Origin: Phycisphaerae bacterium
GTDB lineage: Bacteria; Planctomycetota; Phycisphaerae; Sedimentisphaerales; Anaerobacaceae
Assembly: GCA_030619925.1 (NCBI GenBank)
Contig: JAUXAL010000008.1
Coordinates: 1,509-65,508 of the forward strand
Direction of reading: 5' to 3'
DNA: 64,000 nt
Positions 1 to 64,000 of the stretch are shown one piece after another. Numbering within the stretch: position 1 is the stretch's first letter; the number at the start of each line of letters is the position of its first letter. Under the pieces are notes generated by a model. That model saw only the letters and a list, made by a program, of their open reading frames with translations, ran no database searches and had not been told where the DNA came from. A program made the position numbers and the translations under genes.

Positions 1-142
1 CAAGCCGAATACCGCTTAGAATGTCTTGCGGTCAGAATATAATGAGAAAAGAGGTGGGGCACTGAGGCTCTTGCAATGTGGCGAACACAATACGGTGACC
101 GGATACTCGAAGGGGCCGAAGCCAAAGTATTTGCCGAAGCAC

Positions 143-226
143 TGTCCTCTCTGCTCGATTCTTGATTCTTGATGCTGGATGCTGAATTCTCGATGTTCGA
201 ATTTCGTATGCTGTGTCCTGTATTCT
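143..226. repeat. array of 12 degenerate tandem heptamers (GATKCTN-like)
   Basis: Read in a 7-nt register: tgtcctc tctgctc gattctt gattctt gatgctg gatgctg aattctc gatgttc gaatttc gtatgct gtgtcct gtattct. Confidence 0.8.
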
Positions 227-444
227 CCATCAGTCCCGTAAGCCGTAGGATTTTTATTCTCCGCCAACATATTCGGAAATCGGTAAACGTACAAAATAAA
301 TCCGGTTATTGTTTTAAGAGAACTACCATTCACTTCGCTCACTGTGTTCGCTTAGTGGCTGCCACCCATCGTAAGCTTTAGACTATCAGATTTCAGTCTG
401 TTTGTCACGAAGTTTTCTGTGTTTTCTTGCAACACCGTTCTCAG

Positions 445-1200
445 TCAGTGTGATGTTCCGACATTGATTTTTTCTATCAGGCCTGGTAGTTCGCAAAGCC
501 GGTTTATTTTCCAGGCCCCTTCCGGTACTTTCTTTCCGGCATTAGTGTAAGCAGCCTTTAGAACAGCCTGCATGCCGGTTTTTACCGCAGGTTTAATGTC
601 CTTATCGATGCGGTCTCCTACGTACAATATGTTCTCCAGTGTCTCGCCAATCCTCTTGGCGGCGACTTTGAAGATCTGAGTATTGGGCTTTCGAAAATCA
701 AATTCGTATGAATAAACTCTAACCGTAAAGAAATCTAATATGCCCAATTGTTTTAGATGTTCGTCCAGAGAACAGCCGTTCACAAAAGTGTTGGAAACTA
801 TGCCGAGCTTTAGACCCAAATTTTTAAGTGCCGCTAAAGTCTCTTTTGTTTTCGGCTCAGTCTGACCAACTTGACTCAAAGGTTCATACCAAAGCCACGC
901 TAAGTGCCGCCACTGCTCTGGATTGAGCTTGACCCCCCTTTTTGTGCCGGACTTTCTTAGCAGTGCCAGCGTATCAAAATCCCTTCCGGTTATATTGGAA
1001 AGCCAATGCCATATGCGCAGAGCTATCAGGTTTCGCCAATAGTAGTAATTGAAACCGCCGACCGGCTGGCCTGAATTCTTGAGAAAATCGTACGATGATA
1101 TAGCTCCCTGCCGGAAAAGCCGGGTCGTATTGACTTGGCCGAAGTTCAGCAAAGTATCGCCGAGATCGAACAACACTGCCTTGATCTTTTTATCCGACAA
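445..1200 (-). CDS. HAD-superfamily hydrolase
   Basis: 251-aa ORF with N-terminal VLFDLGDTL (DxD-type motif I) and C-terminal VGDRIDKD motif, both typical of haloacid dehalogenase-like hydrolases. Confidence 0.7.
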   Translation of the reverse strand: MSDKKIKAVLFDLGDTLLNFGQVNTTRLFRQGAISSYDFLKNSGQPVGGFNYYYWRNLIALRIWHWLSNITGRDFDTLALLRKSGTKRGVKLNPEQWRHLAWLWYEPLSQVGQTEPKTKETLAALKNLGLKLGIVSNTFVNGCSLDEHLKQLGILDFFTVRVYSYEFDFRKPNTQIFKVAAKRIGETLENILYVGDRIDKDIKPAVKTGMQAVLKAAYTNAGKKVPEGAWKINRLCELPGLIEKINVGTSH

Positions 1201-1206
1201 TTGCTT

Positions 1207-2538
1207 TTACCTCAATGGCGGCAAATTATCCTCAAAAGATTGCCGTACCCACTCGAACATTTCCTCGTCTGATATCATCGATACCCTGTCGGCTGCATAC
1301 TCGGCGTCGATTCTGTCTTTTATCTTGGTTATACGCCGGTCATGCTTGGGAATTTCAATCTGGTACCTGGTCTCTATCCAGTGTTTGATACCTGCCGCTC
1401 CGGTCTTATCGGTAATTGCCACACCGACAGGGCGGTTGAGCAGCTTTTGGGTATCGAAGCAATTGTATATTTCCTCGTTCTTTAACAAGCCGTCTGCGTG
1501 GATGCCGGCCCGGGTAACATTGAAATCCTTTCCAACCAGCGGATAATTATGTGGAATCTCGAAGCCCGATTCCTTTCTTACGTACTCAGCCAGTTCTGTT
1601 ATCGCCGCATAGTTAACGCCCTCAGTCATTCCTTTCAGTTGGGCGTGTTCAACAACCAGCGCCTCCAGGGGCGGATTGCCTGTTCGCTCGCCACAGCCGA
1701 ATATCGCAGCGTTGGCGGCGCTGCAGCCGTACAGCCATGCCGTCGCAGCGTTTACCTGGACCTTATGCAGATCGTTATGGCCGTGCCATTCGAGCCGTTC
1801 GGACGGAACACCTATTTGTCGAAGCCCATAAATAAGTTTAGGGATGCTCCGCGGCAAAGAAACCCTCGCCCACGGCAGGCCAAATCCGAGCGTATCACAA
1901 AGACGAATCTTGATAGGCTTGTCATATTTTTTGGAAAGTTTCATTAACTCAGCGGCAAAAGGCAGTACAAAGCCTTCATAATCCGCTCGCGTTATATCCT
2001 CAAGGTGGCAGCGCGGAATAACGCTGCTATCTAAAGCGGCTTTGACAATATCAAGATACGCATTCATCGCCTGTGCCCGGGTCTTTCGTAGCTTCAGGAA
2101 TATATGATAATCACTTGCTGAGGTCAGAATGCCGGTTTCGCTGAGCCCCATTTGTGAGACCAGCTTAAAATCGGCCGCTACAGCCCTGATCCAGCCTGTT
2201 ACCTCGGGAAACTTGTAACCTCGCTCTTTGCACAGTTCTACCGCCTCTCTATCACGCTCTGAGTATAGGAAGAACTCACATTGGCGAATCAAACCCGTCC
2301 CCCCGTCTATTTCGTGCAATAAGTCGTAAATCTTAAGGATTTGCTCCGGCCTAAAAGGCGGCCGGGACTGCTGACCGTCGCGGAACGTCGTATCGGTTAT
2401 CCAGATTTCCTCCGGAATATCATACTCAACTTCTCGATTGTCGAATATCAACCGCGGAAATTCAGTGTACGAAAACGTCTGGCGATACAGATTGGGTTTT
2501 TCAACATTTACAAGTCTAAGGTTCTTATTAGCCATCAT
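1207..2538 (-). CDS. HMGL-like aldol-condensing enzyme of the homocitrate / isopropylmalate / Re-citrate synthase family
   Basis: 443-aa ORF with ITDTTFRDGQQ signature and WHGHND metal-site motif. The size and N-terminal extension resemble Re-citrate synthase-type enzymes of anaerobes; subfamily is not resolvable by eye. Confidence 0.7.
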   Translation of the reverse strand: MMANKNLRLVNVEKPNLYRQTFSYTEFPRLIFDNREVEYDIPEEIWITDTTFRDGQQSRPPFRPEQILKIYDLLHEIDGGTGLIRQCEFFLYSERDREAVELCKERGYKFPEVTGWIRAVAADFKLVSQMGLSETGILTSASDYHIFLKLRKTRAQAMNAYLDIVKAALDSSVIPRCHLEDITRADYEGFVLPFAAELMKLSKKYDKPIKIRLCDTLGFGLPWARVSLPRSIPKLIYGLRQIGVPSERLEWHGHNDLHKVQVNAATAWLYGCSAANAAIFGCGERTGNPPLEALVVEHAQLKGMTEGVNYAAITELAEYVRKESGFEIPHNYPLVGKDFNVTRAGIHADGLLKNEEIYNCFDTQKLLNRPVGVAITDKTGAAGIKHWIETRYQIEIPKHDRRITKIKDRIDAEYAADRVSMISDEEMFEWVRQSFEDNLPPLR

Positions 2539-2936
2539 TTATCTCCAAAGTCAGAAGTCAGAAAACAGAAGTCAGAAAAACTCTGCCAATTGTTCATTAA
2601 ACGATAAAGCATAGCATTGACTTCGTCATATCCATTATCCAACCTCTTATGCTCATCCTTCGTAATATACATACAATCTTTTGCAAAGTCTAACCATCCT
2701 CTTGTTTCTTCAGACGATCCTAAAGAATCATTTAGATGCCTAATGAGCACTTGCTCATATTTTCTTTTAGCAAATCCTTCGCGTATATTTATAGCAACTG
2801 ATCTCGATGAACGTCTCATCTGATCTGTTAATGAATATGTTTCTTTTTTAGAAAACTTCTTGGTTATCTCAAATATCTCCATAGCAAGCTGATAAACAAT
2901 CTGATATACTTTCAAATCTTTTACACTCTTAATCAC
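2535..2936 (-). CDS. four-helix-bundle protein (23S rRNA intervening-sequence protein / Avd-like family)
   Basis: DLKVYQIVYQLAMEIFEITKKFSKKETYSLTDQMRRSSRSVAINIREGFAKRK matches the family pattern. The start is set at GTG 2936 because the longer ORF (to 3071) runs through the tRNA-Leu gene. Confidence 0.65.
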   Translation of the reverse strand: MIKSVKDLKVYQIVYQLAMEIFEITKKFSKKETYSLTDQMRRSSRSVAINIREGFAKRKYEQVLIRHLNDSLGSSEETRGWLDFAKDCMYITKDEHKRLDNGYDEVNAMLYRLMNNWQSFSDFCFLTSDFGDK

Positions 2937-2959
2937 CGTTTTCTCTCTGTCTTCTGTAA

Positions 2960-3043
2960 TAGCCGAGGTGGGAGTCGAACCCACATGCCCATTACGGGCA
3001 GGGGATTTTAAGTCCCCAGCGTCTGCCGTTCCGCCACTCGGCC
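2960..3043 (-). tRNA. tRNA-Leu (anticodon UAA), type II with long variable arm
   Basis: Folded by hand: acceptor GGCCGAG/CUCGGCU, anticodon stem GGGGA/UCCCC with loop CUUAAAA, variable arm UGCCCGUAAUGGGCAU, T arm GUGGG-UUCGACU-CCCAC, discriminator A, no encoded CCA. Confidence 0.9.
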
Positions 3044-3235
3044 GAACGCAATAGGCTAACTTATCCGACAAAATTTTGCAAATTGTTTCCCGAAAAACTC
3101 AAAGGAGACAAACGTACAAATTGATCGCGGGAGTTATCCCGAAAAACATTCCATTCAAAACAACATGGACAAGGTCACAACAGCAAAGCTGGGATATAAC
3201 CTACTGTGGTTTGAACCGTGTTTTCGGGCAAGATG

Positions 3236-3607
3236 TTAGCTGAACTCTTTGAGAATCTCTTCGAGACTATCTACCTTTTTGACTAAGGGATGATGGAAAA
3301 ACATTGTTCGGCTTTCCACACCGGTCACGACGCGTATGGGTATCCTAGAGCCAATTGCTATTCCAAGTTCAACATACATTCCGACCCCCCGGTCATGTGG
3401 TAGAATAATGAGCATGTCGGCATCCTCAACACCGCGACTTTCTCTGATTGCAGCCTCTCGAGACGCCTCCGCATTCTTATCGTAAGGTCTAAGATGATCA
3501 ATTGTCGTCCAATCGAAAGTGATTTCATGCCCCGCATCTTTGAGTGCCTTTATCGCTTCTCTGACACTCCCCTCTACACCAACTTTACCAGATACAAAGA
3601 ATTTCAT
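3236..3607 (-). CDS. nucleoside 2-deoxyribosyltransferase-like (NDT/Rcl fold) protein
   Basis: 123-aa ORF. MKFFVSG N-terminus, ADMLIILP strand and GVGMYVELGIAIG motif resemble the D-x-G-x-x-x-E-x-G core of the NDT family. Last gene of a low-GC three-gene cassette. Confidence 0.5.
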   Translation of the reverse strand: MKFFVSGKVGVEGSVREAIKALKDAGHEITFDWTTIDHLRPYDKNAEASREAAIRESRGVEDADMLIILPHDRGVGMYVELGIAIGSRIPIRVVTGVESRTMFFHHPLVKKVDSLEEILKEFS

Positions 3608-3659
3608 CTTGTGGCAACCTAAGTCTGAAACTCGATTTTTCTTGTATGTTAATCAGATG

Positions 3660-4001
3660 TCACTTACCTACTGCTGTACGTATCTGCTGACCTTTCTCTT
3701 CCATCTGGGGGTCTCCAGACTTTTCTAAGGTTTCCGCAAGCGCAATTAAACTCTCCACGAGATCTTCCGAAGAAGCAGAAAACGTACCTTCCTCCTTTGC
3801 ATTTTCCAAGGCCTCCAATAGAACTTCAGTATAGCTCGCCAGCAATGCTTTGGGAATCATGTCTGGATATTTACAGAGACGAATCAGTCTTTCTGATAAT
3901 TGGCGTTCCAGTTCTTTTGTTCCATATAGCCATTTTTGCATCATAGGATCTGATTGGGAAGCTTTTTCCATAGATGCGGTAAATTCTTTCAGATGAGTCA
4001 T
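3660..4001 (-). CDS. small acidic all-helical hypothetical protein
   Basis: 113-aa ORF with GGAGG ribosome-binding site 7 nt upstream. It starts 17 nt after the stop of the nucleotidyltransferase gene. No recognisable motif and no HEPN Rx4-6H. Confidence 0.5.
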   Translation of the reverse strand: MTHLKEFTASMEKASQSDPMMQKWLYGTKELERQLSERLIRLCKYPDMIPKALLASYTEVLLEALENAKEEGTFSASSEDLVESLIALAETLEKSGDPQMEEKGQQIRTAVGK

Positions 4002-4018
4002 TGTCTATTACCTCCATA

Positions 4019-5068
4019 TTAAAACACTGCGTATTTTTGAAAAGTATTTTTGAACAGGGCGTCTTTATAGAATATCTGCTCCAAACTGGATTGAATGTTA
4101 TCACCCATTACTTGACATTGCTCTTTTAACTCTTCGCGGCTCTTGCTATCTCCACTGATGCATTTGAGTACATCTCGTTTATCTCCTGAAAGGATGCCTA
4201 TGAATTGGTCGTAGTTTTGCAGCAAAACTTTCATTGCTCTTTGTGATTCTTTGGACATCAAGTCAACATGCTTCGCTATCTGGGCCAATGGAGGTGCTAC
4301 AAGCGATTTCTTGAGATAGCTTTTGAGATGATCGTTAGTTTTTATTTTCTGATCGGTCAAAAGAACCGTTGCTAATGGACCGGCAAATAGAATCTTCCGT
4401 GTTATTCTTAGTTTTGCGAGCCGCAAATTTGAGTCACTACCGCGCCACCGCTTAGTCCCAAAATCAACCGCCATAGTTCTCCAGTACCTGACCAAATCGT
4501 TCAACAAGTACCTCGGAACCTTTGCCGGGCTGCCTTTACTGCGATTGGGTGGAAGATAGTCTGCACAGTATCTTTCCAAAATGTTATCAATGACTGTCGT
4601 ATGGGTCGTTCCCAAAGTAACTGGCTTTGACTCGCTTAAGAGAAGAATACGTCGCGTCATATTAGCATTTGTGTCGGATTCCAATCCTATACTCTCATAT
4701 AGGTTCGCTGCCACGACAATTTCGCTGAAAACATTTTGGCCTCCTCTTTCTCCAATAGGGAAATCCTTCTCCACTCTTTCCATAGCCTCAATTAGCTTGC
4801 GAGTTGTGTTTGGCGAAGCCCCATTTTGCAAGACATAGTAGTCGCAGTCCGACTGAAAAGAGCATTCTTCCCTGGCGATAGACCCGCACAAGACTATGTC
4901 AGTGTTTTCAAGATCATCAGGCTTGTCCTTTGAAAACTCCTTCTTCAGAGCATTCTCGTATCCACTTAACAATCGTTCTGAGGTTACCGACGCTTCCTTC
5001 AGTGCAGGCAATTCTATGCCTATCAATTTTGCTGCTTTGGCCAAATCACTGTGCATCGAAACCCACAA
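4019..5068 (-). CDS. pol-beta superfamily nucleotidyltransferase with C-terminal helical domain
   Basis: 349-aa ORF with the minimal NTase signature CGSIAREECSFQSDCDYYVL (G-S ... D-x-D) followed by a roughly 220-aa helical region. The ORF-track start is TTG; the first ATG is at 5056. Confidence 0.6.
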   Translation of the reverse strand: MWVSMHSDLAKAAKLIGIELPALKEASVTSERLLSGYENALKKEFSKDKPDDLENTDIVLCGSIAREECSFQSDCDYYVLQNGASPNTTRKLIEAMERVEKDFPIGERGGQNVFSEIVVAANLYESIGLESDTNANMTRRILLLSESKPVTLGTTHTTVIDNILERYCADYLPPNRSKGSPAKVPRYLLNDLVRYWRTMAVDFGTKRWRGSDSNLRLAKLRITRKILFAGPLATVLLTDQKIKTNDHLKSYLKKSLVAPPLAQIAKHVDLMSKESQRAMKVLLQNYDQFIGILSGDKRDVLKCISGDSKSREELKEQCQVMGDNIQSSLEQIFYKDALFKNTFQKYAVF

Positions 5069-5538
5069 TCCCTTCGGTGAAACACAAAATCCCTTAGGTA
5101 TCAGCTCGTAAAAAACTCATCAGAACTTGTTGAAACAATAAATAACTTTAGGCTAACAACACCTATTTTAATAAATTTAGTTGAGTTGGCCGTCAAAGTC
5201 AAACATATATTCTGCGTAAGTATCAATAATCATCAAAAAATTATCGCAGGCGAAATCAAATTCAAAGTCACGTTTTACGCTGAAAGACCTGCTTCTTGAT
5301 GATCTACACCCAGACCACACGTACAACTCTTTTTCCAATCCCTATTTAGGGATAGAAGTGTCCGGTCTCTATTTGTACTCCACTCACGATGAATTTCGAC
5401 CGACCTAACCCAAGCTCGAATGGTATTCTTAACTGCAAAAACGCAGTTTTTGGTATGTCTTAGGGGGGTATGGTGCGATTTTATTGCAAGTCGAAGTGGC
5501 TTTGACGGAGGATAGTTGGAAGATGAGCGAGAAAAAAA

Positions 5539-6948
5539 TCAGTGAAGAAATTTCTTGAAGCCAAATCGAAGCCTGAATCGACAAAGAAAATCTGCTATTC
5601 GCTGCCATACCTGGGCCAGGCTGACTCTCCAGCCAAGTGCTTTTAGCAGTGAATCGTTATCCGCTAATGAACGTGCCTTCTTAATCCTCTCGGCAGCGTT
5701 GGCCAGTCTGCCCATTGCCAGGTAAACAAAGGCCGAATCTCTTAAAGCCAAAACGTGCCCGCTCTGGATGTCAAGCGTGTGGGCAAAAAACTCTGCAGCA
5801 TCCCCAAGCACCCCTTTTATAGCCCTAACAACTCCAAGATAGTAATAGGCATCTGCGTTAACGCGATCGATATCAACAGCCTGCAGCAGGCACTGTGTTG
5901 CATAATCGAGCTCATCCATTCTCAAAAACATCGACCCCATAGAAACCAAAATATTCGCATCTTCAGGTGCCAGCTTCAATTCAGAAATCAGATAAGCTCT
6001 GCCCTTTTGTTCTTGGCCTTTCATTAATGCATACTGGGCCAGTCTATAGCATGGCCCTGCGAGTGTATTGTCCTTTTGCAATGCCTGACTAAATAGTTGC
6101 ACTGCCTGCTCATAGTCATTGTTGCTAAAAGCAATCTCCCCAAGATAGAACAAAGCGACTCCTGATGCCGGCTCAAGTTCGAGTATTCTGTTGAACTTTT
6201 CCTTTGCCGATTCGATCTCGCCGGTCTCAAGCATAAACAAACCGAAATCGAGAATAACATCAACGTCACCCGGGTTAACACGAAGCTCTGCCAGGAAATG
6301 CTCACGACTGTGTTTGTTGTCACCCGCGGACCAGTAGGCTTGAGCAATTCGATAATTGATTTGTGGGTGACTCGGCTCAAGTTCAGCCGTTCTTAGCCAG
6401 CAGCGAATGGCTTTTTTGTACTGGCCCCGAGCAAAAAGACTGTTGCCGATATTATAGTAGCACAACGCACAGTCCGGCTTTATCTGCTGGGCGAGGTAAA
6501 AAATCTGCTCAGCTAAATCGTGTAGGCCCATTTCAGTATAGGCAATTATTCGATTACAGTAGCACGGTTCAAACGCCGGATCTAATTCCTCGATAAGCTC
6601 GAAAGTTTCGATAGCCAGATCATAGTAGCACGTGCGGGTATAATCGACCGCCAGCGAGTTTAATATCTCTAAATCATCAGGGTTTAGCTGCAGGGCGATT
6701 TCGTATTCACTTGTCGCATCGTCAAACTGATTTATGGAATCCAACGTCAGCGCCTTGTTGAAATGCCACGAACTGTTGGAAGGGTTTATCTCAAGGGCCG
6801 TTTCTAATTCGGCAAGAGCTTGTGACATTTTGCCGTCTTCGTAAAGCTCAAAGGCTTTCCGCGCCGACTGTTCACCCTTTTCATAGGAGCCGAATTCCAT
6901 ATCTTCAAAAAGCATAGTCGCACCTTTACCCCGTCTATCACCCAGCAA
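5539..6948 (-). CDS. tetratricopeptide (TPR) repeat protein
   Basis: 469-aa ORF built of repeated 34-aa A/Y/L-rich units (e.g. ALELNPSNSSWHFNKA, ALQLNPDDLEILNSLA, AELEPSHPQINYRIA). Confidence 0.75.
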   Translation of the reverse strand: MLGDRRGKGATMLFEDMEFGSYEKGEQSARKAFELYEDGKMSQALAELETALEINPSNSSWHFNKALTLDSINQFDDATSEYEIALQLNPDDLEILNSLAVDYTRTCYYDLAIETFELIEELDPAFEPCYCNRIIAYTEMGLHDLAEQIFYLAQQIKPDCALCYYNIGNSLFARGQYKKAIRCWLRTAELEPSHPQINYRIAQAYWSAGDNKHSREHFLAELRVNPGDVDVILDFGLFMLETGEIESAKEKFNRILELEPASGVALFYLGEIAFSNNDYEQAVQLFSQALQKDNTLAGPCYRLAQYALMKGQEQKGRAYLISELKLAPEDANILVSMGSMFLRMDELDYATQCLLQAVDIDRVNADAYYYLGVVRAIKGVLGDAAEFFAHTLDIQSGHVLALRDSAFVYLAMGRLANAAERIKKARSLADNDSLLKALGWRVSLAQVWQRIADFLCRFRLRFGFKKFLH

Positions 6949-7267
6949 TTAAGCAGTTACACAACGGCGTTATCGCCCATAAAATACGCTCGGGTTAGCG
7001 GTTTTTGGCCGGCTCAAGACCTTTTTACCTGCGATAAAATTTTGCTGGTAATTCGGATTGTAAACTCTTACAATTGCACGGGTTAGTTCCCAGCACCGGA
7101 ACGGCATGAGCCGGAGTTCTTCTGCTGCTGGGCTGTTTTTCTGGAAAGCAGCCACCGAGAGTCTTATAATGTGTGACTGCTATATGGGTCGTAACAACGT
7201 GTGAATCTGGAATCGAATCGCGAGTCACGAACTGCGGGTCGCGAATATAATTGGGAGAAGCCAAGCT

Positions 7268-7735
7268 ATGATTAAAGAAGTAAAAGGTCAAGTAACAGCC
7301 GGCAAGGGCAATTACGCTATCGTAGTCAGCAGGTTCAACGAATTCATAACCTCTAAGCTGCTTGCCGGTGCGATAGATTGTCTCCAGCGTAATGGTGCTG
7401 CTGATAAACAGATATCCGTAGTCTGGGTGCCCGGTGCCTGTGAAATTACGCAAGCTTCCAAAAAGCTCGTACAGAGTGGCAAATACGTCGCGGTCATCTG
7501 TCTCGGCGCGGTCATACGAGGTCAAACCGCTCATTACGATTTTGTCTGTCAACAGGTAGCCCGAGGTATCGGACAAATCAACTACGATTCAGATGTGCCG
7601 ACTGTATTTGGTGTCCTCACCTGCGATACGCTCGAGCAGGCCGTCGAAAGAGCCGGGACGAAAATGGGCAATGCCGGCGCCGACGCAGCACTGACGGCGA
7701 TGGAAATGGCCAACGTGATGGAACAATTAAGTTGA
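7268..7735 (+). CDS. ribH: 6,7-dimethyl-8-ribityllumazine synthase
   Basis: 155-aa ORF with AIVVSRFNEFIT, VWVPGACE, CLGAVIRGQTAHYDFV and GVLT motifs characteristic of RibH. It precedes nusB as in many bacteria. Confidence 0.9.
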   Translation: MIKEVKGQVTAGKGNYAIVVSRFNEFITSKLLAGAIDCLQRNGAADKQISVVWVPGACEITQASKKLVQSGKYVAVICLGAVIRGQTAHYDFVCQQVARGIGQINYDSDVPTVFGVLTCDTLEQAVERAGTKMGNAGADAALTAMEMANVMEQLS

Positions 7736-7793
7736 TAGTTATGAGTTCATAGTTCATAGACTCTGAACAATGAACAAAGAACAATGAACTTTG
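7731..7793. repeat. 9 tandem degenerate heptamers spanning the ribH stop and nusB start
   Basis: gttgata gttatga gttcata gttcata gactctg aacaatg aacaaag aacaatg aactttg. The nusB ATG (7784) is the last 3 nt of one unit. Confidence 0.8.
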
Positions 7794-8197
7794 ATAGAAG
7801 AACAAGGGCCAGAGAACTGGCAATGCAGGCGTTATATCAGCTCGATGTGCAGGGCCCTGACGTGTTTGAGCTTTTAGGCCGGTTCTTTACGGAAGCAGAT
7901 ACAGACGAGTCTGTCCGAAAGCTTGCCTTGGATTGGACAAAAGGAACGTGGGAAAATTTGAAACAGTGCGACGAGCTGATAGTTGCCTCGATAATAAAGT
8001 GGCAATTTACAAGACTCTCACCTGTTGATAAAGGCATTTTGAGATTGGCGGTTTATCAATTGAAATTCTGTCCCGACATCCCGCCGAAGGTTGTGATAAA
8101 TGAAGCCATCGAGCTTGCAAAAAAGTTCAGTACTGATAAGTCACCCGCGTTTGTTAATGGCGTGCTTGATGCCATCCTTAAGAAGCTAAAAAGTTAA
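7784..8197 (+). CDS. nusB: transcription antitermination factor NusB
   Basis: 137-aa ORF with RARELAMQALYQLD N-terminus and FVNGVLD C-terminal motif. Conserved ribH-nusB synteny. Confidence 0.85.
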   Translation: MNFDRRTRARELAMQALYQLDVQGPDVFELLGRFFTEADTDESVRKLALDWTKGTWENLKQCDELIVASIIKWQFTRLSPVDKGILRLAVYQLKFCPDIPPKVVINEAIELAKKFSTDKSPAFVNGVLDAILKKLKS

Positions 8198-8265
8198 AGC
8201 GAAAAATGCAAAGTTTTGAATTTTTCAGTTATGGTTTTTCATTTTTAGCTTTAAGCTTTTAATTT
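8196..8265. repeat. 10 tandem degenerate heptamers (NNNNTTT-like) directly upstream of the ParA-like gene
   Basis: aaagcga aaaatgc aaagttt tgaattt ttcagtt atggttt ttcattt ttagctt taagctt ttaattt, then act-ATG. Confidence 0.75.
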
Positions 8266-8268
8266 ACT

Positions 8269-9216
8269 ATGAGAACGATTGCGGTATTAAATCAAAAGGG
8301 AGGAGTGGGAAAAACCACAACAGTGGTCAATACCGCAGCAGCCCTTGCTGCCGCGGGCTCAACGGTGGTCGCTATTGACTTTGACCCTCAGGCGCATCTG
8401 ACGATACACCTCGGCCTTGAGCCGCAAATCATCGAGTCAGGCTCATATAGGGTCTTGACTCAGTCAGCTAAATTTGAAGAGGAAATTCTGTTCGTGCGTC
8501 CGAATCTTTGGCTGCTGCCTGCAAACATCAACTTGGTTGGCGCCGAAAGCGAGCTGGTGAGTGTGGTCGGCAGGGAAACCATTCTGCGAGAGGCCATTCA
8601 AACGGCCGAAGATAAATTCGATTATTGTCTTATCGACTGCGGCCCTTCGCTCGGATTGCTGACCCTCAACGCTCTCGCTGCCGCCCAGGAGGTCTTGATA
8701 CCGCTTCAACCGCATTTCCTGGCCCTGCGGGGATTCGGAAAACTGCTGCAAACCATCGAACTTGTGAACAAAAGAATCAACCCGAATCTGAAAGTCAACG
8801 GAATTTTACTGTGTATGTTCGACAGCAGGGCCTCACTTCCGAATGAAGTCAAAGCCGACATCGAACAATTCCTCAGCAAAGCACGCGGAACCAACTGCGC
8901 CTGGGCACAAGCCCGGGTTTTACCCACCGTTATCCGAAGAAATATCAAGCTCGCCGAGGCGCCAAGCTATGGCAAAACAATTTTTGAATACGAAAAAAAT
9001 TGTCACGGCGTCGAAGATTACGGGAAAGTGGCCGAATTCATACACGCTGGGTTCCCTCAATTCCAACCACCGACACACCCTGACACACAGCCTGCTGCCG
9101 CCGAAAACCAGGCCAAGCCTCCCATCGAAATCAGAACAATCTCACAACCTGATTCTAAGACACCTGCGGAATTTACACAGACAACAACCGAGCAAAATCC
9201 CCCTGAATCCGGATAA
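8269..9216 (+). CDS. ParA/Soj-family P-loop ATPase with Pro/Thr/Gln-rich C-terminal tail
   Basis: Deviant Walker A NQKGGVGKTTT at the N-terminus and a ParA-like core. A roughly 60-aa low-complexity tail (PQFQPPTHPDTQPAAAENQAKPP...) follows. Confidence 0.8.
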   Translation: MRTIAVLNQKGGVGKTTTVVNTAAALAAAGSTVVAIDFDPQAHLTIHLGLEPQIIESGSYRVLTQSAKFEEEILFVRPNLWLLPANINLVGAESELVSVVGRETILREAIQTAEDKFDYCLIDCGPSLGLLTLNALAAAQEVLIPLQPHFLALRGFGKLLQTIELVNKRINPNLKVNGILLCMFDSRASLPNEVKADIEQFLSKARGTNCAWAQARVLPTVIRRNIKLAEAPSYGKTIFEYEKNCHGVEDYGKVAEFIHAGFPQFQPPTHPDTQPAAAENQAKPPIEIRTISQPDSKTPAEFTQTTTEQNPPESG

Positions 9217-9337
9217 CCGAAGTTTCGATATTGGTGCTCATAAAAGCCGCAAGCACAGTCGGGTCCCAATCTCCGCTCCGCGTTTTCGCGCCGACAAGCT
9301 TACCCCTGCGTAGTATGTGTTTTGGCCAGGGAAAAAC

Positions 9338-9458
9338 CATCCCCAAAGCCTTCGGCTTTGAGGCTGCCACCCAAATCGAAAATTTAAAATTTGAAATTCC
9401 CGGTGTGGCAGCCTCAAGCGCAGGACTCTAGCAAAGCGGAGTCCAAGCTTGGGGATGG
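9338..9458. repeat. about 120-nt imperfect nested inverted repeat in a 350-nt ORF-free spacer
   Basis: ccatccccaaagc (9338-9350) pairs with gcttggggatgg (9447-9458). gaggctgccac (9360-9370) pairs with gtggcagcctc (9405-9415). Inner hairpin ggactc...gagtcc. Confidence 0.6.
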
Positions 9459-9568
9459 CCATTTAAGCCACACATCGCTAAACACGTACCCTGCGTAGGC
9501 AGGGGGCAGCTAACGTCATCGCGATCATAACGCAGATAAAACGGTCCCGCCGAACGACTTCGGCGAGC

Positions 9569-10267
9569 TTAGTCGGACCAGCTTTTCTCTGAGATTAACT
9601 GTTGTGGGTTTTGCAATTGTTCTGCGATAAAGGCTAAAAACTGCGCCGCGTAGTTTCCGTTAATAACTCTGTGGTCAACTGCCAGGGACAGGCCGACCAT
9701 TTTTCGTACTGCTATTTTATCATTTTCGCCCCGATACATCGCCGTGGGCACTACATTACCGACGGCCAATATAGTGCTGGTTGGCGGCGGTACGATTCCC
9801 AAAAAGGAATCGATGCCGTAGGCGCCCAGATTGCTCAGCGCTATAGTTTCGCCTTCTATATCTTCAAGTGTCAATCGATTATCACGTGCTTTATCGGTCA
9901 ACGACGTTTCCTCGCGGGCAATTTCTGCCAACGTTTTCTTGCCGGCATCCTTCACCACCGGCACAACAAGGCCTTGCGGAGCGCTGACTGCAAAGCCGAC
10001 ATTGACGCGCTGGGCAATCCTTATATTGTCACCGTCAAGCTTACCTGCCGCGAGAGGATATTTTTGCACCGCCAGCCCCAGGGCACGAATATAGAAAGCG
10101 TTTGTGGTTATTTTGATGCCCAATGATTTTCTAAGTCTGGGCCGGATGGCCATTAGTTCGGTAACGTCTGTTCTTGACTCAACGTAAAAACAGGCCTTAC
10201 TCAGCTTGGATTCCAGCATCCTTTTGCCGGCGAGTTTCTGGATTCTGGTTAGTGGGATATGACGCAT
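9569..10267 (-). CDS. stand-alone 2-oxoacid dehydrogenase E2-type acyltransferase catalytic domain
   Basis: 232-aa ORF with SNLGAYG and LSLAVDHRVINGNYAAQF (the DHRxxDG active-site region, here with N for D). No lipoyl or subunit-binding domain. Confidence 0.7.
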   Translation of the reverse strand: MRHIPLTRIQKLAGKRMLESKLSKACFYVESRTDVTELMAIRPRLRKSLGIKITTNAFYIRALGLAVQKYPLAAGKLDGDNIRIAQRVNVGFAVSAPQGLVVPVVKDAGKKTLAEIAREETSLTDKARDNRLTLEDIEGETIALSNLGAYGIDSFLGIVPPPTSTILAVGNVVPTAMYRGENDKIAVRKMVGLSLAVDHRVINGNYAAQFLAFIAEQLQNPQQLISEKSWSD

Positions 10268-10670
10268 CTCGTATCTCGTTTCACGCTTCGGTTTCCATTT
10301 TGCGGCTAAGTCAGGTTCCGAATGTTTTATTATTTTTCTTCATACGTGCCGGGTCAATTGTAATAAGTTTGACACCGTGATGCAACTTTGATATAAGTAA
10401 TTGTCGTCACATCATTGTTCCTCAAGAAAAACTGGTATGATAAATTGGAAGCGGGGCCCCAAACGCAATAAGACGCGTGTAGGAGCCCAGGCAGATTGAT
10501 TATGAGAAAACGTAGCTTGCTAAGACATTTTTGTGAGGCGGCGGTATTATCACCGTCGAGAAGTAAAACAAGAACAGCGGTAAGCTCAGTAGTTGAAGGA
10601 ATTAGACAAATACTGTTTCCGCAACAGGAACTATTTAAGACGCTATGGCCTTACGAACAGGAGAATCAGA

Positions 10671-12215
10671 ATGAATAGACGGCAATTTTTGAAAACAGTA
10701 TCGGCAGGTATGTTTGTTCCAGCTTTGATATCGCGTCTTGCCGACGCCGAAGGCGCAAGTAACAAACCGAATATTCTCGTGATCATGGCTGACGATATGG
10801 GCTATTCCGATATCGGCTGCTATGGTGGAGAGATTAGTACGCCGAACCTCGACAGCCTGGCGGCAGGTGGAATGCGTTTTACACAGTTTTACAACTGTGC
10901 CAAATGCAGTCCGACCCGCGCATCTCTTCTGACCGGCCAGTACGATCAGGCTGTGGGAGTCAAAAACATGGAGCACGGCAGCACGTTCGCAGAGGTGCTG
11001 CGGGCTGCGGGCTATCGAACAATCGCCTCCGGTAAATGGCATCAGGACCCCCTTCCCACGACCCGTGGTTTCGACAGGTATTTCGGCTTGGCCGACGGGT
11101 GCTGTAATTATTGGAATCCCGGAACCAGGGCCAGACCCGGCGAGGGCAAGCCCGGCCGGAAAAGACCAACACCACGTCGCTGGGCCATTGAGGATAAAGC
11201 AATCATGGGCTATGTACCTGAGGACAAGAACTTCTACACTACCGATGCCTTTACGGACTACGCGGTCGACAGGCTCGATGAATATAAGGGTGAGGATAGA
11301 CCTCTTCTGCTGTATCTTCCGTATACTGCCCCTCATTATCCCCTGCACGCCTGGCCCGAGGACATCGCCAAATACCGCAACAAATACAGGATCGGGTGGG
11401 ACAAGATCCGCCAGCGCCGCTACAAGCGTCAGATCGAGATGGGCATTATCGATGCGAAATTTGCGCTCTCTCAACGGGATGAGCGTGTAAAGAAATGGGA
11501 TTTGCTCACCGAGTCGGAGAAGGACGCCGAAGACCTCAAGATGGCGGTATATGCCGCGATGATTGAATGCATGGATCGTGGGATAGGACGGGTGATTGCC
11601 AAACTCAAAGAAATCGGTAGATGGCGAAATACACTGGTGCTGTTTCTCTCTGATAACGGCGGCTGCGCCGAGACTCCTGATAGGACTCCTGACATACCGC
11701 CGGGACCTCTGGAGGGCTATCGGGCGTTAGGACCGGCCTGGGCCAATGCCAGTAATACGCCCTATCGGAAATACAAATCGACCGACTATGAAGGTGGCAA
11801 CTGCACGCCCTTTATTGCGTCCTGGCCCCGCGTGATCAAGCCGGGGCAGATCACCGAGCAGGTAGGGCATATTATTGATGTCCTCCCGACTTTTATGGAG
11901 GTCGCCGGGGCCGGTTATCCCGACCGGATCGATGGTAGAAAACTTAAGAGGCCGTCGGGAAAGTCGCTTTTGCCCATTTTCAAGGGCAGGAAAAGAAAGG
12001 GACATGATGTCCTCTATTGGCAGTTCGGCAATGCAAAGGCCGTTCGCAAAGGTGACTGGAAACTTGTGAAATACGGCCGTTCTGACTGGGAGCTATACGA
12101 CCTGGCCAGAGACAGGACGGAATTAAACGACCTGGCCGGACGATATCCGGACAAAGTCGAAGAGATGACCGGAATGTGGGAGAAATGGTGGACAAGTGTA
12201 GGGGGCAAGAAATAG
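10671..12215 (+). CDS. arylsulfatase-family (formylglycine-dependent) sulfatase with Tat-type signal
   Basis: MNRRQFLK twin-arginine leader after an AGGAGA RBS. PNILVIMADDMGYSD and CSPTRASLLTG (C-x-P-x-R) motifs. Start moved to ATG 10671 inside ORF 10593..12215. Confidence 0.85.
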   Translation: MNRRQFLKTVSAGMFVPALISRLADAEGASNKPNILVIMADDMGYSDIGCYGGEISTPNLDSLAAGGMRFTQFYNCAKCSPTRASLLTGQYDQAVGVKNMEHGSTFAEVLRAAGYRTIASGKWHQDPLPTTRGFDRYFGLADGCCNYWNPGTRARPGEGKPGRKRPTPRRWAIEDKAIMGYVPEDKNFYTTDAFTDYAVDRLDEYKGEDRPLLLYLPYTAPHYPLHAWPEDIAKYRNKYRIGWDKIRQRRYKRQIEMGIIDAKFALSQRDERVKKWDLLTESEKDAEDLKMAVYAAMIECMDRGIGRVIAKLKEIGRWRNTLVLFLSDNGGCAETPDRTPDIPPGPLEGYRALGPAWANASNTPYRKYKSTDYEGGNCTPFIASWPRVIKPGQITEQVGHIIDVLPTFMEVAGAGYPDRIDGRKLKRPSGKSLLPIFKGRKRKGHDVLYWQFGNAKAVRKGDWKLVKYGRSDWELYDLARDRTELNDLAGRYPDKVEEMTGMWEKWWTSVGGKK

Positions 12216-12435
12216 TCAACAGAAGGTAGTACTAAGATTCAGATTTCAGGTCGAGCCCAGGGAATTGAAGGAAATATGGCGTTATGAAACAAAACGTGAC
12301 AATAAGCCGCCCCAAAGACAGGATACGTTCGGCGTAATGTTCCGTCAGAATCGAGCATATTCTGGCATGTTTGTTGAATCCTGGGAAAATAATGATTCCG
12401 ACGATGAGCCCGGTTACTAAAAGGAGTTATGATAA

Positions 12436-12509
12436 TGGGCGATACAGGATTCGAACCTGTGACCTCACGGGTGTGATCCGTGCGCTCTAGCCAACTGAGC
12501 TAATCGCCC
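12436..12509 (-). tRNA. tRNA-Val (anticodon CAC)
   Basis: Hand fold: acceptor GGGCGAU/AUCGCCC, D arm GCUC-AGUUGGCUA-GAGC, anticodon stem CACGG/CCGUG with loop AUCACAC, T arm ACAGG-UUCGAAU-CCUGU, discriminator A. Confidence 0.9.
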
Positions 12510-12582
12510 CGTTGTTCGATTTCTCCTGATTGAATCAGGGGTTGAAAGTATAAATCATAAACCGCAAATCGTCAATCCCAAA

Positions 12583-12999
12583 TTAACTCGCGACAACATT
12601 GATACGTCCTAATTTGACACCCTTCATGCTCAATATGCTCTCGGCCACCTTATTGATTTCGCCGACACGTCCTCGGAGCACAATTACCTCCAGACAATTG
12701 TGCTCATCCAGGTGAACGTGCAGAGAAGAAATCACTTGCAGGGACGAAGCCAGAATATGCATATGTTGCAGGTCTATCAGCTTTTCCGTCAGCTTTGTCG
12801 AATGATGGTCGTAAACCAGAAATACGGCAGCGACCGCTTTGGATTTTGGATGCCGGAGACGCTCGGCGCTTAGCTGCCGGCGTACAAGGTCGCGTATCGC
12901 CTCGGACCGGCTCTGGTAACCCTGCTCGCCGATGAGCTTATCGAACTTCGTAAGCAGCTTTTTATCCAGTGATACCCCTATACGTTCGACTCGGTTCAT
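12583..12999 (-). CDS. nikR: nickel-responsive regulator NikR (ribbon-helix-helix plus ACT-like domain)
   Basis: RIGVSLDKKLLTKFDKLIGEQGYQSRSEAIRDLVR (CopG/RHH) followed by VYDHH and HVHLDEHNCLEV metal-site-like segments. Start set at internal ATG (MNRVERIG). Confidence 0.7.
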   Translation of the reverse strand: MNRVERIGVSLDKKLLTKFDKLIGEQGYQSRSEAIRDLVRRQLSAERLRHPKSKAVAAVFLVYDHHSTKLTEKLIDLQHMHILASSLQVISSLHVHLDEHNCLEVIVLRGRVGEINKVAESILSMKGVKLGRINVVAS

Positions 13000-13073
13000 T
13001 TTTGTTCCCTTTATTGAGCTTTGCGGCGTTAATACAATATAGTGGTCCATCACAACTCAAATGATGGATGAAT

Positions 13074-13167
13074 GTCATTCCTGCGAAAGCAGGAATCCAG
13101 ATGTATCGAAGTTCTGGATTCCGCATCAAAGCCTGCCCTGAGCAAAGCCGAATGGGTGCGGAATGAC
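13074..13167. repeat. 94-bp element with terminal inverted repeats gtcattcc(t)gc / gcggaatgac and two internal hairpins
   Basis: gtcattcctgc at 13074 and gcggaatgac at 13158-13167. Internal cctgc-gaaa-gcagg and ggaatccag...ctggattcc. Confidence 0.65.
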
Positions 13168-13245
13168 AATTCCTCAAATCATCTGTCACAGACCACCAGG
13201 GTGGCACCCTCAAACTTGTTTGGGGGTGTTCTCAACGAAAATCGA

Positions 13246-15120
13246 TTATGGCTTATGCACTTTAGTCTCTTTGCTCGTAACGTAGATTACCTGCTCGGCA
13301 AACAGATTCGGCGCGAATCTTACCGGGCCAAGACGCGTTTTAGTCAGCGGTATCTTCTCTTCCACCTTGACGCCCAGCTCTTTGCAAAACTCGTCAAAAT
13401 CTTTCATCGACAGAAAATGTATGTTCGGCGAGTTGTGCCAGCCGAAAGGCAACTGCTTAGTTACAGGAGCTTTACCACGCAGCGACAAGTGTACTCTGCA
13501 TCGCCAGTGGGCAAAGTTGGGAAAGCTCACAATCACTTTCTTGCCTACTCGCAGCAATTCGGTAAAAACCTTTTCGGGATTTTTTACCGTCTGCACCGTT
13601 TGCGACAGTATCACATAATCGAAGCTCTTGTCACCGTAATATCTCAGTCCCTGTTCAATATCCTGCTGAATAATCGGCAGCCGCCGGCAGACACAATCAA
13701 GCACAAGCTCCTGGTTAAGCTCGATGCCGTCGCCTTTTATGTTCTTGTCACGCACAAGATTGGCCAGTAACTCTCCGTCACCGCAGCCGACGTCAAGCAC
13801 TGTGCTGTTCGGTTCAATAAGAGATTCTATCAGCTCGTAATCCACACGCGCCCTGTGCGCGTGCTCAAACTTGCTGAGCTCCCGCATACTCCGTGCGTAA
13901 CACGAACACGGCTGCTGCTCTGTCTGAAGCCTGTAGGTAGCCTGTAAAAAACAGCAAATGAACCAGCCTAATATTTCCGGCTCTAATAAAAACGCATCAT
14001 GGCCGTAAGGCGATGCAATGTCACAATAACTTACGTCCTTCCTGTTTGCAGCAAGAGCTTCGACCATCGCCCTGGATTGAGCCGGCGCATAGAGCCAGTC
14101 ACTCGCAAAACTAACTACGAGGAATCTCGATTTGACGTTCGCAAAGGCCTTGTTTAACGACCCGTATTCCTTTTGCAGGTCAAAATAGTCCGCCGCCTTG
14201 GTTATGTACAGATAACTGTTCGCGTCGAACCTTTCCACGAAGGTCTGCCCCTGATAGTCCAGGTATGTCTCAACTGCGAACTCGGAGTTGAAATCGTAGC
14301 TGTATTGCTCGGCGCTTCGCAGTTTCCGACCGAACTTCTCGCGCATACCCTGTTCCGAGAGATACGTTATATGCCCAATCATTCGCGCAATTGCCAGACC
14401 TCTATCCGGGCCTCTTTTGTCTTCGTATTGTCCGCCGGCGAAGTTCGCATCCGCTAATATCGCATTTCGACCTACCGTATCAAACGCAATTGACTGTGCA
14501 CCAAGATGGCTGGTTGTAGCAATAGGTAATGCAGCTTTCACAAAGTCAGGATACTCAATCGCCCACTGCAGAACCTGCATCCCGCCAATCGAACCTCCAA
14601 TTACCGCCAAAAGCTGTTTTATCTCCAGCTTATCTAACAATAGCTTTTGGACCCTGACCATATCGGCTATGGTGATAATCGGAAAGTCCAAACCGTATGG
14701 CTTGCCTGTTTCCGGATTAATCGAAGATGGCCCTGTGGTCCCACTGCAGCCGCCGAGGAAATTTGAGCAAATAACGAAATACTTATTTGTATCGATTCCT
14801 TTACCAGGCCCGACCATAACATCCCACCAGCCGGGCTTTTTGTCATCAGCACTATTGTAGCCGGCAACATGAGCGTTGCCGCTGAGAGCGTGGCAAATTA
14901 AGATGGCGTTATCGCCGGCGGCATTAAGCTGCCCGTATGTCTCATAGGCCGCATCAATCGGAGCCAAGCTCTTGCCGCAGTCCAGCTCCAACGGCTGCTC
15001 CGGCTCCACCAGCCGTATTGTCTGCGTCTGCACAATGCCAACCGAATTTTTCCCAATCTCTGCCATAGCGCCAATTAAGTATAGCCAAAAACTTCCGCCT
15101 GTAAAGCCCCGCAGCGACAA
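13246..15120 (-). CDS. metX: fused homoserine O-acetyltransferase (MetX) and MetW-like methyltransferase-fold domain
   Basis: The N-terminal part has the MetX alpha/beta-hydrolase pattern (GGSIGGMQVLQW nucleophile elbow, ICHALSGNAHVAG). The C-terminal roughly 200 aa has the MetW pattern (VLDVGCGDGELL). A likely alternative start is at 15066 (MAEIGKN). Confidence 0.8.
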   Translation of the reverse strand: MSLRGFTGGSFWLYLIGAMAEIGKNSVGIVQTQTIRLVEPEQPLELDCGKSLAPIDAAYETYGQLNAAGDNAILICHALSGNAHVAGYNSADDKKPGWWDVMVGPGKGIDTNKYFVICSNFLGGCSGTTGPSSINPETGKPYGLDFPIITIADMVRVQKLLLDKLEIKQLLAVIGGSIGGMQVLQWAIEYPDFVKAALPIATTSHLGAQSIAFDTVGRNAILADANFAGGQYEDKRGPDRGLAIARMIGHITYLSEQGMREKFGRKLRSAEQYSYDFNSEFAVETYLDYQGQTFVERFDANSYLYITKAADYFDLQKEYGSLNKAFANVKSRFLVVSFASDWLYAPAQSRAMVEALAANRKDVSYCDIASPYGHDAFLLEPEILGWFICCFLQATYRLQTEQQPCSCYARSMRELSKFEHAHRARVDYELIESLIEPNSTVLDVGCGDGELLANLVRDKNIKGDGIELNQELVLDCVCRRLPIIQQDIEQGLRYYGDKSFDYVILSQTVQTVKNPEKVFTELLRVGKKVIVSFPNFAHWRCRVHLSLRGKAPVTKQLPFGWHNSPNIHFLSMKDFDEFCKELGVKVEEKIPLTKTRLGPVRFAPNLFAEQVIYVTSKETKVHKP

Positions 15121-15285
15121 ACTATTGAATGAAACTGCTGGTCATCCCGAAAACTAATTTGTAGTACATTCCTTAAACTACCAAAAACTTTTGAGGGTGT
15201 GGTTGCAGCTCTCCAATTCTATCCGCGCTGAAATTCTGGAACAAACGGCTGAAGCTCAATGAGCAGGTGAAAGAATATAAATGCG

Positions 15286-16167
15286 TTATTTTCTCCCCAA
15301 TTGCCGGATGACATCGACCAATGCCTGGGTTCCGTCCCGGCCTCGGCCCTGGGCCTGAAGGACGGCCAATAACTGCCTGGCTAAAGCCACACCCGGTAGG
15401 GGCTGCTTTAACTGCTCAGCATACTCGAGAACCAGCCGCAAATCCTTTTGTTGCAAATCAACCATAAAGGCAGGCTTCAAATCGCCGGCAATTACTTTTG
15501 GTCCCAGGGCTTTCAGCGAGTGACTTGCCGCAGCACCTGCAGAAGTTACTTTCAAGGTAGTCTCCAAATCCAGACCTGCTTTTTCGGCAAACGCAAGACC
15601 TTCGGCGAGGCTCATTATCGTGTGAATGACCATTATCTGGTTGGCCAGCTTTGTCATCTGCCCTGAACCGAGTGGGCCGCAATAGGTCACCGTTCGTCCC
15701 ATTACCTCCATAACCGGACGCACCTTTTCTACCGCTTCTTTCGGCCCGCCCATCATTATCGAAAGCTTGCCTTCTATCGCTCCTATTTCACCACCGCTTA
15801 TAGGTGCATCGATTAAGGTTACACCTTTACCTTCAAGAATTTGCCCCATCTCTTTTGTCGCCGCTGGTGATATGGTGCTCATATCTATGCAGATAAGGCC
15901 CGGCCTTGCTGCTGCAATTACGCCGCTCTTACCGAGCAATACCTGCCGAACATCGGGTGTGTCGGTGACACAGGTTATTACAACGTCACTGCGGTTCGCA
16001 ACATCGGCAGGATTTGCAGCCCAGGCTGCACCCTCGGTGAGGAGCTGCTCAGCCTTTGTTCTTGTGCGATTGTGGATGGTCAGCCGGTATCCCGCCTTTA
16101 ACAGGTTGAGCGCCATCGGCTTACCCATGATACCGGTACCAACAAAGCCGATTCTCTCTTTGGCCAT
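15286..16167 (-). CDS. NAD(P)-dependent 3-hydroxyisobutyrate / 2-hydroxy-3-oxopropionate reductase family dehydrogenase
   Basis: IGFVGTGIMGKPMALNL Rossmann motif and 6-phosphogluconate-dehydrogenase-like C-terminal domain, 293 aa. Confidence 0.8.
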   Translation of the reverse strand: MAKERIGFVGTGIMGKPMALNLLKAGYRLTIHNRTRTKAEQLLTEGAAWAANPADVANRSDVVITCVTDTPDVRQVLLGKSGVIAAARPGLICIDMSTISPAATKEMGQILEGKGVTLIDAPISGGEIGAIEGKLSIMMGGPKEAVEKVRPVMEVMGRTVTYCGPLGSGQMTKLANQIMVIHTIMSLAEGLAFAEKAGLDLETTLKVTSAGAAASHSLKALGPKVIAGDLKPAFMVDLQQKDLRLVLEYAEQLKQPLPGVALARQLLAVLQAQGRGRDGTQALVDVIRQLGRK

Positions 16168-16171
16168 CTTT

Positions 16172-16963
16172 TTACATCACCTCGAGCCGGCGACGAATGG
16201 CTTTTGTCCACCGGCAGCTTCGCATGTGCGAGAGGATAAGCAATAGCATTATCAGCAGCCAGTAACCGGTGAACCGCAAATAGTAAAGGATGGTAGAAAA
16301 TATGCCGCTGGTTTCAGCAGAATACCACTTTGCCAGCTCACAGGGAGTATACATCGCTCCCGTAACTACACAGCCAAATACACTCTGCCACGGCAACAGC
16401 AGAACCAGCATAACCAGCGAGATGAAAAATGCTCTGCAAATATGGTTTATTCCGCCCAGCCTGCCTACCAACGAAACCTTTAAGGCCAAAAGTATTGTCA
16501 GGCAGTAAAGCGTAGCTGTCAGTATAAGCACAGCGTTAACAAAGCGGACCAGCCAGGCCAAATGTCCGAATGTCATGCCAAATAGGGAGTTCGCTGACTT
16601 CGGCGAGCTCGGTCGGGCCGCGGCGGATTGCTGGGGCTCCACCGATAGGCGTCCTGCGGACTGCGGTATCGCTTCGGCTGGCTGGTTTGCCTTCGCGGCC
16701 ACCTTTTTTGCAGCCTCGTCAATGTCCTGTACGTTTTCACGTGGGACCCCACCTACAACAGCAGCCTCATTACCCTCGTTCTCTTCACAAGTTCCAATGT
16801 AGCCGGTATCTACGAGCCAGAAGGATATCTGCAGCAGCAGAAGACACGAAATTACGATTGCAAACAAAAAGTTTTTCCATCCTCTGACCACGTCAAAAAC
16901 ATCGAGGCAATCTTGAGTATCCGATAAATCTTTTGGTCTGGTCTGGTTTTCATTCATTTTCAA
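16172..16963 (-). CDS. hypothetical polytopic membrane protein
   Basis: 263-aa ORF with one N-terminal and about 4 C-terminal hydrophobic segments. It lies 4 nt upstream of the dehydrogenase gene (co-oriented). Confidence 0.55.
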   Translation of the reverse strand: MKMNENQTRPKDLSDTQDCLDVFDVVRGWKNFLFAIVISCLLLLQISFWLVDTGYIGTCEENEGNEAAVVGGVPRENVQDIDEAAKKVAAKANQPAEAIPQSAGRLSVEPQQSAAARPSSPKSANSLFGMTFGHLAWLVRFVNAVLILTATLYCLTILLALKVSLVGRLGGINHICRAFFISLVMLVLLLPWQSVFGCVVTGAMYTPCELAKWYSAETSGIFSTILYYLRFTGYWLLIMLLLILSHMRSCRWTKAIRRRLEVM

Positions 16964-17122
16964 ATCTCCTAATTTGGTTAATCGGTTAGTTAACTACTCA
17001 CCATTTCCACGAGCATCGAGCATCTGGTATCCCTTTTTGAATTATTATGTTTTGTGCCTGCTGTAAGTGCAAGGAATTTATTTGTGCTCAAAAGCGGGCT
17101 CCTTCTCTATGAGATTAGCCTG

Positions 17123-18448
17123 CTATTTCTCGCTCTTTATTTTGCGGAAACAACTTTTAGCTGCTTCAATAGTCTTTTCAATATCGGCCTTGCTGTGAGC
17201 TAATGAGACAAACATTGCCTCGTAAGCACTTGGAGCAAGATAAATGCCCTGCTCTAACATCTCCGCAAAGAATCTTTTGAACCGTTTTATATTGGTTGAC
17301 TGAACATCGGCAAAGTTCCGCACTTCTCTTTCAGTGAAGAAACAGCTCATAATCGAGCCGACACGATTAATTGTAACAGCAATACCAGCCTCTTTAGCGG
17401 CATCAGCCAGGCCGGCCTCTAACATTGCTGCTGAAGACTCAAGTCTGCGATAGCAATCTTCTTTTGTCAGTATATCGAGTGTCGCATTGGCTGCTGCTGT
17501 TGCGATTGGGTTGCCGGACAGCGTGCCCGCCTGATAGACCGGCCCGGTTGGGGCCAGCATATCCATGATATCGGCTCGGCCGCCGAGGGCCGCTGCCGGC
17601 AGGCCACCTCCAATGATTTTGCCTAAACAGGTAATATCAGCTTTTACCCCGAAAAGCTCCTGTGCTCCCCCGAGGGCCAAGCGAAAGCCGGTTATCACCT
17701 CGTCAAATATCAAAAGCGAATCGTCTTGGTCGCACAAATTCCGAAGCGTCTGCAAGTATCCCTCAACTGGTGGCACCACGCCCATATTCGCAGCGACAGG
17801 CTCAACGAGAACCGCTGCGATTTTTCCTTTGTGCGTTCCGAAGGCGGCCTTTGCCGCCTCGATATCGTTATACGGAATTACGACGGTCAGCTTCGCAATC
17901 GAATCAGGAACACCCCCACTCGAAGCGATGGCACCTTCGGCAAGGCCCGAGCCTGCAGCCACCAGCAATGAATCGCTGTGGCCGTGATAACAGCCGGCCA
18001 TTTTGATAATGTAGGGGCGGTTCGCGAACCGCCCGTACTTTTTTGGGGTATATGCACGGGCCAGCCGGATAGCGGTCATTACCGCCTCAGTGCCGCTGCT
18101 TACAAGCCGCACCTTCTCGATGGAATCAAAGGCGGCGATTATTTTCTTAGCCAGAGCAGTCTCAGCTAACGTCGGTGCTCCGAACGACGTGCCTTTCTCC
18201 ACCGCGGCGCCGATAGCTTTCAATACCTCCGGATGCGCGTGTCCGAGTATCATCGGCCCCCACGAGCCGACGTAGTCGATGTATTCATTGCCGTCAATAT
18301 CGTGGATTTTTGAGCCCTTTGCCCCGGCGACAAAAACAGGACCAATATCCACCCCGCCAAAGGCCCTCACCGGCGAATTGACGCCGCCCGGCAGACAATT
18401 ACACGCCTCGGCAAAGGCCTGTGCCGATTTATTTGACTTCTCTGTCAT
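17123..18448 (-). CDS. hemL: glutamate-1-semialdehyde 2,1-aminomutase
   Basis: LPGGVNSPVRAF, GCYHGH, DEVITGFR and CLGKIIGGGLP motifs. Start set at ATG 18448 (MTEKSNKS), since the upstream part of the ORF is heptamer repeat. Confidence 0.9.
   Translation of the reverse strand: MTEKSNKSAQAFAEACNCLPGGVNSPVRAFGGVDIGPVFVAGAKGSKIHDIDGNEYIDYVGSWGPMILGHAHPEVLKAIGAAVEKGTSFGAPTLAETALAKKIIAAFDSIEKVRLVSSGTEAVMTAIRLARAYTPKKYGRFANRPYIIKMAGCYHGHSDSLLVAAGSGLAEGAIASSGGVPDSIAKLTVVIPYNDIEAAKAAFGTHKGKIAAVLVEPVAANMGVVPPVEGYLQTLRNLCDQDDSLLIFDEVITGFRLALGGAQELFGVKADITCLGKIIGGGLPAAALGGRADIMDMLAPTGPVYQAGTLSGNPIATAAANATLDILTKEDCYRRLESSAAMLEAGLADAAKEAGIAVTINRVGSIMSCFFTEREVRNFADVQSTNIKRFKRFFAEMLEQGIYLAPSAYEAMFVSLAHSKADIEKTIEAAKSCFRKIKSEK
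18015..18034. repeat. perfect 20-nt palindrome inside hemL coding sequence
   Basis: gggcggttcgcgaaccgccc equals its own reverse complement. It encodes GRFANRP within an 8-aa segment absent from the ARxxTGRxKIIKFxGCYHG region as remembered for E. coli HemL. Confidence 0.85.
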
Positions 18449-18479
18449 CTGTCCTCTGTAATCTGTCCTCTGTCTTTCT
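18438..18479. repeat. 6 tandem heptamers (TNNTCTG) overlapping the hemL start codon
   Basis: ttctctg tcatctg tcctctg taatctg tcctctg tctttct. Confidence 0.8.
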
Positions 18480-18634
18480 ATCATAAGACGATTGGCGGCA
18501 AAATTCAAACTATTTGTATAAACTCCGGCCACAACAGTTTTTGCAGCCAGGGGAGGACTATTTTTCTTGCAATGCCTGCGCGATTTGCTAAACTCACAAG
18601 GTTTTAGAAATTTGTCTGAAATTGGAGCAAATGT

Positions 18635-21250
18635 ATGAATTTAGTCAAGTGGTTTAGAAAAAATAACAAGAAAGTGATGGCTGTTGTGGTCATCGTTATA
18701 ATGTTCGGCTTTATCGGCGGCGGCACATTACTACAGCAGCTTAGTCGAAGAGCAACAGGGCTGCACAAAACAATAGCCTATTTCGGGGACAATAAGAAAA
18801 TAACAAACCACGACATATACGTTCTGGCACGCCAAGAGCTGGACGTCCTCAGAATGCTCAGGGCAGATCAGCTGCTAAGGTCGCAGGATTTACTGGCAGT
18901 TCTGCTGGGCGAGCTGTTGTTTGCCGAGCAGAGAACGTCACCGGCGTTGTTCAATCCTATAAAACAAACGATAAGGACAAACCAGTATAGAATCAGCGAT
19001 AGACAAATCAGCGATATGTACAGACGCTCGGTGCCGAGCGGTGTATACTGGCTGCTGCTGAAAAATGAAGCGCAGCTCGCCGGGATTAGGGTGCAAAATG
19101 AAGAGGTGGGCAAACTGCTCGGACAGGCAATACCACAACTATTCAACGGCCAGACATATTCGCAGCGAATTGGAGCACTGATAAACCAGCACAGGATTCC
19201 AGAGCAGCGGATATGGACAATATTTGGTAAATTGCTGGCGGTATTACAGTACGCCCGTATGATTTGCTCAGGCGAAGATGTTACAAGCTCCCAGATAATG
19301 CATGCGGCGAGCTGGGAAAATGAAACAATGGACGTTGAATTTGTAGAATTTGATTCGGCCGTGTTTGCCAAAACTCAAAGCCAGCCGAGCGAAGAAAGAA
19401 TGGCTGAACATTTTGACAAATACAGAAAATTTGTTGCCGGCGCTGCAAGCGAGGAAAACCCCTATGGCTTCGGGTATAAGCTGCCGGACAGAGTGCAGCT
19501 TGAATACATGGCCGTCAAACTCGATGATGTTGCGCCCATAATAACGCCGCTTACGCACCAGGAGGCTGAGGAATATTACCAAAGAAATAGAGAACAATTA
19601 TTCACTGAACAGGTACCATTGAATCCGAACGACCCAAACTCGCCGCTGACCGAACGAATAAAAAGCTATGCCGAGGTTGCAGGTGCCATTTCAGACCAGC
19701 TTCGCAAGAACAAAATAAACTCCAAAACAGAGAGCATTTTGCAGGAAGCAAAGACACTTACTGAGGCTGATTTGGAAGATATAAATGATATGGAGTTTGC
19801 GAACCTCAGTACCGAGCGGCTTGCGGAAATAGTCGGCGATTATGAAACTGCCGCCGGGCAATTAAGCGAAAAACACAATATCAAGGTATATGCAGGCCGG
19901 ACCGGTCTGCTCAGTCCAATCGATATACAAACCGATGTTCATCTTGCGACGCTGTATTTACAAGACTACGGGTATAATCCGGTGGGATTGACTCAGATCG
20001 TGTTCGCCGTCGATGAGCTGGCCGTCAGCGAGCTTGCCCCCTTTGATATGCGAAAAAAGCCGAGAATGTACGTAAATATCGGGCCGCTAACAGATATGTT
20101 CGGACAAACAATGGCGCTTATACGGGTGATTAAAGCCGAAAAGGCTTCTGAACCGGAAACCATAAATCAAACCTTTAGCACCGGTACACTTGAATTTGAG
20201 CGAGATGAAGGACAGCTAAGCGAGGATGTTTATTCGGTGGAAGAAAAAGTAGCCGAAGACTTAAAAAAACTTGCTGCAATGGATACCACAAGAAGCAAAG
20301 CAGAAGAGTTCATTGAACTGGCGGCAAAGGATGGCTGGGAGAGCGCACTTGATAAGTTTAACGAACTCCACGAACGGCAAACCACGCAGAACGAGGGCGA
20401 CCCCAACGCGCTCACGACCCCAAACGCCGAAAAAAGCGTTTCGGAACCCTTCAAGCTGCAGAGTCTTACAAACCTGCGGAGGATATCAAGGGCGACATTA
20501 GAGACATTAGCTGTGCAAAGTGCGGGCAAGCCGGCGGCACAGTTCTTCCTGAGCGACCGTAAAAAACAGCGCCGGTTCATAGACCAACTTTATTCGCTCC
20601 TGCCGCAGGACAGTAACACCGTTGACACTGTGCCTTTGATTATGGAATTCAAGCCGGATATGAGCTACTATTGTGTAAAGAATATTTCAGTTAAGCGCCT
20701 TGGGCAGGAAGAGTACGAAGGACTCAAGGCGATGCGATTATACAGAGAAGATCATACTCAGACCCAGAGCCTGGCGGCGGTCTACCTTAACCCCGAAAAT
20801 ATATTAAAACGTATGGACTTCAGGGTACTGACGATTGGGGACGTTTCGTTGGCCGAGGGCAATAGCGGCACTACGAGTTTTGTCTTTACGGTAAGTCTGT
20901 TACAGGTTTCCAGCCAGACGGTAACAGTTGACTATGCCACAGCCGATGGCACGGCGACGGTGGCGGGCAGGGACTACCAGGACACTTCCGGAACCCTGAC
21001 ATTTAATCCTGGTGAGGTATCGCAGCCTGTGACGGTTCTGGTTAACGGAGATACGGAAGTAGAGCCGGATGAGACGTTCTACGTTAACCTCTCTAATGCC
21101 ACGAACGCCGGGATATCTGACAGCCAGGGCCTGGGAACAATCCAGAATGACGATCTGGCCAGGGCCGGTGAAGAACCAGCGGATGCCGATACGCCCACTC
21201 GTCCGGGCGAAGCCCGACGTAGCCCGGTAGAATCGGAGGCAGCATCGTAA
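18635..21250 (+). CDS. membrane-anchored PpiD/SurA-N-like protein with C-terminal Calx-beta domain
   Basis: 871 aa. The N-terminal KKVMAVVVIVIMFGFIGGG anchor and long helical region resemble PpiD-type chaperones. The C-terminal LTIGDVSLAEGNSGTTSFVFTVSL...VDYATADGTA...GTLTF...VNGDTEVEPDETF is a Calx-beta signature. Confidence 0.6.
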   Translation: MNLVKWFRKNNKKVMAVVVIVIMFGFIGGGTLLQQLSRRATGLHKTIAYFGDNKKITNHDIYVLARQELDVLRMLRADQLLRSQDLLAVLLGELLFAEQRTSPALFNPIKQTIRTNQYRISDRQISDMYRRSVPSGVYWLLLKNEAQLAGIRVQNEEVGKLLGQAIPQLFNGQTYSQRIGALINQHRIPEQRIWTIFGKLLAVLQYARMICSGEDVTSSQIMHAASWENETMDVEFVEFDSAVFAKTQSQPSEERMAEHFDKYRKFVAGAASEENPYGFGYKLPDRVQLEYMAVKLDDVAPIITPLTHQEAEEYYQRNREQLFTEQVPLNPNDPNSPLTERIKSYAEVAGAISDQLRKNKINSKTESILQEAKTLTEADLEDINDMEFANLSTERLAEIVGDYETAAGQLSEKHNIKVYAGRTGLLSPIDIQTDVHLATLYLQDYGYNPVGLTQIVFAVDELAVSELAPFDMRKKPRMYVNIGPLTDMFGQTMALIRVIKAEKASEPETINQTFSTGTLEFERDEGQLSEDVYSVEEKVAEDLKKLAAMDTTRSKAEEFIELAAKDGWESALDKFNELHERQTTQNEGDPNALTTPNAEKSVSEPFKLQSLTNLRRISRATLETLAVQSAGKPAAQFFLSDRKKQRRFIDQLYSLLPQDSNTVDTVPLIMEFKPDMSYYCVKNISVKRLGQEEYEGLKAMRLYREDHTQTQSLAAVYLNPENILKRMDFRVLTIGDVSLAEGNSGTTSFVFTVSLLQVSSQTVTVDYATADGTATVAGRDYQDTSGTLTFNPGEVSQPVTVLVNGDTEVEPDETFYVNLSNATNAGISDSQGLGTIQNDDLARAGEEPADADTPTRPGEARRSPVESEAAS

Positions 21251-21663
21251 TGACGCCGCGTTCAAAAGAAAACCATGTGTTGTTTTTACTGATTGTGGGG
21301 CTGCTGGCCTGGCTCGTGCCGGGGGCGGGACATTTTCTGCTCAAAGAAAAAAAACGCGCGATAATTATATTCGCGACTATTGTCCTGACTTTCTCCACAG
21401 GGTTATATGTCGGCTCAATCGGAGTTATTAACCCCGTCGGAGCAACACCGTGGTATGTGGCACAAATTATGAATTCGCCGATGGTCGCGGGCTTGGGGCA
21501 TTTGACTACAACGAGACATTATTTTGTCTACGGCAGGCCGAACGAAATCGGACAGATATACACGAGCATCGCGGGCCTGCTCAACCTTTTGTGTATTGTA
21601 AACGCCGTTTACCTGGCTCATCTGCGCAGGGCGGAAACCGACGGAGGCTCCAAATGTCGATGA
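21250..21663 (+). CDS. small membrane protein (3-4 TM, PGAGHFLL motif)
   Basis: 137-aa ORF whose ATG overlaps the upstream stop by 1 nt (TAATG). Hydrophobic segments throughout. Confidence 0.55.
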   Translation: MTPRSKENHVLFLLIVGLLAWLVPGAGHFLLKEKKRAIIIFATIVLTFSTGLYVGSIGVINPVGATPWYVAQIMNSPMVAGLGHLTTTRHYFVYGRPNEIGQIYTSIAGLLNLLCIVNAVYLAHLRRAETDGGSKCR

Positions 21664-21905
21664 TAGGTGCTTTTGTAGTGGCGAGCTTTACTGCGCCGGA
21701 AAAAATCGGAGCAAATCCGCAATCTATGCTGTGGCTGCTGCCATTAGTAGCGGCGATAGTCGTCGTCTATAAAGCGACAAAGCTGCCGGAAATAAAAGCC
21801 GGCAACTTCCTAAAAGAAGTAGCGATTCTATTCGGTTCAATTATTGTTTTTATAGTCATAATTTCGTTGGCCCTGTGCACTTTGGCGTGGCTGATTACGG
21901 AGTGA
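21654..21905 (+). CDS. small membrane protein (2 TM)
   Basis: Internal ATG of ORF 21450..21905, preceded by a GGAGG RBS and overlapping the upstream stop. MSMIGAFVV...LPLVAAIVVVY...FIVIISLALCTLAWL. Confidence 0.5.
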   Translation: MSMIGAFVVASFTAPEKIGANPQSMLWLLPLVAAIVVVYKATKLPEIKAGNFLKEVAILFGSIIVFIVIISLALCTLAWLITE

Positions 21906-21949
21906 TTGCCGCGCCCCCCCAATCCAGCCCACTTGAGCTCGCGGGCATT

Positions 21950-22660
21950 TTAATCATTGTCCTCTGGCGAAGTCTTTTTAAGGACGCCTAACTCGACAAG
22001 AGCGTTGAAAGCCGCTTTCTGCTCCGCTTCTTTTTTGTTTGTCCCCCATGCGCCTGGAAAACGACGCTCCTCGACAACCACTTCCAGCTCAAAGCATTTG
22101 TCGTGGTCGGGTCCTTTTTCATCGAGCAGTACATAGGTCGGTGTGGAATTAAACTGTTCCTGGACGTATTGTTGCAATAACGACTTGAAATTTCCCTGAA
22201 CTTGTTCTGCATCGGCTTGCTTAATTAGTGAACCGAAAATTCTCAGGATGAAACTGCGGGCAGCGTCAAATCCGCTGTCAATATAAATTGCAGCGATAAC
22301 AGCCTCTAATACACCGGCGGCAAGAGAGCCTGACAGCGCCCTGCTGGAGGCCATACCTTTACCGACTTTCAGGAATTTGTGCAGCCTGAGCTGCCTGGAG
22401 AGCCGAGCGCAGGAGCCGCGGGAGACAAGCATACTCTTTACTTTCGTTAAGTCGCCTTCAAGATAACCTGAAAACCTCTCGAAGAGGGTTTGACAAATAA
22501 CCACAGCTAAAACGGCGTCACCGAGAAACTCCAGCCTTTCATTACTTAAAAGACGATTATCAACCGCAGAGGAATGAGTAAATGCCTGGGCTAAAAGACT
22601 TTTGTCGGAAAATTTGTGACTTATTGTCTGCTCGAGCTGCTGCAGAGTTTCTTCATCCAT
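21950..22660 (-). CDS. rnc: ribonuclease III
   Basis: NERLEFLGDAVL catalytic signature and C-terminal dsRBD (GPDHDKCFELEVVV...GWGTNKKEAEQKAA). Confidence 0.9.
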   Translation of the reverse strand: MDEETLQQLEQTISHKFSDKSLLAQAFTHSSAVDNRLLSNERLEFLGDAVLAVVICQTLFERFSGYLEGDLTKVKSMLVSRGSCARLSRQLRLHKFLKVGKGMASSRALSGSLAAGVLEAVIAAIYIDSGFDAARSFILRIFGSLIKQADAEQVQGNFKSLLQQYVQEQFNSTPTYVLLDEKGPDHDKCFELEVVVEERRFPGAWGTNKKEAEQKAAFNALVELGVLKKTSPEDND

Positions 22661-22880
22661 ATTAATACGTCCTACTTCTATAAGGACCCTGCGAGCAGAT
22701 TACGAACACCGCTACAATCAGCGGTCTTCGTAGCCGGCTCAACAAGAAAAATATCACAATATCAAAGGATAGGCCATCTGTAAAGCTCCCTACATAAGTC
22801 CCCCTTTTGTCCCGCACCGATTGAGCTTAAGCTCACGCCTGATTGGCGCGGGTTCGCAAAATGGGAACTTGGCTTACCCG

Positions 22881-23216
22881 CTAACTTACCATTTGCAAGC
22901 TTGCTAAAGCAACAAACTTGTCATCAGCAATTTCAAAAATTCCATCAAGGCCGGTTACCGTAAAGATACCTTTGGTTGCTGCGGCGACGTTACAGAAGAT
23001 AAGCCGATGCCCGCAATCGCCCAACAGCTTGCGCAGCTTCAGTAGCTTCGAGAGGCTGGAAGAAGTTATAATATCCACGCTGGAGAAGTCAACTACCACC
23101 TCACAGTTACCTCTGTCACGCACCATCTCGGTAACGGTTTTGAGTTCCTCCCCCATTTCCGGCTCCTGGGGCAAGTCCACAAGTATGACATCTTCAGACC
23201 AATCTTGAATCCCCAT
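22881..23216 (-). CDS. STAS-domain protein (anti-sigma-factor antagonist family)
   Basis: 111-aa ORF with VVDFSSVDIITSSSLSKLLKL and GHRLIFCNV pattern typical of SpoIIAA/RsbV-like STAS proteins. Confidence 0.7.
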   Translation of the reverse strand: MGIQDWSEDVILVDLPQEPEMGEELKTVTEMVRDRGNCEVVVDFSSVDIITSSSLSKLLKLRKLLGDCGHRLIFCNVAAATKGIFTVTGLDGIFEIADDKFVALASLQMVS

Positions 23217-23810
23217 CTCAATCTCCTTTTTTCAAGTCAATAAAGCTTTCGGGGTTCCCATTTTGTAACTTATTGCAAAATAGGGTCTGTCGTAAGTTTC
23301 AGATGTTTTATCGGCACACGTTTGGACTAAGTTAAACCAAAAATAGGCTGATTTTTATTTGCCTTGCAACATGGACCTATAAAAACTGCTCTTTCTGTAT
23401 CTTCAGGCGGATGCTTAATACGAGCCGTTGAAAAAGGGTAAGAATTTTATTCCTTGTCTCTTTTTGATTTTAGCTTGAAGTGACCAATAAACTAATCTCA
23501 AAACTCTCGCTCCTTCGACAAGCTCGGGACAGGCTCCGGGCCTGTTCGCCCCGCCATAAGCGGGTCTTCGACTTCGACCTCGCCGTCCCTGCCTTTGAGC
23601 GAAGCCTGGACATTTTGAATACTATGTTGCCGGGTAGTATGACAAATCTTTTGTCTTCTTCGCTCATCGCGCTTCTTCTGGTTCCTGGTTATTTGGTCCG
23701 GCGTTTTCCGTATAAATTTATATTCGGCTGCGCTGCCCGGCTCTTCATTATATTAAAACACAGGATTTGCCTGGGAAGTACAACTATCTGACGTATTTTC
23801 TAAAAGATGC

Positions 23811-23839
23811 TTGTTATGATTACCTGGCGGTGTTATAAT
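23811..23839 (+). promoter_or_regulatory. sigma70-like promoter of the thi operon
   Basis: TTGTTA - 17 nt - TATAAT, about 20 nt upstream of the TPP riboswitch. Confidence 0.5.
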
Positions 23840-23859
23840 AATACCCTTGAAAAATTTGG

Positions 23860-23968
23860 TTTTGCCAGGGGAGCGGATGACCGGAGGCAAATCCGGGCTG
23901 AAGCTGAGAAATCGCCGAGAGTGGTGACCCTACGAACCTGATCGGGTTAGGACCTGCGAAGGGAGGCA
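23860..23968 (+). promoter_or_regulatory. TPP (THI-box) riboswitch
   Basis: ccaggggagc...gggctgaagCTGAGAaatc...ACCCtacGAACCTGATCgGGTTAGgACCtGCGaAGGGAgg matches the conserved THI element core. It lies upstream of thiS-thiG-thiH. Confidence 0.85.
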
Positions 23969-23987
23969 GATAAGAGTAAGTTTGAGG

Positions 23988-24013
23988 CCCCTCTTTCGCG
24001 GAGGGGTTTTTTG
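23988..24013 (+). terminator. intrinsic terminator (riboswitch expression platform)
   Basis: cccctc-tttcgcg-gagggg followed by tttttt, between the riboswitch aptamer and the thiS ATG. Confidence 0.75.
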
Positions 24014-24030
24014 TTTCGTAAGGTTAAAGA

Positions 24031-24243
24031 ATGGAAATGCTAAAAATAAATGGCGTTGAGAAACAGTTTCCGGCTGGGCAGCTACCTCCAACTGTAGCTG
24101 AATTGTTGAAGCAGCTGGGTATTGAGGCGGCAACGGTAGTGGCTGAAGTTGATGGTCAGATTATTGAATCCAAAAAGTTTGCCCGGACGCGACTGTGCAG
24201 CGGCCAGAGTATTGAATTGGTACGATTCGTGGCCGGAGGTTAG
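24031..24243 (+). CDS. thiS: thiamine biosynthesis sulfur carrier ThiS
   Basis: 70-aa ORF ending in ...VRFVAGG (C-terminal Gly-Gly), immediately upstream of thiG. Confidence 0.85.
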
Positions 24244-24286
24244 ATGCCAAACGCCCAAAAAAGGTATTTGGGGACCCGTTGATTGT

Positions 24287-25066
24287 ATGGATAAGTTAGT
24301 GATTGCAGAAAGACAGTTCAATTCCCGACTGCTTGTGGGAACAGGCAAGTTTGCATCGTGTGAGATTATGGCTGATGCTATCGAAAAGTCGGGCACCGAG
24401 ATCGTTACTGTTGCGCTTCGCAGAGTGGATATCGAAAACGAAAACGACGATATGCTAAGCGCAATTGACCGCAAAAAATATCTGCTGCTGCCCAACACTT
24501 CCGGTGCTCGCGATGCCGATGAGGCGGTCCGCCTTGCAAAACTGGCGCGGGCGGCAACGGGGATTGAATGGGTGAAACTCGAAGTTACGCCTGACCCGTA
24601 TTATCTGCTGCCGGATCCCGTAGAGACACTAAAGGCAGCCGAGATTCTGATAAAGGATGGCTTCGTTGTTCTGCCTTACATCAATGCGGACCCGATTTTG
24701 GCAAAGAAGCTTGAAGACGCCGGCGCTGCGACGGTGATGCCGCTTGGGAGCCCTATCGGTTCAAATCAGGGACTCAAGACCCGCTCGTCGCTGGAGATTA
24801 TAATCCAGCAGAGCAATGTGCCGGTCGTGGTTGATGCCGGGTTGGGGCTTCCCTCACACGCGGCCGAGGCAATGGAAATAGGCGCAGATGCAGTTCTGGT
24901 TAATACAGCAATTGCAACGGCGGCTGAGCCGACTGAAATGGCAAAAGCATTTAGACTCGCTGTTGAGGCAGGGCGGTTGGCTTATGAATCCGGGTCGGCA
25001 CCTGTCAGTAAAAGAGCAAGTGCTTCCAGTCCGCTGACGGGCTTTTTGAGAGATGAAAATGATTAG
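24287..25066 (+). CDS. thiG: thiazole synthase ThiG
   Basis: [19 protein letters not shown] start, NTSGA and [13 protein letters not shown] motifs. Start set at ATG 24287 within ORF 24149..25066. Confidence 0.9.
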
Positions 25067-26309
25067 CACACGGAAATATCTCGGCCCAGACATAAAAACG
25101 ATACTGGCTGAGAAGGGCCTCGATAGCAATGGCCGGCTCTGGCGCGACCGGCTGGAGAACACAAGTGGCAGGGAGGTTGAAAGAGCTTTGGCTTGCGCCA
25201 CCGGTAGCTATAGTTTGGAGAAGCTGTTGGCGTTTATCTCGCCGGCCGCTGAAGATTACCTTGAAGAGATGGCGCAGTTAGCCCGGCAGCTTACCGTTCA
25301 AAGATTTGGGCGGACAATCAGACTTTATGCCCCGCTGTATTTGTCCAATTTCTGCGTCAACAGCTGCCGATACTGCGGCTTCAATAGAGAAAATAAATTT
25401 AAGCGAACCAGATTGACCATTGAGCAGGCTCTTACCGAAGCTGATATTATCGCAGCCGAAGGTTTTAGAGACATACTGCTTGTCAGTAGTGAAGATAGAA
25501 AAATTGTTAGCATTGAGTATCTTACGGAACTTGCGAAGAAACTGAGAAGCAAATTCAGCTCTATCTCGATAGAAGTATATCAGATGGGCGTCGCTGAATA
25601 TGCAAAGCTCTTTGAGGCAGGTATTAAGGGAGTTACGGTCTATCAGGAAACATATGACCGGGAGGCATATGCATATTATCATCCTGCCGGCCCAAAGTCT
25701 GATTATGATAACAGATTAGACACTCCGGACCGCGTTGCTGCTGCTGGTATGCGCGAGATTGGATTGGGCGTTCTTTTGGGCCTGGTCCCGTTAGAAGTTG
25801 ACGGCTTACTTCTAACGGGACAGGCGGACTGGCGAGTTGAGACCCTGGCCTTAGCCGAACATGCTCACTACCTGGTCAAACGCTATTGGCGGTCGCGCGT
25901 GTCGTTTTCTTTTCCAAGGCTGCGGCCTGCGTACCCCGCCCCTGAAGCAGTGGCGGGGCAGTCCAAGCATCTACTTAGTGATAAGAACCTTGTACAGATG
26001 ATGATGGCACTGCGATTGTGCTTCGCTGATGCGGGACTGGTGCTGTCAACTCGGGAGCGCGCCGAATTGAGAGACCGTCTGATTAAACTTGGGACAACCA
26101 AAATGAGCGCGGGCAGCAAGACCTGTCCGGGCGGATATTCGGAGCAGACAGATGCCCCGCCGAAGGCGGGTATGATCAGACCCTGCGTTGCCGGGAGGCA
26201 ATTTGAAATTGACGATAGTCGCAGCCCGGCTCAAGTGGCCGCTATGATAAGGGCCCAGGGCGCCGAACCGGTTTGGAAAGACTGGGACAGCGCTTTTGAC
26301 GAAGATTAG
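25053..26309 (+). CDS. thiH: 2-iminoacetate synthase ThiH (radical SAM)
   Basis: [10 protein letters not shown] radical-SAM cluster motif, [16 protein letters not shown]-terminus. 418 aa, i.e. longer than remembered ThiH (about 377 aa) because of in-frame insertions. Confidence 0.9.
25787..25819. repeat. 33-nt perfect hairpin element (CCCGTTAGAAG ... CTTCTAACGGG) inside thiH
   Basis: 11-bp perfect stem 25787-25797 / 25809-25819 with an 11-nt loop. It encodes part of [13 protein letters not shown], which interrupts the conserved LGL / DWRV segment. Confidence 0.85.
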
Positions 26310-26404
26310 CAGGCCATGCAAATATCCGGGCGTCACACTTTTCCATCGTTATCAATTGGTGATGATTCCGGCCCTTTAATCTTGCCGGCCAGCGGCCGGT
26401 CTGC

Positions 26405-29400
26405 TCATGCCCGCCTTCGGTGGGCGAACTCTTTCATTGCACAATACAGAACCGGCACGACGAGCATCGTAAGTACTTCAATCGTCATTCCTCCAAAGGA
26501 AGGTATTGCCATCGGCACCATAATATCAGAACCCCTTCCGGTCGAGGTAAGCACGGGGATAAGCGCCAGGACCGTTGTGGCGGTTGTCATAAGACAGGGA
26601 CGAATTCTGCGAGTACCAGCCTCAACCACGGCCCGGCGGATCTGAGCAACTCCACGGGGCTTTTGGGCCTGGAACGACTGCCTGAGATACGTACACATCA
26701 CAACGCCATCGTCGGATGCAATCCCGAACAGCGCCAGAAACCCGACCCAGATAGCGACGCTGAGATTAATCGTGTGCACGTCGAACAGCTCCCGCATATT
26801 CACCCCGAACACGCCGAAGTTCAGGAACCACTCCCGGCTGTACAGCCATATCATTAAGAATCCGCCCGACCATGCGACAATTATCCCCGAAAATATCAGC
26901 AGGCTGGTCACGGTGGATTTGAAATGGAAATAGAGAATTATGAATATGATAAAAAGGGCCAAGGGTATAACTACGGAGAGTGTTTTCTGTGCGCGAATCT
27001 GATTTTCATAGCTGCCGGCAAAGACATAACTGGTTCCTCTGAGGTTTAGTCCGGGCAGAGAGTCAATCTTCTGCTCGGTAAGGGTGCGGCCTTGTTTTGC
27101 TGCTGTTTCCGAGGCATCCTCAAAAGCCTTGCTAAATGTTTCGGCTTGATGTTTGAGATACCGCTGACATTCTTCGACGACGTCAACCTCGGCGTGCCCG
27201 GGCTTCATATCAAAGAGTACGTAACCGACAAGAAATGTGTCCTCGCTCTTTATGGCCTGAGGACCACGCACATAGCGAATTTCCGCCAATTGGATAAGTG
27301 GTATCTGGGCCCCATCGGCTGATGGAACTAAAATCTTGCCTAACGTTTCGACCTGGTCCCGCAATTCGCGCACGTATCTGACTCTTACGCCGAATCGCTC
27401 GCGTCCCTCAACGGTTGTAGTAATGCGCCTGCCCCCTATCGCAACCTCAATAACATCCTGAACCTGCCCGATATTCATTCCATACCGCGCTATGGCCTGG
27501 CGGTTTATATCAATCTCCAGGTAGGGCTTGCCTACGATCCGGTCGGCAATTACAGCGGCCGGCTCTACACTGGGAACTTCCTTGAGAAAGCGCTCGATTT
27601 CCAGGCCAACCCGATCGATTGTGTTGAGGTCCGGCCCCTTGATCTTGACGCCCATCGGCGCGCGCATACCGCTCTGGAGCATTACTATTCGCGCGGCGAT
27701 AGGCTGCAGCTTGGGCGCACTGGTGGTGCCGGGAATCTTAGCGGCATTTACTATTTCGTCCCAGATATCATCCGGGTTCTTAATATGTTCTCGCCATTGT
27801 CTAAAGGGTCTGCCGTATTTGTCGCGTATGAGTTCGTTTTGGTCATCGCGGATAAATTCGCCGGCCTTTTTGTCGTATCTAAAGCGAATACGATGCCCGT
27901 CTTTGTCGGTCAGGTACTCCGGCTTGTAATTGATGACAGTTTCAATCATCGATATCGGGGCAGGATCAAGAGGCGACTCGACGCGGCCAATTTTTCCCAC
28001 TACCGAGTCGATCTCGGGGATGGACTGCAGGGCTATGTCCTGCTTTTGCAGGACGTCCAGACATTCTCCAATTGAGGCATGGGGCATAGTTGTCGGCATA
28101 TACAGAAATGAGCCCTCATCCAAAGGCGGCATAAATTCCTTGCCGAGTCCGGGAAAACTGTGCACCGCAGCAAACCACAATCTGTTCGACTTCAACTTCT
28201 CCGGCACAAAGAAAAAGACTCTGCCAAACCCAAGCCACACCATCAAAGCCACAACAACGACTACGCTGGGAATCGATAAGAACGCCGTCTTATGCCTGAG
28301 GCACCAGCCCAAAATGGCCGGATAGAACTTCTGGAAAACCTTGAAAAACGACAGCAGCCCACCAATCAGGAGAACGACAAACACGAGATTTCGCACTAAA
28401 CCTTTATCCGAGCCCAACGGCAGCCAGTGGCTGGCAAGTATTACGCCAACTGTGACCACTGCCGCGGCATTGGCAATCAGGGGCAGGAAACTGTTCACTC
28501 TCTTTGGGATGTAGTCTCTTGAGAGATGATAAAACCCGATTGCGCCGATGAGAACACCTATCCACCAGGTAAGCCGGAAAGCTGCTATAACAGCGACGAC
28601 AATTAATAATCCGCCCAATATGTATCGATTCAGTTTTTTGAGAGCGGCTTTTCTTGTGAACAGGATGTGGGCGGCCGGCGGGATTATGGTTAAAGCGACT
28701 ATTACCGAAGCGATTAAAGCAAAGGTCTTGGTAAATGCCAGCGGCTTGAAGAGCTTGCCTTCCGCCCCGGTCATCGTGAAAACCGGCAAAAAGCTGACGA
28801 TGGTAGTCGAGACGGCCGTTAGGACTGCACCGCCGACCTCGCTGGTCGCCTTGAAAACGACCTCGAGCTTGTTATCGTCCGGTGCTGCTTCGTCGAGGTG
28901 CTTTAGGATATTTTCACAAATGATTATGCCCATATCGACCATTGTGCCGATGGCAATCGCAATGCCCGACAGCGCCACGATATTTGCATCGACGCCGAAG
29001 GTCTTCATTGCGATAAAGCACATCAGCACGGCCAAAGGGAGCAGGCCGCTGATGAGTACCGAGCTTCTGAGATGCACCACCAAAACGATAACCACGATGA
29101 TTGTAACGAGAATTTCCTCGGTCAGAGCTGTGTTCAATGTGCCTAAAGTTTCGTAAATAAGGCCTGTGCGATCATAGAAGGGGACGATTGTCACCTGGGA
29201 AACCGTGCCGTCGGGCAGGGTTTTTTTGTCAAGTCCCGGCGATATCTCTTCGATCTTCTTTTTTACATTTTGGATGGCTTCAAGGGGATTATAGCCGTAG
29301 CGTACAACCACCACACCGCCGACGGCCTCGGCTCCACCCTTGTCCAGCGCGCCTCGCCGCAGTGCAGGCCCGTATGACACCTTCGCTATATCTTTAATGT

Positions 29401-30265
29401 AGACCGGGACATTCTCGTTAACCTTTATTACGGACATTTCTATGTCTGAAAGGTCCTCGATAAAGCCCAGGCCACGAATTACATACTCGACTCTATTAAT
29501 CTCAATCGTCCTGGCTCCGACGTCAATGTTGGACATCTTGACCGCCATAAATATTTCGTCCAAGCCAACGTTGTAGGCTCGCATCGCGTCGGGGTCCACG
29601 TCAATCTGATACTCTTTAACAAAACCACCCACGGAGGCTACTTCACTTATGCCCTCGGCAGAGAGCAAGGCATAGCGCACATACCAGTCCTGGACAGTCC
29701 GCAGCTCGTCCAGACCCCACCCTCCGGTCGGATTGCCTTGCTCATCTCGACCTTCGAGCGTATACCAGAAGATTTGTCCCAGTGCAGTTGCATCAGGCCC
29801 CAGAGCGGGCTGGACTTCTGCGGGCAGTGAACCGGTGGGTAAGCTGTTGAGCTTCTCCAGGACCCTGCTTCGTGACCAGTAGAAATCCACATCGTCCTCG
29901 AAGATAATGTAAATCGAGGAGAAACCAAAAAATGAGTAACTGCGAATAGTCCTGACCCCGGGAATACCCAGAAGCGAGACGGTCAGAGGATATGATATTT
30001 GGTCTTCCACATCCTGTGGCGAACGACCCATCCATTGGGTAAAGACTATCTGCTGGTTTTCCCCGATGTCCGGTATCGCATCGACCGGCACAGGGTCGCG
30101 AGGCAGACCCCAAAGGTCCCAGTCAAATGGGGCAACCATGACACCCCATCCGAGGAACATTATTACTAAAAGTCCCACAATCAGCTTATTCTCAAGGCAA
30201 AATCGTATTACCTTGTCTATCGGCGATTGTTTCTGAGCAAGCAGTCCGTCCATAATTTCATTCAC
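26405..30265 (-). CDS. cusA: CusA/CzcA-family heavy-metal efflux RND transporter
   Basis: 1286-aa ORF with 12-TM RND architecture and two large periplasmic loops. It is clustered with a CusB-like adaptor, a YHS protein and CsoR. Confidence 0.8.
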   Translation of the reverse strand: MNEIMDGLLAQKQSPIDKVIRFCLENKLIVGLLVIMFLGWGVMVAPFDWDLWGLPRDPVPVDAIPDIGENQQIVFTQWMGRSPQDVEDQISYPLTVSLLGIPGVRTIRSYSFFGFSSIYIIFEDDVDFYWSRSRVLEKLNSLPTGSLPAEVQPALGPDATALGQIFWYTLEGRDEQGNPTGGWGLDELRTVQDWYVRYALLSAEGISEVASVGGFVKEYQIDVDPDAMRAYNVGLDEIFMAVKMSNIDVGARTIEINRVEYVIRGLGFIEDLSDIEMSVIKVNENVPVYIKDIAKVSYGPALRRGALDKGGAEAVGGVVVVRYGYNPLEAIQNVKKKIEEISPGLDKKTLPDGTVSQVTIVPFYDRTGLIYETLGTLNTALTEEILVTIIVVIVLVVHLRSSVLISGLLPLAVLMCFIAMKTFGVDANIVALSGIAIAIGTMVDMGIIICENILKHLDEAAPDDNKLEVVFKATSEVGGAVLTAVSTTIVSFLPVFTMTGAEGKLFKPLAFTKTFALIASVIVALTIIPPAAHILFTRKAALKKLNRYILGGLLIVVAVIAAFRLTWWIGVLIGAIGFYHLSRDYIPKRVNSFLPLIANAAAVVTVGVILASHWLPLGSDKGLVRNLVFVVLLIGGLLSFFKVFQKFYPAILGWCLRHKTAFLSIPSVVVVVALMVWLGFGRVFFFVPEKLKSNRLWFAAVHSFPGLGKEFMPPLDEGSFLYMPTTMPHASIGECLDVLQKQDIALQSIPEIDSVVGKIGRVESPLDPAPISMIETVINYKPEYLTDKDGHRIRFRYDKKAGEFIRDDQNELIRDKYGRPFRQWREHIKNPDDIWDEIVNAAKIPGTTSAPKLQPIAARIVMLQSGMRAPMGVKIKGPDLNTIDRVGLEIERFLKEVPSVEPAAVIADRIVGKPYLEIDINRQAIARYGMNIGQVQDVIEVAIGGRRITTTVEGRERFGVRVRYVRELRDQVETLGKILVPSADGAQIPLIQLAEIRYVRGPQAIKSEDTFLVGYVLFDMKPGHAEVDVVEECQRYLKHQAETFSKAFEDASETAAKQGRTLTEQKIDSLPGLNLRGTSYVFAGSYENQIRAQKTLSVVIPLALFIIFIILYFHFKSTVTSLLIFSGIIVAWSGGFLMIWLYSREWFLNFGVFGVNMRELFDVHTINLSVAIWVGFLALFGIASDDGVVMCTYLRQSFQAQKPRGVAQIRRAVVEAGTRRIRPCLMTTATTVLALIPVLTSTGRGSDIMVPMAIPSFGGMTIEVLTMLVVPVLYCAMKEFAHRRRA

Positions 30266-30317
30266 TAAACCTGAACCAAAAAACGAAGTGCCTAAAGTGT
30301 AGTTTTTGTTTAAGGTT

Positions 30318-30436
30318 GTCGATGCTCGTATCGATGCTTGTCATAGAAGCTTGAAACTCGCTTTTCTTCGAGCATCCAACGTCGAGCTTCCAGTTCCGAT
30401 ACCAGCTTCGACACCGACAAACAAGCTTCTACAACT
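30318..30436. repeat. low-complexity leader with 7/14-nt periodicity upstream of cusA
   Basis: Units such as ttcgagc atccaac gtcgagc ttccagt tccgata ccagctt cgacacc gacaaac read in a fixed 7-nt register. Confidence 0.5.
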
Positions 30437-30517
30437 GGGCAACTTTTGCTCACTTTAGCTCAGTGCTGCACCCACAATGGTATTACTTCGGCGCCATTAC
30501 GTTTTCTCCTGCCCAGC

Positions 30518-30874
30518 TTACTGCTTGAACTGGGGCAGCTTCGCAATATACTTTTCAGGCTCTTCTTCAAATTTCTCCTTGCAGGGAGAACAACAGAAGT
30601 AAACCTTCTTGCCTTTATACTCGGTGAAAATGGCCTTGTTGATGGCACCACCCATAACTGGACAGGTGGTCTGCTCTACTACGGTAGCAACTGCCTCTGC
30701 CGATTCGTCCATCATAGCCATTTGTTCATGCCCCTGCATTTCCTGCATCCTTTCAGCAGGTGTCTCGGGGGAGGCCGGCTCAGACTTCTTGCAGCCGTTC
30801 AGCGCAATCAGTCCTACAATTAACAGGCCTGCCAGCAAAACAACCATCTCAAATTGTTTCGTTTTGTTGTTCAT
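30518..30874 (-). CDS. lipoprotein with Met/His-rich segment and C-terminal YHS domain
   Basis: Lipobox LIALNGC, MQEMQGHEQMAMMDE, then TTCPVMGGAINKAIFTEYKGKKVYFCCSPCKEKFEEEPEKY (YHS/TRASH-type). Confidence 0.75.
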   Translation of the reverse strand: MNNKTKQFEMVVLLAGLLIVGLIALNGCKKSEPASPETPAERMQEMQGHEQMAMMDESAEAVATVVEQTTCPVMGGAINKAIFTEYKGKKVYFCCSPCKEKFEEEPEKYIAKLPQFKQ

Positions 30875-30900
30875 TTTATTGCCCTTTCAAAATTAGGTTC

Positions 30901-32643
30901 TCAATCTTTCTTTTTGAATTGCGGCAGCTTGGCCAGGTACTTGTCCGGATCCTTCTCAAATTCCGGCTTGCAGCCGGGGCAGCAGAAATACACCTTCTTG
31001 CCTTTGTACATAGTGAAGAGGTCCTTGTCGATTGGCAGACCCATTACGGGACAGGTTGTCTGCTGGCCAATTTCATCTGCCGATAGCTCTGCTTTGGTTT
31101 CTGCGCCGCGATGATGACTCGCCGCTCCGGGCCCTCGTGGATTCATCATACTTGGCTTTGCCTGAATCTGCATAGCAGAGTCAATCTTGAAATTGCCGTT
31201 GGTTACAACAATTTCGCCTTCTTCTAATCCGGATTTTACAATATAGTAATCACCCACTCTGGGCCCAAGCACTACTTCTCTACCCTCATAAGTTGGTTTG
31301 TCCGCGTCGGCCTGCCGGACGTAAACCACCGCACGCTTTCCCGTAATCAAAGCTGCTGAGGCGGGAATAACCAGAGGAGCTTCGCCGGCGGCATCAACCT
31401 TGACATAGCCGAGCGATTCGGTGGTCACCAGATCCATACCGCAGATATCACAGGTGCCCGGCTGGTCTTTGACAACAGATGGATGCATCGGACAAATCCA
31501 CTTGCCTTCCATCTCAGCGTCCATCACCATACCTCCCTGGGCGACTTTTGCCCGCACCACCGCTCTGACAAACATCTCAGGCTTAAGCTTGCCGTCAGGG
31601 TTCTCAATATTGACCCGCAGCTTAACCGTTCTGGTCTTGGCATTGAGCACTGGGTCTCTAAAGCTTATTCTCCCTTTGAACACATCGCCCGGATACGCCT
31701 CGGTCGTAAATTCAACCTCTTGCCCGTATCGAATCCAGGGCAAATCGGATTCGTAAGCATCCAGTTTGACCCACAGCCGCGAGAGGTCTGCGACAGTGTA
31801 AATAGGTGTGCCCGTGTCGACGTACATACCTTCGGTGGCCTTTTTGTCGATGACTATCCCGCCCATAGGTGAATAGATTGTTATGTGTGTGACGGGCTCG
31901 CCGGAGTTCTCAATCCTGTCAATCTGGTCAGCGGCAAGGCCAAGCAGGCGTAGTTTTTCTCTGGCTGCCTTAAGTGTGGCAAAAGTGACCCTGGTAACAA
32001 GGTCAGAAGTTTCGGTCCTAATGTTGCCGGCGGCCCTTGAAGCCTGCAGCAGTTCGGCCTGGGCGCTGATTAGCTCGGGACTGTAAAGCTCGACCATATG
32101 GTCGCCCTTGCTAACCGTGATGCCGGTAAAATCCACGTAAAGGCGGTCGATTCTGCCGGGCACCCAGGCGGTAATATATTTGACCCGCGTTTCGTCAAAA
32201 TCGATTTTCCCGACCATTTGGATCTCGGCCGTAACAAACTTCCTCTCGGCCCGTGTAGTCTCAATCTCCATCAGCTTAATAGCCGCTTCGGAGAAGGAAA
32301 TCTGCCTTTCACCAACCACACCATCTTCAGTAGCTATCGGTATTAAATCCATAAAACAAATCGGGCACTTGCCCGGCTTTGGCTGGCGAATCTGCGGGTG
32401 CATCGAACAGGTCCACCACGTCTGTTCTTGCGTAACACCCTGCCGGCCGGGATGTTCGTGCTCTGCGCCGGCGGGGTGTTGTGAAAGTGATTTGAAAAGA
32501 TACCCCGCCACAAATGCAATAATTGCTATAAGTGCAATCTTAGCGGCCGTGCTGCGAAGCCATAATTTCTTTCCCCTGCTTTCCATGGCTAATATACCTT
32601 TCTTATATGATGTTACCTCTTTTGCAAGAACATTGTTCAGCAT
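30901..32643 (-). CDS. cusB: efflux RND periplasmic adaptor (CusB-like) with two heavy-metal-binding modules and a C-terminal YHS domain
   Basis: WTCSMHPQIRQPKPGKCPICFMDL and WICPMHPSVVKDQPGTCDICGMDL modules, membrane-fusion-protein core, C-terminal TTCPVMGLPIDKDLFTMYKGKKVYFCCPGCKPEF. Alternative start at 32586 (MESRGKK). Confidence 0.8.
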   Translation of the reverse strand: MLNNVLAKEVTSYKKGILAMESRGKKLWLRSTAAKIALIAIIAFVAGYLFKSLSQHPAGAEHEHPGRQGVTQEQTWWTCSMHPQIRQPKPGKCPICFMDLIPIATEDGVVGERQISFSEAAIKLMEIETTRAERKFVTAEIQMVGKIDFDETRVKYITAWVPGRIDRLYVDFTGITVSKGDHMVELYSPELISAQAELLQASRAAGNIRTETSDLVTRVTFATLKAAREKLRLLGLAADQIDRIENSGEPVTHITIYSPMGGIVIDKKATEGMYVDTGTPIYTVADLSRLWVKLDAYESDLPWIRYGQEVEFTTEAYPGDVFKGRISFRDPVLNAKTRTVKLRVNIENPDGKLKPEMFVRAVVRAKVAQGGMVMDAEMEGKWICPMHPSVVKDQPGTCDICGMDLVTTESLGYVKVDAAGEAPLVIPASAALITGKRAVVYVRQADADKPTYEGREVVLGPRVGDYYIVKSGLEEGEIVVTNGNFKIDSAMQIQAKPSMMNPRGPGAASHHRGAETKAELSADEIGQQTTCPVMGLPIDKDLFTMYKGKKVYFCCPGCKPEFEKDPDKYLAKLPQFKKKD

Positions 32644-32779
32644 TATTTAATGAAGCATAGCATAGATAGTCTTGAAGCGTTTGCAAATTATTTGTGTCGC
32701 TCGGCTGCTGCGAGGCCCAGACAGACGGTATAAAGACAAGCAGAAGCGCCACCATAGTCAGAACGGCTTGCACCTTCAT
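32603..32779 (-). CDS. possible 58-aa secreted Cys-containing peptide (below the ORF-track cutoff)
   Basis: Hand-translated: MKVQAVLTMVALLLVFIPSVWASQQPSDTNNLQTLQDYLCYASLNNAEQCSCKRGNII. There is a GGGGG-rich RBS upstream, and the ORF ends 17 nt before the alternative cusB start. Confidence 0.3.
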   Translation of the reverse strand: MKVQAVLTMVALLLVFIPSVWASQQPSDTNNLQTLQDYLCYASLNNAEQCSCKRGNII

Positions 32780-32862
32780 ATTCTTACCCCCTTAAATTGT
32801 ACTGTATAACCATCTCATTATACATCGGGAAAATTCGCGTCTGCGCACCAAAAAACCAACCT

Positions 32863-32877
32863 TACCCCTGCAGGGTT
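32863..32877. promoter_or_regulatory. second, imperfect CsoR-box-like palindrome upstream of the efflux genes
   Basis: TACCCCTGCAGGGTT, half-sites resembling the perfect palindrome at 33230-33246. Confidence 0.4.
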
Positions 32878-32916
32878 GAGAGCTGCCATGGTGAATCGCT
32901 TTTCTATGACCATATT

Positions 32917-33222
32917 CTATCCCCTGCGCGTTTGATGTATCAGTTTGACAATTTCATCCAGCTTTTGCTGTTTTTCTTTTTCAGAGCTTCCTCTTACGGC
33001 TTGGGTTACACAGTGTTGAAAGTGCTTTTCTAAAATCCTCTCTTCTACCCTGCCAAGGGCACCTTTGATGGCATATATCTGATTTAGAATATCAATACAG
33101 TATTTACGGTCTTCGATCATTCTTTGAACGCCGCGAACCTGCCCCTCAATTCGCCTTAATGCAACCAGGTTGTCCTTATGACTTGGATTTTTTTTCATTT
33201 CTTGTCCCTTTTGTATCTGCAC
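32917..33222 (-). CDS. csoR: CsoR/RcnR-family metal-sensing repressor
   Basis: LRRIEGQVRGVQRMIEDRKYCIDILNQIYAIKGAL...HFQHC pattern (C-H-C ligand set of CsoR). The likely true start is the internal ATG at 33198 (MKKNPSH). Confidence 0.8.
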   Translation of the reverse strand: MQIQKGQEMKKNPSHKDNLVALRRIEGQVRGVQRMIEDRKYCIDILNQIYAIKGALGRVEERILEKHFQHCVTQAVRGSSEKEKQQKLDEIVKLIHQTRRG

Positions 33223-33229
33223 TCCTGTT

Positions 33230-33246
33230 ATACCCCCTGGGGGTAT
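33230..33246. promoter_or_regulatory. putative CsoR operator (perfect 17-bp palindrome)
   Basis: ATACCCCCTGGGGGTAT lies between a TTGAAC and a TATAAC hexamer on the csoR strand. G/C-tract pseudopalindromes of the TACCC...GGGTA type are known CsoR operators. Confidence 0.6.
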
Positions 33247-33286
33247 GTTATGTTCAAAAAAAATAATCTTTTTTCACAATTCAGGC

Positions 33287-34417
33287 CTAAGCTGCTGTTT
33301 TTGGGGATATTGTACCACCTGCGATGATATTATCATTGCTGTCATAAAGCACGAGTTTTTGGCCGGGGCACGGTGCAAATTGAGCCTGGTCAAATTCAAC
33401 GGTGATATGTTCTCGGCTTGCATTAACAACTTTGCATGGCTGAGGGTCGCCATACGAGCGAATCTTGCCATAAACCTGCCTGCCGATAACCAGCTCTTCA
33501 GGTATAAGAACATTTATCTGATTTGCCCTTATAGTGCGGGAACTCACTTCCTCTCTGGTGCCCAGGGCGATGGTATTTGTCTCTGCATCTATTCTGCCCA
33601 CATAGAGCGGCTGACCGCCGGCGAAACCAACACCTCGTCTTTGGCCAAGCGTGTAATTGGCAATTCCTGTATGTGTGGCTATCTTGTTGCCCTGCATATC
33701 TGTTATGTCGCCATGCTGATTGGCTTCATCGCCAGTCAAAGCTGCCCGATAGTCGCCTTCTCCGGCAAAACATAATTCCATGCTTTCCGGTTTGTCGGCA
33801 ACGCTCAGGTTCAGTTGCGCGGCAATCGAGCGGACATGCTCTTTTGTCAGTTTCCCTAAAGGAAGAACAAATCTCGGGAGTTTTTCCGAAGCGATACCGT
33901 ACAGAAAATAGCTTTGGTCCTTGGCCTTATCTTCCGCTCTGCTGAGGCGTACTTGTCCGCCGGTTTCGGTAACCCGCGCATAATGACCCGTGGCAAGATG
34001 GCTAATCTCAAATGCTTCCTCCAAAAAATCCCAAACCAGTGAGAATTTCAGCAGTGTATTGCAGTCGACACAGGGATTTGGAGTTTGGCCTTTTGCGTAG
34101 GATCGGCGGAATGGTTCAATTATGAGCTGCTCGAAGGCTTCGGTAACATCAACAAAGTAGTGGGGTATGTCTAACTCATTGCAGACAAATGCCGCATCAG
34201 CTCCGCAGCAGCGGCGACTGCTTGAGCTGCACGAGACAGGAATCTTCATTGTGATACCCAGTACATCCCAGCCGTCTTCCTTGAGCAAATGTGCAGCGAC
34301 ACTGCTGTCCACGCCGCCGCTCATTAACACCGCTATTTGCTTCGAACGCGCCTTCTTAGGCGACCAGGCCGAGAAACTTGGTGGCAGCAGCTCGATGTTG
34401 TATTTGCCGACCGTCAT
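33287..34417 (-). CDS. mnmA: tRNA 2-thiouridine(34) synthase MnmA
   Basis: VLMSGGVDSSVAAHLL PP-loop, CNTLLKF and ATGHYAR motifs, 376 aa. Confidence 0.9.
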   Translation of the reverse strand: MTVGKYNIELLPPSFSAWSPKKARSKQIAVLMSGGVDSSVAAHLLKEDGWDVLGITMKIPVSCSSSSRRCCGADAAFVCNELDIPHYFVDVTEAFEQLIIEPFRRSYAKGQTPNPCVDCNTLLKFSLVWDFLEEAFEISHLATGHYARVTETGGQVRLSRAEDKAKDQSYFLYGIASEKLPRFVLPLGKLTKEHVRSIAAQLNLSVADKPESMELCFAGEGDYRAALTGDEANQHGDITDMQGNKIATHTGIANYTLGQRRGVGFAGGQPLYVGRIDAETNTIALGTREEVSSRTIRANQINVLIPEELVIGRQVYGKIRSYGDPQPCKVVNASREHITVEFDQAQFAPCPGQKLVLYDSNDNIIAGGTISPKTAA

Positions 34418-34431
34418 TACCTCTGAAAATC

Positions 34432-35352
34432 CTAATAGAAAAGTTCCGTACTCAAATACCTCTCGCCCGTATCAGGCAATACCACAACAACGAGTTTGTC
34501 GGTATTTGCCTTTCGCCTGGCTATCTTGACCGCCGCAGCCACAGCAGCCCCGGATGATATTCCTGACAGGATGCCTTCGGCCCTGGCCAGACGTTTTGCC
34601 ATGCTGAACGCCTCCTGATTTCCTATTTGAACGATCTCGTCAACAACTTCCATATTTAAAACGTCTGGAACAAAGCCGGCTCCGATTCCTTGAATCATAT
34701 GCGGACAAGGTCTGCCGCCGGAAAGTACCGGAGAGGCGGAAGGCTCAACAGCCACGATCTCGACAGAGGGCTTTCGCGATTTTAGCGTTTCGCCGACACC
34801 GGTAATCGTTCCGCCGGTACCTACGCCGGCAATAAAAATATCCACCAAACCGTCCGTATCCTTCCAGACTTCTTCGGCGGTAGTCTCCCTGTGTATCTGG
34901 GGGTTTGCAGGATTTTCAAACTGCTGCGGCATAAAAGCACCGTCGGTTTCTTTGAGAATCTCGCCGGCTTTGTTTATTGCGCCCCTCATACCTTCTTCAG
35001 CGGGTGTAAGCACAAGCTTTGCACCAAGCAGTTCCAGTATCTTTCTGCGTTCGGTTGTCATCGATTCCGGCATAGTCAAAATCAGCTTGTAACCCCTCGC
35101 TGCCGCGACCCACGCAAGGGCAATGCCGGTGTTACCGCTGGTCGGCTCCACGATGACGGTTCCAGGTTTGATTTTGCCTCGGCGTTCGGCGTCCAATACC
35201 ATGCTTACACCAATGCGGTCCTTGACGTTACTGGCTGGATTGAAAAACTCTAATTTACCTGCTATCCTTGCCTTACAGTCCTGGCCTATTTTGCTCAGCC
35301 ATACTAATGGTGTCTTGCCAATCAGCTCTGTCATATCTTTCGCTATATTCAT
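34432..35352 (-). CDS. cysK: cysteine synthase (O-acetylserine sulfhydrylase family)
   Basis: [16 protein letters not shown] (PLP lysine), [20 protein letters not shown] motifs, 306 aa. Confidence 0.85.
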
Positions 35353-35397
35353 TTCTCGACCTTCTAAAATTATGTCATAAAGCGGATTAAGGAACAG

Positions 35398-37719
35398 TTA
35401 TTTTTTTCGGCGTACTTTAACGCAAAAGTGGTCGCCGACGTTCTTAACTTCTATCACTTCTTGACCCTGGTGTGTGAAACTTTCCGGCACGTTCTTAGTA
35501 GGCTCGCCATCGTCAAGTAATACTTCAAGAATTTCTCCGGCGTCAATTTTTTCAAGCTCAATCTTGGCTTTAACAAAGTTCAGCGGACAGGCAACTCCTC
35601 GCAGGTCAACAGTGTGCTTTTGTGTTTGCGCTTTGTCTTCCGGAACGCCGGCATTGGCTTTTTGGGCGGCTGGTTTGGCCTTAAATTTAAGATTAGCATC
35701 GAGTGACAGGAAAAGTTCTTCTACTCGTTTTGCCAGGTCCTCGACCTGTGGCAGCAAATCGTCAATCGAGTTTCTATCTCCCATACGCCAGTCGATTGCA
35801 TTGTCAAGCAATTGTTGCGCTTGAGGTTTGACCCAGGCCGGCTCGATAAGATGCTTGCTAAAAGCAGCAAAAATCTCTCTGTCTTTTTTCGGCTCCAGGC
35901 CGAATATGACCAGAAGCGCTCTTGCCGCCGCGATAATTGCTTCATATACACTTTCGCTTTTGTCCTTCGCTGCCTGGGTTTTGTGTGCCGCCCTGATGGC
36001 TTCTTTGGCCTGGTCAACATCCAGTTTGATTACGTCCATTACCCCTGCTCCGCACTCACCGGGGCCTCTGCCGGCCAGTGAAAACGGCTCGGTCGCACCA
36101 AAGTCGTAGTAGTACTCATCCGGAAATTCCGGAGAAGAAAAGTCATCATATCGCTCGACAAGACCTTTTAACTGTTCTTTCTTAATCGCACCGGCTGCGA
36201 AGGCCTCAGCCAGCAGATCAGGTATTTTCTTAGCTGGAACTGAGCCGACCCTTTCCGCCAGATGTGCGGTACGCTCAGTTGTTTGGGCCCCAGCCAAAAC
36301 ATCATAGCACGGCATCAGCCTGCCATTGACTCGTTTGGCTCTGCCTTGAAATCCAATATCGGCGATGTAGTGATGTCCGCATGAATTAGGACAGCCGCTG
36401 ATTCTGATAATCGTTTCGCCCTGTTGCCTCGAAGCTTTGCTCTGGTTGAGCTTATCGGAAATTGCATCGGCCAAACCTCTCGAAAGGCAAAGTCCCAGTT
36501 TGCATGTCGCGGCTCCGGTACAGGTAACAATCTTGCCCCTGCCGTTGCCAGTTACATCAATACTAAGACCTTCCAAAGTGGACCTGACTTTTTCAATATT
36601 CTGCCGTGGCACAGATGTGATTAAAAGATTCTGCAGCTGGCTGGTTCTAACCAGGCCCTGACCGAATTTCTCTGCGGTCTGCCCTGTCTTGATTAGGTCG
36701 TCTGCAGGTATATCACCAAGATTCAGCCTGAGCATCACGGTAAATAGCCCTTCTGTCTTCTCAGCTAATACATTATGCCGGAGCGGTGACCGACTATTAT
36801 CGCTGTCGACCACTGACCTGGGGACTTCAAACTTTGAAGCGCCGGCTCTTACTTTTGGAATATCGCCTCGAAGGCCCTGGTTGCGAACTTCTTGCCGTTC
36901 AATTTTATATAGCTTGATAAATTCTTGCGTCCCAACCCGTGCGACCACGTATCGTAATCTCGCCTTGTGTTTATTTGACCTGTCCCCATACTTATCAAAG
37001 AGCCTTTTGATGGCCTCAGCTACTTCCAGGATTTCATTGTCGGTTATAAAGTCTTCGATTTTCAAACCTACGGCAGGATTTGAACCCAGCCCCCCTCCGG
37101 CGTAAACAGCAAAGCCCTTAACCCCATCTTTTTGGTGCGCAAAAAAGCCAAGGTCGGCCACTGAAGCAAATGCACAATCAGCCGAGCAGCCTGAAAAAAC
37201 TATTTTATATTTTCTCGGAAGATTGTAAGAGTTTTTGAACTGTAATAGATATTCAGCGGCTGCGAGCGCATACGGTGATACGTCGAATTCTTCTTTGGGG
37301 CAGACCCCCGCTCGCGGACACGCCGTAACATTGCGCACCGTATTGCCGCCGCCGCCGCGTGGTGAAAGCCCTACCTCAAGCAGTCCTTCAAGAACATCAG
37401 GTGTATCTTCGATATTAACCTCATGAATCTGAATATCCTGCCTTGTCGTAACGTGAACAATTCCATTGCCGTATGTCTTGCTTAATTGAGCGATTCGTTC
37501 TAACTGATACGGTAAAACAAGCCCGGCACCGATACGTATACGGACCATGTACTTACCGGCGGCCCTTTGCTCATAGACTCCCATAGGCACGCGATATGCT
37601 CGAAAGGCAACCGCGGAAGTTTGACCCTGGACAAATTTTTCAACCCGGCTGCGATAGGCGAAAGTGTCTTTTTTGACACTTTCCGGGATACGCAAAATAG
37701 GCTGTTTCACCTTACACAT
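35398..37719 (-). CDS. siroheme/4Fe-4S sulfite (nitrite) reductase fused to a C-terminal TusA/SirA-like domain
   Basis: Two NiR/SiR repeats with Cys clusters (TACPRAGVCP, SGCSADCAFA; TGAATCKLGLC, SGCPNSCGHHY). The last roughly 75 aa, VDLRGVACPLNFVKAKIELEKIDAGEILEVLLDD, carry the TusA CPxP-type motif. Confidence 0.75.
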   Translation of the reverse strand: MCKVKQPILRIPESVKKDTFAYRSRVEKFVQGQTSAVAFRAYRVPMGVYEQRAAGKYMVRIRIGAGLVLPYQLERIAQLSKTYGNGIVHVTTRQDIQIHEVNIEDTPDVLEGLLEVGLSPRGGGGNTVRNVTACPRAGVCPKEEFDVSPYALAAAEYLLQFKNSYNLPRKYKIVFSGCSADCAFASVADLGFFAHQKDGVKGFAVYAGGGLGSNPAVGLKIEDFITDNEILEVAEAIKRLFDKYGDRSNKHKARLRYVVARVGTQEFIKLYKIERQEVRNQGLRGDIPKVRAGASKFEVPRSVVDSDNSRSPLRHNVLAEKTEGLFTVMLRLNLGDIPADDLIKTGQTAEKFGQGLVRTSQLQNLLITSVPRQNIEKVRSTLEGLSIDVTGNGRGKIVTCTGAATCKLGLCLSRGLADAISDKLNQSKASRQQGETIIRISGCPNSCGHHYIADIGFQGRAKRVNGRLMPCYDVLAGAQTTERTAHLAERVGSVPAKKIPDLLAEAFAAGAIKKEQLKGLVERYDDFSSPEFPDEYYYDFGATEPFSLAGRGPGECGAGVMDVIKLDVDQAKEAIRAAHKTQAAKDKSESVYEAIIAAARALLVIFGLEPKKDREIFAAFSKHLIEPAWVKPQAQQLLDNAIDWRMGDRNSIDDLLPQVEDLAKRVEELFLSLDANLKFKAKPAAQKANAGVPEDKAQTQKHTVDLRGVACPLNFVKAKIELEKIDAGEILEVLLDDGEPTKNVPESFTHQGQEVIEVKNVGDHFCVKVRRKK

Positions 37720-37779
37720 CTCCGCCCTTTCACAATGGTTGCCGGCATTCTGGGTTCAATATTATCTCCAATACTAATT

Positions 37780-38484
37780 TCATTGCCTTCGGTGTAGCGG
37801 ACTTTTACTTGGAGTACCGTACTTGTGAACTATAGCTAAAACAGGCGAACGTGAAATGCCACCTGGGTTGATACCCGGCTGACCTTCGGGAATGGAAACA
37901 CCCAGTTCTGAAAAATACTCTTCCCAGGCGGCAAGAGTCTCCCCCGTGTCCGGATTCTTAAATGTCATCGGTTGTAATACAAATACAGGGCTATTATCAT
38001 TGGCCCGTAGGAATATTTCGTAAATCAGTTCTGAGCAATAGTAAGCCTTATTGTCAATGGCGAATACCTTATCATAAGGCTTTCCCTTCAAGGCAATAGA
38101 TTCTTTAAGCGCAGAAGGTATTAGAGGACGAAAAGGCTTCTTTAGACGTCCTACCACAACTTTAGGGCGGTGTCGGGCGTCAAAACTACGGTCAAGAAAA
38201 GTTTGCAATGGCGTTACCTCCACACCACTCGACACAGCTTCAATCACAACTAAATTGCCACCGTCGTCTCTCGCAACAACACCAACATGTGAAAAATTCG
38301 CTCCCTGGAATCCGGTTGTAACTTTTTCTATAGCATCGCAAAGAGGCCCACAATCGAGATCTTGAAAAAGTAAATCTCCCGGCTGAAGTGCAAAACTACT
38401 ATCTTCCCTAAAATTTATCTGGTTGCATCCGAAAACAGCCACGCTAATCGAAAGCAGCAATAAGGTCCATTTAATAGAACGCAT
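37780..38484 (-). CDS. YiiX-like permuted papain-fold (NlpC/P60-related) lipoprotein
   Basis: Lipobox SVAVFGC, PGDLLFQ, SHVGVV, IEAVSSGV, YYCSELIYEIF pattern. Confidence 0.6.
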   Translation of the reverse strand: MRSIKWTLLLLSISVAVFGCNQINFREDSSFALQPGDLLFQDLDCGPLCDAIEKVTTGFQGANFSHVGVVARDDGGNLVVIEAVSSGVEVTPLQTFLDRSFDARHRPKVVVGRLKKPFRPLIPSALKESIALKGKPYDKVFAIDNKAYYCSELIYEIFLRANDNSPVFVLQPMTFKNPDTGETLAAWEEYFSELGVSIPEGQPGINPGGISRSPVLAIVHKYGTPSKSPLHRRQ

Positions 38485-38505
38485 AACGTCCCCTGCAGTA
38501 ATTAC

Positions 38506-38913
38506 CTACTGGTCTATAATCTTCACCGGCACCTCAGTTACATTGCCGTTCTCTATAAGAAAACCCTTAACGGCGGGACAACTTGAATCCCGTAGGGAAA
38601 CTATCATATATGTTACGTCCGGCGTAAGTGACAGGCGAATATCTTCCTGCGAAGGTCTGGCCGGCGTGGCTGGGTGACTGTGATATATAGCCAGCATTTT
38701 GAGGCCGGCTGAGCGCATGTCCTTAACCACTTTAAACTGTTCTGCAGGTTCCATCATAAAATGGTCGCTGCTTTTATCAGCATTTGTCATTTTGTAGAGC
38801 TTTTCGACTTTACTGTCGCTGCCGGCAAGAATTCCACATGCTTCGATCGGCGCTTCAGCTTCGGCCTGTTTCAGCATTTGTTGAAAAATGTTATTTGGGA
38901 TTTCTAAATTCAA
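38506..38913 (-). CDS. JAMM/MPN+ metalloprotease (Mec/HcyD-like)
   Basis: EACGIL and IYHSHPATPARPSQEDI (H-x-H-x7-S-x2-D) JAMM motif. It overlaps the E1-like gene by 4 nt. Confidence 0.8.
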   Translation of the reverse strand: MNLEIPNNIFQQMLKQAEAEAPIEACGILAGSDSKVEKLYKMTNADKSSDHFMMEPAEQFKVVKDMRSAGLKMLAIYHSHPATPARPSQEDIRLSLTPDVTYMIVSLRDSSCPAVKGFLIENGNVTEVPVKIIDQ

Positions 38914-39725
38914 CGTTTACAGTCCTTAAGGTCGCATACAATTTGCTCTTCGTCCTTAAGTTCAGTTATTTGTGGATTTTCGCCACAGAGCCGACATTCC
39001 GGATTGCGCTTCAACCGCACCTTGCGAAACTCCATTGTCAATGCGTTATATGTAAGCAGTGTGCCGGTCAATAAGTCACCAATCCCCAGCAAATACTTTA
39101 TCGCTTCTGTTGCCTGCAATGATCCAACAACGCCCGCCAGCACACCAAGTACCCCTGCCTGCGAACACGAAGGTACTGCGTCCGCAGGTGGTGGAGCATG
39201 AAAAATGCAGCGGTAGCAGGTTGTCTGGCCGGGCAGTACCGTTATTAACTGGCCGTCAAATCTGAGAATCCCCGCATGCGAAAATGCTATCTTCTCAAAA
39301 TAGCAAGCGTCATTGACAAGAAATTTAGCAGGGAAATTATCTGTACCATCGATTACAAAATCATATCCGCGAATGACTTCTCTGATGTTGTCGGCTTTTG
39401 CCCGTTGATGGTAGGTTTTGACTTTAACATCGGGATTTATTGCTCGCATCTTGGCTTCGGCAGAGGCAACTTTTTCCACTCCCACATCACCGGTGTGATG
39501 AATTATCTGTCTTTGAAGATTCGTTAGGTCCACCTTGTCTGCGTCGATAATTCCAATTGTCCCGACCCCTGCCGCAGCTAAGTATAACGCTGCCGGTGCA
39601 CCCAAACCGCCGGCTCCGACAATCAATACCTTGGATGAAAGTAACTTCTCCTGCCCGGTACCGCCAACCTGTTCGAGTATTATGTGTCGACTATAGCGCT
39701 GTATTTGTTGCTCAGTTAATTCCAC
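38910..39725 (-). CDS. ThiF/MoeB/HesA-family E1-like adenylyltransferase
   Basis: VGAGGLGAPAALYLAAAGVG nucleotide loop, LQRQ, and two CxxC pairs (CYRC, CRLC). Confidence 0.85.
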   Translation of the reverse strand: MELTEQQIQRYSRHIILEQVGGTGQEKLLSSKVLIVGAGGLGAPAALYLAAAGVGTIGIIDADKVDLTNLQRQIIHHTGDVGVEKVASAEAKMRAINPDVKVKTYHQRAKADNIREVIRGYDFVIDGTDNFPAKFLVNDACYFEKIAFSHAGILRFDGQLITVLPGQTTCYRCIFHAPPPADAVPSCSQAGVLGVLAGVVGSLQATEAIKYLLGIGDLLTGTLLTYNALTMEFRKVRLKRNPECRLCGENPQITELKDEEQIVCDLKDCKR

Positions 39726-39927
39726 TTCCGCCTCCCATAAAATAGAGGAACTCCACCTTGTCGTTATCTTCGAGGGCTGTGCTTTCGAACTGGGCTCTTC
39801 TTAGAATCTGGCCGTTAAGCTCAACTGATACCATCTCCGGCATCTTTACCTTTTGTTCTACTAAAAGCTCGCCTACTGTCAAACCGTCACTAAAATCAGT
39901 CTCTTTACCGTTTATAATAAGTTTCAT
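39712..39927 (-). CDS. ThiS/MoaD-family sulfur-carrier protein with residues beyond the Gly-Gly
   Basis: 71-aa beta-grasp-size ORF ending ...FLYFMGGGSGIN. It overlaps the E1-like gene by 14 nt. Confidence 0.75.
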   Translation of the reverse strand: MKLIINGKETDFSDGLTVGELLVEQKVKMPEMVSVELNGQILRRAQFESTALEDNDKVEFLYFMGGGSGIN

Positions 39928-39929
39928 TT

Positions 39930-41174
39930 CTATTCCTCGAAAGCTTTTTTTATCGCCTGTTCAAAATCGTTCCTGATATCCTCGAAATCTTCAATACCTG
40001 CTGAAATTCTAATCATGTCCTCGGTAACCCCCATTTGTTTCTGCTGCTTTACCAAAAACTCATGAAAGATAGTAGACGAAGGGTGTATCACTAAGGTCTT
40101 CGCATCACCCAGATTCGCCAGGTTCTTCGCAAGCTTCAGCGAATCTATAAATCTAAAAGCCTTCTGTTTGTCACCAAGCCCAAATGTCAGTAGCCCACCG
40201 CCACTGCCGCCGAACAACTTAACAACCCTGCTGCGAAATTTGCTGTCCGGCAGACCCGGATAGTCTACCCAACAAACTTTTGGATGGTCTCGCAGGTATT
40301 GGGCCAATTTCTCGGCGTTTTCACAGTGTTTAACCATTCTGCCGGGAAGGGTCTCCAGACCTTGCAGCATCAGAAAAGAATTCATCGGTGCAGGACAACC
40401 GCCAAGGTCGCGATAAATCAAATTGCGCAGATGAGCAAGAAAGGCTAATTGGCCGACTCTTTTGGATAACTGCCTTATATCATCAAACGGCCCTGATTTC
40501 CAATCGTAGTTTCCGGTGTCAATTATTGCCCCGCCAATTGCAGTGCCGTGGCCGTTGATAAACTTAGAAGTCGAATGAACAACAATATCAGCGCCAAACT
40601 CTCCGGGCTTGAAAAGAACCGGCGTAGTAACGGTGTTATCGACAACAAAAGGTATGTTGGCCTGATGAGCAATTTCAGCAATAGCCGGTATGGCAGGCAC
40701 ATCCATTCGAGGATTGCCGATGGTCTCGACAAAAATCAGCTTTGTCTTGTTATTGACGGCTTTGGCGAATTGTTCTGTGTCTGCGGCATCAACAAAATTG
40801 GTTTTTACGCCGAACCGTCCCAGCGTATTCTCGAACAGAGATACCGTCCCCCCAAAAATACCTGCTGCAGCGATTATCACATCGCTGGCCCTGACCAGGC
40901 CCATCACAACGGATGCTATAGCCGCCATCCCGCTGGCCGTTGCGATGCAGCCGATTCCATTCTCGAGCTCCGTAAGCCTCGCCTCAAGAGCGGCGGTGGT
41001 AGGATTTGCGATCCGCGTATAGATATATCCGGGCGCTTTTCCGTCAAAAACATCGGCAAGCTCCTGTGCAGTTTTGTAGGCGTACGAAACCGTCTGATTG
41101 ATTGGTACTGCAGTTGCGCCGCTGGAGCTGTCACCAGTAAAACCACCATGTATAGCCAGTGTATCGGTCTTCAT
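39930..41174 (-). CDS. metY: O-acetylhomoserine sulfhydrylase (MetY family, PLP)
   Basis: HSTSKFINGHG (PLP lysine), YTRIANPT, ISAGIED motifs, 414 aa. Confidence 0.85.
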   Translation of the reverse strand: MKTDTLAIHGGFTGDSSSGATAVPINQTVSYAYKTAQELADVFDGKAPGYIYTRIANPTTAALEARLTELENGIGCIATASGMAAIASVVMGLVRASDVIIAAAGIFGGTVSLFENTLGRFGVKTNFVDAADTEQFAKAVNNKTKLIFVETIGNPRMDVPAIPAIAEIAHQANIPFVVDNTVTTPVLFKPGEFGADIVVHSTSKFINGHGTAIGGAIIDTGNYDWKSGPFDDIRQLSKRVGQLAFLAHLRNLIYRDLGGCPAPMNSFLMLQGLETLPGRMVKHCENAEKLAQYLRDHPKVCWVDYPGLPDSKFRSRVVKLFGGSGGGLLTFGLGDKQKAFRFIDSLKLAKNLANLGDAKTLVIHPSSTIFHEFLVKQQKQMGVTEDMIRISAGIEDFEDIRNDFEQAIKKAFEE

Positions 41175-41213
41175 TGAAATTCCCCTTTTATCGAAAAAAA
41201 CACATGCTATCTG

Positions 41214-41927
41214 TCATATCTGGTAGTCAAGTAAAGGTTTTGTATGAATGCCGCACTCACCGCCGCATTTACTCGTTCCAATCCATCGGCCTGCCCGTTC
41301 ATCCGCACCCTGGGCTATCTTCGTGCACGGCCAGCAGCCAAGCGACCTGTAGCCCTTCGCATACATAGGATTAACGCGCACCCTATTCAAGGCCAGATAC
41401 TGCCAAACCTCCCGCTCATACCAAATAAGAATGGGATTGAGTTTAATCAGGCCTTTGTCCAGCTCCTGTATCTCTTTGAAGTTCGTGCGCGTTCTGCCCT
41501 CGGTGCAGCGAAGGCCCGTAACCCAGCAGTCAACGTCCATCTCTTTGACGGCTTGTCGTGTCGGTTTGACTTTAAGGATTTCGCAGCACTTGTCTGGGTC
41601 GGTCTCATAGAGCTTTTCGGGAATTTCTTCGTCGTTGCTGAACACCCGCAACTCCGGATATCTTGATACCTCCTTGGCCATAAACTGCTTGGTCTCCGGC
41701 GGCTTGAATCTTGTTGTTACGATGAAGCCGCGAATCCTCGGGCTTACACGTTTGGCAAGGTGCCAGACAGCGCTGGAATCTTTGCCAAGACTGTTGGCAA
41801 CCACAAGTCGCTCACCGAATTCCTTGTAGGCTTGGTCAATCAGCCCCAGCGAACGCTCGACCTTCTCGGCAAAATTCAGTTTTTCAACAAGCTCTGTAAC
41901 ATTTTCTGCAACTTCTTCGATTAACAT
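41214..41927 (-). CDS. cysH: assimilatory APS/PAPS reductase (CysH family, Fe-S type)
   Basis: PAPS-reductase fold with CC...CxxC cysteines (DKCCE, GCWPCT) and C-terminal ECGIH motif. Confidence 0.75.
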   Translation of the reverse strand: MLIEEVAENVTELVEKLNFAEKVERSLGLIDQAYKEFGERLVVANSLGKDSSAVWHLAKRVSPRIRGFIVTTRFKPPETKQFMAKEVSRYPELRVFSNDEEIPEKLYETDPDKCCEILKVKPTRQAVKEMDVDCWVTGLRCTEGRTRTNFKEIQELDKGLIKLNPILIWYEREVWQYLALNRVRVNPMYAKGYRSLGCWPCTKIAQGADERAGRWIGTSKCGGECGIHTKPLLDYQI

Positions 41928-41965
41928 AATCTTAAATCTCCATGCAATCCAAATAATGTAAATTG

Positions 41966-42187
41966 CTATATTTCATATTCAGGGCTCTTTAATTTTCCGA
42001 ATTTCACGCGAATCCAGAGCCGCTCGTGAAAGTAGTACACACCAAGCTTTATCAGTGTGTCAGCTACACCGATCTCCGCGGCGAGAGTAAATTTCCTCGT
42101 GGCAAACCAGGCCACGGTAAAGGTAACCAATGTGGCGAGCGAGCGCCAGCTAAGGGTTTTCATTATGGTCCGAACGTGCGATTCCAC
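41966..42187 (-). CDS. DUF2061-type small membrane protein
   Basis: KTLSWRSLATLVTF...GVYYFHERLW pattern, a family commonly seen next to sulfate-assimilation genes. Confidence 0.6.
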   Translation of the reverse strand: MESHVRTIMKTLSWRSLATLVTFTVAWFATRKFTLAAEIGVADTLIKLGVYYFHERLWIRVKFGKLKSPEYEI

Positions 42188-42281
42188 TTTTTTTCGCCCC
42201 TAAATTGAAAGTATTCCCGTCGAAATACTGGGAATATAAGTAAAAAAAATATCATCTTCATAAAAACGCTGCTACTTCCAG

Positions 42282-42737
42282 CTAAATACTGTAATTGGGA
42301 GCACATGTCTCTCTCTTGGTTCGTTCAAATTCCACCAGCTCGGCAAAGGTCTTACTGTTACAAGCTTCGGATATCGCAGTGTTAACCTCTCGCCATAGTT
42401 GTTTAAACGCATCATCTCCAAAAAATGCTGCATTTCTGTTCGCTCTTCCTATCGCATCTGGAGCTACTGAAATCGGGCCTTGGATATATTCAATGACTTC
42501 TCCGACCGTCAGGTCTTTGGCATCCCGGGCCAGCATATAGCCACCGTCATTTCCTCGCCGTGAATCAACAAAACCCGCATGTCTCAGTTCATTCAGAATC
42601 ACTTCCAAAAACCGGGGCGGTACGTTTTGGGCACCAGCGATCTCGTGTATTTTCACCGGCTGACCGGAATCTCGCAATGCAAGCTCAAAAATGGACCGCA
42701 GAGCATATCGGCATTTCTTGGATATTCGCATTAGCAA
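42282..42737 (-). CDS. Rrf2-family transcriptional regulator
   Basis: MRISKKCRYALRSIFELA winged-helix N-terminus and SRRGNDGGYMLAR motif. First gene of the co-oriented sulfur cluster. Confidence 0.85.
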   Translation of the reverse strand: MLMRISKKCRYALRSIFELALRDSGQPVKIHEIAGAQNVPPRFLEVILNELRHAGFVDSRRGNDGGYMLARDAKDLTVGEVIEYIQGPISVAPDAIGRANRNAAFFGDDAFKQLWREVNTAISEACNSKTFAELVEFERTKRETCAPNYSI

Positions 42738-42767
42738 CTTATTCTCAACTATCTCAATCGGAATTAT

Positions 42768-42796
42768 AATATACGAAATTTGTGTCTCATTGTCAA
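42768..42796 (-). promoter_or_regulatory. sigma70-like promoter upstream of the Rrf2 gene
   Basis: On the minus strand: TTGACA - 17 nt - TATATT, about 30 nt upstream of the ATG. Confidence 0.5.
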
Positions 42797-43167
42797 CACT
42801 TTTTTGAAAAAATTTCTAAATTTCCTACTTCGAGGAGTCTGTCTGAGTAATAGGCCCCTTGAAATTCATAAGTAGTTGCAAACAAAAGGCTTAAGCGTTT
42901 TAGGCTCAAAGTCTCTAAGTTCTTTAACAGTAAAGAGTTACGCATTTTGACGGCAAATACTCGGACACGCTCCTATACAAAGCCGAAGAGACGTTTTTCC
43001 TGCATTTTTCGCAATGCGAGCACACGCTAAGTGGAAAATCGGGCTAATTCGTTCGATTGGGAACCAGCAAGCATAGGATTCTCAGGAGCCTTGAGCAAAC
43101 CTTTTAGTTGACTCTTAGAGAGCGTGTCTGAATCTGCCGCTGTTCTTTCTGGAATCAGAAGTGGTCT

Positions 43168-44697
43168 CTATAATTTTCTATCTAATTTTCGGTAACTGAT
43201 GGCCTCGGCGATATGTTCGGTCCGGATGTTTTCGGCCTCGGCGAGATCGGCTATTGTGCGGGCGACTTTGCAGATTTTGTCGTGGGCTCGGGCGCTTAGG
43301 CCGAATTCCGTCATCGCTTGTTTTAGAATAAATTCGCTTGCTGAATCGAGCTTGCAGAACTTCTCTACCTGTTTATGGCTCATTCTTGCATTGGTCATAA
43401 CCGCGCCGTCACTGAACCGCTTTGTCTGAACGCCTCTGGCCCTGATAACATCCTGCCTCATCGCCGATGAGTCCAGCTGACCTGACTTTGACCGAAGCCT
43501 GCCGAAGCTTATCGCAGGCACATCTATATGAATATCAATCCTGTCCACCAGCGGCCCGGATACCTTTGATAGATATCGCCTGATTTGCCCCGGCGTGCAG
43601 TTACATCTTCTCGCATCGCTGCCGAAATAACCGCACGGACAGGGATTCATCGCCGCGACAAGCATAAATTGTGCGGGAAATCTGATGGTCTTTTTCGCGC
43701 GTGAGACAATGACGAAACCGTCCTCCAACGGCTGGCGAATCATCTCAAGAATGTATCGTGGAAATTCGACAAATTCATCGAGAAACAATATCCCGAAATG
43801 GGCCAGCGACAATTCGCCGGGCCGCGGTGTTGTTCCGCCGCCGATCAAAGCCGGCCCGCTGGCTGAGTGGTGCGGCGTTCGCACAGGCCGAGTAGCCAGC
43901 AACGCCTTGTTCTTACCCAGCAGCCCTACTGACGAGTACACACGGGTAGTCTCGAGAGACTCTTCCAGACTCAGAGGCGGCAGAATCGTCGCTAATCTTT
44001 GCGCCAGCATCGTCTTTCCCGCTCCAGGTGGGCCTATCATCATGATGTTGTGTCCGCCGGCAGCCGTGACGGCCAGTGCCCGTTTGACGCTTTCCTGGCC
44101 CTTAACATCACTAAAATCAACTTCATAATTTGATGCTACGTCAAAAAGCTCCTCGACATCGACGGTAGTTGTCTCCAGCGGCAGCTGCCCTGAAAGAAAA
44201 CCTGCTGTCTGAGCAAGCGACCCAACTCCAAAGACCTCAATATCGGCAATTACTGCGGCTTCTTTGGCGTTGTCCAGGGGGGCTATCATTCGGCCAAAAC
44301 CGTTTGCCGCCGCGGTCATCGCCATACTCAGTACGCCATTGACCGGCCTGACCCTGCCGTCCAGAGCCAGCTCACCGACAATAATGATGTCATTAAGAGC
44401 CAAACTGACCAGACTGCCCTGACCGATGAGCATACCCAGAGCAATAGACAAATCGAAGGCAGGCCCCGCTTTTTTCACATCGGCAGGAGCCAGATTTATT
44501 AGCGACTGGGTTTTGGGATACTTATAGCCACAGTTAACAATTGCGCTTCTGACTCTCTCGATGCTTTCCTTCACCGCAGCATCAGGCAGGCCAACGATAA
44601 CGGACTTCTCAAATCCGCCCCGCGCAACGTCAACTTCCACCTCGCAGATTATCCCTTCAATACCTTCAAGTGTAACACTGTGCAGTCTGGCTAACAT
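43168..44697 (-). CDS. comM: YifB/ComM-family Mg-chelatase-like AAA+ ATPase
   Basis: N-terminal Lon-protease-like domain, Walker A MIGPPGAGKTM, GILFLDE Walker B, 509 aa. Confidence 0.85.
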   Translation of the reverse strand: MLARLHSVTLEGIEGIICEVEVDVARGGFEKSVIVGLPDAAVKESIERVRSAIVNCGYKYPKTQSLINLAPADVKKAGPAFDLSIALGMLIGQGSLVSLALNDIIIVGELALDGRVRPVNGVLSMAMTAAANGFGRMIAPLDNAKEAAVIADIEVFGVGSLAQTAGFLSGQLPLETTTVDVEELFDVASNYEVDFSDVKGQESVKRALAVTAAGGHNIMMIGPPGAGKTMLAQRLATILPPLSLEESLETTRVYSSVGLLGKNKALLATRPVRTPHHSASGPALIGGGTTPRPGELSLAHFGILFLDEFVEFPRYILEMIRQPLEDGFVIVSRAKKTIRFPAQFMLVAAMNPCPCGYFGSDARRCNCTPGQIRRYLSKVSGPLVDRIDIHIDVPAISFGRLRSKSGQLDSSAMRQDVIRARGVQTKRFSDGAVMTNARMSHKQVEKFCKLDSASEFILKQAMTEFGLSARAHDKICKVARTIADLAEAENIRTEHIAEAISYRKLDRKL

Positions 44698-44854
44698 ATT
44701 GTTCCCCTATTTTGTTGATTTGAAGGGTGCATTTTAAGACTTGTTTGCTATCACTGCAAGCAATTTTCAGCTCTTTCTGCGGATAGGGGTACATCTGCCG
44801 TTTGCGGAGAGTTCTTTTCTCAACTGCAGTTTCTTAGAGCAACTAACTTCAACA

Positions 44855-44918
44855 GTCATTTCGAGCGTAGCCCACACCCGTCATTTCGAGCGTAGCCGAA
44901 GGCGGAGTCGAGAAATCT
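44855..44918. repeat. direct duplication of gtcatttcgagcgtagcc plus GC hairpin tail
   Basis: gtcatttcgagcgtagcc at 44855-44872 and 44880-44897, followed by gaaggcggagtcgagaaatc. Confidence 0.7.
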
Positions 44919-44979
44919 GTTAAATAAGTTCTTCCTCTTTATCCTTTTCAGCATTCCGTCTATTAGAAACTCTTAGTGC

Positions 44980-45693
44980 TCACAGCCCCATGAACTGAAT
45001 GGCCAGGCCACAAAGCAATATGGTTGCCCCCGCTATAACGTGAGCAAAGCGTTGCACCTTGGCCAAAGGTAGAAAATTCACTCCCGTACTCGCAAGAAGA
45101 ACAATTCCTAACATAGTAGCAATGGTTGCTATGCCGAACACAAGGGCAACTAACAGCACGCTGAAGAAACCGTTTTTCGCAGCCGGATACATCAGTATGG
45201 GAATCAAAGGCTCACACGGCCCGAAAACAAAAATGACAAACAGCGTCCACGGTGTGATGTTTGAAGTGTTTTTGCCGTTGTGAACATGACTGTGCTTTTG
45301 ATGATGACTATGCCGGTGCGCGTGCGCGGTCTCGCCTGTGTGAACATGGGTATGCATATGGGGCTGGTTCCGGTACGCCCGCCGCAATCCCCAGACCAGA
45401 TACGCCAGCCCGAAGGCGATAAGCAGCCACGCTGCCAAGTTGCCCCGCGCCGATTCGATGAGCTCCAGCTTTTTGACCGCCAGGCCCATCGACACCCCTA
45501 TCAAACCCAGCACCACTGAACTTGCTATATGCCCAAGACCGCACAAGAAAGTTATGAAAGTAGTTTTGACTCGTGACCACTTTCGTGCCCATGACATCAT
45601 GATAAAAGGGAGATAATGGTCCGGGCCCAGCACAGTGTGCAAAAAGCCTATGGAGGCAGCGGTAATAACAAGAGCACTCAGTTCCGCTGTCAT
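44980..45693 (-). CDS. His-rich-loop metal transporter (NicO/RcnA-like Ni/Co type, tentative)
   Basis: 6 TM segments, GFLHTVLGPDHYLPF N-terminal motif and central HMHTHVHTGETAHAHRHSHHQKHSHVH loop. Confidence 0.45.
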   Translation of the reverse strand: MTAELSALVITAASIGFLHTVLGPDHYLPFIMMSWARKWSRVKTTFITFLCGLGHIASSVVLGLIGVSMGLAVKKLELIESARGNLAAWLLIAFGLAYLVWGLRRAYRNQPHMHTHVHTGETAHAHRHSHHQKHSHVHNGKNTSNITPWTLFVIFVFGPCEPLIPILMYPAAKNGFFSVLLVALVFGIATIATMLGIVLLASTGVNFLPLAKVQRFAHVIAGATILLCGLAIQFMGL

Positions 45694-45844
45694 AGCTCAC
45701 TCCTCGAAAGAACTAATATTCATTGTTGAAGCTTGCGCATAAAAATAACGAATTTGTGCTATCCAGTCAAGAAAGTAATTGACAGAAAAACAAGAGTTTC
45801 TTAAATAAGCTCATTTGATAACGAAATGTTTTCGAGGAGATTAT

Positions 45845-46177
45845 ATGGCATCGCCGGAAAAAGTTCTCGTCATAGATTTGAACAAAAACGCCGAAAACCA
45901 AAAGCTCTTGGATGGCAAGCCGCAGACCTGCGGAATGCGCTCCGGCAGAGTATATTTGGCCCCCGGGCAGGCCTGCGGCCAACATAGTACCGCCAATAAG
46001 GAGGAAGTGCTCGTTTTTCTTGCCGGCCAAGGCGAGCTGCTGATTGGCGAAAATGGCTCTTTTCAAGTCGGCCAGGACAAGGTATCTTATATACCACCGC
46101 ATACGGGACACGACGTTAAAAATATCGGCACCGAACCACTTGTTTACATTTATTGCGTTGCTCCCGTAGTCGAATGA
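45845..46177 (+). CDS. cupin-domain protein
   Basis: G-x5-H-x-(n)-E ... PPHTGHDVKN pattern. Start set at ATG 45845 after a GAGGAGA RBS. Confidence 0.65.
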   Translation: MASPEKVLVIDLNKNAENQKLLDGKPQTCGMRSGRVYLAPGQACGQHSTANKEEVLVFLAGQGELLIGENGSFQVGQDKVSYIPPHTGHDVKNIGTEPLVYIYCVAPVVE

Positions 46178-46394
46178 TTAAGCGAATAAAAATCACGAAA
46201 CTTAGCCGAATAGCGATTTCTAAGGCCGGTAGGCGAAATTTCGGCTCCGGGATTGTCCCGGCCATCGGCCAATCGCTCAAGACCCAAATCGCCCTGATGG
46301 GGCGAAGAACGCCGAAGTTAGTAGGGCTTGAACAGTAAATTGCCAGAAAGTAAGAAATTTTTTGAAAAAATTAAAAAATTTTGAAAAAAAGTGC

Positions 46395-46422
46395 TTGCAA
46401 AAGTTGTTACGGCGCCTATAAT
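46395..46422 (+). promoter_or_regulatory. strong sigma70-like promoter
   Basis: TTGCAA - 16 nt - TATAAT, preceded by an A/T-rich UP-like tract (ttgaaaaaaattaaaaaattttgaaaaaaa). Confidence 0.55.
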
Positions 46423-46531
46423 TGAGATTGTATTAATAGCTCTTTTCTTCTCATACATCTTGGCTTTGGTGAGGCAGTAGATACTTTATAAGTTTGCAGT
46501 ATATCCTCTAAATGAAAACCTGTCTCACAAA

Positions 46532-46565
46532 GGCTGGAATCATCAGGGTTCCAGCCTTTTCTTTT
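46532..46565 (+). terminator. intrinsic terminator about 135 nt downstream of the 46395 promoter
   Basis: ggctggaa-tcatcaggg-ttccagcc followed by ttttctttt. Confidence 0.7.
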
Positions 46566-46883
46566 GCGCCTCTGACTCGCCCAGCTCATCGGCAGCTAAT
46601 CGAGCTGACGCCTGACTGCTCTTTCTGCAGGCGTATTCCATTAACTGCCTGATATTCCCTGATGAATACTGCCTTGAACCGGGTAAGGGCCTGCCGTAAC
46701 CCCAAAGCTCCAAAGCTCTTGCAATCTCAAATTTGCCTTGATAGCGATTTCGTCATCTGGTAAAATGGACAAGCCTGTGAAAGGAGAAGCTATTTGTATC
46801 CCTTTGCATGTGAACCACTCTGATTTGCCAAACTTATAAAGCGAAATTGCGTGAAATAAGATAGTAAAAGAAAGGGTAACATT

Positions 46884-47675
46884 ATGCACAAGGCAAGAGG
46901 GTTTACCTTGATAGAGCTTCTGGTGGTAATCGCCATCATTGCGTTATTGATGGCGATATTGATGCCGGCACTGCAGCGGGTCAAGCAACAAGCGAGGACG
47001 GCTGCTTGTCAATCGAAGCTGCACCAATGGAGCCTTGCCTTTTCGATGTATGCGACTCAGAACGATGGGCGTATGTTCGCAGCTTATCACGGCGGCGGCA
47101 CTACGGACAGCGACGTCTGGGGCAACGCCCTTCGGCCGTACTACAAGGAACCTGATCTGCGCCTGTGCCCAACGGCCATGAAGGCTTACGATGAGGGTGG
47201 CTCGGTCACATTTGGAGCCTATCGCAGGTCTCGCTTGCAACATCATAATGATCACGGTCTCGGAAGCTATGGGCTAAGTACCTGGGCCGGTAATGCTCCG
47301 CTGGGAATGGAGGCACATTACCAATATGAGACTAAATATCAGTGGAGGCGTTTCGATGTTAGGGATGCAGGTTACATACCGCTGTTGATGGATGCCCAGT
47401 GGGTCGATGGCTGGGCAATGGCCGTCGATGAACCGCCGGAATATAGTGGTGAGCCGTGGCAGGCCCGCGGCGGTCACACCGGTGGTCTCAGGCGTTTCTG
47501 CGTCAACCGACACAACGGCTTCACAAACGGTCTTTTTATGGATTTCTCTGTCAGGAAGATTGGACTTAAGGAGTTGTGGGAGCTTAAGTGGCATCGAAAT
47601 TGGACCGAAGAGAGAGCCAACGCCGGCACGCCCGTATGGCCGGATTGGATGAGGAATTTTAAAGACTACGACTGA
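46884..47675 (+). CDS. prepilin-leader protein, DUF1559/H-X9-DG-like family (paralog 1 of 8)
   Basis: [30 protein letters not shown] (prepilin cleavage/methylation motif). C-terminal NRH-x9-DF and GLKELWELKWH motifs. Confidence 0.85.
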   Translation: MHKARGFTLIELLVVIAIIALLMAILMPALQRVKQQARTAACQSKLHQWSLAFSMYATQNDGRMFAAYHGGGTTDSDVWGNALRPYYKEPDLRLCPTAMKAYDEGGSVTFGAYRRSRLQHHNDHGLGSYGLSTWAGNAPLGMEAHYQYETKYQWRRFDVRDAGYIPLLMDAQWVDGWAMAVDEPPEYSGEPWQARGGHTGGLRRFCVNRHNGFTNGLFMDFSVRKIGLKELWELKWHRNWTEERANAGTPVWPDWMRNFKDYD

Positions 47676-47900
47676 AAATGATTATTAGAAAAAAGCGGGC
47701 AAAAGAGTCCTGATTTTGTCATACTTATAAAACAGGATTATCAAAAGTAAAGTAGTTCTGAAAGGAAAGCAGGAAGGAGTGGAAACACTCTGGGAATATC
47801 CGGGAAAATGTTGGTCCAAGTCCCCTAGCAATCCCCACCCGGAGGGTCTGGCTAGGCCTGCTTTCCTTCTCCTACGAGGAGATATGCAAGGAACACTATC

Positions 47901-48746
47901 ATGGGTAAACCAAGAGGTTTTACATTAATTGAGCTTTTGGTGGTAATCGCCATAATTGCGCTGTTGATGGCGATATTGATGCCGGCGCTCCAGCGGGTAA
48001 AGCATCAGGCAAGGACAGTCGCCTGTCAGGCCTTGCTGAAACAATGGGGCGTTATCTGGTCGATGTATTGCGATGATAACGATGGCAATTTCAGCAGAGG
48101 TCTTGTTGGCGGCTCTGGATGGCATCGTGGAGAATGGATAATTTGCCTGCGGTCTCTGTACCAGACAAAGACAGATATTCTCCGGTGCCCGTCGGCCACT
48201 AAACGGCACCCTAATGGAAACCAGTGGGGCAGCACGTTCTACACCTACTATATGCCGTTGGGCGGAAGCGGCAGCATAGGAGGCGGTGAAGAACCCAGCT
48301 ACGGGGGAAACAACTGGATTTATGACCCGGCGGCGGGCACAAGCGCGATTCAGGGCCGACCGGCTGCATGGAACTGGAGGACCAAAAACGTCAAAGGTGC
48401 GGCCCTCGCACCGGTCTTCGCAGATGCCATGTGGAGAGGAGGCGGGCCTTGCTATCGTACTAATGAGAGTGGTCCACTCGACCCTAAATTCAACCGCATC
48501 ATTCCGCCCGAATACGACGGTCAATGGATCAACTACTCCAACGAAATGATGCACTTCGCCATCGACCGACACAACGCGTTTGTAAACCACCTTTTCATGG
48601 ATTGGTCCGTCAGAAGAGTTGGTATTAAGGAGTTGTGGAAGCTCAAGTGGCATCGCCGGTTCAGCGTAAACGGCCCTTGGACCAAAGTCGGTGGTGTCCA
48701 GCCCAGCGATTGGCCTCATTGGATGAGAAAGTTTAAAGAGCACTAA
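47901..48746 (+). CDS. prepilin-leader protein, DUF1559/H-X9-DG-like family (paralog 2)
   Basis: [33 protein letters not shown]-x9-DW, GIKELWKLKWH. Confidence 0.85.
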   Translation: MGKPRGFTLIELLVVIAIIALLMAILMPALQRVKHQARTVACQALLKQWGVIWSMYCDDNDGNFSRGLVGGSGWHRGEWIICLRSLYQTKTDILRCPSATKRHPNGNQWGSTFYTYYMPLGGSGSIGGGEEPSYGGNNWIYDPAAGTSAIQGRPAAWNWRTKNVKGAALAPVFADAMWRGGGPCYRTNESGPLDPKFNRIIPPEYDGQWINYSNEMMHFAIDRHNAFVNHLFMDWSVRRVGIKELWKLKWHRRFSVNGPWTKVGGVQPSDWPHWMRKFKEH

Positions 48747-48877
48747 GAAAATCACCGCTGCACAAAAGAGCGCAACTGCCAAAAAGTTGATAGAAAACAC
48801 CCTATGGCAAGGCTGCGATTCACCGGCTTTAGGGCGGGAGAACCATATTTTGATACTTCGCATTAACAAGTTTAATA

Positions 48878-48906
48878 TTGCAAAAAAAACAGATTCAAGG
48901 TATAAT
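48878..48906 (+). promoter_or_regulatory. sigma70-like promoter upstream of paralog 3
   Basis: TTGCAA - 17 nt - TATAAT, 30 nt upstream of ATG 48936. Confidence 0.55.
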
Positions 48907-48935
48907 ACCTCCCAGCAAGGGGAAAGGGTGCTGGT

Positions 48936-49904
48936 ATGAACAAATCAAGGGGTTTTACCCCGTTAGAAATCAGTCGAACTTGTCTGACGACAGTCAAGAT
49001 TCGGAAGGTATCAGAGCTTCGAGCGGGATTTCTAACGGGCCCCGTTAGAGACCCGAAGGACAAAGGTTCTAACGGGGCGGGGTTTACATTAATAGAGCTT
49101 TTGGTGGTAATTGCTATTATTGCATTACTGATGGCGATCTTGATGCCCTCACTGCAGCGCGTAAAGAAACAGGCAAAGGCAGTTGTTTGCCGGTCGAACT
49201 TGAAGCAATGGGGTGTCGTCTTTGCGATGTATACCGGCGACAACGACGGCTCTTTCCCCAGTGGTGATGTTGATAACGCCCCCATTAAGGATCCGACGGG
49301 GCTGTGGATGTATGCGCTACGGCCGTACTACAGTGACGGACAGCTACGCCTCTGCCCAATGGCCACGAAACCTTGGACGAAGGGAGCCCGGCAGCCGTTT
49401 GCAGCCTGGGGGCCTATCTCCTCCTATGAGCCCGGCTACTGGCCTACTGAGCCCGACACTCCAGCGGCTAATTACCTCAGCTATGGGCTGAATGACTGGG
49501 TTCGCAATACTCCACAGAAGTCTTCTCGCGGACTGGGTGGTATAGATAGACTTCCCTTGCTCTGGAGGACTCCCAATGTTAAAGGTGCAGGTAATATACC
49601 GGTGCTTTTGGACAGCTCCTTTTTCGGGTCCGATCCATACCACACCGATCAACCTCCGGAATATGATGGTAATGTGGTGGTGGAATTCAATCAAAATGAA
49701 ATGAAGCGTTTCTGCCTCAACCGACACCAAAATGGGACGACAAACGGCGTTTTTGTGGATTGGTCTGTCAGAGAGATTGGGCTTAAGGAGTTGTGGAAGC
49801 TCAAGTGGCATCGAGAGTTCGACATATCCGGCCCCTGGACCCAAGCCGGTGGCGTCCGGCCGAGCGATTGGCCCGAATGGATGAAAAGGTTTAAAGACTA
49901 CTGA
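48936..49904 (+). CDS. prepilin-leader protein (paralog 3) with a 43-codon insertion in the leader
   Basis: MNKSRGFT[PLE...SNGAGFT]LIELLVV, NRH-x10-DW, GLKELWKLKWH. Near-identical to paralog 6 over most of its length. Confidence 0.8.
   Translation: MNKSRGFTPLEISRTCLTTVKIRKVSELRAGFLTGPVRDPKDKGSNGAGFTLIELLVVIAIIALLMAILMPSLQRVKKQAKAVVCRSNLKQWGVVFAMYTGDNDGSFPSGDVDNAPIKDPTGLWMYALRPYYSDGQLRLCPMATKPWTKGARQPFAAWGPISSYEPGYWPTEPDTPAANYLSYGLNDWVRNTPQKSSRGLGGIDRLPLLWRTPNVKGAGNIPVLLDSSFFGSDPYHTDQPPEYDGNVVVEFNQNEMKRFCLNRHQNGTTNGVFVDWSVREIGLKELWKLKWHREFDISGPWTQAGGVRPSDWPEWMKRFKDY
48959..49077. mobile_element. two adjacent hairpin (MITE-like) elements with CCGTTAGA(A) terminal inverted repeats, in frame in the leader of paralog 3
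   Basis: Unit A has a 13-bp perfect stem, cccgttagaaatc (48959-48971) / gatttctaacggg (49027-49039). Unit B has a 10-bp perfect stem, ccccgttaga (49040-49049) / tctaacgggg (49068-49077). Confidence 0.7.
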
Positions 49905-50009
49905 AAATAACCGTCCCGCAAAAACGAACAAAAAAATACGATTTTGCCGAACTTATACAACAAAATTGCGAAAAGGAAAGCGGCGAAAAGACACCGAAGG
50001 AGTATTGGA

Positions 50010-50933
50010 ATGGATAAACGAAAAGGGTTTACCCCGTTAGAAAGAAATCGGATTCGGAAGGTACCAGAGCTTCGAGGGCGAGTTCTCCGCAGTCCACAGG
50101 ATGGCCAAGCCCAGATGGCCAAGCCCATAACGGGGTTTACCTTAATAGAACTTTTGGTTGTAATCGCCATTATTGCGTTACTGATGGCGATCTTGATGCC
50201 CGCACTACAGCGGGTAAAGAAACAGGCACGAGGGGTCGCTTGCCAGATGAACCTCAAACAGTGGGGCATTATCTGGGCAATGTATTGTGGCGATAACGAC
50301 GGCTACTGGCTTAGCGGCGAAGGCCGTGGCAGCGGCAGATGGTGGTTCCAGCCGATGAGTGAGCTCTACACTGTTGAGGCAAAGATACGGGTCTGTCCCC
50401 AGGCCGCTAAACCTTCCGGTCGCGGGAAAATAGGTGCGTGGGCGGATCATGCTTGGATAGTCACAGACCCAGGCATTGAATATATAGGCAGCTACGGCCC
50501 GAATGGGTGGATGTGCAACCATCGGCCGGGAGCGTCAACAGTATGGAGCCGCCCGACTAAGGATAGTCAAGGCAGGCTGATGCATTGGAAGACCCCCAAT
50601 GTTCAGGGTGCGGACAATATACCGTTATTTACCGGTAGTTGGTGGGTTGATGCCTGGCCAAGGGACAATGACCAACCTCCTGATATTACAGCCACCTACG
50701 CGGCGATCCCGGATAGGCCTAATACAAATGAAATGGAGCGCAATTGCGTCAACCGGCACGGTGGATTCTTAAACGGCCTTTTTTGCGATTGGTCCGCCAG
50801 AAAAATTGGACTTAAGGAGCTCTGGACATTAAAGTGGCATAGAACTTACGACATAAACGGCCCCTGGACCAAAGCCGGCAATGCCCAGCCAAGCGACTGG
50901 CCGATGTGGATGAGAAGCTTTAAGGATTACTAA
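50010..50933 (+). CDS. prepilin-leader protein (paralog 4) with a 36-codon insertion in the leader
   Basis: AAGGAG RBS then MDKRKGFT[PLERN...KPITGFT]LIELLVV, NRH-x9-DW. An alternative internal start, [14 protein letters not shown], is possible. Confidence 0.8.
50034..50132. mobile_element. 99-nt insertion flanked by the 9-bp direct repeat GGGTTTACC, with termini CCGTTAG / ATAACGG
   Basis: GGGTTTACC at 50025-50033 and 50133-50141. The interior shares gattcggaaggtaYcagagcttcgag with the element in paralog 3. Confidence 0.7.
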
Positions 50934-50977
50934 TAACGCTTCCAACGCAACGAAGGGATACGAAACGAATATCATTT

Positions 50978-51796
50978 ATGAACAAACAAAAAGGGTTCAC
51001 CTTAATAGAACTTTTGGTGGTAATCGCTATCATTGCGCTGTTGATGGCCATATTGATGCCGGCGCTGCAGCGTGTCAAGAAACAGGCAAAAGCCGTTGTT
51101 TGCCAGTCAAACCTCAAGCAATGGGGCACTATCTTTGCCATGTACACCAACGACAACAACGGCTTCTTTTCCAGACGCACGCAGTCGGGCGGTCGTTGGA
51201 TAAATGTCCTGTACGACTACTACTATCGGGAGGAGAAGATACGCGTCTGCCCGATGGCGACAAAAATTAAGGTCCCGTACCCGCCCGGGTCCACTAGCAC
51301 ACTTGTAGTAGGTGGCGACAAATTTACGTCATGGGGCAAGATCGGTATGACGCCAAACGAAAGTTGGGGGCCAGTCGGTACCTACGGCAGCTACGGGATA
51401 AATGGCTACCTTTATGTGCCAGGGAGCGACCCATTGTACGGAAAGCCGGCTGATTATTACTGGAGAACTCCTAATGTCAAGGGTGGATATAATATACCGA
51501 TGTTTCTGGACGGCTGGTTCTTTTGCGGCTGGCCAGAGCATACCAATACCCCCCCGAACTACGATGGAGACAGATGGGCAAGTGACGCAAATGCAATGAA
51601 CCGTTTCTGCATCAACCGTCACGACGGATTCATAAACGGCCTTTTTTGCGATTGGTCCGCCAGAAAAATTGGACTTAAGGAGCTCTGGACATTAAAGTGG
51701 CATAGAACTTACGACATAAACGGTCCCTGGACCAAAGCCGGCAATGCCCAGCCAAGCGACTGGCCGATGTGGATGAGAAGCTTTAAGGATTACTGA
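50978..51796 (+). CDS. prepilin-leader protein (paralog 5)
   Basis: [33 protein letters not shown]-x9-DW. The last 162 nt are virtually identical to paralog 4. Confidence 0.85.
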   Translation: MNKQKGFTLIELLVVIAIIALLMAILMPALQRVKKQAKAVVCQSNLKQWGTIFAMYTNDNNGFFSRRTQSGGRWINVLYDYYYREEKIRVCPMATKIKVPYPPGSTSTLVVGGDKFTSWGKIGMTPNESWGPVGTYGSYGINGYLYVPGSDPLYGKPADYYWRTPNVKGGYNIPMFLDGWFFCGWPEHTNTPPNYDGDRWASDANAMNRFCINRHDGFINGLFCDWSARKIGLKELWTLKWHRTYDINGPWTKAGNAQPSDWPMWMRSFKDY

Positions 51797-51840
51797 TAAC
51801 GTTTCCAAAGCGGCGAGGAGATACAGAGCGAATGTCATTT

Positions 51841-52698
51841 ATGAACAAACTAAAAGGGTTTACCCGCCATACGCGTGGCGGGTTTACCTTAATAGAACTT
51901 TTGGTGGTAATCGCTATCATTGCGCTATTGATGGCGATACTAATGCCCGCACTGCAGCGGGTGAAGAAGCAGGCACAAGCAGTTAAGTGTCAGGCACACC
52001 TTAAACAATGGGGTGTCGTCTTTGCGATGTATACCGGCGACAACGACGGCTCTTTCCCCAGTGGTGATAACACCGCTCCTAATGATCCGACGGGAATGTG
52101 GATGTATGTGCTACGGCCGTACTACAGTGACGGACAGCTACGCCTCTGCCCAATGGCCACGAAACCTTCGAATAAGGGAGCCCGGCAGCCGTTTGCAGCG
52201 TGGGGGCCCATCTCCTCCTATGAGCCCGGCTACTGGCCTACTGAGCCCGACACTCCAGCGGCTAATTACCTCAGCTATGGGCTGAATGACTGGGTTCGCA
52301 ATGATCCACGGACGTCTTCTCGTGGACTGGGTGGTATAGATAGACTTCCCTTGCTCTGGAGGACTCCCAATGTTAAAGGTGCAGGTAATATACCGGTGCT
52401 TTTGGACAGCTCCTTTTTCGGGTCCGATCCATACCACACTGATCAACCTCCGGAATATGATGGTAATGTGGTGGTGGAATTCAATCAAAATGAAATGAAG
52501 CGTTTCTGCCTCAACCGACACCAAAATGGGACGACAAACGGCGTTTTTGCGGATTGGTCTGTCAGAGAGATTGGGCTTAAGGAGTTGTGGAAGCTCAAGT
52601 GGCATCGAGAGTTCGACATATCCGGCCCCTGGACCCAAGCCGGCGGCGTCCAACCGGGCGACTGGCCGCTATGGATGAGAAACTTTAAGGATTACTAA
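51841..52698 (+). CDS. prepilin-leader protein (paralog 6) with an 8-codon leader insertion
   Basis: MNKLKGFT[RHTRGGFT]LIELLVV. Start set at the ATGAAC conserved with paralogs 5 and 7. Confidence 0.85.
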   Translation: MNKLKGFTRHTRGGFTLIELLVVIAIIALLMAILMPALQRVKKQAQAVKCQAHLKQWGVVFAMYTGDNDGSFPSGDNTAPNDPTGMWMYVLRPYYSDGQLRLCPMATKPSNKGARQPFAAWGPISSYEPGYWPTEPDTPAANYLSYGLNDWVRNDPRTSSRGLGGIDRLPLLWRTPNVKGAGNIPVLLDSSFFGSDPYHTDQPPEYDGNVVVEFNQNEMKRFCLNRHQNGTTNGVFADWSVREIGLKELWKLKWHREFDISGPWTQAGGVQPGDWPLWMRNFKDY

Positions 52699-52742
52699 TA
52701 ACGCTTCCAAAGCAACGAAGAGATACGGAACAAATATCATTT

Positions 52743-53525
52743 ATGAACAAACAAAAAGGGTTTACCTTGATTGAACTTTTGGTGGTAATTGCTATCATTG
52801 CGCTGTTGATGGCGATATTAATGCCGGTACTGCAGCGGGTGAAGAAGCAGGCACAGGCAGTTAGGTGTCGGGCACACCTTAAACAATGGGGGGTCGTTTT
52901 TGCGATGTACACCGGCGACAACGACAACAAATTCATGCACTGGAATGCAGGCGTATGGGTGGAACCGCTCAGGCCCTATTATAAAGACGTTGGTGAGGCA
53001 ATGCGTGTCTGTCCGACAGCTACAAGGAGTCTTGAGGAAGGAGCTCTTCATACGTTTGCCGCGTGGGACAGGGTAAATACGTACACCAAGGATGAGAGGG
53101 TTTATCGCGGCAGCCTTGGTATCAACAACTGGGTTTATAACCGGCCGCCGGGCGCAGACACCTCAGCTCTTATGTGGGGCAATCCCTCTGCCAATAACTG
53201 GACGGTTACCGAGATTAAAGGCGCCAACAATGTACCGCTGTTTCAAGATTGCTGGCGCTGGGGCGGTGCTCCATATGACACACGGGATAGCGCTTCTCCA
53301 AGCGGCTGGAATGAGCCTCCCCCGTATGAAGACATTTTCACGAATGGTTTTGGGCGTTTCTGTCTGAACCGGCACAATGGGACAATTAATGGCTGTTTTG
53401 TGGATTTCACTGTCAGAGCAATAGGGCTAAAGGAAATGTGGAGGCTTAAGTGGCATAGAGTATTCGATATACATGCTGAGTCGCCGGTTTGGCCGGAATG
53501 GATGAACAATTTCAGGGATTACTGA
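52743..53525 (+). CDS. prepilin-leader protein (paralog 7)
   Basis: [33 protein letters not shown]-x9-DF, GLKEMWRLKWH. Confidence 0.85.
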   Translation: MNKQKGFTLIELLVVIAIIALLMAILMPVLQRVKKQAQAVRCRAHLKQWGVVFAMYTGDNDNKFMHWNAGVWVEPLRPYYKDVGEAMRVCPTATRSLEEGALHTFAAWDRVNTYTKDERVYRGSLGINNWVYNRPPGADTSALMWGNPSANNWTVTEIKGANNVPLFQDCWRWGGAPYDTRDSASPSGWNEPPPYEDIFTNGFGRFCLNRHNGTINGCFVDFTVRAIGLKEMWRLKWHRVFDIHAESPVWPEWMNNFRDY

Positions 53526-53624
53526 GAAACAACCCTTGCACAAAAACCCACAAAAGATTATACTGGACTTGCAAGACAAAACTGCAAAAAGTAAACCAGC
53601 GAAGAATACAGAAGGAGTATCATT

Positions 53625-54437
53625 ATGGGCAAACAAAAGGCTTTTACCCTGATAGAACTTCTGGTGGTAATTGCCATTATCGCTATATTGATGGCGATAT
53701 TGATGCCCGCACTGAATAAAGCCAGAGAACAGGGCAAACGTGCGGCCTGCCTGAGCAATCTAAAGCAGCTGACACTTTCATGGATTATGTATGCAGATGA
53801 AAACGACGACAAAATTGTTAGCGGCGACGGAGGTGTTTGGCACACATATAATGGGGTCGTTGAGACCCCCTGGGTCGGCAGGTGTTGGCACAGTAATTAC
53901 AGAGGCGGCGACCAGCTACCGGTGGAAGAGCAAAAACTTGAAATCAAAAAAGGAGCTCTATGGTCGTATTGTAAGAACCTGCAGCTCTACCGCTGCCCGA
54001 CCGGTACGCGAGGAGAGCTGGTAACCTATGCTGCAATGGATTCTATGAATGGTCATCCTCTGCCGAATAATCCCAAGGGCAGAGGTGCAGACGCCGTCAT
54101 AAAGAGATTGCTCATTAAGAAACGGCTCACGATTCGCAGCCCGGATCAGAGGATAGTTTTTATTGATGAAGGCTGGGTAACACCGGACAGTTACGCTGTT
54201 TATCAAAATAGACAAGAATGGTGGGACGACCCTATGGTGCGGCACGGTAACGGGACGAGCGTTTCTCTTGCAGATGGTCACAGCGAATACTGGAAGTGGA
54301 AAGGCCCCGAGACGATAAAGGGCGGCAAGCTGCGCGACCGCACTCACCCTTCCCAGCATGTTGTGCCTCAAAGCGAGCCGGGCCACGAGGATTTGTACAG
54401 AGTCAGGAAGTCCTGTTGGTGGGAGATAGAGGGTTAG
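53625..54437 (+). CDS. prepilin-leader protein with canonical H-X9-DG motif (paralog 8, divergent subfamily)
   Basis: [40 protein letters not shown]-terminal [19 protein letters not shown] (H-x9-DG). Confidence 0.85.
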
Positions 54438-54613
54438 ATAAAGCCATAGGCAATTTTTTGTGCTTCTTGTTTTTTGTTCGTCGGCCGTAGATAATCGAGG
54501 GACTCCTCAAGCTGATTCGTCAATAAGCAGGTACTGCGATGGGATTCTATGGTTCCGGTTCTGCTATCTGACGCAAACCTGTGTGCCTATCGGCTCAAGT
54601 TGGAAGGAGCTTT

Positions 54614-54895
54614 TTAACTGTGCGGCTTTCCGTTTATTAACGCAGCTAATAGGATATGTCTTAACCTGTCAACGCTGAGGTTGTTGAGGTAATCTTCGGT
54701 AAAATCCAGCTTAAATCGGCCTCTGAAATTTTTGATTCGTTTCTCAAGCTCGGTCCTGCCTAAAGCAGCGATTGAAGTAGTCGTTTGTTCGAAGTACTCT
54801 CTTGAACCCATCGTCTTGACCTTTGAAGGACCAATTCTTAATAAGTTGGATTTGCATTCAGTATCGTCCCTTGCGTCAACCCACTTCTGCGACAA
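54614..54895 (-). CDS. small hypothetical protein
   Basis: 93-aa ORF (or 65 aa from the ATG at 54811) with plausible helical composition (TELEKRIKNFRGRFKLDFTEDYLNNLSVDRLRHILLAAL). No recognised motif. Confidence 0.4.
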   Translation of the reverse strand: MSQKWVDARDDTECKSNLLRIGPSKVKTMGSREYFEQTTTSIAALGRTELEKRIKNFRGRFKLDFTEDYLNNLSVDRLRHILLAALINGKPHS

Positions 54896-54985
54896 ATTCC
54901 GTATCGCATTCCAAACCCTTAAATTAGCTTATTATTGGCCTAAAATTTTTTTGTCATTTTGCCGACCGTCTGATAACGTTGGGTT

Positions 54986-56035
54986 ATGAAGACGGAAAAG
55001 CTAAATTATCACCTGCCACCCGAGTTGATTGCCCAGCAGCCTCTTGGTATTCGAAGCGACTCGCGGCTGCTGGCTCTTAATCGCTCCAAAGGCGATATTT
55101 TGGACAGCCGGTTCAGCAAACTCGGCGATTTTCTCTCGCCCGGAGATTGCCTTGTGCTCAACGATACGAAGGTTTTGCCCGCTCGTTTTTTTGCACGTCG
55201 AACTACCGGTGGAAAACTCGAAGGTTTATTCCTCGCCCAAAATACTGATAGAACCTGGGATATAATGATAAAAGGTACACGCAAACTAAAACCCGGCGAC
55301 CTGTTATATCTGAAGGACAGGCAAAAAGATGATTTTTGCAAAGCAACTTTGCTCGAAAAGAAGGGTGACGGCAGATGCCGGCTGAAGCTAAAAACGGATG
55401 CAGACGCCGAGACTGTCCTCGATAGAATTGGCTTTCCACCACTGCCGCCATATATCAAACGTGACGACGACCCTGCTGTAGCCCAGGTGGATAAACTGCG
55501 GTATCAAACGGTTTATGCCCGCGAGCCCGGCGCCGTCGCGGCGCCAACCGCTGGGCTGCACTTTACAAACGGGCTGATCGAGCAATTAAAACAGGCCGGA
55601 ATCCGCTTTGCGTATATAACGCTGCATGTAGGAACAGGGACATTTAAACCGATAACCGCAGAGAATCTCGAAGACCACAAAATCCATCAGGAGCGGTTCA
55701 GCATCGACGAGAAAAACGCCCGGATAATAAACGCAGCAAAAAGCAAGGGCGGGCGAATAATCCCTGTCGGCACAACTTCGACACGGACCCTCGAGACAAT
55801 AGCCGCCGGCTCAAAAATCAAAGCCGTAAGTAGCACAACAAGTTTATTCATAAAGCCCGGCTATGAATTTAAAATCACCGATGCAATGATAACAAATTTT
55901 CATCTGCCGAAATCGACGTTGCTTGCACTTGTGGCGGCCTTTGCGGGACTGGAAAACATCCTCGCCGCTTACAATCACGCTATCGAGCAGCGATACCGCT
56001 TCTATTCCTACGGCGACGCAATGCTGATTATCTGA
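54986..56035 (+). CDS. queA: S-adenosylmethionine:tRNA ribosyltransferase-isomerase
   Basis: YHLPPELIAQQPL N-terminus, PLPPYI, GAVAAPTAGLHFT, GTTSTRTLE motifs, 349 aa. Confidence 0.9.
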   Translation: MKTEKLNYHLPPELIAQQPLGIRSDSRLLALNRSKGDILDSRFSKLGDFLSPGDCLVLNDTKVLPARFFARRTTGGKLEGLFLAQNTDRTWDIMIKGTRKLKPGDLLYLKDRQKDDFCKATLLEKKGDGRCRLKLKTDADAETVLDRIGFPPLPPYIKRDDDPAVAQVDKLRYQTVYAREPGAVAAPTAGLHFTNGLIEQLKQAGIRFAYITLHVGTGTFKPITAENLEDHKIHQERFSIDEKNARIINAAKSKGGRIIPVGTTSTRTLETIAAGSKIKAVSSTTSLFIKPGYEFKITDAMITNFHLPKSTLLALVAAFAGLENILAAYNHAIEQRYRFYSYGDAMLII

Positions 56036-56081
56036 AAAGCCAGGAACATAAAGCTAATTCGCTTCTGACCCCTGTAGTTAA

Positions 56082-57212
56082 TTACTTATACATCTTGTCA
56101 AAATAGTGCTGGGCGCTGACCACTGCACCTCTCATCACATCTTCAGCCTTGGCAGTCTCTCGCTTGGCGAGCACGTCCATCAGCCCGGCCGTATCCAGCT
56201 CTCGCGCAGCTTTTTCGCAGGCCTCCCAGCTCAGCACACTTCTTACCACTCTGTCGATTCCCTGCTCGCTGGTATCGTATGCCCGCGTTTGCATATCATG
56301 GCCTTTCCACCGGCTAAAGCCGGCCTGCTGGATAAGTCCCGCGATTGCAACGTTCATTCCGTTTACTCTGGCCCCGTGGTCGATGTCATACTTGCCGGGC
56401 CCGCCGAGAATAATACCGTCGTTGTAGCCCTGGCTGTTCAGATGCATATGCACCATCATATCGTTATCCAGCTCTTCGACTGTGTCGTATACGTGGTCAA
56501 GCCCTATCATTTCTGAATGTCCGAACTCTTTGTTTACACCTTTCTTATCTCTGGAAACTCCGAACTCATCCTCGATTTTTCTCCAGAACAAAAGCGCACT
56601 TGCCACCGTCGGGATTAACATCGCGGGGTGTCCCTCGTTCGGCTTCGGCTCAAAGCCTATATAGAGACTGCCACCTTTCTCTTCTTCGTATTTACACAAC
56701 CCGGCGATGCTTTCCTTGAGATTCTGATACATCTGCCGGATGCCGACAGTGGCAATGTCATAACCAAACGAGCCGTTCCAGATTATAAGCGATGGCGCCT
56801 TGTCCGCTTCCGGATGCCACGCCTTTTTGAGAGGCCCATAGGTCAAATCGACCGTCCTTGTGCCCAGGTCCTCAGCCGCCTTTCTTTCGTTCGCATCCAG
56901 CGACGCAACCCCGCCGTACGCAAAGTGACAATGCGCACCCGGCGTAACCATCGCCAGATACAGCCCCGTATCCACGAGCGCATCGGCCACCGCCGCGGCA
57001 TTGTCGTCATCGACTTCCGCATCGTAGTGTATCTCGATACCCAGCTCGATGTTGTCCGGCAGCCGTGGGGCGATTTTGTCGCCTACCAGCTTAATCATCT
57101 CCGGCGTGCCGAACTTGCCGCCCCACTCCGGCCGCATGTCCCCCGGCACAAACCCACCCTTACCCGGATTAAACGTCCATCTGCAAATACTATGCAAAGA
57201 TTTCTTTGCCAT
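56082..57212 (-). CDS. xylA: xylose isomerase-like TIM-barrel sugar isomerase (probable divergent class-I-type xylose isomerase)
   Basis: FEPKPNEGHPAMLIPTV, VNKEFGHSEMIGL and HMHLNSQ segments parallel the EPKPNEP, NPEVGHEQMAG and HIDLNGQ motifs of xylose isomerases. Start set at ATG 57212 after an AAAGGAG RBS. Adjacent to an FGGY kinase. Confidence 0.6.
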   Translation of the reverse strand: MAKKSLHSICRWTFNPGKGGFVPGDMRPEWGGKFGTPEMIKLVGDKIAPRLPDNIELGIEIHYDAEVDDDNAAAVADALVDTGLYLAMVTPGAHCHFAYGGVASLDANERKAAEDLGTRTVDLTYGPLKKAWHPEADKAPSLIIWNGSFGYDIATVGIRQMYQNLKESIAGLCKYEEEKGGSLYIGFEPKPNEGHPAMLIPTVASALLFWRKIEDEFGVSRDKKGVNKEFGHSEMIGLDHVYDTVEELDNDMMVHMHLNSQGYNDGIILGGPGKYDIDHGARVNGMNVAIAGLIQQAGFSRWKGHDMQTRAYDTSEQGIDRVVRSVLSWEACEKAARELDTAGLMDVLAKRETAKAEDVMRGAVVSAQHYFDKMYK

Positions 57213-57258
57213 TTTACCTGCTCCTTTCGGTTTTTTGCCACAAAGACACCAAGACATT

Positions 57259-57317
57259 CCCCACACGTAAGTGTGGGGTCTCTTTGTTTTTTCGCCTCCA
57301 CACATTTACATGTGTGG
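57259..57317. repeat. two hairpins with the same CCACAC/GTGTGG stem between xylB and xylA
   Basis: ccccacac-gtaa-gtgtgggg (57259-57278) and ccacacat-ttac-atgtgtgg (57298-57317). Confidence 0.7.
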
Positions 57318-57333
57318 TATCTTTCTTTGTGCC

Positions 57334-58869
57334 TTAGTGGCTCGTGGTCAATTGCCGTTTCAAAACATCTTCCCACCTTTTATAGGCCTCTTGATATGCT
57401 CCTGTTAGTTTTTCGTTGGGCTCGATTGTCTTGACAGGCTCTAAGCCGACAAAAGCATCCTCTGCTCCGCTGTAGATGCCTGCACCAATACCTGCTCCCC
57501 TCGCGGCCCCTTGCGAACCATCGGTATTGTATAGTTCCACGGTCGCGCCGGTAATCGTTGCAAAGGCCTCCGCAAACAGCGGACTCAAGAACATATTGGC
57601 ATTTCCCGCCTTGACGGTCTTTAGTTCAATTCCCATATTGCGCATTATCCCAAGCCCGTAATTCAGCGCAAAAACGATTCCTTCCTGGGCAGCCCTGAGA
57701 AAATGGGCCTTTTTGTGCACATTAAAATTCCATCCGTGAACAGATGCCCCTATATTCTTATTTTCCAGCGTTCTTTCAGCCCCGTTGCCATAGGGGAGTA
57801 TTACCAGCCCGTCGGACCCAACCGCAATTTTCGCCGCCAGTTTGTTCATCTGGTCATAGTCTAACGGCTGGCCGCTTTCAAAATTATGTTTCAACCAACT
57901 ATTCAGAATCCCCGTCCCGTTAAGGCAAAGCAATACACCGTACCTGGGACTGCTCTGTGAATGATTGACATGAACGAATATGTTTACGCGCGACTGCTGG
58001 TCATAGTTTTTCTTGTCGCTGATTCCGTACACCACACCCGAAGTGCCGGCCGTAACAGCGATTTGCCCGGGCTCTAATACGCCTAATGACAGAGCGTTAT
58101 TAGGCTGGTCGCCGGCCCTGTAGCTTATTTTGGTCCCGGCCTTAAGTCCCAGCTCATCCGCGGCAGCCGCTGTTAGCCGGCCCTGGACGGAAAACGTAGG
58201 GACTGTTTCGGCAACCAGCTTGGAGGAAATGCCGTAGTTTTCGAGCACAAATTCAGCTAATCCGTCGCTCTCGAAATCCCACATTATCCCTTCAGACAAA
58301 CCCGAGGGAGTCGTTTTTATCTCGCCGGTCATCTTCATCGCAATATAGTCGCCCGGCAGCATTATTTTATGAATTTTAGAATAAACCTCCGGCTCATTTT
58401 CTATGACCCATCTTAATTTCGACGCTGTAAAATTGCCCGGCAGGTTGAACAATCTTTTGAGGCACTTTTCTTTCCCGATATCTTCTGCCGCCTTTTCGCC
58501 GATATGCACTGCTCTGCTGTCGCACCAGATTATCGACGGCCTCAGCACCTCTTTATTTTCATCCACCACAACCAGTCCGTGCATCTGGTACGAAATCCCA
58601 ATCGCCTCCACATCCTTTAGCGTATAGCGTTTAGCGTTTAGTTTTCTATCCGCTGTACGCTGTACGCTATTCGCTATCTCTCTTGTGGCTTTCCTGACGT
58701 GCTCCCACCAGACTTCAGGGTGCTGCTCAGCCCAGCCTAACTCTTCTGCGACAATCTCCAATTCTTTTTCCGGCGAAGTCGCCGTCGCTAGCACCTTACC
58801 CGTCTGGCCTTCCATCAGCGTTGCCTTTACGGATGAGCTTCCAACATCGTATCCCAATAATAACGCCAT
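57334..58869 (-). CDS. xylB: FGGY-family carbohydrate kinase (probable xylulokinase)
   Basis: LLGYDVGSSSVKA N-terminus, ISYQMHG, GDQPNNALSLG, GTSGVV motifs, 511 aa, upstream of the isomerase gene. Confidence 0.75.
   Translation of the reverse strand: MALLLGYDVGSSSVKATLMEGQTGKVLATATSPEKELEIVAEELGWAEQHPEVWWEHVRKATREIANSVQRTADRKLNAKRYTLKDVEAIGISYQMHGLVVVDENKEVLRPSIIWCDSRAVHIGEKAAEDIGKEKCLKRLFNLPGNFTASKLRWVIENEPEVYSKIHKIMLPGDYIAMKMTGEIKTTPSGLSEGIMWDFESDGLAEFVLENYGISSKLVAETVPTFSVQGRLTAAAADELGLKAGTKISYRAGDQPNNALSLGVLEPGQIAVTAGTSGVVYGISDKKNYDQQSRVNIFVHVNHSQSSPRYGVLLCLNGTGILNSWLKHNFESGQPLDYDQMNKLAAKIAVGSDGLVILPYGNGAERTLENKNIGASVHGWNFNVHKKAHFLRAAQEGIVFALNYGLGIMRNMGIELKTVKAGNANMFLSPLFAEAFATITGATVELYNTDGSQGAARGAGIGAGIYSGAEDAFVGLEPVKTIEPNEKLTGAYQEAYKRWEDVLKRQLTTSH
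58618..58678. repeat. two mutually complementary blocks of tandem heptamers inside xylB
   Basis: tagcgta tagcgtt tagcgtt tag (58618-58641) and cgctgta cgctgta cgctatt cgctatc (58651-58678). The blocks can pair (agcgtttagcgt / acgctgtacgct, 10 Watson-Crick pairs plus 1 wobble out of 12). Confidence 0.75.
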
Positions 58870-58938
58870 TTAATTATCCCTTTTATAATTTACTATTTAC
58901 TACTCTCCCCCCACGTGTTTTCTTTAAAAAATGTTTCA

Positions 58939-59101
58939 CCCCTGGCCTTTGGCCGGGGTAACTTTTTCTCGCCGTTGATTTAACCAAAAAAGGGCTGGCC
59001 AAGCCAGCCCTTAATTTCCTTTTATGTTTAGCCCCCGGCTTTGCCGAGGGTTGCTTTCCCGTTATGTTTAGCCCCGGCCTCTGGCCGGGGGTTGCTTTTT
59101 T
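58939..59101 (+). repeat. family of GC-rich hairpins preceded by ATGTTT(ag/ca)CCCC and followed by T tracts
   Basis: cccctggcc-ttt-ggccgggg (58939-58958), gggctgg-ccaag-ccagccc (58992-59010), ccccggcc-tct-ggccgggg + ttgctttttt (59072-59101). Direct repeat ttatgtttagcccc at 59021 and 59061. Confidence 0.65.
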
Positions 59102-59517
59102 CTTTATTACTCCGGCGGCACAATGGTAATCTCGTCTTGGCCCTTGATGCGGCCATTGTTAACGTTGCGCACAATTATGGTCTGGTTGAGCCGGCTGTGG
59201 AATTGTTGGAGCTGGTCGATGCCTATGCGAAGATGGACGGCTCGGCTCCAAGTTTGAACAAAGCTATGGAGTTGATGGGCAAATTCTACCGGGAGAGCAG
59301 AAAACCTGCCCATTAGCGCCTTATCTCACCTACCTCGCAATTTAACCGGAGAGAACGCTGAGAGCGCAGAGAAAAAATTGAAATCAAAAAAACTCAGCGG
59401 TCTCTGCGAGCTCGGCGGTAAAAAAAACAAATTCCTATACATCGGGACTTACAGCCTTACCTGTCATTGCGAGTCCGCCTTAGGCGGACGTGGCAATCTC
59501 AAATCAACTTTTTCCTC

Positions 59518-60471
59518 TTACAGCGTTCTGCGTCTCCGCAGCCAGCCAAGAAAACCTAAGCCGATGCTGCCAAGCACAACAGCGCCGGGCGCGGGGATCA
59601 GGACGATTTTGCCATCGTGGCTGATATAGAAATCATTGCCAATCAACTCGCCGCTGGCCAGTGTACCGGTCAGATATCTTGAAGGTTCATCCCACGGGAA
59701 GCCGCCAAGTATACTGGTAAGTTCACCGTAACCAAAGGGGACTCCATCGACGGCAAAATCCGACCCGATTATTGTTAAGATGCCCGATTGGTCTACAAGC
59801 AAGTAATCTCCTATCGACCCGCCGGAGATATCTACCAGGCTGCTGCCGACGGCTCTCAGGTAACTTCCTATCGACCCGCCGGAGATATCTACTTGGCTGC
59901 TGTCGTAGGCGATCAGGGGACCTCCTATCGACCCGCCGGAGAAACTGACCTGGCCGCTGTCGTAGGCCCCCAGCCACATTCCTATCGACCCGCCGGAGAA
60001 GCTGATCTGGCTGCTTTCGAAGGCGCTCAGGATATCTCTTATCGACCCGCCGGATAAACTGACCTGGCTGGTGCCGGCGGCGTCCAGCCAACCTTCTATC
60101 GACCCGCCGGACATATCTACCTGGCTGCTGCCGTAGGCAATCATGATGTCTCCTATCGACCCACCGGAGATATCTACCTGGCTGCTGTCGTAAGCATACA
60201 GGCCGGCTCCTATGGAGCCGCCGAGGATATTTACTCTGCTGTCTTCGTACGTTAGCAGGTGGTACGTTATGCTTCCGCCATCGAGGAGGTTGACTGTGGT
60301 TCGCATCGCTGTGGTGGCCTGGTAATCAACCCGCACATCTTCGTTGATTTCGTAGTCGATATCGTAGGTGGCGCCACCCGTCAAGTTGATATACCCGAGT
60401 ACCGGCGAACCGGCCACAGATAGCACTACAGCCATCACCCAAACTGTCGTTCTTGCATTTTCCATTTTCAT
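59518..60471 (-). CDS. secreted repeat protein with C-terminal PEP-CTERM-type sorting signal
   Basis: Signal peptide MKMENARTTVWVMAVVLSVAG after an AAGGAGAG RBS. Nine 19-aa GGSIGxxLxAYxSSQVDIS repeats. C-terminal IPAPGAVVLGSIGLGFLGWLRRRR. Confidence 0.8.
   Translation of the reverse strand: MKMENARTTVWVMAVVLSVAGSPVLGYINLTGGATYDIDYEINEDVRVDYQATTAMRTTVNLLDGGSITYHLLTYEDSRVNILGGSIGAGLYAYDSSQVDISGGSIGDIMIAYGSSQVDMSGGSIEGWLDAAGTSQVSLSGGSIRDILSAFESSQISFSGGSIGMWLGAYDSGQVSFSGGSIGGPLIAYDSSQVDISGGSIGSYLRAVGSSLVDISGGSIGDYLLVDQSGILTIIGSDFAVDGVPFGYGELTSILGGFPWDEPSRYLTGTLASGELIGNDFYISHDGKIVLIPAPGAVVLGSIGLGFLGWLRRRRTL
59767..60279 (-). repeat. nine tandem 57-bp (19-codon) coding repeats
   Basis: Protein repeats start at residues 81, 100, 119, 138, 157, 176, 195, 214 and 233 of ORF 59518..60519, each beginning with GGSI. 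Confidence 0.8.
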
Positions 60472-60953
60472 CTCTCCTTCCAAAAAATCGTTAGTATTTA
60501 TAGCGCACCTAATGCGCACGAATACGACCCTAAGACCTCCAAAACCTCAAATACAATGAATTGCATATACTCTCCTCCAGAATTTTTTCCTTCTTTTTCT
60601 TAACTTGAGAATGGGCAATACCGAGGAAATAACATATCATCTCATTGTCATCACCTCCTCTCTAATTGGGGCGGAATGCTCTTTTTCCGTTCGCGCCCTT
60701 GCTGCATTTGGCTCAAAGAGCAAGCGTTTTTTTGATGCAAAGCTTGATGGAAAGCAAAACAACCCTTCTCACTACTACTCCATCGTATTGAATGTAAATG
60801 ATATATTATCGGACTGGTGCAAAACAGTCAAGCTAATTTTCCCACTTTTCGGAAAAAGTGCCGAGATCGCCGCCCATCCAGCCTCGCCCGATTCCGCTAA
60901 CGAGCCACGAGCCGCGAGCCACGGCTGACGAATCACAAGTATCGAGCATCCAG

Positions 60954-61001
60954 TCTTCCGTCCTCTGTCGTCTGTCCTCTGTCTTCCGTCTTCTTTTTTC
61001 T
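60954..61001. repeat. about 7 tandem heptamers with the same TCNTCTG consensus as the hemL leader
   Basis: tcttccg tcctctg tcgtctg tcctctg tcttccg tcttctt tttctg. Confidence 0.75.
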
Positions 61002-61689
61002 GCCCTCCAACTTTAGCTCACTTCCTGCCGAGCCGTGGCTCTGGCACGGCTGGTAGGCACTTTAATTTACTTTAGTTCACTATTCACAAATCAACTAATT
61101 AACCAAATAACTAATCAACCCCTGACTCATCCACTCATTTTCCCATCACCCCACCATATACAACCACCTCCACCCCACCCGCCGCAACGTCCGATAATCT
61201 TTAGCGTTTCCTATCTTCCCTAAACTAACAAAATGTTAATTTTTAAAAAGTGCTCATTTTTACTCATTTTTGCCTAAAAAGCGCGCGTTTTTATGAATTT
61301 ATAACCAATTCATACTCACTTTTTCGTCATTTTTTGACGTTTTTATCTTATCCAACTTGCCTAAACTACGCATAATGACACACCAATCCTCGTTTTTGGC
61401 CGAAATACCAACGTCCTCACAGAAATGAACCTAAAAAACCTAAAAAACCCCAATTTTCCCAAAATTTCAAAAATTTCAGTTCTCAATTCTGTTAATCTAC
61501 GTAAGAAATTTATGGCTTTGTCTTGTCTGGTCTTTTTCGGATCATTAATACTGCCATTTGACCATCCGCGGGTGATGTGTGCGTTTGTGAAATGGTTTCA
61601 GTATTGCTTTGAGCTTTGCAAACATCCTCAAAATTGTTTGGGGTTGCGCTCAACTGCCCGAACTGTCCAACCCAGTTCACACACGGTCC

Positions 61690-63075
61690 TCACGCCCTTA
61701 GTTTAACACCGGCCGAAACATCCTGCTCCCAGGTGGCCAGCTCATCTTCAAGTGCCTTGACTCTCTCCGGCTCGGCCTCGGCAAGATTCTTCTTTTCAGC
61801 GAGGTCATCATCGAGGTTATAGAGTCTTATATCTTTGCCCTGAACCAGCAGTTTCCATGGCCCTTTGCGGACGGCCCTTTCTTTTCTGTAGCGCCAGAAC
61901 AGCGTCCGCTTCGGCACTTTTCGGCCCTCTACCAGCATCGGTAGAAGGTCGATACCATCGAGCTTCAGGCCCGCCGGCAGTTTTGCCCCGGCGATTGATA
62001 CCATCGTAGCAAACAAGTCCATCCCTAAAGCCGTCTGGCCCGTAACCGTCCCGGGTTTTATTCTCCCCGGCCAATAGGCAACAGCCGGGACGCGGTGCCC
62101 GCCTTCCCATAAGCTGCCTTTGTAGCCGGATAGTGCACCGTTGGAGCCGTTCTTGGTAGCGCCGTTGTCGGAACAGAAAAAGATAAATGTCTTGCGTTCC
62201 AGCCCTAAGCGCTTGACCGTCTCGACAATTCGTCCGATACCCTCATCCATCACCTCGACCATTTCCTTATACGCCCGGGTAATCTCCTTGCCTTTGGCTT
62301 TTTTGCCCTTCCTGCCGCCACCCAGACGCTCCGGCGGGTCGTCCCGGCCCTGGTAAGGATAGTGCGGCGCCTCATGCGGCAGATACAGACAAAATGGTTC
62401 GTCCTTGTGCCGCTCTATAAAATCTATCCCGTGCCTGGTTATCAAATCAGTGCAGTAACCTTCTTCGGGGACCTTCTCGCAATCCTTCCACCAGTCTTCG
62501 AAGCCGGCCCCGTCGATATGCGAGTGATAATCAACATTGCCACTGACATAACCGATAAACTCGTCGAACCCCTGCCTGGCTGGATTGAACTGGACGTTGT
62601 AGCCTAAGTGCCACTTGCCGAAAATGCCCGTCGCGTAACCGTGTTTTCTGAGCACCTCGGCAAAGGTTATTTCTTCCAGCGCAATTCCGGTTTGTCGAGT
62701 CGGCCCTTTTGCATAGATGACGCCCTCGATGCCGCTGCGCTGCTGGTAGCGTCCCGTCAGCAGCGCCGCCCGTGTCGGACTGCACACCGGACAGTTGGAA
62801 TGATAATCCGTAAACTTCATTCCCCCTTTCACCAAGGCATCGATATTGGGCGTCTGTATCTTTTTGCTGCCATAGCAGCCAACGTCCCCGTACCCTAAAT
62901 CATCCGCCATAATCAGGATTATGTTGGGCCGTTCTGCCGCCGTCTTCGAGAAACCACCCACTTTGCCTGTTGAGCAGCCGTAGTTCGGCATCGCCATCGC
63001 TGCTGTTCCCCCAATCGCGAACTTAATAAATTCCCGTCGATTCACCCCGTTAAAAATCCTCGCTTTTTGTCTCAT
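61690..63075 (-). CDS. arylsulfatase-family (formylglycine-dependent) sulfatase with Tat-type signal
   Basis: MRQKARIFNGVNRREFIKF leader after an AAGGAG RBS, PNIILIMADDLGYGD and CSPTRAALLTG motifs. Start moved to ATG 63075, since the upstream ORF part is repeat element. Confidence 0.85.
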   Translation of the reverse strand: MRQKARIFNGVNRREFIKFAIGGTAAMAMPNYGCSTGKVGGFSKTAAERPNIILIMADDLGYGDVGCYGSKKIQTPNIDALVKGGMKFTDYHSNCPVCSPTRAALLTGRYQQRSGIEGVIYAKGPTRQTGIALEEITFAEVLRKHGYATGIFGKWHLGYNVQFNPARQGFDEFIGYVSGNVDYHSHIDGAGFEDWWKDCEKVPEEGYCTDLITRHGIDFIERHKDEPFCLYLPHEAPHYPYQGRDDPPERLGGGRKGKKAKGKEITRAYKEMVEVMDEGIGRIVETVKRLGLERKTFIFFCSDNGATKNGSNGALSGYKGSLWEGGHRVPAVAYWPGRIKPGTVTGQTALGMDLFATMVSIAGAKLPAGLKLDGIDLLPMLVEGRKVPKRTLFWRYRKERAVRKGPWKLLVQGKDIRLYNLDDDLAEKKNLAEAEPERVKALEDELATWEQDVSAGVKLRA

Positions 63076-63090
63076 ATTCTTACTCCTTTT

Positions 63091-63146
63091 GAAATCTTGA
63101 CTCTTGACTGTCGTCAGACAAGTGTCGTCAGACAAGTTTCTAACGG
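63091..63146 (-). repeat. partial copy of the CCGTTAGAA hairpin-element family in the sulfatase 5' leader
   Basis: The minus strand reads ccgttagaaa-cttgtctgacgaca-cttgtctgacgacagtcaag-agtcaagatttc. The 20-mer cttgtctgacgacagtcaag is identical to 48979-48998. Confidence 0.75.
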
Positions 63147-63152
63147 CGTTCA

Positions 63153-64000
63153 TCACGGCGTAGCCAGATACAAACGTTTATTCGCCGCGGCGGTTCTTTT
63201 GACGTCCATCTTTATCATTGCTCTGTCATACGTCATCAGGCCGTTTACCTCAATTTCCACATCGGTCGTCTGCGTATATACTCCGGCACACAGGCCACCG
63301 CCAATCAGCGAACGCAAATTATCGAGCAGAACTAAGTACGCATCGGTAAGTTCCTCACTGGTTTTATAACTGCGGTATCCCCAGTTCTTTTCGTCCTGCC
63401 AGGTGTGGCCTTTGACCGGCAGGCCGAGACCGCCGAACTCACCGAGCACCGCAGCGCGTTTTTCTTCCGTTGGTGGCGCAGCCGGGCCGGGGTACTTGTG
63501 AATATCGTGCACGTCACCGACCCTGCGGTCGGCCCAGCCGCTGGCCTGGTTCACCAGACGCGTTGGGTCGCGCTTCTTGACCAAATCGGCGATCCGCGCT
63601 GTGTCGTATTGTCCCCAGCCTTCGTTAAAGGGCACCCACATCACGATACAGGGATGGTTGCCGAAAGCATCGATGAGGCGCTTTAACTCCAGTTCAAACT
63701 GCCCGGCTGACTCATCGCTGCGCTTGATGTCGGGACCCTTGCGACCAACATGCCGGTCGCCGTTGGGCATATCCTGCCAGACCATCAATCCCAGCTTGTC
63801 GCACCAGTAGTACAGCCGTGCAGGTTCTACTTTGACGTGCTTGCGCAGCATATTACAGCCCAACCGCTTCAATACCTCGATGTCATAGCGCAGCGCTTTA
63901 TCTGTCGGTGCAGTGTACAGCCCGTCAGGCCACCAGCCCTGGTCGAGTGGGCCGAAGTGAAACAGTGATTTATTGTTCAGAAAAATCCGCGTAACACCGC
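63153..64000 (-). CDS. glycoside hydrolase family 2 (C-terminal part; gene continues beyond the window)
   Basis: The frame stays open to position 64000 (hand-translated GVTRIFLNNKSLFHFGPLDQGWWPDGLYTAPTDKALRYDIEVLKRLGCNMLRKH). WVPFNEGWG contains the GH2 acid/base NE motif. Confidence 0.75.
   Translation of the reverse strand, partial: GVTRIFLNNKSLFHFGPLDQGWWPDGLYTAPTDKALRYDIEVLKRLGCNMLRKHVKVEPARLYYWCDKLGLMVWQDMPNGDRHVGRKGPDIKRSDESAGQFELELKRLIDAFGNHPCIVMWVPFNEGWGQYDTARIADLVKKRDPTRLVNQASGWADRRVGDVHDIHKYPGPAAPPTEEKRAAVLGEFGGLGLPVKGHTWQDEKNWGYRSYKTSEELTDAYLVLLDNLRSLIGGGLCAGVYTQTTDVEIEVNGLMTYDRAMIKMDVKRTAAANKRLYLATP

Follow-up and report, generated by a model that had tools for sequence, protein, structure and literature searches.

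The window, as we call the whole 64,000-nt stretch of DNA analysed here, carries three open reading frames on the minus strand that encode a nucleotidyltransferase (NTase), a small acidic protein and a protein with the fold of nucleoside 2-deoxyribosyltransferases (NDT) (Table 1). The ORF map, in which the first frame runs from 4019 to 5068 and gaps of 17 and 52 nt separate the genes, confirmed the first-pass annotation, made from the sequence alone, in describing them as close-packed and co-oriented. The NTase most likely starts at the ATG at position 5056 and not at the TTG at 5068 selected by the ORF finder, because its homologs open with MHxDL and are 344–346 aa long.

Table 1. Positions in the window of the three cassette genes and of the features upstream of them
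Feature	Position	Strand	Remarks
Nucleotidyltransferase (NTase)	4019..5056	(-)	345 aa; PDC-M70A family
Small acidic protein	3660..4001	(-)	113 aa; pI 4.9; GGAGG ribosome-binding site
NDT-fold N-glycosidase-like protein	3236..3607	(-)	123 aa; predicted from sequence and fold
Promoter-like site TTGACT-17 nt-TAAATT	5174..5202	(-)	consensus scan; ~118 nt 5' of the NTase ATG
Conserved leader and upstream region	5057..5265	(-)	DNA alignment with L001-L004; upstream boundary approximate

The block TTGACTTTGAyGGyCAACTCAACTAAATT is nearly invariant 5' of the trio in four related loci (L001–L004), though their flanking genes differ. When these loci were aligned with the window, DNA similarity persisted for ~200 nt 5' of the NTase ATG and was then lost; at the other end, homology between loci stops at the NDT stop codon. 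A search of positions 2300–5800 against Rfam returned the neighbouring tRNA alone above threshold, with nothing in the leader region, and we found zero tandem repeats inside the cassette and zero long direct repeats bracketing it. A structured non-coding RNA partner of the retron or ToxIN kind was rejected on the basis of the Rfam result and of the missing tandem repeats. With a length of ~2.0 kb, the cassette forms an accessory operon complete in itself. To judge from the alignments, it is transferred horizontally from genome to genome and brings its own putative promoter and leader with it.

On one side, the cassette is followed by tRNA-Leu(TAA) (2960–3043) and, beyond it, by genes for an HMGL-like synthase and a HAD hydrolase. 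The opposite flank comprises a spacer of 470 nt (5069–5538) and genes for a TPR protein, ribH and nusB, the last two assigned from ORF translations and the Pfam matches of the syntenic locus L003. The tRNA and the AT-rich character of the spacer (38.9% GC) are as first described, and the only frames in the spacer are two short, probably spurious ones. The statement that nothing metabolic flanks the genes has to be corrected in view of the HMGL-like synthase, HAD hydrolase, ribH and nusB genes nearby; we regard these as functionally unlinked to the trio because the flanks differ at other loci. Adjacency to tRNA-Leu is incidental, as only the syntenic L003 has the tRNA too. For the same reason, we dismissed an island targeted to this tRNA; moreover, the trio is located 5' of tRNA-Leu, long direct repeats are absent around the cassette, and no integrase was seen among the annotated neighbours. 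A functional link to the HMGL-like synthase was likewise considered. This gene is close to the trio in the window, in L003 and in the syntenic L117, with two HMGL-like matches among the scanned neighbours, and it also adjoins the NTase at ~11 Solirubrobacterales loci; we treat its proximity as coincidence because it is absent from the remaining trio contexts.

The GC content had been sampled by eye at 32–40%, against more than 50% in neighbouring genes, a contrast that proved overstated: computed values are 43.4% for the cassette, 49.2% for the whole window and 47–48% for the adjoining genes. In GC, the cassette lies at the 2.7th percentile of equal-size windows. Its GC3 is 37–46% vs 49–55%.

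The NTase has the predicted pol-beta core, with a GS...DxD signature (G62-S63, D74-x-D76) that is invariant in 27 homologs; D132 is also part of this core, and the C-terminus contains an invariant Y346..F349. The large helical C-terminal domain, also predicted, is present in the AF2 model (pLDDT 90.4) as a part of ~200 aa that resembles GlnE and DrrA. In PADLOC, residues 11–349 were matched to profile positions 10–355 of 355 of PDC-M70A (8.3e-66). PDC-M70 is a 'phage defence candidate' of PADLOC v2 (cassette CAS_00217; Payne et al. 2024, bioRxiv 10.1101/2024.01.29.577857). Its nomination goes back to its position within BREX, DISARM and type I restriction-modification (RM) loci, and it is one of 145 candidates without a functional test (10.1101/2024.01.29.577857); in the literature searched, it is named in no main text.

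The first hits for the NTase in Foldseek were GlnE (1v4a, E 1.6e-4) and DrrA (6yx5, E 2.9e-4). Overall, structures of the GlnE/DrrA type were matched with E values of 1.6e-4 to 1e-2, a probability of 1.0, a TM of ~0.5 and 11–14% identity, and DrrA was also found by sequence profile. The possibility that the NTase belongs to a housekeeping family such as GlnD/GlnE, which the first-pass annotation had raised as an objection, is thus borne out at the level of fold only. Because of this, and because the NCBIfam GlnD model (PRK03381), whose cut-off is 631 bits, scored only 13.7, we do not regard the NTase as a housekeeping GlnD/GlnE. It is a member of the PDC-M70A family, and its structural model resembles in build GlnE and DrrA, both of which AMPylate proteins.

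The second protein is acidic, as annotated (pI 4.86, net charge -6.4). Its family shares the signature W24 ... [I/L]P50-x6-Y57, in which W24 is conserved in 38 of 40 members, P50 in 39 and Y57 in 37. Phe replaces Y57 in 2 of the 40, so the residue was rejected as a strictly invariant Tyr and is weakened as a modification site. None of Pfam, PADLOC, NCBIfam and PHROGs gave an above-threshold match, and a comparison with PDB sequences gave nothing under E 0.5. The family comprises only 43 clusters among 1.84 billion representatives, with proteins of 38–169 aa; all 43 are standalone, and fusions to other domains were not seen among them. Derivation as a detached piece of PDC-M70B, the partner protein in PDC-M70, was also rejected (hhalign probability 0.4%). 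The small gene is always directly 3' of the NTase gene, which it accompanies even where the NDT gene is missing (L095, L096, L072). Moreover, it encodes the fastest-evolving of the three proteins, with 22–37% identity where the NTase has 40–56% and the NDT protein 52–73%.

For the third protein, the proposed NDT-like nature was supported by both fold and sequence. Its AF2 model (pLDDT 88.8) gave BcmB, NDT, MilB and DNPH1 as top Foldseek matches (probability 1.0, TM 0.6–0.7), with viral NDTs also among the fold matches. Pfam PF05014 was matched with E 4.9e-5 and 23.9 bits, which is below the gathering cut-off of 28.8; a Nitrospirales homolog (the L008 ortholog) reaches 29.3 bits, above this cut-off, and most NDT homologs carry a precomputed PF05014 match. 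A catalytic-type Glu80 within G-x-G-M-Y-V-E-L-G does not vary across sets of 26 and 30 sequences, and HMMER places it (GVGMYVELG) on the NDT motif G-x-x-x-E-x-G. Other invariant motifs are G26-H27-x-x-T30-F31-D32-W33 and L39-x-P41-Y42. This protein, which is better conserved than the other two, consists of no more than a 123-aa domain from which a ligand-sensor or regulatory module is absent. It most resembles BcmB, MilB and DNPH1 and is a candidate nucleotide N-glycosidase.

The same trio, with order and spacing kept, was found at at least 11 independent loci (intact and collinear in the window, L001, L003, L004, L006, L007, L008, L081, L082, L099/L100 and the P0066 contig). The hosts are mostly Phycisphaerae/Sedimentisphaerales, with one Nitrospirales, and the spacing is 9–31 nt in the first gap and 38–53 nt in the second. 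In a metagenome scan seeded with the NDT protein, the small gene lay directly upstream in 30 of 32 NDT homologs (at least 55% identity), and the NTase was also present in 21 of 22. The three genes thus co-occur strictly, which removes the doubt, voiced in the first-pass annotation, that homologs might not be found together elsewhere. Flanking genes change from one trio locus to the next. Of 9 related loci, 7 have a cassette that is lower in GC than its flanks (e.g., 45.6 vs 66.2% in L100 and 34.9 vs 50.0% in L008), while in L001 and L007 the two are about equal. A trio-type NTase (at least 39% identity) occurs in only 8 of 185,579 GTDB species representatives.

Decayed copies were also observed. 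In L083, whose NTase is identical to that of L082, a 315-bp deletion has taken the C-terminus of the small protein and the N-terminus of the NDT protein and left the NTase intact, while in L002/L113, L112 and L133 the NTase gene is interrupted by nonsense mutations or frameshifts and the other two genes are intact. Therefore, neither enzyme seems to be needed to keep the other harmless, which fits conditional toxicity. When gene lengths are taken into account, the excess of NTase-disrupted over NDT-disrupted variants (4 vs 1) does not reach significance, and errors in metagenome-assembled genomes may contribute to it.

Several trio loci have defence or mobile-element genes as neighbours. L082 is bordered by a resolvase and a transposase on one side and by a type IIG RM system and DarT/DarG on the other, L081 adjoins a transposase and an MjaI-type RM system, a type III restriction enzyme (E 2e-295) is encoded ~1 kb away from L141 and L004 adjoins an RmrA/CapP-like regulator; distant relatives of the NTase on plasmids adjoin SIR2, AbiEii or type I RM genes. 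Of ~15 distinct trio contexts, ~10 have plain housekeeping flanks, and pathway genes conserved next to the trio were not seen. In Solirubrobacterales, dozens of species carry a related NTase paired with a TIM-barrel gene, in conserved neighbourhoods that are not defence-like.

These contexts might also suit an accessory module of nucleotide or nucleoside metabolism, in which the NTase would reversibly nucleotidylylate its partner in the manner of GlnE, or in which modified nucleosides would be synthesised or salvaged. GlnE, the metabolic regulator to which the NTase is nearest in fold, regulates glutamine synthetase; the nearest structures of the NDT protein include the biosynthetic and salvage enzymes MilB, BcmB, NDT and DNPH1, and NDT-like genes serve nucleotide metabolism in phages. 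The housekeeping flanks at most trio loci and the many Solirubrobacterales species with NTase–TIM-barrel pairs in conserved non-defence neighbourhoods point in the same direction. We nevertheless consider such a role unlikely, as the distribution is sporadic and rare, GC is mismatched, positions shift, no pathway gene is conserved beside the trio, defence and mobile-element neighbours recur, and a fast-evolving small partner would be unusual in a metabolic regulator.

The designation 'candidate conflict system' given in the first-pass annotation is upheld by the strict co-occurrence of the genes, the PDC-M70A match, the varied contexts, the usually low GC and the defence and mobile-element neighbours at several loci. 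The trio as such is absent from PADLOC v2 and from the literature searched, in agreement with the earlier remark that it is not a named system. We conclude that it is a genuine, previously undescribed variant of a candidate conflict system, with a mechanism that we infer.

Across the NTase family, the partners found are EndoIV-like TIM barrels, HIT, HD and NDT proteins, all of which are hydrolases acting on nucleotide moieties; pore-forming or classical nuclease partners were not seen. In GlnD, uridylyl groups are removed by the HD domain, and HIT enzymes carry out de-adenylylation. In the 4.5-kb E. coli plasmid pISHS7_5 (NZ_CP092257.1), an HD–NTase pair is the only annotated cargo besides rop; an upstream ORF of this plasmid was considered as a homolog of the small protein and found to be unsupported. 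RefSeq has this ORF as part of an HD-domain protein. An orphan NDT gene, which nests inside the trio clade, is present in a single group of T4-like phages, on four contigs with P0203 and P0192 among them. These contigs carry the NDT gene alone, and it is apparently harmless there. The NDT gene was not found in cultured phages (INPHARED), nor NTase homologs in the viral contigs of IMG/VR, and all three window proteins were without a match in PHROGs.

The nature of these partners would be compatible with a toxin-antitoxin system of writer and eraser, following the logic of DarTG: a toxic NTase would nucleotidylylate a protein or nucleic acid of the cell or of a phage, its hydrolase partner would clear or destroy the adduct, the small protein would gate the NTase, and the orphan NDT of phages would act in counter-defence. 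That every partner enzyme found acts on nucleotide moieties, with no pore-former or classical nuclease among them, argues for this possibility. Moreover, the NDT gene of T4-like phages parallels the phage orphan DarG-like antitoxins (PMC11825919), and the NTase pseudogenes with small and NDT genes kept resemble decay to an 'orphan antitoxin'. We see this scheme as possible but doubtful: L083, with an intact NTase and a destroyed NDT gene, is hard to square with the NDT protein as a required antidote, a phosphodiester-linked NMP adduct is not directly reversible by an N-glycosidase, and the NDT protein is more conserved than the other two.

The operon is most likely, with a probability of roughly 0.4, a conflict module that would act in anti-phage defence or as a conditional toxin system. 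Its conserved core would be the PDC-M70A-family NTase, with the small acidic protein as a dedicated partner and the NDT-fold N-glycosidase as the output, which may remove the base from nucleotides (putatively of the NAD+, ATP or (d)NMP type) and so deplete what the phage needs. In the uninfected cell, the NDT enzyme would be restrained by the small protein, if the direction of regulation is as we suppose. On a trigger, the NTase would spend an NTP and nucleotidylylate either the small protein or the NDT enzyme, and the glycosidase would thereby be released or activated. The invariant catalytic residues of the NTase and the NDT protein count in favour of a conflict module, as does, by analogy, the NDT-like defence output of retron Ec86. 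The housekeeping flanks, the Solirubrobacterales neighbourhoods, the bare NDT domain and the occurrence of the phage NDT alone count against it.

The first-pass annotation had proposed the logic of nucleotide signals. In a system of this sort, as in CBASS, Hailong or Panoptes, the product of the NTase would be a diffusible nucleotide or oligonucleotide that switches the NDT protein on or off, with the small protein as receptor or adaptor. A constant NTase with swappable outputs is indeed the architecture of signalling defence, and the NTase core gave weak sequence and fold matches to HalB of Hailong; these, however, have a TM of ~0.2 and E values of at least 0.02. The PADLOC search of the NTase matched none of the CD-NTase, mCpol and CBASS models, the 50 best fold matches listed, headed by GlnE, DrrA and aminoglycoside NTases, include no CD-NTase, and neither Pfam nor PADLOC detected a SAVED, CARF, SLOG or STING-type sensor domain in the small or the NDT protein. 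With the protein-AMPylating GlnE and DrrA as the nearest folds and an NDT protein that lacks a ligand-sensor domain, we judge signalling by a second messenger to be highly improbable.

A broader proposal can be formulated, although it is speculative and we regard it as unlikely. PDC-M70A NTases may write an unrecognised, immune form of reversible nucleotidylylation, which NDT, HD, HIT and EndoIV-like proteins would erase or process; the role of the 113-aa protein would be that of a PII-like switch modified at the conserved aromatic residue, and a lineage of T4-like phages would have taken up the NDT gene from the system as counter-defence.

If the trio is protective, it would represent a defence architecture in which a protein NTase of the GlnE/DrrA type takes the place of a cGAS-like or minimal NTase. 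NDT, HD, HIT and EndoIV-like proteins would also be linked as alternative partners of one regulator family, and the candidate PDC-M70 would gain a wider family context together with testable mechanistic hypotheses. The orphan NDT of phages offers a ready test of a new defence/counter-defence pair, and the E. coli plasmid with its HD–NTase pair is a tractable entry point for laboratory work. To our knowledge, Planctomycetota are poorly studied and little is known of their immunity.

Several known systems share features with the cassette. The type VII toxin-antitoxin system HepT/MntA likewise has a GS...DxD pol-beta NTase encoded beside a small enzyme, and MntA neutralises its partner by AMPylation (PMC7641770). 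However, MNT proteins are minimal (~100–150 aa), whereas the cassette NTase has 345 aa with a helical domain of the GlnE/DrrA type; MNT structures gave weak sequence and fold matches aligned to the NTase core only (~85–170 alignment columns). Pfam and PADLOC detected no HEPN domain, and the sequences contain no Rx4-6H motif, in the small and NDT proteins. The NTase-null variants that retain an intact NDT gene argue against the NTase as a required antitoxin.

Retron Ec86/Eco1 is a three-part system whose NDT-fold output defends by depleting adenine derivatives. The cassette resembles it in having three parts and an NDT-fold enzyme as the proposed output, and differs in its regulator, which would be the NTase with the small protein. 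A reverse transcriptase was found neither in the cassette nor in adjoining ORFs, with no other long ORF within 2535–5538, and the 50 best fold matches listed for the NDT protein do not include the effector of the retron.

The closest solved structures across the whole NTase are those of GlnE, GlnD and DrrA/SidM (TM ~0.5), and the arrangement of NTase and HD in GlnD is mirrored by the HD–NTase pair of the E. coli plasmid. In contrast to GlnE and GlnD, the cassette NTase consists of one module that lacks ACT and HD domains and a second NTase domain; its gene is rare and mobile, and neither glnA nor glnB lies beside it. The cassette differs from CBASS in that it has no match to CD-NTase cyclases and its partners have no signal-sensing domain, and from Hailong in that its partners match neither HalA nor any other PADLOC model, the small one being acidic (-6.4).

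DarTG shares with the cassette the pairing of a transferase with a hydrolase and the presence of an orphan hydrolase-type gene in T4-like phages; phage-borne orphan DarG-like antitoxins are reported to act as counter-defence (PMC11825919). DarTG relies on ADP-ribosylation and a macrodomain, whereas nucleotidylyl transfer and an N-glycosidase are predicted here.

The nearest relative is PDC-M70. Its second component, PDC-M70B, is an endonuclease-IV-like xylose-isomerase TIM barrel. In a tblastn search with two PDC-M70B proteins, nothing was found under E = 1 in the whole window, and the small and NDT proteins had zero PADLOC matches at E up to 1. The PDC-M70A match of the window NTase (8.3e-66) is as strong as that of actinobacterial genes located beside true PDC-M70B (3.7e-67), and the cassette carries the small and NDT genes in the place of PDC-M70B.

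The three co-oriented genes that the first-pass annotation had placed beside tRNA-Leu were recovered by ORF finder, all on the minus strand, and tRNA-Leu itself by tRNA search (see table). They encode a nucleotidyltransferase (NTase), a small acidic protein (113 aa, pI 4.86) and a 123-aa N-glycosidase-like protein with the nucleoside 2-deoxyribosyltransferase (NDT) fold. Intergenic gaps are 17 and 52 nt, and a GGAGG ribosome-binding site precedes the second gene. The NTase most likely starts at ATG 5056 (345 aa), since its homologs begin with MHxDL and are 344-346 aa long.

Coordinates of the trio, its surroundings and related loci
Sequence	Feature	Position	Strand	Remark
Window	NTase ORF	4019-5068	minus	ORF finder; likelier start ATG 5056
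Window	Small-protein ORF	3660-4001	minus	ORF finder
Window	NDT-like ORF	3236-3607	minus	ORF finder
Window	tRNA-Leu(TAA)	2960-3043		
Window	Promoter-like TTGACT-17-TAAATT	5202-5174		within the 470-nt upstream spacer
Window	AT-rich spacer	5069-5538		470 nt, 38.9% GC; between TPR gene and cassette
Window	23S rRNA-intervening-sequence protein (IVP) gene	2535-2936	minus	PF05635, 9.8e-32; listed start 3071 overlaps tRNA-Leu, GTG 2936 likelier
Window	Perfect tandem duplication of 14-mer CAGAAGTCAGAAAA	2552-2579		3' end of IVP gene, near HMGL-like gene start
Window	HMGL-like gene (homocitrate/isopropylmalate synthase family)	1207-2538	minus	
L003	Additional ORF at spacer position	3441-5513		
L117	Additional ORF at spacer position	3986-5791		
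L100/L099	Trio	4637-6475		
L105, NZ_CP079868.1	NTase relative and HIT-domain gene	4863-6352		Mycobacterium sp. SMC-8 plasmid
L104/L108, NZ_CP092257.1	HD protein	4155..684		E. coli plasmid pISHS7_5
L104/L108, NZ_CP092257.1	PDC-M70A-like NTase	711-1706		E. coli plasmid pISHS7_5

Using the NTase as seed, we found the genes for the small and NDT-like proteins downstream, in the same order, in every relative with at least 40% identity and sufficient flank (loci L001-L004, L006-L008, L081, L082, L099/L100 and the contig of protein P0066), with gene spacing conserved. Moreover, an independent scan of JGI metagenomes, seeded with the NDT-like protein, yielded 36 loci whose NDT shares at least 55% identity with that of the window. 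Where upstream sequence sufficed, the small gene lay upstream in 30 of 32 loci and the NTase in 21 of 22; both loci devoid of the small gene belong to one phage group. The two scans thus agree that the three genes co-occur among homologs, a point the annotation had left to be checked. Between trio loci, the small protein diverges fastest (22-37% identity), followed by the NTase (40-56%) and the NDT (52-73%), and this order is consistent across loci.

Residues G62-S63, D74-x-D76 and D132 of the NTase are invariant, as are many in its C-terminal half. Pfam gave NTP_transf_2 alone, below threshold, and the NCBIfam GlnD model reached 13.7 bits against a cut-off of 631; PADLOC returned a full-length match to PDC-M70A (8.3e-66), the NTase of a phage defence candidate. 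In structure searches with a confident AF2 model (pLDDT 90.4, pTM 0.89), the best whole-chain matches were the GlnE N-terminal domain (1v4a, E 1.6e-4) and DrrA (6yx5, E 2.9e-4), with the GlnE adenylylation domain 3k7d also among them. Aminoglycoside NTases, HalB and MNT antitoxins ranked lower and matched the NTase core only; a sequence-profile search ranked its matches in agreement.

The NDT-like protein fell below the PF05014 threshold, which one ortholog exceeded. Its model (pLDDT 88.8) was closest to the CMP N-glycosidases BcmB and MilB, true NDTs and the dNMP N-glycosidase DNPH1, viral NDTs matching as well, and the catalytic-type Glu80 is invariant among homologs. Searches of Pfam, PADLOC, NCBIfam and PHROGs with the small protein brought up nothing that passed the threshold, and sequences in the PDB gave no match under E 0.5. 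Its matches among 1.84 billion representative proteins form 43 clusters, all standalone (38-169 aa); the conserved positions are W24, P50 and 57, the last being aromatic (Tyr in 37/40, Phe in 2/40). Given that L095, L096 and L072, whose NTases are 36-39% identical, keep a homolog of it with the NDT absent, the small protein appears to be the NTase's own partner.

Disrupted loci bear on how the enzymes relate. In L083, whose NTase protein is identical to that of L082, a clean 315-bp deletion at an AAGAA microhomology (L083 9286-9290, L082 9286-9601) takes the 3' third of the small gene, hence the protein's C-terminus, and the first ~52 NDT codons; it occurs in one of the 24 contigs read with this NTase. 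The L002 NTase has a nonsense TAG at codon ~179 (CAG in near-identical L001), that of L113 is broken at about the same profile position, those of L112 and L133 are frameshifted and that of L072 is a pseudogene; the small and NDT genes are intact in L002, L113, L112 and L133. The disruptions in L002/L113, L112 and L133 may reflect either genuine decay or errors of assembly; the counts of such variants are small and MAG errors possible. Because each enzyme is disrupted in loci where the other stays intact, neither is required to keep the other harmless, which speaks against a constitutive toxin that an enzymatic antidote must hold in check, whichever of the two enzymes is taken as the toxin. The pattern fits a toxicity that would depend on a trigger.

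The analysis shows the folds of the enzymes, their catalytic residues, the linkage of the genes and the mobility of the cassette. As to substrates, direction of control and a role in defence, which we infer, our best-supported, if tentative, reading (probability about 0.4) is that the NTase and the small protein would sense and regulate, the NTase nucleotidylylating a protein partner by analogy with GlnE, DrrA and MntA, and that the NDT enzyme would be the nucleotide-degrading output. A system working through a diffusible signal instead is improbable.

The annotation had estimated 32-40% GC for the cassette against more than 50% nearby; the lower GC held, the size of the contrast being overstated (43.4% versus 47-48% in flanking genes and 49.2% in the window). 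This value is the 2.7th percentile among same-size windows, and GC3 is 37-46% in the cassette genes versus 49-55%. Among nine related loci, cassette GC is below that of the flanks in seven (34.9% versus 50.0% in L008) and about equal in L001 and L007. The clearest sign of recent transfer is L100/L099, where the trio (45.6% GC) sits in a 66.2% GC host region, flanked by an IclR regulator and pyrR/pyrB/pyrC/carA; in L099 the gene caller missed two genes of the trio.

Genes flanking the trio vary from locus to locus. DNA alignment showed that about 200 nt upstream, including the promoter block, moves along with the trio, and inter-locus homology stops at the NDT stop codon. The tRNA-Leu is common to the window and syntenic L003 only; the flanks of L117 match these. 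A search for long direct repeats bracketing the cassette found none, and its annotated neighbours include no integrase. At the spacer position, L003 and L117 hold an additional ORF of 600-690 aa whose N-terminal sequence looks secreted; the spot beside the cassette is variable.

Directly 3' of tRNA-Leu lies the IVP gene (four-helix bundle, 33.6% GC). Its absence from L003, where tRNA-Leu and the HMGL-like synthase are only ~100 nt apart, suggests that it was inserted separately, as a small unit, at the 3' end of the tRNA. The HMGL-like gene has the NTase close by in both the window and L003, and in ~11 Solirubrobacterales loci (e.g., L044, L056, L058-L060) an HMGL-like gene, 25% identical, is directly downstream of the actinobacterial NTase; its absence from other trio contexts makes this proximity probably a coincidence.

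The trio-type NTase occurs in only 8 GTDB species representatives. Neighbours include a resolvase, a transposase, type IIG RM and DarT/DarG in L082, a transposase and MjaI-type RM in L081, a type III restriction enzyme in L141 and an RmrA/CapP-like regulator in L004, a suggestive association with defence genes. Housekeeping contexts make up about two thirds, the window included. A regulatory or metabolic module without a defence role is an unlikely reading of the trio.

Orphan NDTs ~60-65% identical to the window protein occur on four related T4-like phage contigs (L084/85, the same contig as L136; L101/102; L103; L138). Cpn10 is encoded on all four, being annotated on three and recognised by tblastx on L138; L084/L085 has a T4-type portal gene, and L101 and L103 also a DNA methylase and a DAHP-synthase-like gene. 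In a neighbour-joining tree (no bootstrap), the three orphan sequences taken in (P0203, P0192, P0182) form one clade nested in the trio clade, with trio members L008 and P0202 branching outside it. A rival and rather unlikely reading makes the trio a DarTG-like writer-eraser system, with these phage NDTs as counter-defence. A dGTP_diPhyd_N (MazZ-like) protein on L084/L085, together with a second NDT-clan protein there (DUF1937), hints at a modified-nucleotide lifestyle. IMG/VR contigs commonly carry members of a broader, more distant NDT family with a GHxITFDWT motif (30-36% identity).

More distant NTases (at most 35% identity) are accompanied by the B gene of PDC-M70, an endonuclease-IV-like TIM barrel, in Solirubrobacterales, a Cytophagaceae MAG and a Mesorhizobium plasmid, where it is annotated as sugar phosphate isomerase/epimerase; on a Sinorhizobium plasmid that position is taken by a hypothetical gene of 240 aa (annotation only). 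The Solirubrobacterales pair lies among conserved genes that are not defence-like, a caution for the defence reading. On the SMC-8 plasmid, the NTase relative is convergent and overlapping with the HIT-domain gene, between an AAA ATPase and type I RM (HsdR/HsdS), the kind of embedded context PADLOC used for nominating candidates; an ORF in L072 looks HIT-like on visual inspection of its sequence. On pISHS7_5 (4.5 kb, ColE1-type), nothing apart from rop and the HD-NTase pair is annotated as cargo, the NTase matching the A1 profile at E 1e-51; the pair occurs in one of 5,426 complete E. coli genomes, and the plasmid could be a tractable model for the family. The partner enzymes of this NTase family, NDT among them, are all hydrolases acting on nucleotide moieties.

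No description of the trio was found in the searched literature, and only the NTase is covered by a PADLOC v2 model, the other two genes having none. PDC-M70 itself is a two-gene candidate (CAS_00217) nominated through 'guilt by embedding' (bioRxiv 10.1101/2024.01.29.577857). Since its defining B gene, PDC-M70B, was searched for and is absent from the cassette and the window, the trio is outside PDC-M70, and we would class it as a novel variant within this known kind of defence candidate.

Follow-up and report, generated by a model that had tools for sequence, protein, structure and literature searches.

A palindromic, probably REP-derived insertion in frame in hemL, compared base by base with its empty site

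What is the perfect palindrome that lies in frame inside hemL, and how did it come to be there? The gene (glutamate-1-semialdehyde 2,1-aminomutase) was located at 17123–18448 on the minus strand of the window, by which we mean the whole 64,000-nt stretch of DNA that was analysed. It consists of 441 codons plus a stop and is otherwise intact. The open reading frame spans 17123–18532, and the real start is the ATG at 18448 (MTEKSNKS), which coincides with the start of the 433-aa homologues. The product matches solved GSAM structures with E=5.6e-145; its PLP lysine is K277. At the insertion the protein reads ARAYTPKKYGRFANRPYIIKMAGCYHG.

The earlier note had described a perfect 20-nt palindrome at 18015–18034 and about 8 extra residues coinciding with it, and both observations held. 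The core, GGGCGGTTCGCGAACCGCCC, is its own reverse complement. It is the sole loop-free palindrome with arms of at least 8 nt in the 64-kb window, where ∼0.06 perfect 10+10 palindromes are expected (64000/4^10), and none of the shuffles matched it within 3 mismatches. The palindrome could be extended to 28 nt (18011–18038) with a single mismatch (13 of 14 pairs), and we refined the unit to this length. It is composed of GTAG, GGGCGGTTCGCGAACCGCCC and GTAC and encodes Y138–Y146 of HemL (YGRFANRPY). As DNA the 28-nt hairpin has a folding energy of −12 kcal/mol (z −4.3), and as RNA one of −17.2 kcal/mol.

The hemL DNA of the closest relative (L001) is 97.6% identical and has an empty site, reading ACC AAAAAGGACTTA ATT where the window reads ACC CCAAAAAAGTACGGGCGGTTCGCGAACCGCCCCTAC ATT. 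Thirty-six nt (18011–18046, minus strand; residues 135–146, PKKYGRFANRPY) stand in place of the ancestral 12 nt AAAAAGGACTTA (KKDL), giving a net gain of 24 nt and, at the protein level, the 8 residues. This derived segment was delimited by DNA alignment with the empty sites of L001–L004 and with the site of L125, which is filled and identical to that of the window. The empty target sequence is ACCAAAAAGGACTTAATT. An extra CCA (Pro135) is present at 18044–18046, 9 nt upstream of the palindromic unit, GACTTA has been replaced, and bases are altered on both sides of the core. No target-site duplication was detected at the junctions in the alignment with L001–L004 and L125. The event was neither a clean 20- or 24-nt insertion nor a clean cut-and-paste. 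Because the 28-nt unit alone cannot keep the frame, the net +24 nt and the remodelled flanks suggest either selection acting on a messy event or later compensation.

The segment was looked for in other HemL proteins, both near and diverse. All 119 nearest homologues (the 120 best matches less the window protein; 80–96% identity) read ARAYTKKDLIIKMAGCYHG, with no extra residues. Among 150 diverse representatives drawn from 50%-identity clusters (38–78% identity), 147 are of standard length at the site; the other three are two fragments and P0146, which has an unrelated 7-residue insert in the same loop. The GSAM structures 3k28, 3bs8 and 4e77 show an 8-residue gap exactly at the insert, and other solved GSAM chains match the window HemL over comparably shorter lengths.

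The window belongs to a metagenome-assembled genome, so that an assembly or sequencing artefact had to be considered. The chance of this is practically negligible. The second member of the 90% cluster of the window protein (P0121, encoded by L125) was assembled independently from a different sample (ENA; coverage 19.7x). Its hemL differs from that of the window at 3.6% of bases, and the 45-nt filled region is identical. Since the same insertion occurs in an independently assembled genome, it is not a product of assembly and is not confined to a single genome; it is also in frame with a stop removed. The dN/dS ratio between the window and L125 was 0.11 (17 synonymous and 6 non-synonymous differences), and hemL gave 0.08–0.19 against its relatives, which shows that the gene has remained under purifying selection after the insertion. 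The relationship among window, L125 and L001 is effectively a trichotomy: the sites shared by window and L125 all fall within the insert region, two sites pair L125 with L001, and another two pair the window with L001. L001 may have split off before the insertion, or recombination may have given it an empty allele. No further filled hemL alleles turned up when JGI metagenome contigs were searched with the core plus hemL flank. The insertion is recent, with the filled allele inherited by two diverged strains.

An AlphaFold model of HemL was made from a diverse alignment of 114 sequences and reached a pLDDT of 95 and a pTM of 0.94, with pLDDT 83–87 in the insert block (a first model, made from 42 near-identical homologues, had pLDDT 41 and was discarded). 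It superimposes on solved GSAM structures with TM 0.93–0.98 and rmsd 0.8–1.1 Å. In the model the insert gives helix 119–138 about one extra turn, followed by an added loop (139–145) before strand 146–150, which leads to G152-C-Y-H-G of HemL. The predicted fold is unchanged by the insert, and the site appears to tolerate it. A surface loop had been anticipated at this place. The model places the insert in a helix-to-strand turn; that it is exposed at the surface is likely from this topology, together with the independent insertion of P0146 at the same loop.

We scanned one genome per species (596 Gb) for the exact 20-mer and found it in at least 120 genome stretches, vs. ∼0.5 expected by chance. 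Among the matches listed were KSB1, Nitrospinota, Chloroflexota/Dehalococcoidia, Desulfobacterota, Cyanobacteriota, Acidobacteriota, Bacteroidota, Calditrichota, Planctomycetota (Sedimentisphaerales, Pirellulales), Myxococcota, Bdellovibrionota, Omnitrophota, Actinomycetota, Kiritimatiellota, Gammaproteobacteria, Rubrobacter, Thiothrix and Parabacteroides. The identical element is thus spread over more than a dozen bacterial phyla. It also occurs in 23 stretches of IMG/VR viral contigs (29 copies, up to four per contig); megablast of the 28-mer against PLSDB plasmids gave no match. The 131 copies in the genome loci listed have unrelated flanks, and their conservation stops abruptly 4 nt beyond the core. 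Of these copies, 88/131 have GTAG as the left foot and 73/131 have CTAC as the right foot; 45/131 have both. Since conservation ends 4 nt outside the core, the unit is taken to be the 28-nt perfect palindrome GTAGGGGCGGTTCGCGAACCGCCCCTAC. The palindrome recurs across many phyla but not within the window: a scan for GTAG-tagged hairpins and for near-matches with up to 5 mismatches returned the hemL copy alone in 64 kb. Five related contigs (∼62 kb) held no copy besides that at the same hemL site. The sequence GTAGGGGC at 15396 was tried as another candidate and rejected, as no hairpin follows it.

The dispersed copies with common feet led us to reject a chance palindrome. They also bear on a local origin, in which template switching, hairpin-mediated repair or slippage would have made the palindrome on the spot, unrelated to any mobile element. 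The complex junctions, with substitutions and a separate 3-nt gain, are of the kind seen in templated complex mutations. Even so, a local origin is very improbable: neither arm pre-exists at the ancestral site, and at least 150 unrelated places share exactly this 20-mer and its 4-nt feet, against ∼0.5 expected.

Double-foot REPs of TnpA-Y1 subclass 2.4 carry GT[AG]G at the 5' foot and C[TC]AC at the 3' foot, and have three G-C pairs at the base of the stem (Quentin et al., 2018; PMC6006769). The hemL copy is likewise a G+C-rich palindrome/stem-loop of REP size (20–40 bp), with GTAG at 18011–18014 as its 5' foot and three consecutive G-C pairs at the stem base (GGG...CCC, 18015–18017/18032–18034). 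Its 3' foot, GTAC, agrees with the family consensus CTAC at 3/4 bases. Copies are dispersed in numbers across genomes with unrelated flanks, and within this genome one was found in 64 kb. REPs are characteristically extragenic; the hemL copy occupies codons 138–146, and intragenic exceptions have been published for both sets of REPs (PMC3733652, PMC6006769). In-frame REPs are known within the tnpA-REP genes of subclass 2.4 (PMC6006769), and some of the GTAG-tagged REPs defined by Di Nocera et al. (2013) lie wholly inside ORFs and are translated (PMC3733652). Intragenic in-frame REPs are thus already documented, and the hemL copy is another instance. From its sequence features, the hemL element most likely belongs to the double-foot GTAG REPs, the class tied to TnpA-REP (RAYT) of subclass 2.4.

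A link of this very 28-mer to such transposases was seen in other genomes. Four loci (L056, L016, L071, L076) carry the same REP in frame inside Y1-transposase-like (RAYT-like) genes, after the HuH motif. The genes read MPNHLHGI..-RGGSRTAPT-..LGRLIGAFK..WQRNYYEH..YIxNNP, with WQ and YIxNNP-type motifs, and give a weak Pfam match to Y1_Tnp. Elsewhere, the REP lies inside or adjoining subclass 2.4-like genes. With the RAYT-like protein of L056 as query, tblastn detected no RAYT-like gene in the window.

The 28-mer has the same reading frames on both strands: VGAVREPPL, RGGSRTAPT and a third that reads GRFANRPY after a stop, the stop being the TAG of the foot. That this TAG can serve as a stop codon has been noted for GTAG REPs (PMC3733652). 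The in-frame copies confirmed at other loci are read in one or other of the two open frames, hemL in the third. Besides the RAYT-like genes, such copies were found in hydantoinase B (L012) and PurL (L085), twice in a secreted repeat protein (L019) and, just past the signal peptide, in a glycosidase (L122). For annotation, the element explains lineage-specific oddities rich in G, R, P and A (VGAVREPPL, RGGSRTAPT, GRFANRPY) in otherwise conserved proteins. The window copy departs from the 28-nt consensus at one base only, at position 18035, where the plus strand has G instead of C. This changes the in-frame TAG (stop) at codon 138 to TAC (Tyr138). Presumably, only a copy without the foot TAG could survive in the hemL frame. 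The change may have come before or after the insertion, since GTAC feet also occur at low frequency in other copies (2/131 genome copies and a few viral copies). Full-text literature searches returned no papers with the DNA core or its three peptide readings, and the exact sequence is absent from the supplements of PMC6006769 and PMC3733652, although related GGGCGGGTT stems occur there.

We favour the reading that a 28-bp double-foot GTAG REP, a miniature non-autonomous element associated with HuH/Y1 TnpA-REP (RAYT) enzymes of subclass 2.4, entered hemL not long ago, in an ancestor of this Sedimentisphaerales-like lineage of Planctomycetota, and we put its probability at about 0.8. The REP would have been copied as a single strand folded into a hairpin, which a cognate TnpA-REP guided by the GTAG foot would cut and join, with cutting expected at CT or CA. 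Survival in hemL would then have been limited to a version in which the frame was restored (net +24 nt, remodelled junctions) and the foot TAG was lost (TAG to TAC). The insert may persist as a near-neutral passenger, since it merely lengthens a helix-to-strand turn where another HemL lineage tolerates an insertion. TnpA-REP action has been shown in vitro with the systems of E. coli, S. maltophilia and Marinomonas; transposition driven by it is known in vitro only, and for REP families other than the 28-mer (PMC8266576). Counted against our reading are the one copy, where REPs typically reach high numbers within a genome, and the lack of a RAYT gene in the window, the unclean junctions, and the frame, which 28 nt do not keep.

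The junctions could also mean that the REP was copied without RAYT transposition, by microhomology-mediated repair or gene conversion from another REP locus or from foreign DNA (phage), with donor flanks overwriting target bases. Their remodelling and the missing target-site duplication suit such a process. On the plus strand, the target changed from T5GG to T6GGGG beside the REP, as if a donor flank had been copied, the target bases GGAC and CTTA are similar to the GTAC and CTAC feet, and the element is present in viral contigs. Nevertheless, no donor locus is known, and the T-run after the GTAC foot is found in no other sampled copy. We regard this route as rather unlikely, though still a real candidate.

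The hairpin or its peptide might instead have been retained for use, as an mRNA structure modulating translation or stability of hemL, an antisense terminator, a protein-binding site, or a surface loop affecting HemL regulation or partner binding. The plus-strand hairpin followed by T6 (18015–18044) matches a terminator pattern and would be a putative terminator antisense within hemL, whereas intrinsic terminators stand at the end of a transcription unit. An influence of REPs on mRNA stability and termination has been reported (PMC3733652). The T-run of this pattern derives from Lys codons already at the hemL site. The filled allele is unchanged in two strains at a dS of ∼0.06; yet zero differences in 45 nt are to be expected at ∼1.5–3.6% divergence and do not point to special constraint. 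All other lineages lack the insert, and the same 28-mer occurs elsewhere in arbitrary contexts and frames. Retention for use is therefore improbable. The REP insertion that we favour is not alone in this lineage. A thiH hairpin at 25784–25822 (39 nt, 14-bp arms) is in frame, adds 13 residues and is present in the window and absent from L003 and L004. Its arms (CCCGTTAGAAGT/ACTTCTAACGGG) were found, around loops that vary, in at least 120 metagenome contigs, and copies of this type are often flanked by 5–6-nt direct repeats resembling target duplications. A 9-mer, TCTAACGGG/CCCGTTAGA, was counted seven times in the window, and two prepilin-like leaders are among its sites. The hemL of L125 carries a further in-frame hairpin insertion of 75 nt encoding AENAEAAEKKMKLKNSASSADSAVKS. 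The thiH and pilin-leader hairpins, judged by their CCCGTTAGAAGT arms and lack of a GTAG foot, are of a different family from the hemL REP. With the thiH, L125 75-nt and hemL REP insertions taken together, the lineage accumulates in-frame hairpin insertions from several families. The earlier note had grouped the hemL, thiH, xylB and pilin-leader cases and proposed hairpin elements colonising coding sequence in the manner of Rickettsia. In-frame insertion stands, with the dispersed 20-mer in hemL and the window-specific insertion in thiH; the grouping gives way to several sequence families, and the hemL element is not an RPE-like novelty but falls in the GTAG REP class already described.

REP dissemination has been called "poorly understood" (Corneloup et al., 2021), and whether de novo REP formation continues was asked by Di Nocera et al. 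(2013; PMC3733652). The filled site, the 97.6%-identical empty site and the second filled strain together make a nucleotide-level record of one REP insertion, showing remodelled flanks without target duplication, loss of the foot stop and a restored frame. The interest lies in this base-resolution comparison of filled and empty sites and in the unexpectedly exact conservation of the 28-mer across phyla and viral contigs. That one exact 28-mer is common to very distant phyla and viral contigs is an argument that at least this REP/RAYT lineage spreads horizontally, unlike REPIN-RAYT systems, for which a mostly vertical picture has been drawn. More speculatively, the 28-bp REP might be a single minimal mobile DNA "species", near pan-bacterial, whose sequence would stay identical across phyla through horizontal travel, in frame within its own subclass 2.4 RAYT gene and on phages, and which would still be inserting even into essential enzymes; we regard this as less likely than not. 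If it were true, the hemL pair would be one of few REP insertions caught in the act, and its messy junctions would report the real in vivo insertion pathway.

MITEs have the terminal inverted repeats of a parent IS and a target-site duplication, and measure tens to hundreds of bp. This identity was rejected for the hemL element, which has no target-site duplication and is in its entirety a 28-bp hairpin. Rickettsia palindromic elements (RPEs), reportedly described by Ogata et al. in 2000, are closer in behaviour: they are palindromic repeats in frame in conserved protein genes, tolerated in surface regions, and the hemL insertion is likewise in frame in a conserved protein gene (net +24 nt, 8 extra residues). 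RPE-1 is ∼100–150 bp long and encodes tens of residues, and RPEs are restricted to Rickettsia. We rejected RPE identity as well, the hemL element being 28 bp long, with a GTAG foot, spread over many phyla and unrelated in sequence to RPEs. RPE-4 and RPE-6 are of the CGTC type, not the GTAG type (PMC3733652).

The closest known systems are the two sets of REPs already introduced. Double-foot REPs of subclass 2.4 (PMC6006769) share with the hemL copy a 5' foot directly at the stem, three basal G-C pairs and a long perfect stem and, with the consensus of its family, a complementary 3' foot. Like the 28-mer, they occur in Cyanobacteria, Bacteroidetes and scattered phyla, and in frame inside RAYT-like genes, as the 28-mer does in the four loci named above. 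The nearest listed to the 28-mer are Arthrospira REPs (GTAGGGGCGGGTT...AAACCCGCCC); the exact 28-mer is not in the supplementary tables. Unlike these REPs, the hemL copy lies in the gene of an essential-pathway enzyme in a Planctomycetota MAG, has one degenerate foot (GTAC), and has no cognate transposase gene in the 64-kb window. The intragenic GTAG REPs of PMC3733652 (for instance in Opitutus terrae uvrA and DNA ligase) are, like the hemL copy, short palindromes entirely within ORFs and translated. They come from REP-rich genomes and are often dimers encoding 20–30 aa, whereas hemL has a single 28-bp unit. The hemL copy further differs from them in being in the frame where the foot TAG is a stop, with that stop removed, and in having both an empty-site relative and a filled sister strain for base-by-base comparison.

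The hemL REP is followed on the plus strand by a run of six Ts, and hairpin and T-run (18015-18044) together fit the pattern of an intrinsic terminator in the orientation antisense to hemL. Lys codons that the site already had are the source of the T-run. Just upstream of the hemL start, and overlapping the start region, a 7-nt tandem repeat (TCTGTCA, ∼4.9 copies) is found at 18440-18474; its copy number is not the same in the window and in the four related loci with an empty hemL site (L001-L004). The hemL gene of the sister strain (L125, 5001-6437) carries a second in-frame insertion, 75 nt long, which encodes AENAEAAEKKMKLKNSASSADSAVKS, contains the inverted arms CCGCAGAGAACGCTGAG/CTCAGCGAGCTCTGCGG and is absent from hemL of the window. 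Approximately 20 substitutions are clustered in the flanks of this insertion.

A further in-frame insertion was detected in thiH (ORF 25053-26309, plus strand). Comparison with the related loci L003 and L004 showed that 39 nt at 25784-25822 are specific to the window, by which ThiH gains 13 residues. The insertion is a perfect hairpin with 14-bp arms (GTCCCGTTAGAAGT-loop-ACTTCTAACGGGAC). This hairpin lacks a GTAG foot, and the hemL element is therefore of another family.

At least 120 stretches of metagenome contigs (metagenome loci L149-L228) contain arms of the form CCCGTTAGAAGT-N9-ACTTCTAACGGG, with variable loops and unrelated flanks. The arms are often immediately bordered by direct repeats of 5-6 nt, e.g., gtcaaC[..]Gtcaac, which look like a target-site duplication. 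The 9-mer of this family is enriched 14-fold in the window, where it occurs at 25787, 25811, 48959, 49031, 49041, 49068, and 50033; these occurrences include some within the leader sequences of two prepilin-like ORFs (GFTPLE, FLTG, SNG).

The same comparison with L003 and L004 also showed a window-specific insertion of 35 nt (26393-26427) at the 3' end of an AcrB-like ORF (26405-30265, minus strand), with a short GCCC..GGGC hairpin inside. At 13077-13122, the hairpin ATTCCTGCGAAAGCAGGAAT overlaps another hairpin, GGAATCCAGA..TCTGGATTCC. It is similar to the "cattcctgcggaagcaggaatcca" sequences that adjoin REP copies in two Dehalococcoidia loci (L007 and L098), and may represent a third widespread hairpin family.

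Outside the window, the 28-mer of the hemL REP also adjoins the hemL start codon, on the upstream side, in a Bdellovibrionales locus (L023, 7855). This second association with hemL is coincidental, and the copy lies in the 5' leader there, whereas that of the window lies in the coding region. Extended REP flanks (CCCGAAC GTAG-core ... CCCGAACCATATATA) are common to a Sedimentisphaerales MAG (L020, 3453) and a Pirellulales MAG (L072, 7937), which suggests a larger composite repeat within Planctomycetota. The 28-nt REP was also found in frame, 3' of the HuH motif, in RAYT-like genes that resemble TnpA-Y1 subclass 2.4, the class tied to double-foot REPs (L056, 271-765; L016, 1-270; L071, 1865-2368 and 136-708; L076, 2-468). 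The L076 gene appears to be frameshifted at the REP, and in L056 a further REP variant (GRFANGPFT reading) directly follows the stop codon of the RAYT-like gene.

Follow-up and report, generated by a model that had tools for sequence, protein, structure and literature searches.

The hairpin within thiH of the window (the whole 64-kb stretch of DNA that was analysed) is probably one copy of a transposable element that is very short, non-autonomous and similar to the miniature inverted-repeat elements (MITEs) of bacteria. To judge from the aligned sequences, it is a recent in-frame insertion, later than the split from relatives that are 92-95% identical. The evidence comes from the empty site in those relatives, from further copies with the same ends in the window and in genomes of many phyla, from the short target-site duplication (TSD) that flanks the copies and from the reading frames of the genes that carry them. 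The coordinates of the features in the window are collected in Table 1.

The thiH hairpin and its insertion site

The identity of the host gene is supported by several lines of evidence. The 418-residue protein has Pfam matches to Radical_SAM and BATS, its residues C101, C105 and C108, which form the radical-SAM CxxxCxxC motif, are invariant in the ThiH alignment, and the solved ThiH structure 7pd1 is matched with E = 5e-89. The assignment as ThiH rests on this motif, the BATS domain and the similarity to 7pd1, together with the neighbouring thiG. A protein search with the window ThiH returns thousands of homologues, which carry ThiH names and have a usual length of 387-388 residues, and the closest of these bear the names of Planctomycetota, Phycisphaerales and Sedimentisphaerales MAGs.

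The initial annotation described a hairpin in thiH with an 11-bp stem and an 11-nt loop. A hairpin is indeed present within the ORF, but its dimensions differ: the perfect palindrome GTCCCGTTAGAAGT-TGACGGCTT-ACTTCTAACGGGAC at 25785-25821 has a stem of 14 bp and a loop of 9 nt. The insert consists of [T]CCCGTTAGAA...TTCTAACGGG[A] followed by an imperfect repeat of the 4-bp target, which gives 39 extra nucleotides in total (25786-25824) and 13 encoded residues, V245-Q257 (codons 25785-25823). Together with its flanks, the copy reads GGGC-CTGG-T[core]A-CAGG-CGGAC, the duplicate differing from the target by one mismatch. Owing to this one T-to-A substitution, the flanks are complementary and the stem grows to 19 bp with one bulge.

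The end pattern CCGTTAGAA-N(5-35)-TTCTAACGG matches once in the window and never in 100 dinucleotide shuffles, and a version with a wider gap finds two sites in the window as against none expected. Folding of the segment 25775-25833 yields -18.6 kcal/mol as single-stranded DNA (z = -7.2) and -30.9 kcal/mol as RNA (z = -5.4); for each of the two, none of 200 shuffles is as good.

Table 1. Coordinates of the thiH locus, of the parts of its hairpin element and of the other copies in the window.
Feature	Position	Strand	Remarks
thiG	24284-25066		Directly upstream of thiH; Pfam ThiG match
thiH (2-iminoacetate synthase, radical SAM tyrosine lyase; host gene)	25053-26309	+	418 aa ORF
Left target-site copy, CTGG (4 bp)	25782-25785	+	Empty site in two relatives GGGC-CTGG-CGGAC
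Stem arms (14 bp), GTCCCGTTAGAAGT / ACTTCTAACGGGAC	25785-25798 / 25808-25821		Loop 25799-25807
Element proper, outer T...A pair and 33-nt core CCCGTTAGAAGTTGACGGCTTACTTCTAACGGG	25786-25820	not assigned (.)	Core 25787-25819
Right target-site copy, imperfect, CAGG for CTGG	25821-25824	+	DNA alignment with relatives L001 and L002
Nested copies a and b, leader of prepilin-type gene 48936-49904	48954-49086	+	N_methyl displaced to residues 48-70
Copy a	core 48959-49039		TSD TTTA 48954-48957 and 49083-49086; outer C 48958, outer G 49082; adds 87 nt
Copy b	core 49041-49076		TSD CGGG 49036-49039 and 49078-49081; outer C 49040, outer G 49077; adds 42 nt
Copy in leader of second prepilin-type gene (50010-50933)	50028-50139	+	Core 50033-50134; TSD TTTA 50028-50031 and 50136-50139; outer C 50032, outer G 50135; adds 108 nt; N_methyl at residues 42-63
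Copy after codon 2 of sulfatase gene (61690-63153; Pfam Sulfatase)	63041-63152	-	Core 63046-63147, ends CCCGTTAAAA / GCCGTTAGAA; TSD TTCA (plus strand) 63041-63044 and 63149-63152; adds 108 nt

A comparison of the window protein with its homologues reveals that the insert divides a segment that is otherwise conserved. In alignments of 26 and then 120 ThiH sequences, the 13-residue segment occurs solely in the window protein, and relatives that lack it include some that are 92-95% identical in the alignment. A single residue separates G...GL from (D/N)WR in 117 of the 118 scorable homologues; the spacing is 14 residues in the window protein and in P0001, a database entry identical to it, and in no other. 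The suggestion that the hairpin splits a conserved ThiH segment is therefore borne out, and the 13 residues are lineage-specific and not conserved in distant taxa. At the DNA level, the empty site is found in two relatives (L001 and L002, with aligned proteins 92-94% identical) as GGGCCTGGCGGAC. The Thermosinus ThiH of structure 7pd1 reads GALLGL-NDWRQE, with a gap at the insertion point, and shows gaps at both 13-residue inserts of the window ThiH.

The position of the insert in the fold was examined with an AF2 model built from the 120-sequence alignment, an earlier model from 26 sequences having been weak (pLDDT 67). The model has a mean pLDDT of 80 and a pTM of 0.85, and its target-normalised TM score against 7pd1 is 0.91. 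Values of pLDDT below 50 are confined to the termini (residues 1-7 and 411-418) and to three internal stretches, 245-256 (the hairpin element), 294-305 and 366-383, all three of which are sites of lineage-specific indels. In the radical-SAM barrel, the insert sits between the strand 235-239 and the helix 260-277. Most probably, transcription and translation turn the element into a disordered loop of 13 residues in ThiH. The sequence GVLLGL-AD of the window ThiH is presumably the GxIxGxxE-type SAM-binding motif of radical-SAM enzymes, and the insertion, which lies inside this motif, may therefore not be harmless. That ThiH tolerates the insert is plausible and not assured; its translation, and the activity of the enzyme, are inferences.

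Distribution, ends and target sites of the family

Four further copies in the window share the ends CCCGTTAGAA / TTCTAACGGG with the thiH element, which makes five in all. They add 39, 87, 42, 108 and 108 nt, all multiples of three (3n), and all five are open in the host frame and lie within ORFs, namely thiH, two prepilin leaders and the N-terminus of a sulfatase. In the first prepilin leader, copy b lies inside the terminal CGGG of copy a, which is perfectly duplicated (...AA-CGGG-C[b]G-CGGG-G-TTTA-C), and the host frame reads GFT-PLE.... In the leader of the second gene, the next paralogue, the right end of the core is degenerate, CATAACGGG, and an internal ATG is present as a possible start. 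The target site in the prepilin genes is the G-TTTA-C of the GFT codons, and two prepilin genes are interrupted at the equivalent place in a Phycisphaerae MAG (L076). An apparent 1.7-kb end pair in the same MAG was considered as an autonomous element and rejected, as it represents two separate prepilin-leader insertions. In the sulfatase gene, the copy separates MN from the Tat motif RREFIKF by 36 codons, within which AGGAG-N8-ATG occurs. A BLAST comparison of the long window copies with plasmids and phages gave no matches, and two of their internal motifs were not found in viral contigs.

These results agree with the initial annotation in that the same inverted ends bound the insertions in the pilin-gene leaders, one of which is resolved here into two nested copies. 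A further copy had been placed at 63091-63146 and assigned to a leader; it exists, but its core is longer on both sides (Table 1). Of the locations named (UTRs, cleavable signal peptides and an enzyme core), the prepilin leaders and the enzyme core stand, whereas the copy near 63 kb is not in a UTR but is an in-frame insertion in the sulfatase gene.

A scan of species-representative genomes for CCCGTTAGAA-N(2-62)-TTCTAACGGG reveals at least 119 loci with the same ends. By MAG label, the matches listed comprise about 47 loci from Patescibacteria/CPR, about 30 from Planctomycetota, about 11 of Desulfobacterota type, about 10 from Omnitrophota, about 5 from Nitrospirota / Thermodesulfovibrionia, 3 from Gammaproteobacteria and 1 each from WOR-3, KSB1 and NPL-UPA2. 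One more locus among them, on a contig with 3 copies, is labelled Aenigmatarchaeota (a DPANN archaeon). The end pattern is also present in 16 viral-contig stretches. Many of the 8-kb loci from other MAGs carry more than one copy, and nested copies also occur.

The copies are small and variable. Core lengths range from 22 to 81 nt among the matches listed and from 22 to 102 nt across all copies including those of the window, no transposase gene is found inside, and many copies (cores of 22-40 nt) are barely more than a perfect hairpin. The interiors are mostly unrelated between copies. Eight of the copies among the matches listed form a subfamily that shares a GC-rich interior and is found repeatedly in different CPR MAGs, and in the conserved-interior subfamily compensatory changes are limited to the two pairs adjoining the ends. 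The exact 33-mer of the thiH copy is found in two metagenome contigs, L138 and L139, and thus at three loci in total. In L138 it has a perfect TSD, CGAG, and again adds 39 nt in frame, close to the start of a 376-residue ORF; in L139 its perfect TSD is TCAG, and it lies within another family member. The outermost pair is T/A in thiH, whereas it is C/G in both other copies with the identical core.

The element ends are inverted repeats of the form [C/T]CCCGTTAGAA...TTCTAACGGG[G/A], of which only 10-11 nt are conserved. Across copies the flanks follow the pattern R-[Y-N-N-R]-Y-core-R-[Y-N-N-R]-Y, with a symmetric target consensus R-YNNR-Y. Among the matches listed, the bases at -1 and +1 are complementary in 94% of the 126 copies, and the outermost pair is C/G in 84 copies and T/A in 44. 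A perfect duplication of a 4-mer, in one register only, flanks 72 of the 144 copies listed; when the partners were shuffled as a control, the mean was 7.6 perfect 4-mers and the maximum 18. TSDs of 6 bp or 2 bp were considered and rejected, the 4-bp register being the best fit. TTTA, TTCA, TGAA, TTGA and TAAA are common as duplicated 4-mers, and TTAA is not seen among the perfect TSDs of the 72 copies listed. Imperfect TSDs are found at half of the copies among the matches listed.

A comparison of 16 loci with Rfam at the gathering score matched no element, the matches elsewhere in these loci being only tRNA, rRNA and one group I intron. A full-text literature search for the family motif returned only unrelated primer or oligonucleotide matches, and searches directed at MITEs of these phyla, or at palindromes inserted in frame, brought up no cases other than those of Rickettsia, Coxiella and mitochondria. 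The CCCGTTAGAA hairpin family is thus apparently undescribed in Rfam and the searchable literature; a description beyond that corpus is possible. Hammerhead, twister and pistol ribozymes were rejected by eye, as the copies have no conserved core and unrelated interiors. Integron attC sites, whose R' and R'' boxes are resembled by GTTAGAA/TTCTAAC, were also rejected, as the box order is opposite and the flanks are direct repeats.

Reading frame, origin and rival explanations

A copy was counted as deep intragenic when the open frame extends 150 nt or more to each side, which applies to 26 of the 126 genome-scan copies among the matches listed. All but one of these (25 of the 26 listed) are 3n in length and stop-free in the host frame. 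Of the 17 host ORFs that were compared, 16 prove to be real, conserved proteins; their domains flank the insert on both sides, except that one of them has a weak, below-cutoff match to DUF3616 on one side only. The hosts include SMC, SecA, DnaE, ArsA, IF-2, GatB, UvrC and PrmC, and additionally HolB, RsmH, ProB, FolD, a GT2 glycosyltransferase, a sugar dehydratase and an AIR-synthase-like protein. No live gene broken by a non-3n copy was seen; in-silico deletion of such copies "restored" only junk frames of non-genic appearance.

A different pattern is observed for copies next to start codons. In 20 of the 144 copies listed, the element edge coincides exactly with an ATG from which an ORF of 100 codons or more begins, as compared with 0-3 copies at each of the offsets 1-12 from the edge. 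These copies are mostly of the T...A type at A-TGAA-Y, with the ATG rebuilt downstream, and their lengths modulo 3 are distributed 5:7:8 among the matches listed, without a bias to 3n. Because the start-adjacent copies are unbiased, the preservation of frame is a survivorship effect confined to copies within coding sequence, and the combination of 3n-only internal copies with unconstrained start-adjacent ones is a clean signature of selection. The earlier statement that the family always preserves the reading frame therefore applies to the five window copies and to 25 of the 26 deep intragenic copies listed, where the anticipated bias towards multiples of 3 inside genes is present, but not to the start-adjacent copies.

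The arms themselves restrict the frames that can be used. A 3n core places a TAG of the left arm and a TAA of the right arm in the same frame, which leaves two of three frames open on either strand. These open frames read PLE...LTG or PVR...SNG, and their observed usage among the matches listed is 6 and 23, respectively. In thiH the frame stays open because 39 is a multiple of three and the arms are read in the PLE...LTG frame.

The family has terminal inverted repeats, a TSD of fixed length, dispersed copies and a presence/absence polymorphism, and has no transposase of its own, as is typical of MITEs. Inverted ends and a fixed-length TSD, together with nesting, identical copies and an empty allele, make a non-autonomous transposon the best explanation of the thiH hairpin. 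A transposase encoded elsewhere would make a 4-bp staggered cut, and the element would have entered thiH at GGGC-CTGG-CGGAC, adding 39 nt that are most likely translated as a disordered loop between the strand 235-239 and the helix 260-277. Selection would then purge frame-breaking copies from coding sequence, and the survivors would be in-frame copies in tolerant loops or cleavable leaders, copies that regenerate a start codon (A-TGAA-Y) and intergenic copies.

An autonomous element or a transposase with the family ends was not found in about 1.1 Mb of loci or in the window. The search covered long-range end pairs, lone ends by ORFs and generic CCC...GGG inverted repeats with a TSD, and additionally Pfam comparisons of the candidate ORFs and 10 window ORFs, which gave only ordinary genes; in the window and in the same 1.1 Mb or so of loci, lone family ends adjoin ordinary genes. 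Observations that count against a MITE-like origin are this lack of an autonomous partner, the length of 22-40 nt, which is very small for synapsis by a DDE transposase, the imperfect TSD in thiH (CTGG/CAGG), the outermost pair, which differs between thiH and the two copies with the identical core, the imperfect half of the TSDs among the matches listed and the position of the insert in the presumed SAM-binding motif. The main rival is a hairpin element that an HUH (Y1) transposase moves as a single strand, of the REP/REPIN-RAYT or IS200/IS605-like kind, rather than a terminal-inverted-repeat element cut by a DDE enzyme. Such an element would fit the tiny size, given that many copies are little beyond a perfect hairpin with a core of 22-40 nt, and would also be in line with the unrelated interiors, with the co-variation that keeps the positions adjoining the conserved ends paired and with the lack of a DDE partner in the window and about 1.1 Mb of loci. 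However, it does not fit the TSD: HUH elements make no target duplication and insert beside a fixed tetra- or pentanucleotide, whereas variable 4-bp duplications are found at 72 of the 144 copies listed and the empty thiH site has the target once. The conserved GTAG-like 5' motif is also absent from the copies, which are common within genes, unlike REPs, and an HUH-type origin is considered quite unlikely.

The hairpins might alternatively remain untranslated, through excision at the RNA level, ribosomal bypass (as in T4 gene 60 or the mitochondrial "byps") or precise excision of the DNA in cells that express the gene. The geometry of direct repeats around a stable hairpin is that of a bypass element, and the 20 copies between an original and a regenerated ATG, among the matches listed, are free of frame constraint. 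Removal or bypass would, however, make both the 3n length and the open frame unnecessary, whereas 25 of the 26 deep intragenic copies listed are 3n and stop-free, and no live gene is seen interrupted by a non-3n copy. RNA-level removal and ribosomal bypass are contradicted by this 3n rule, no ribozyme of Rfam matches an element in the 16 loci compared, and such variable interiors leave no room for a catalytic core, so that this explanation is very improbable. Still further from likelihood, to the point of being hardly credible, is that the 13 residues are an ordinary lineage-specific loop of ThiH, or an assembly artefact, with a coincidental palindrome. The allele is known from one assembly only, P0001 being the same sequence, which would suit such a reading; but a perfect 14-bp palindrome with the exact family ends is unlikely by chance (none in 100 shuffles), two independent metagenome contigs carry the identical 33-mer, and the family appears in assemblies from many projects and assemblers, with TSDs and a frame bias that would not result from an artefact.

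Beyond the probable MITE-like origin of the thiH copy, a wider proposal can be made, which is speculative and rather doubtful at present: the copies may belong to a pan-phylum superfamily of ultra-short transposons, from CPR to viral contigs, with ends that evolved for intragenic life, in that the stop codons of both arms fall in one frame at 3n lengths and T...A ends rebuild an ATG at A-TGAA-Y, and with piggyBac-like termini that would allow seamless excision, and may serve as a reversible, genome-wide source of new protein loops and leader peptides in uncultivated lineages with small genomes. In-frame "selfish DNA in proteins" has so far been treated largely as a peculiarity of Rickettsia, and the same outcome is now found in a free-living planctomycete and in essential genes (SecA, DnaE, IF-2, SMC, GatB) of many uncultivated phyla. 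If confirmed, the ends and the 4-bp TSD would provide a simple sequence rule for spotting such insertions, which would account for unusual loops of low complexity and for signal or prepilin leaders of excessive length in the proteomes of MAGs, and would alert annotators to treat PLE...LTG and PVR...SNG segments as mobile DNA. The insertions would also constitute a natural experiment on the insertion tolerance of protein loops.

Comparison with known systems

The closest parallel is with the Rickettsia palindromic elements (RPEs; Ogata et al. 2000, 2002). The summary of them in PMC10969869 describes palindromic, non-autonomous repeats that lie in frame in unrelated housekeeping genes and also outside genes, and that are translated as extra segments thought to be compatible with the fold. 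According to the same summary (PMC10969869), RPEs are about 100-150 bp long, are conserved along their length, encode a family-specific peptide and are restricted to Rickettsia. The thiH family is likewise palindromic and non-autonomous, inserted in frame in unrelated conserved genes and also extragenic. In contrast to RPEs, it conserves only its 10-11-nt ends, has cores of 22-102 nt and a clear 4-bp TSD, and occurs in MAGs of many phyla. By analogy, the thiH family appears to work like RPEs but is not one of them, being set apart by its size and by the labels of its hosts.

Bacterial MITEs such as Correia, ERIC, Nezha and the Coxiella QMITEs are noncoding, with inverted repeats, a TSD, many copies and nesting, and they occasionally form in-frame fusions or supply promoters and start codons to their neighbours (PMC10969869, PMC5896051, PMC2229807). 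The inverted repeats, TSD, copy number, lack of coding capacity, nesting, in-frame fusions and the provision of promoters or start codons for neighbours are shared by the thiH family; it differs in being far shorter, in an interior that is effectively free, in having the same ends across phyla and in the absence of a known parent IS.

The ends also recall those of piggyBac, whose end sequence is CCCTAGAAAG, and of the IS1380 superfamily, which shares the 4-bp TSD and the CCC...GGG ends. The piggyBac elements have a 4-bp TSD of the T..A type and CCC...GGG termini, with variants that use TAAA, TCAA or CTAA (PMC10813416). The likeness lies in a TSD of the form TNNA/YNNR and in the ends [C/T]CCCG...CGGG[G/A], with CCCGTTAGAAA here as compared with the piggyBac sequence. 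The preferred targets here are, however, TTTA, TTCA, TGAA and TTGA, and a DDD transposase was not found in the loci searched. Because no transposase was found, the resemblance to piggyBac and IS1380 is taken as a lead and nothing further.

REP and REPIN sequences, which are moved by RAYT, are short, abundant, hairpin-forming repeats, as are the copies described here, but they lie outside genes, show a conserved 5' motif of the GTAG type and have no TSD. When these points were checked, the thiH family was found to have a TSD, to lack a GTAG-type motif and to include many intragenic copies.

Finally, hairpins within protein-coding genes that are tolerated by the host, as in the thiH family, are known from mitochondria. 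The "byps" of Magnusiomyces mitochondria are hairpins in genes that are skipped by the ribosome, so that the frame need not be kept, and coding palindromes form hairpins inside protein-coding genes of the mitochondria of Nematomorpha (PMC6649704). Those cases are organellar, whereas the thiH family keeps its frame, and this conservation of frame, unlike the situation in byps, argues for translation of the element.

Indel sites in ThiH

At the third variable site of thiH, the GC hairpin codes for 11 residues, and other repeats, either SRLQTSDHLSLGSC or KKLKTQNSKLKT, occupy this position in close relatives. Hot spots for in-frame indels thus number at least four in the ThiH of this clade, and the pLDDT of the AF2 model is low at all of them. 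A second element in the gene, CCGCCGAAGGCGGGTATGATCAGACCCTGCGTTGCCGGG, codes for 13 residues and is unrelated to the main hairpin element. The sibling of CCGCCGAAGGCGGGTATGATCAGACCCTGCGTTGCCGGG is present in relatives such as the fetched locus L002 and the homologous protein P0005, and the window thiH lacks a copy there; a partial match lies at 26410-26423 of the window.

Variable sites, hairpin elements and host genes in the window and in loci (L-numbers) fetched from other genomes and metagenomes
Feature	Location	Remarks
Third variable thiH site	window about 25926-25960, residues 294-305	small GC hairpin CCCCGCC...GGCGGGG
39-nt element CCGCCGAAGGCGGGTATGATCAGACCCTGCGTTGCCGGG	window 26157-26195, thiH residues about 368-381	in frame, near ThiH C-terminus
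Sibling of CCGCCGAAGGCGGGTATGATCAGACCCTGCGTTGCCGGG, CCGCCGAAGGCGGGCATGATCAGGCCCAGCGGTGCTGGG	L002 about 6200-6240	elsewhere in thiH, following YYHPAG
About eight paralogues in a tandem array	window 46884-54437	prepilin-type N-termini nearly identical
Different 18-nt hairpin CCGCCATACGCGTGGCGG	window 51856-51890	in paralogous prepilin-type gene, target G|TTTA|C
GC-rich subfamily of the main element	L025, L044, L045, L068, L070, L086, L099, L105	conserved GC-rich interior; different CPR MAGs
Three short main-family copies	L100:2533-2559, 3114-3142, 3347-3373	contig labelled Candidatus Aenigmatarchaeota (DPANN archaeon)

The main element in other genomes

In CPR and other MAGs, the main element often lies exactly between the original and the regenerated start codon, as in the layout ATGAAT-[element]-ATGAAT (20 loci, including L003, L006, L013, L038, L054, L067 and L077). 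The gene in these cases starts directly behind the hairpin with no obvious Shine-Dalgarno sequence, and TATAAT-like boxes are found inside some of the interiors.

The interior of the GC-rich subfamily measures about 63-69 nt and comprises two or three hairpins. DnaE, GatB and a glycosyltransferase are among the proteins whose genes carry a copy in frame. The only compensatory changes observed fall at the two pairs that adjoin the ends, and an Rfam search with this subfamily returned no match. Separately, the Parcubacteria MAG locus L068 contains a group I intron match (3154-3454; 57.8 bits versus a gathering score of 50), which is unrelated to the main hairpin element.

The three copies on the contig labelled archaeal are all intergenic and span less than 1 kb; the label itself may possibly reflect mis-binning.

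Insertions in the prepilin-type gene array

Two genes of the tandem array hold the CCCGTTAGAA element in the leader, and the CCCGTTAGAA copies there use the same target as the CCGCCATACGCGTGGCGG hairpin of the paralogue. The CCGCCATACGCGTGGCGG insertion lengthens its gene by 24 nt and has GTTTAC on either side. The PLE frame of the CCCGTTAGAA element restores G|FTPLE in the leaders, a sequence that resembles the cleavage/methylation motif G|FTLIE, with Glu at +5.
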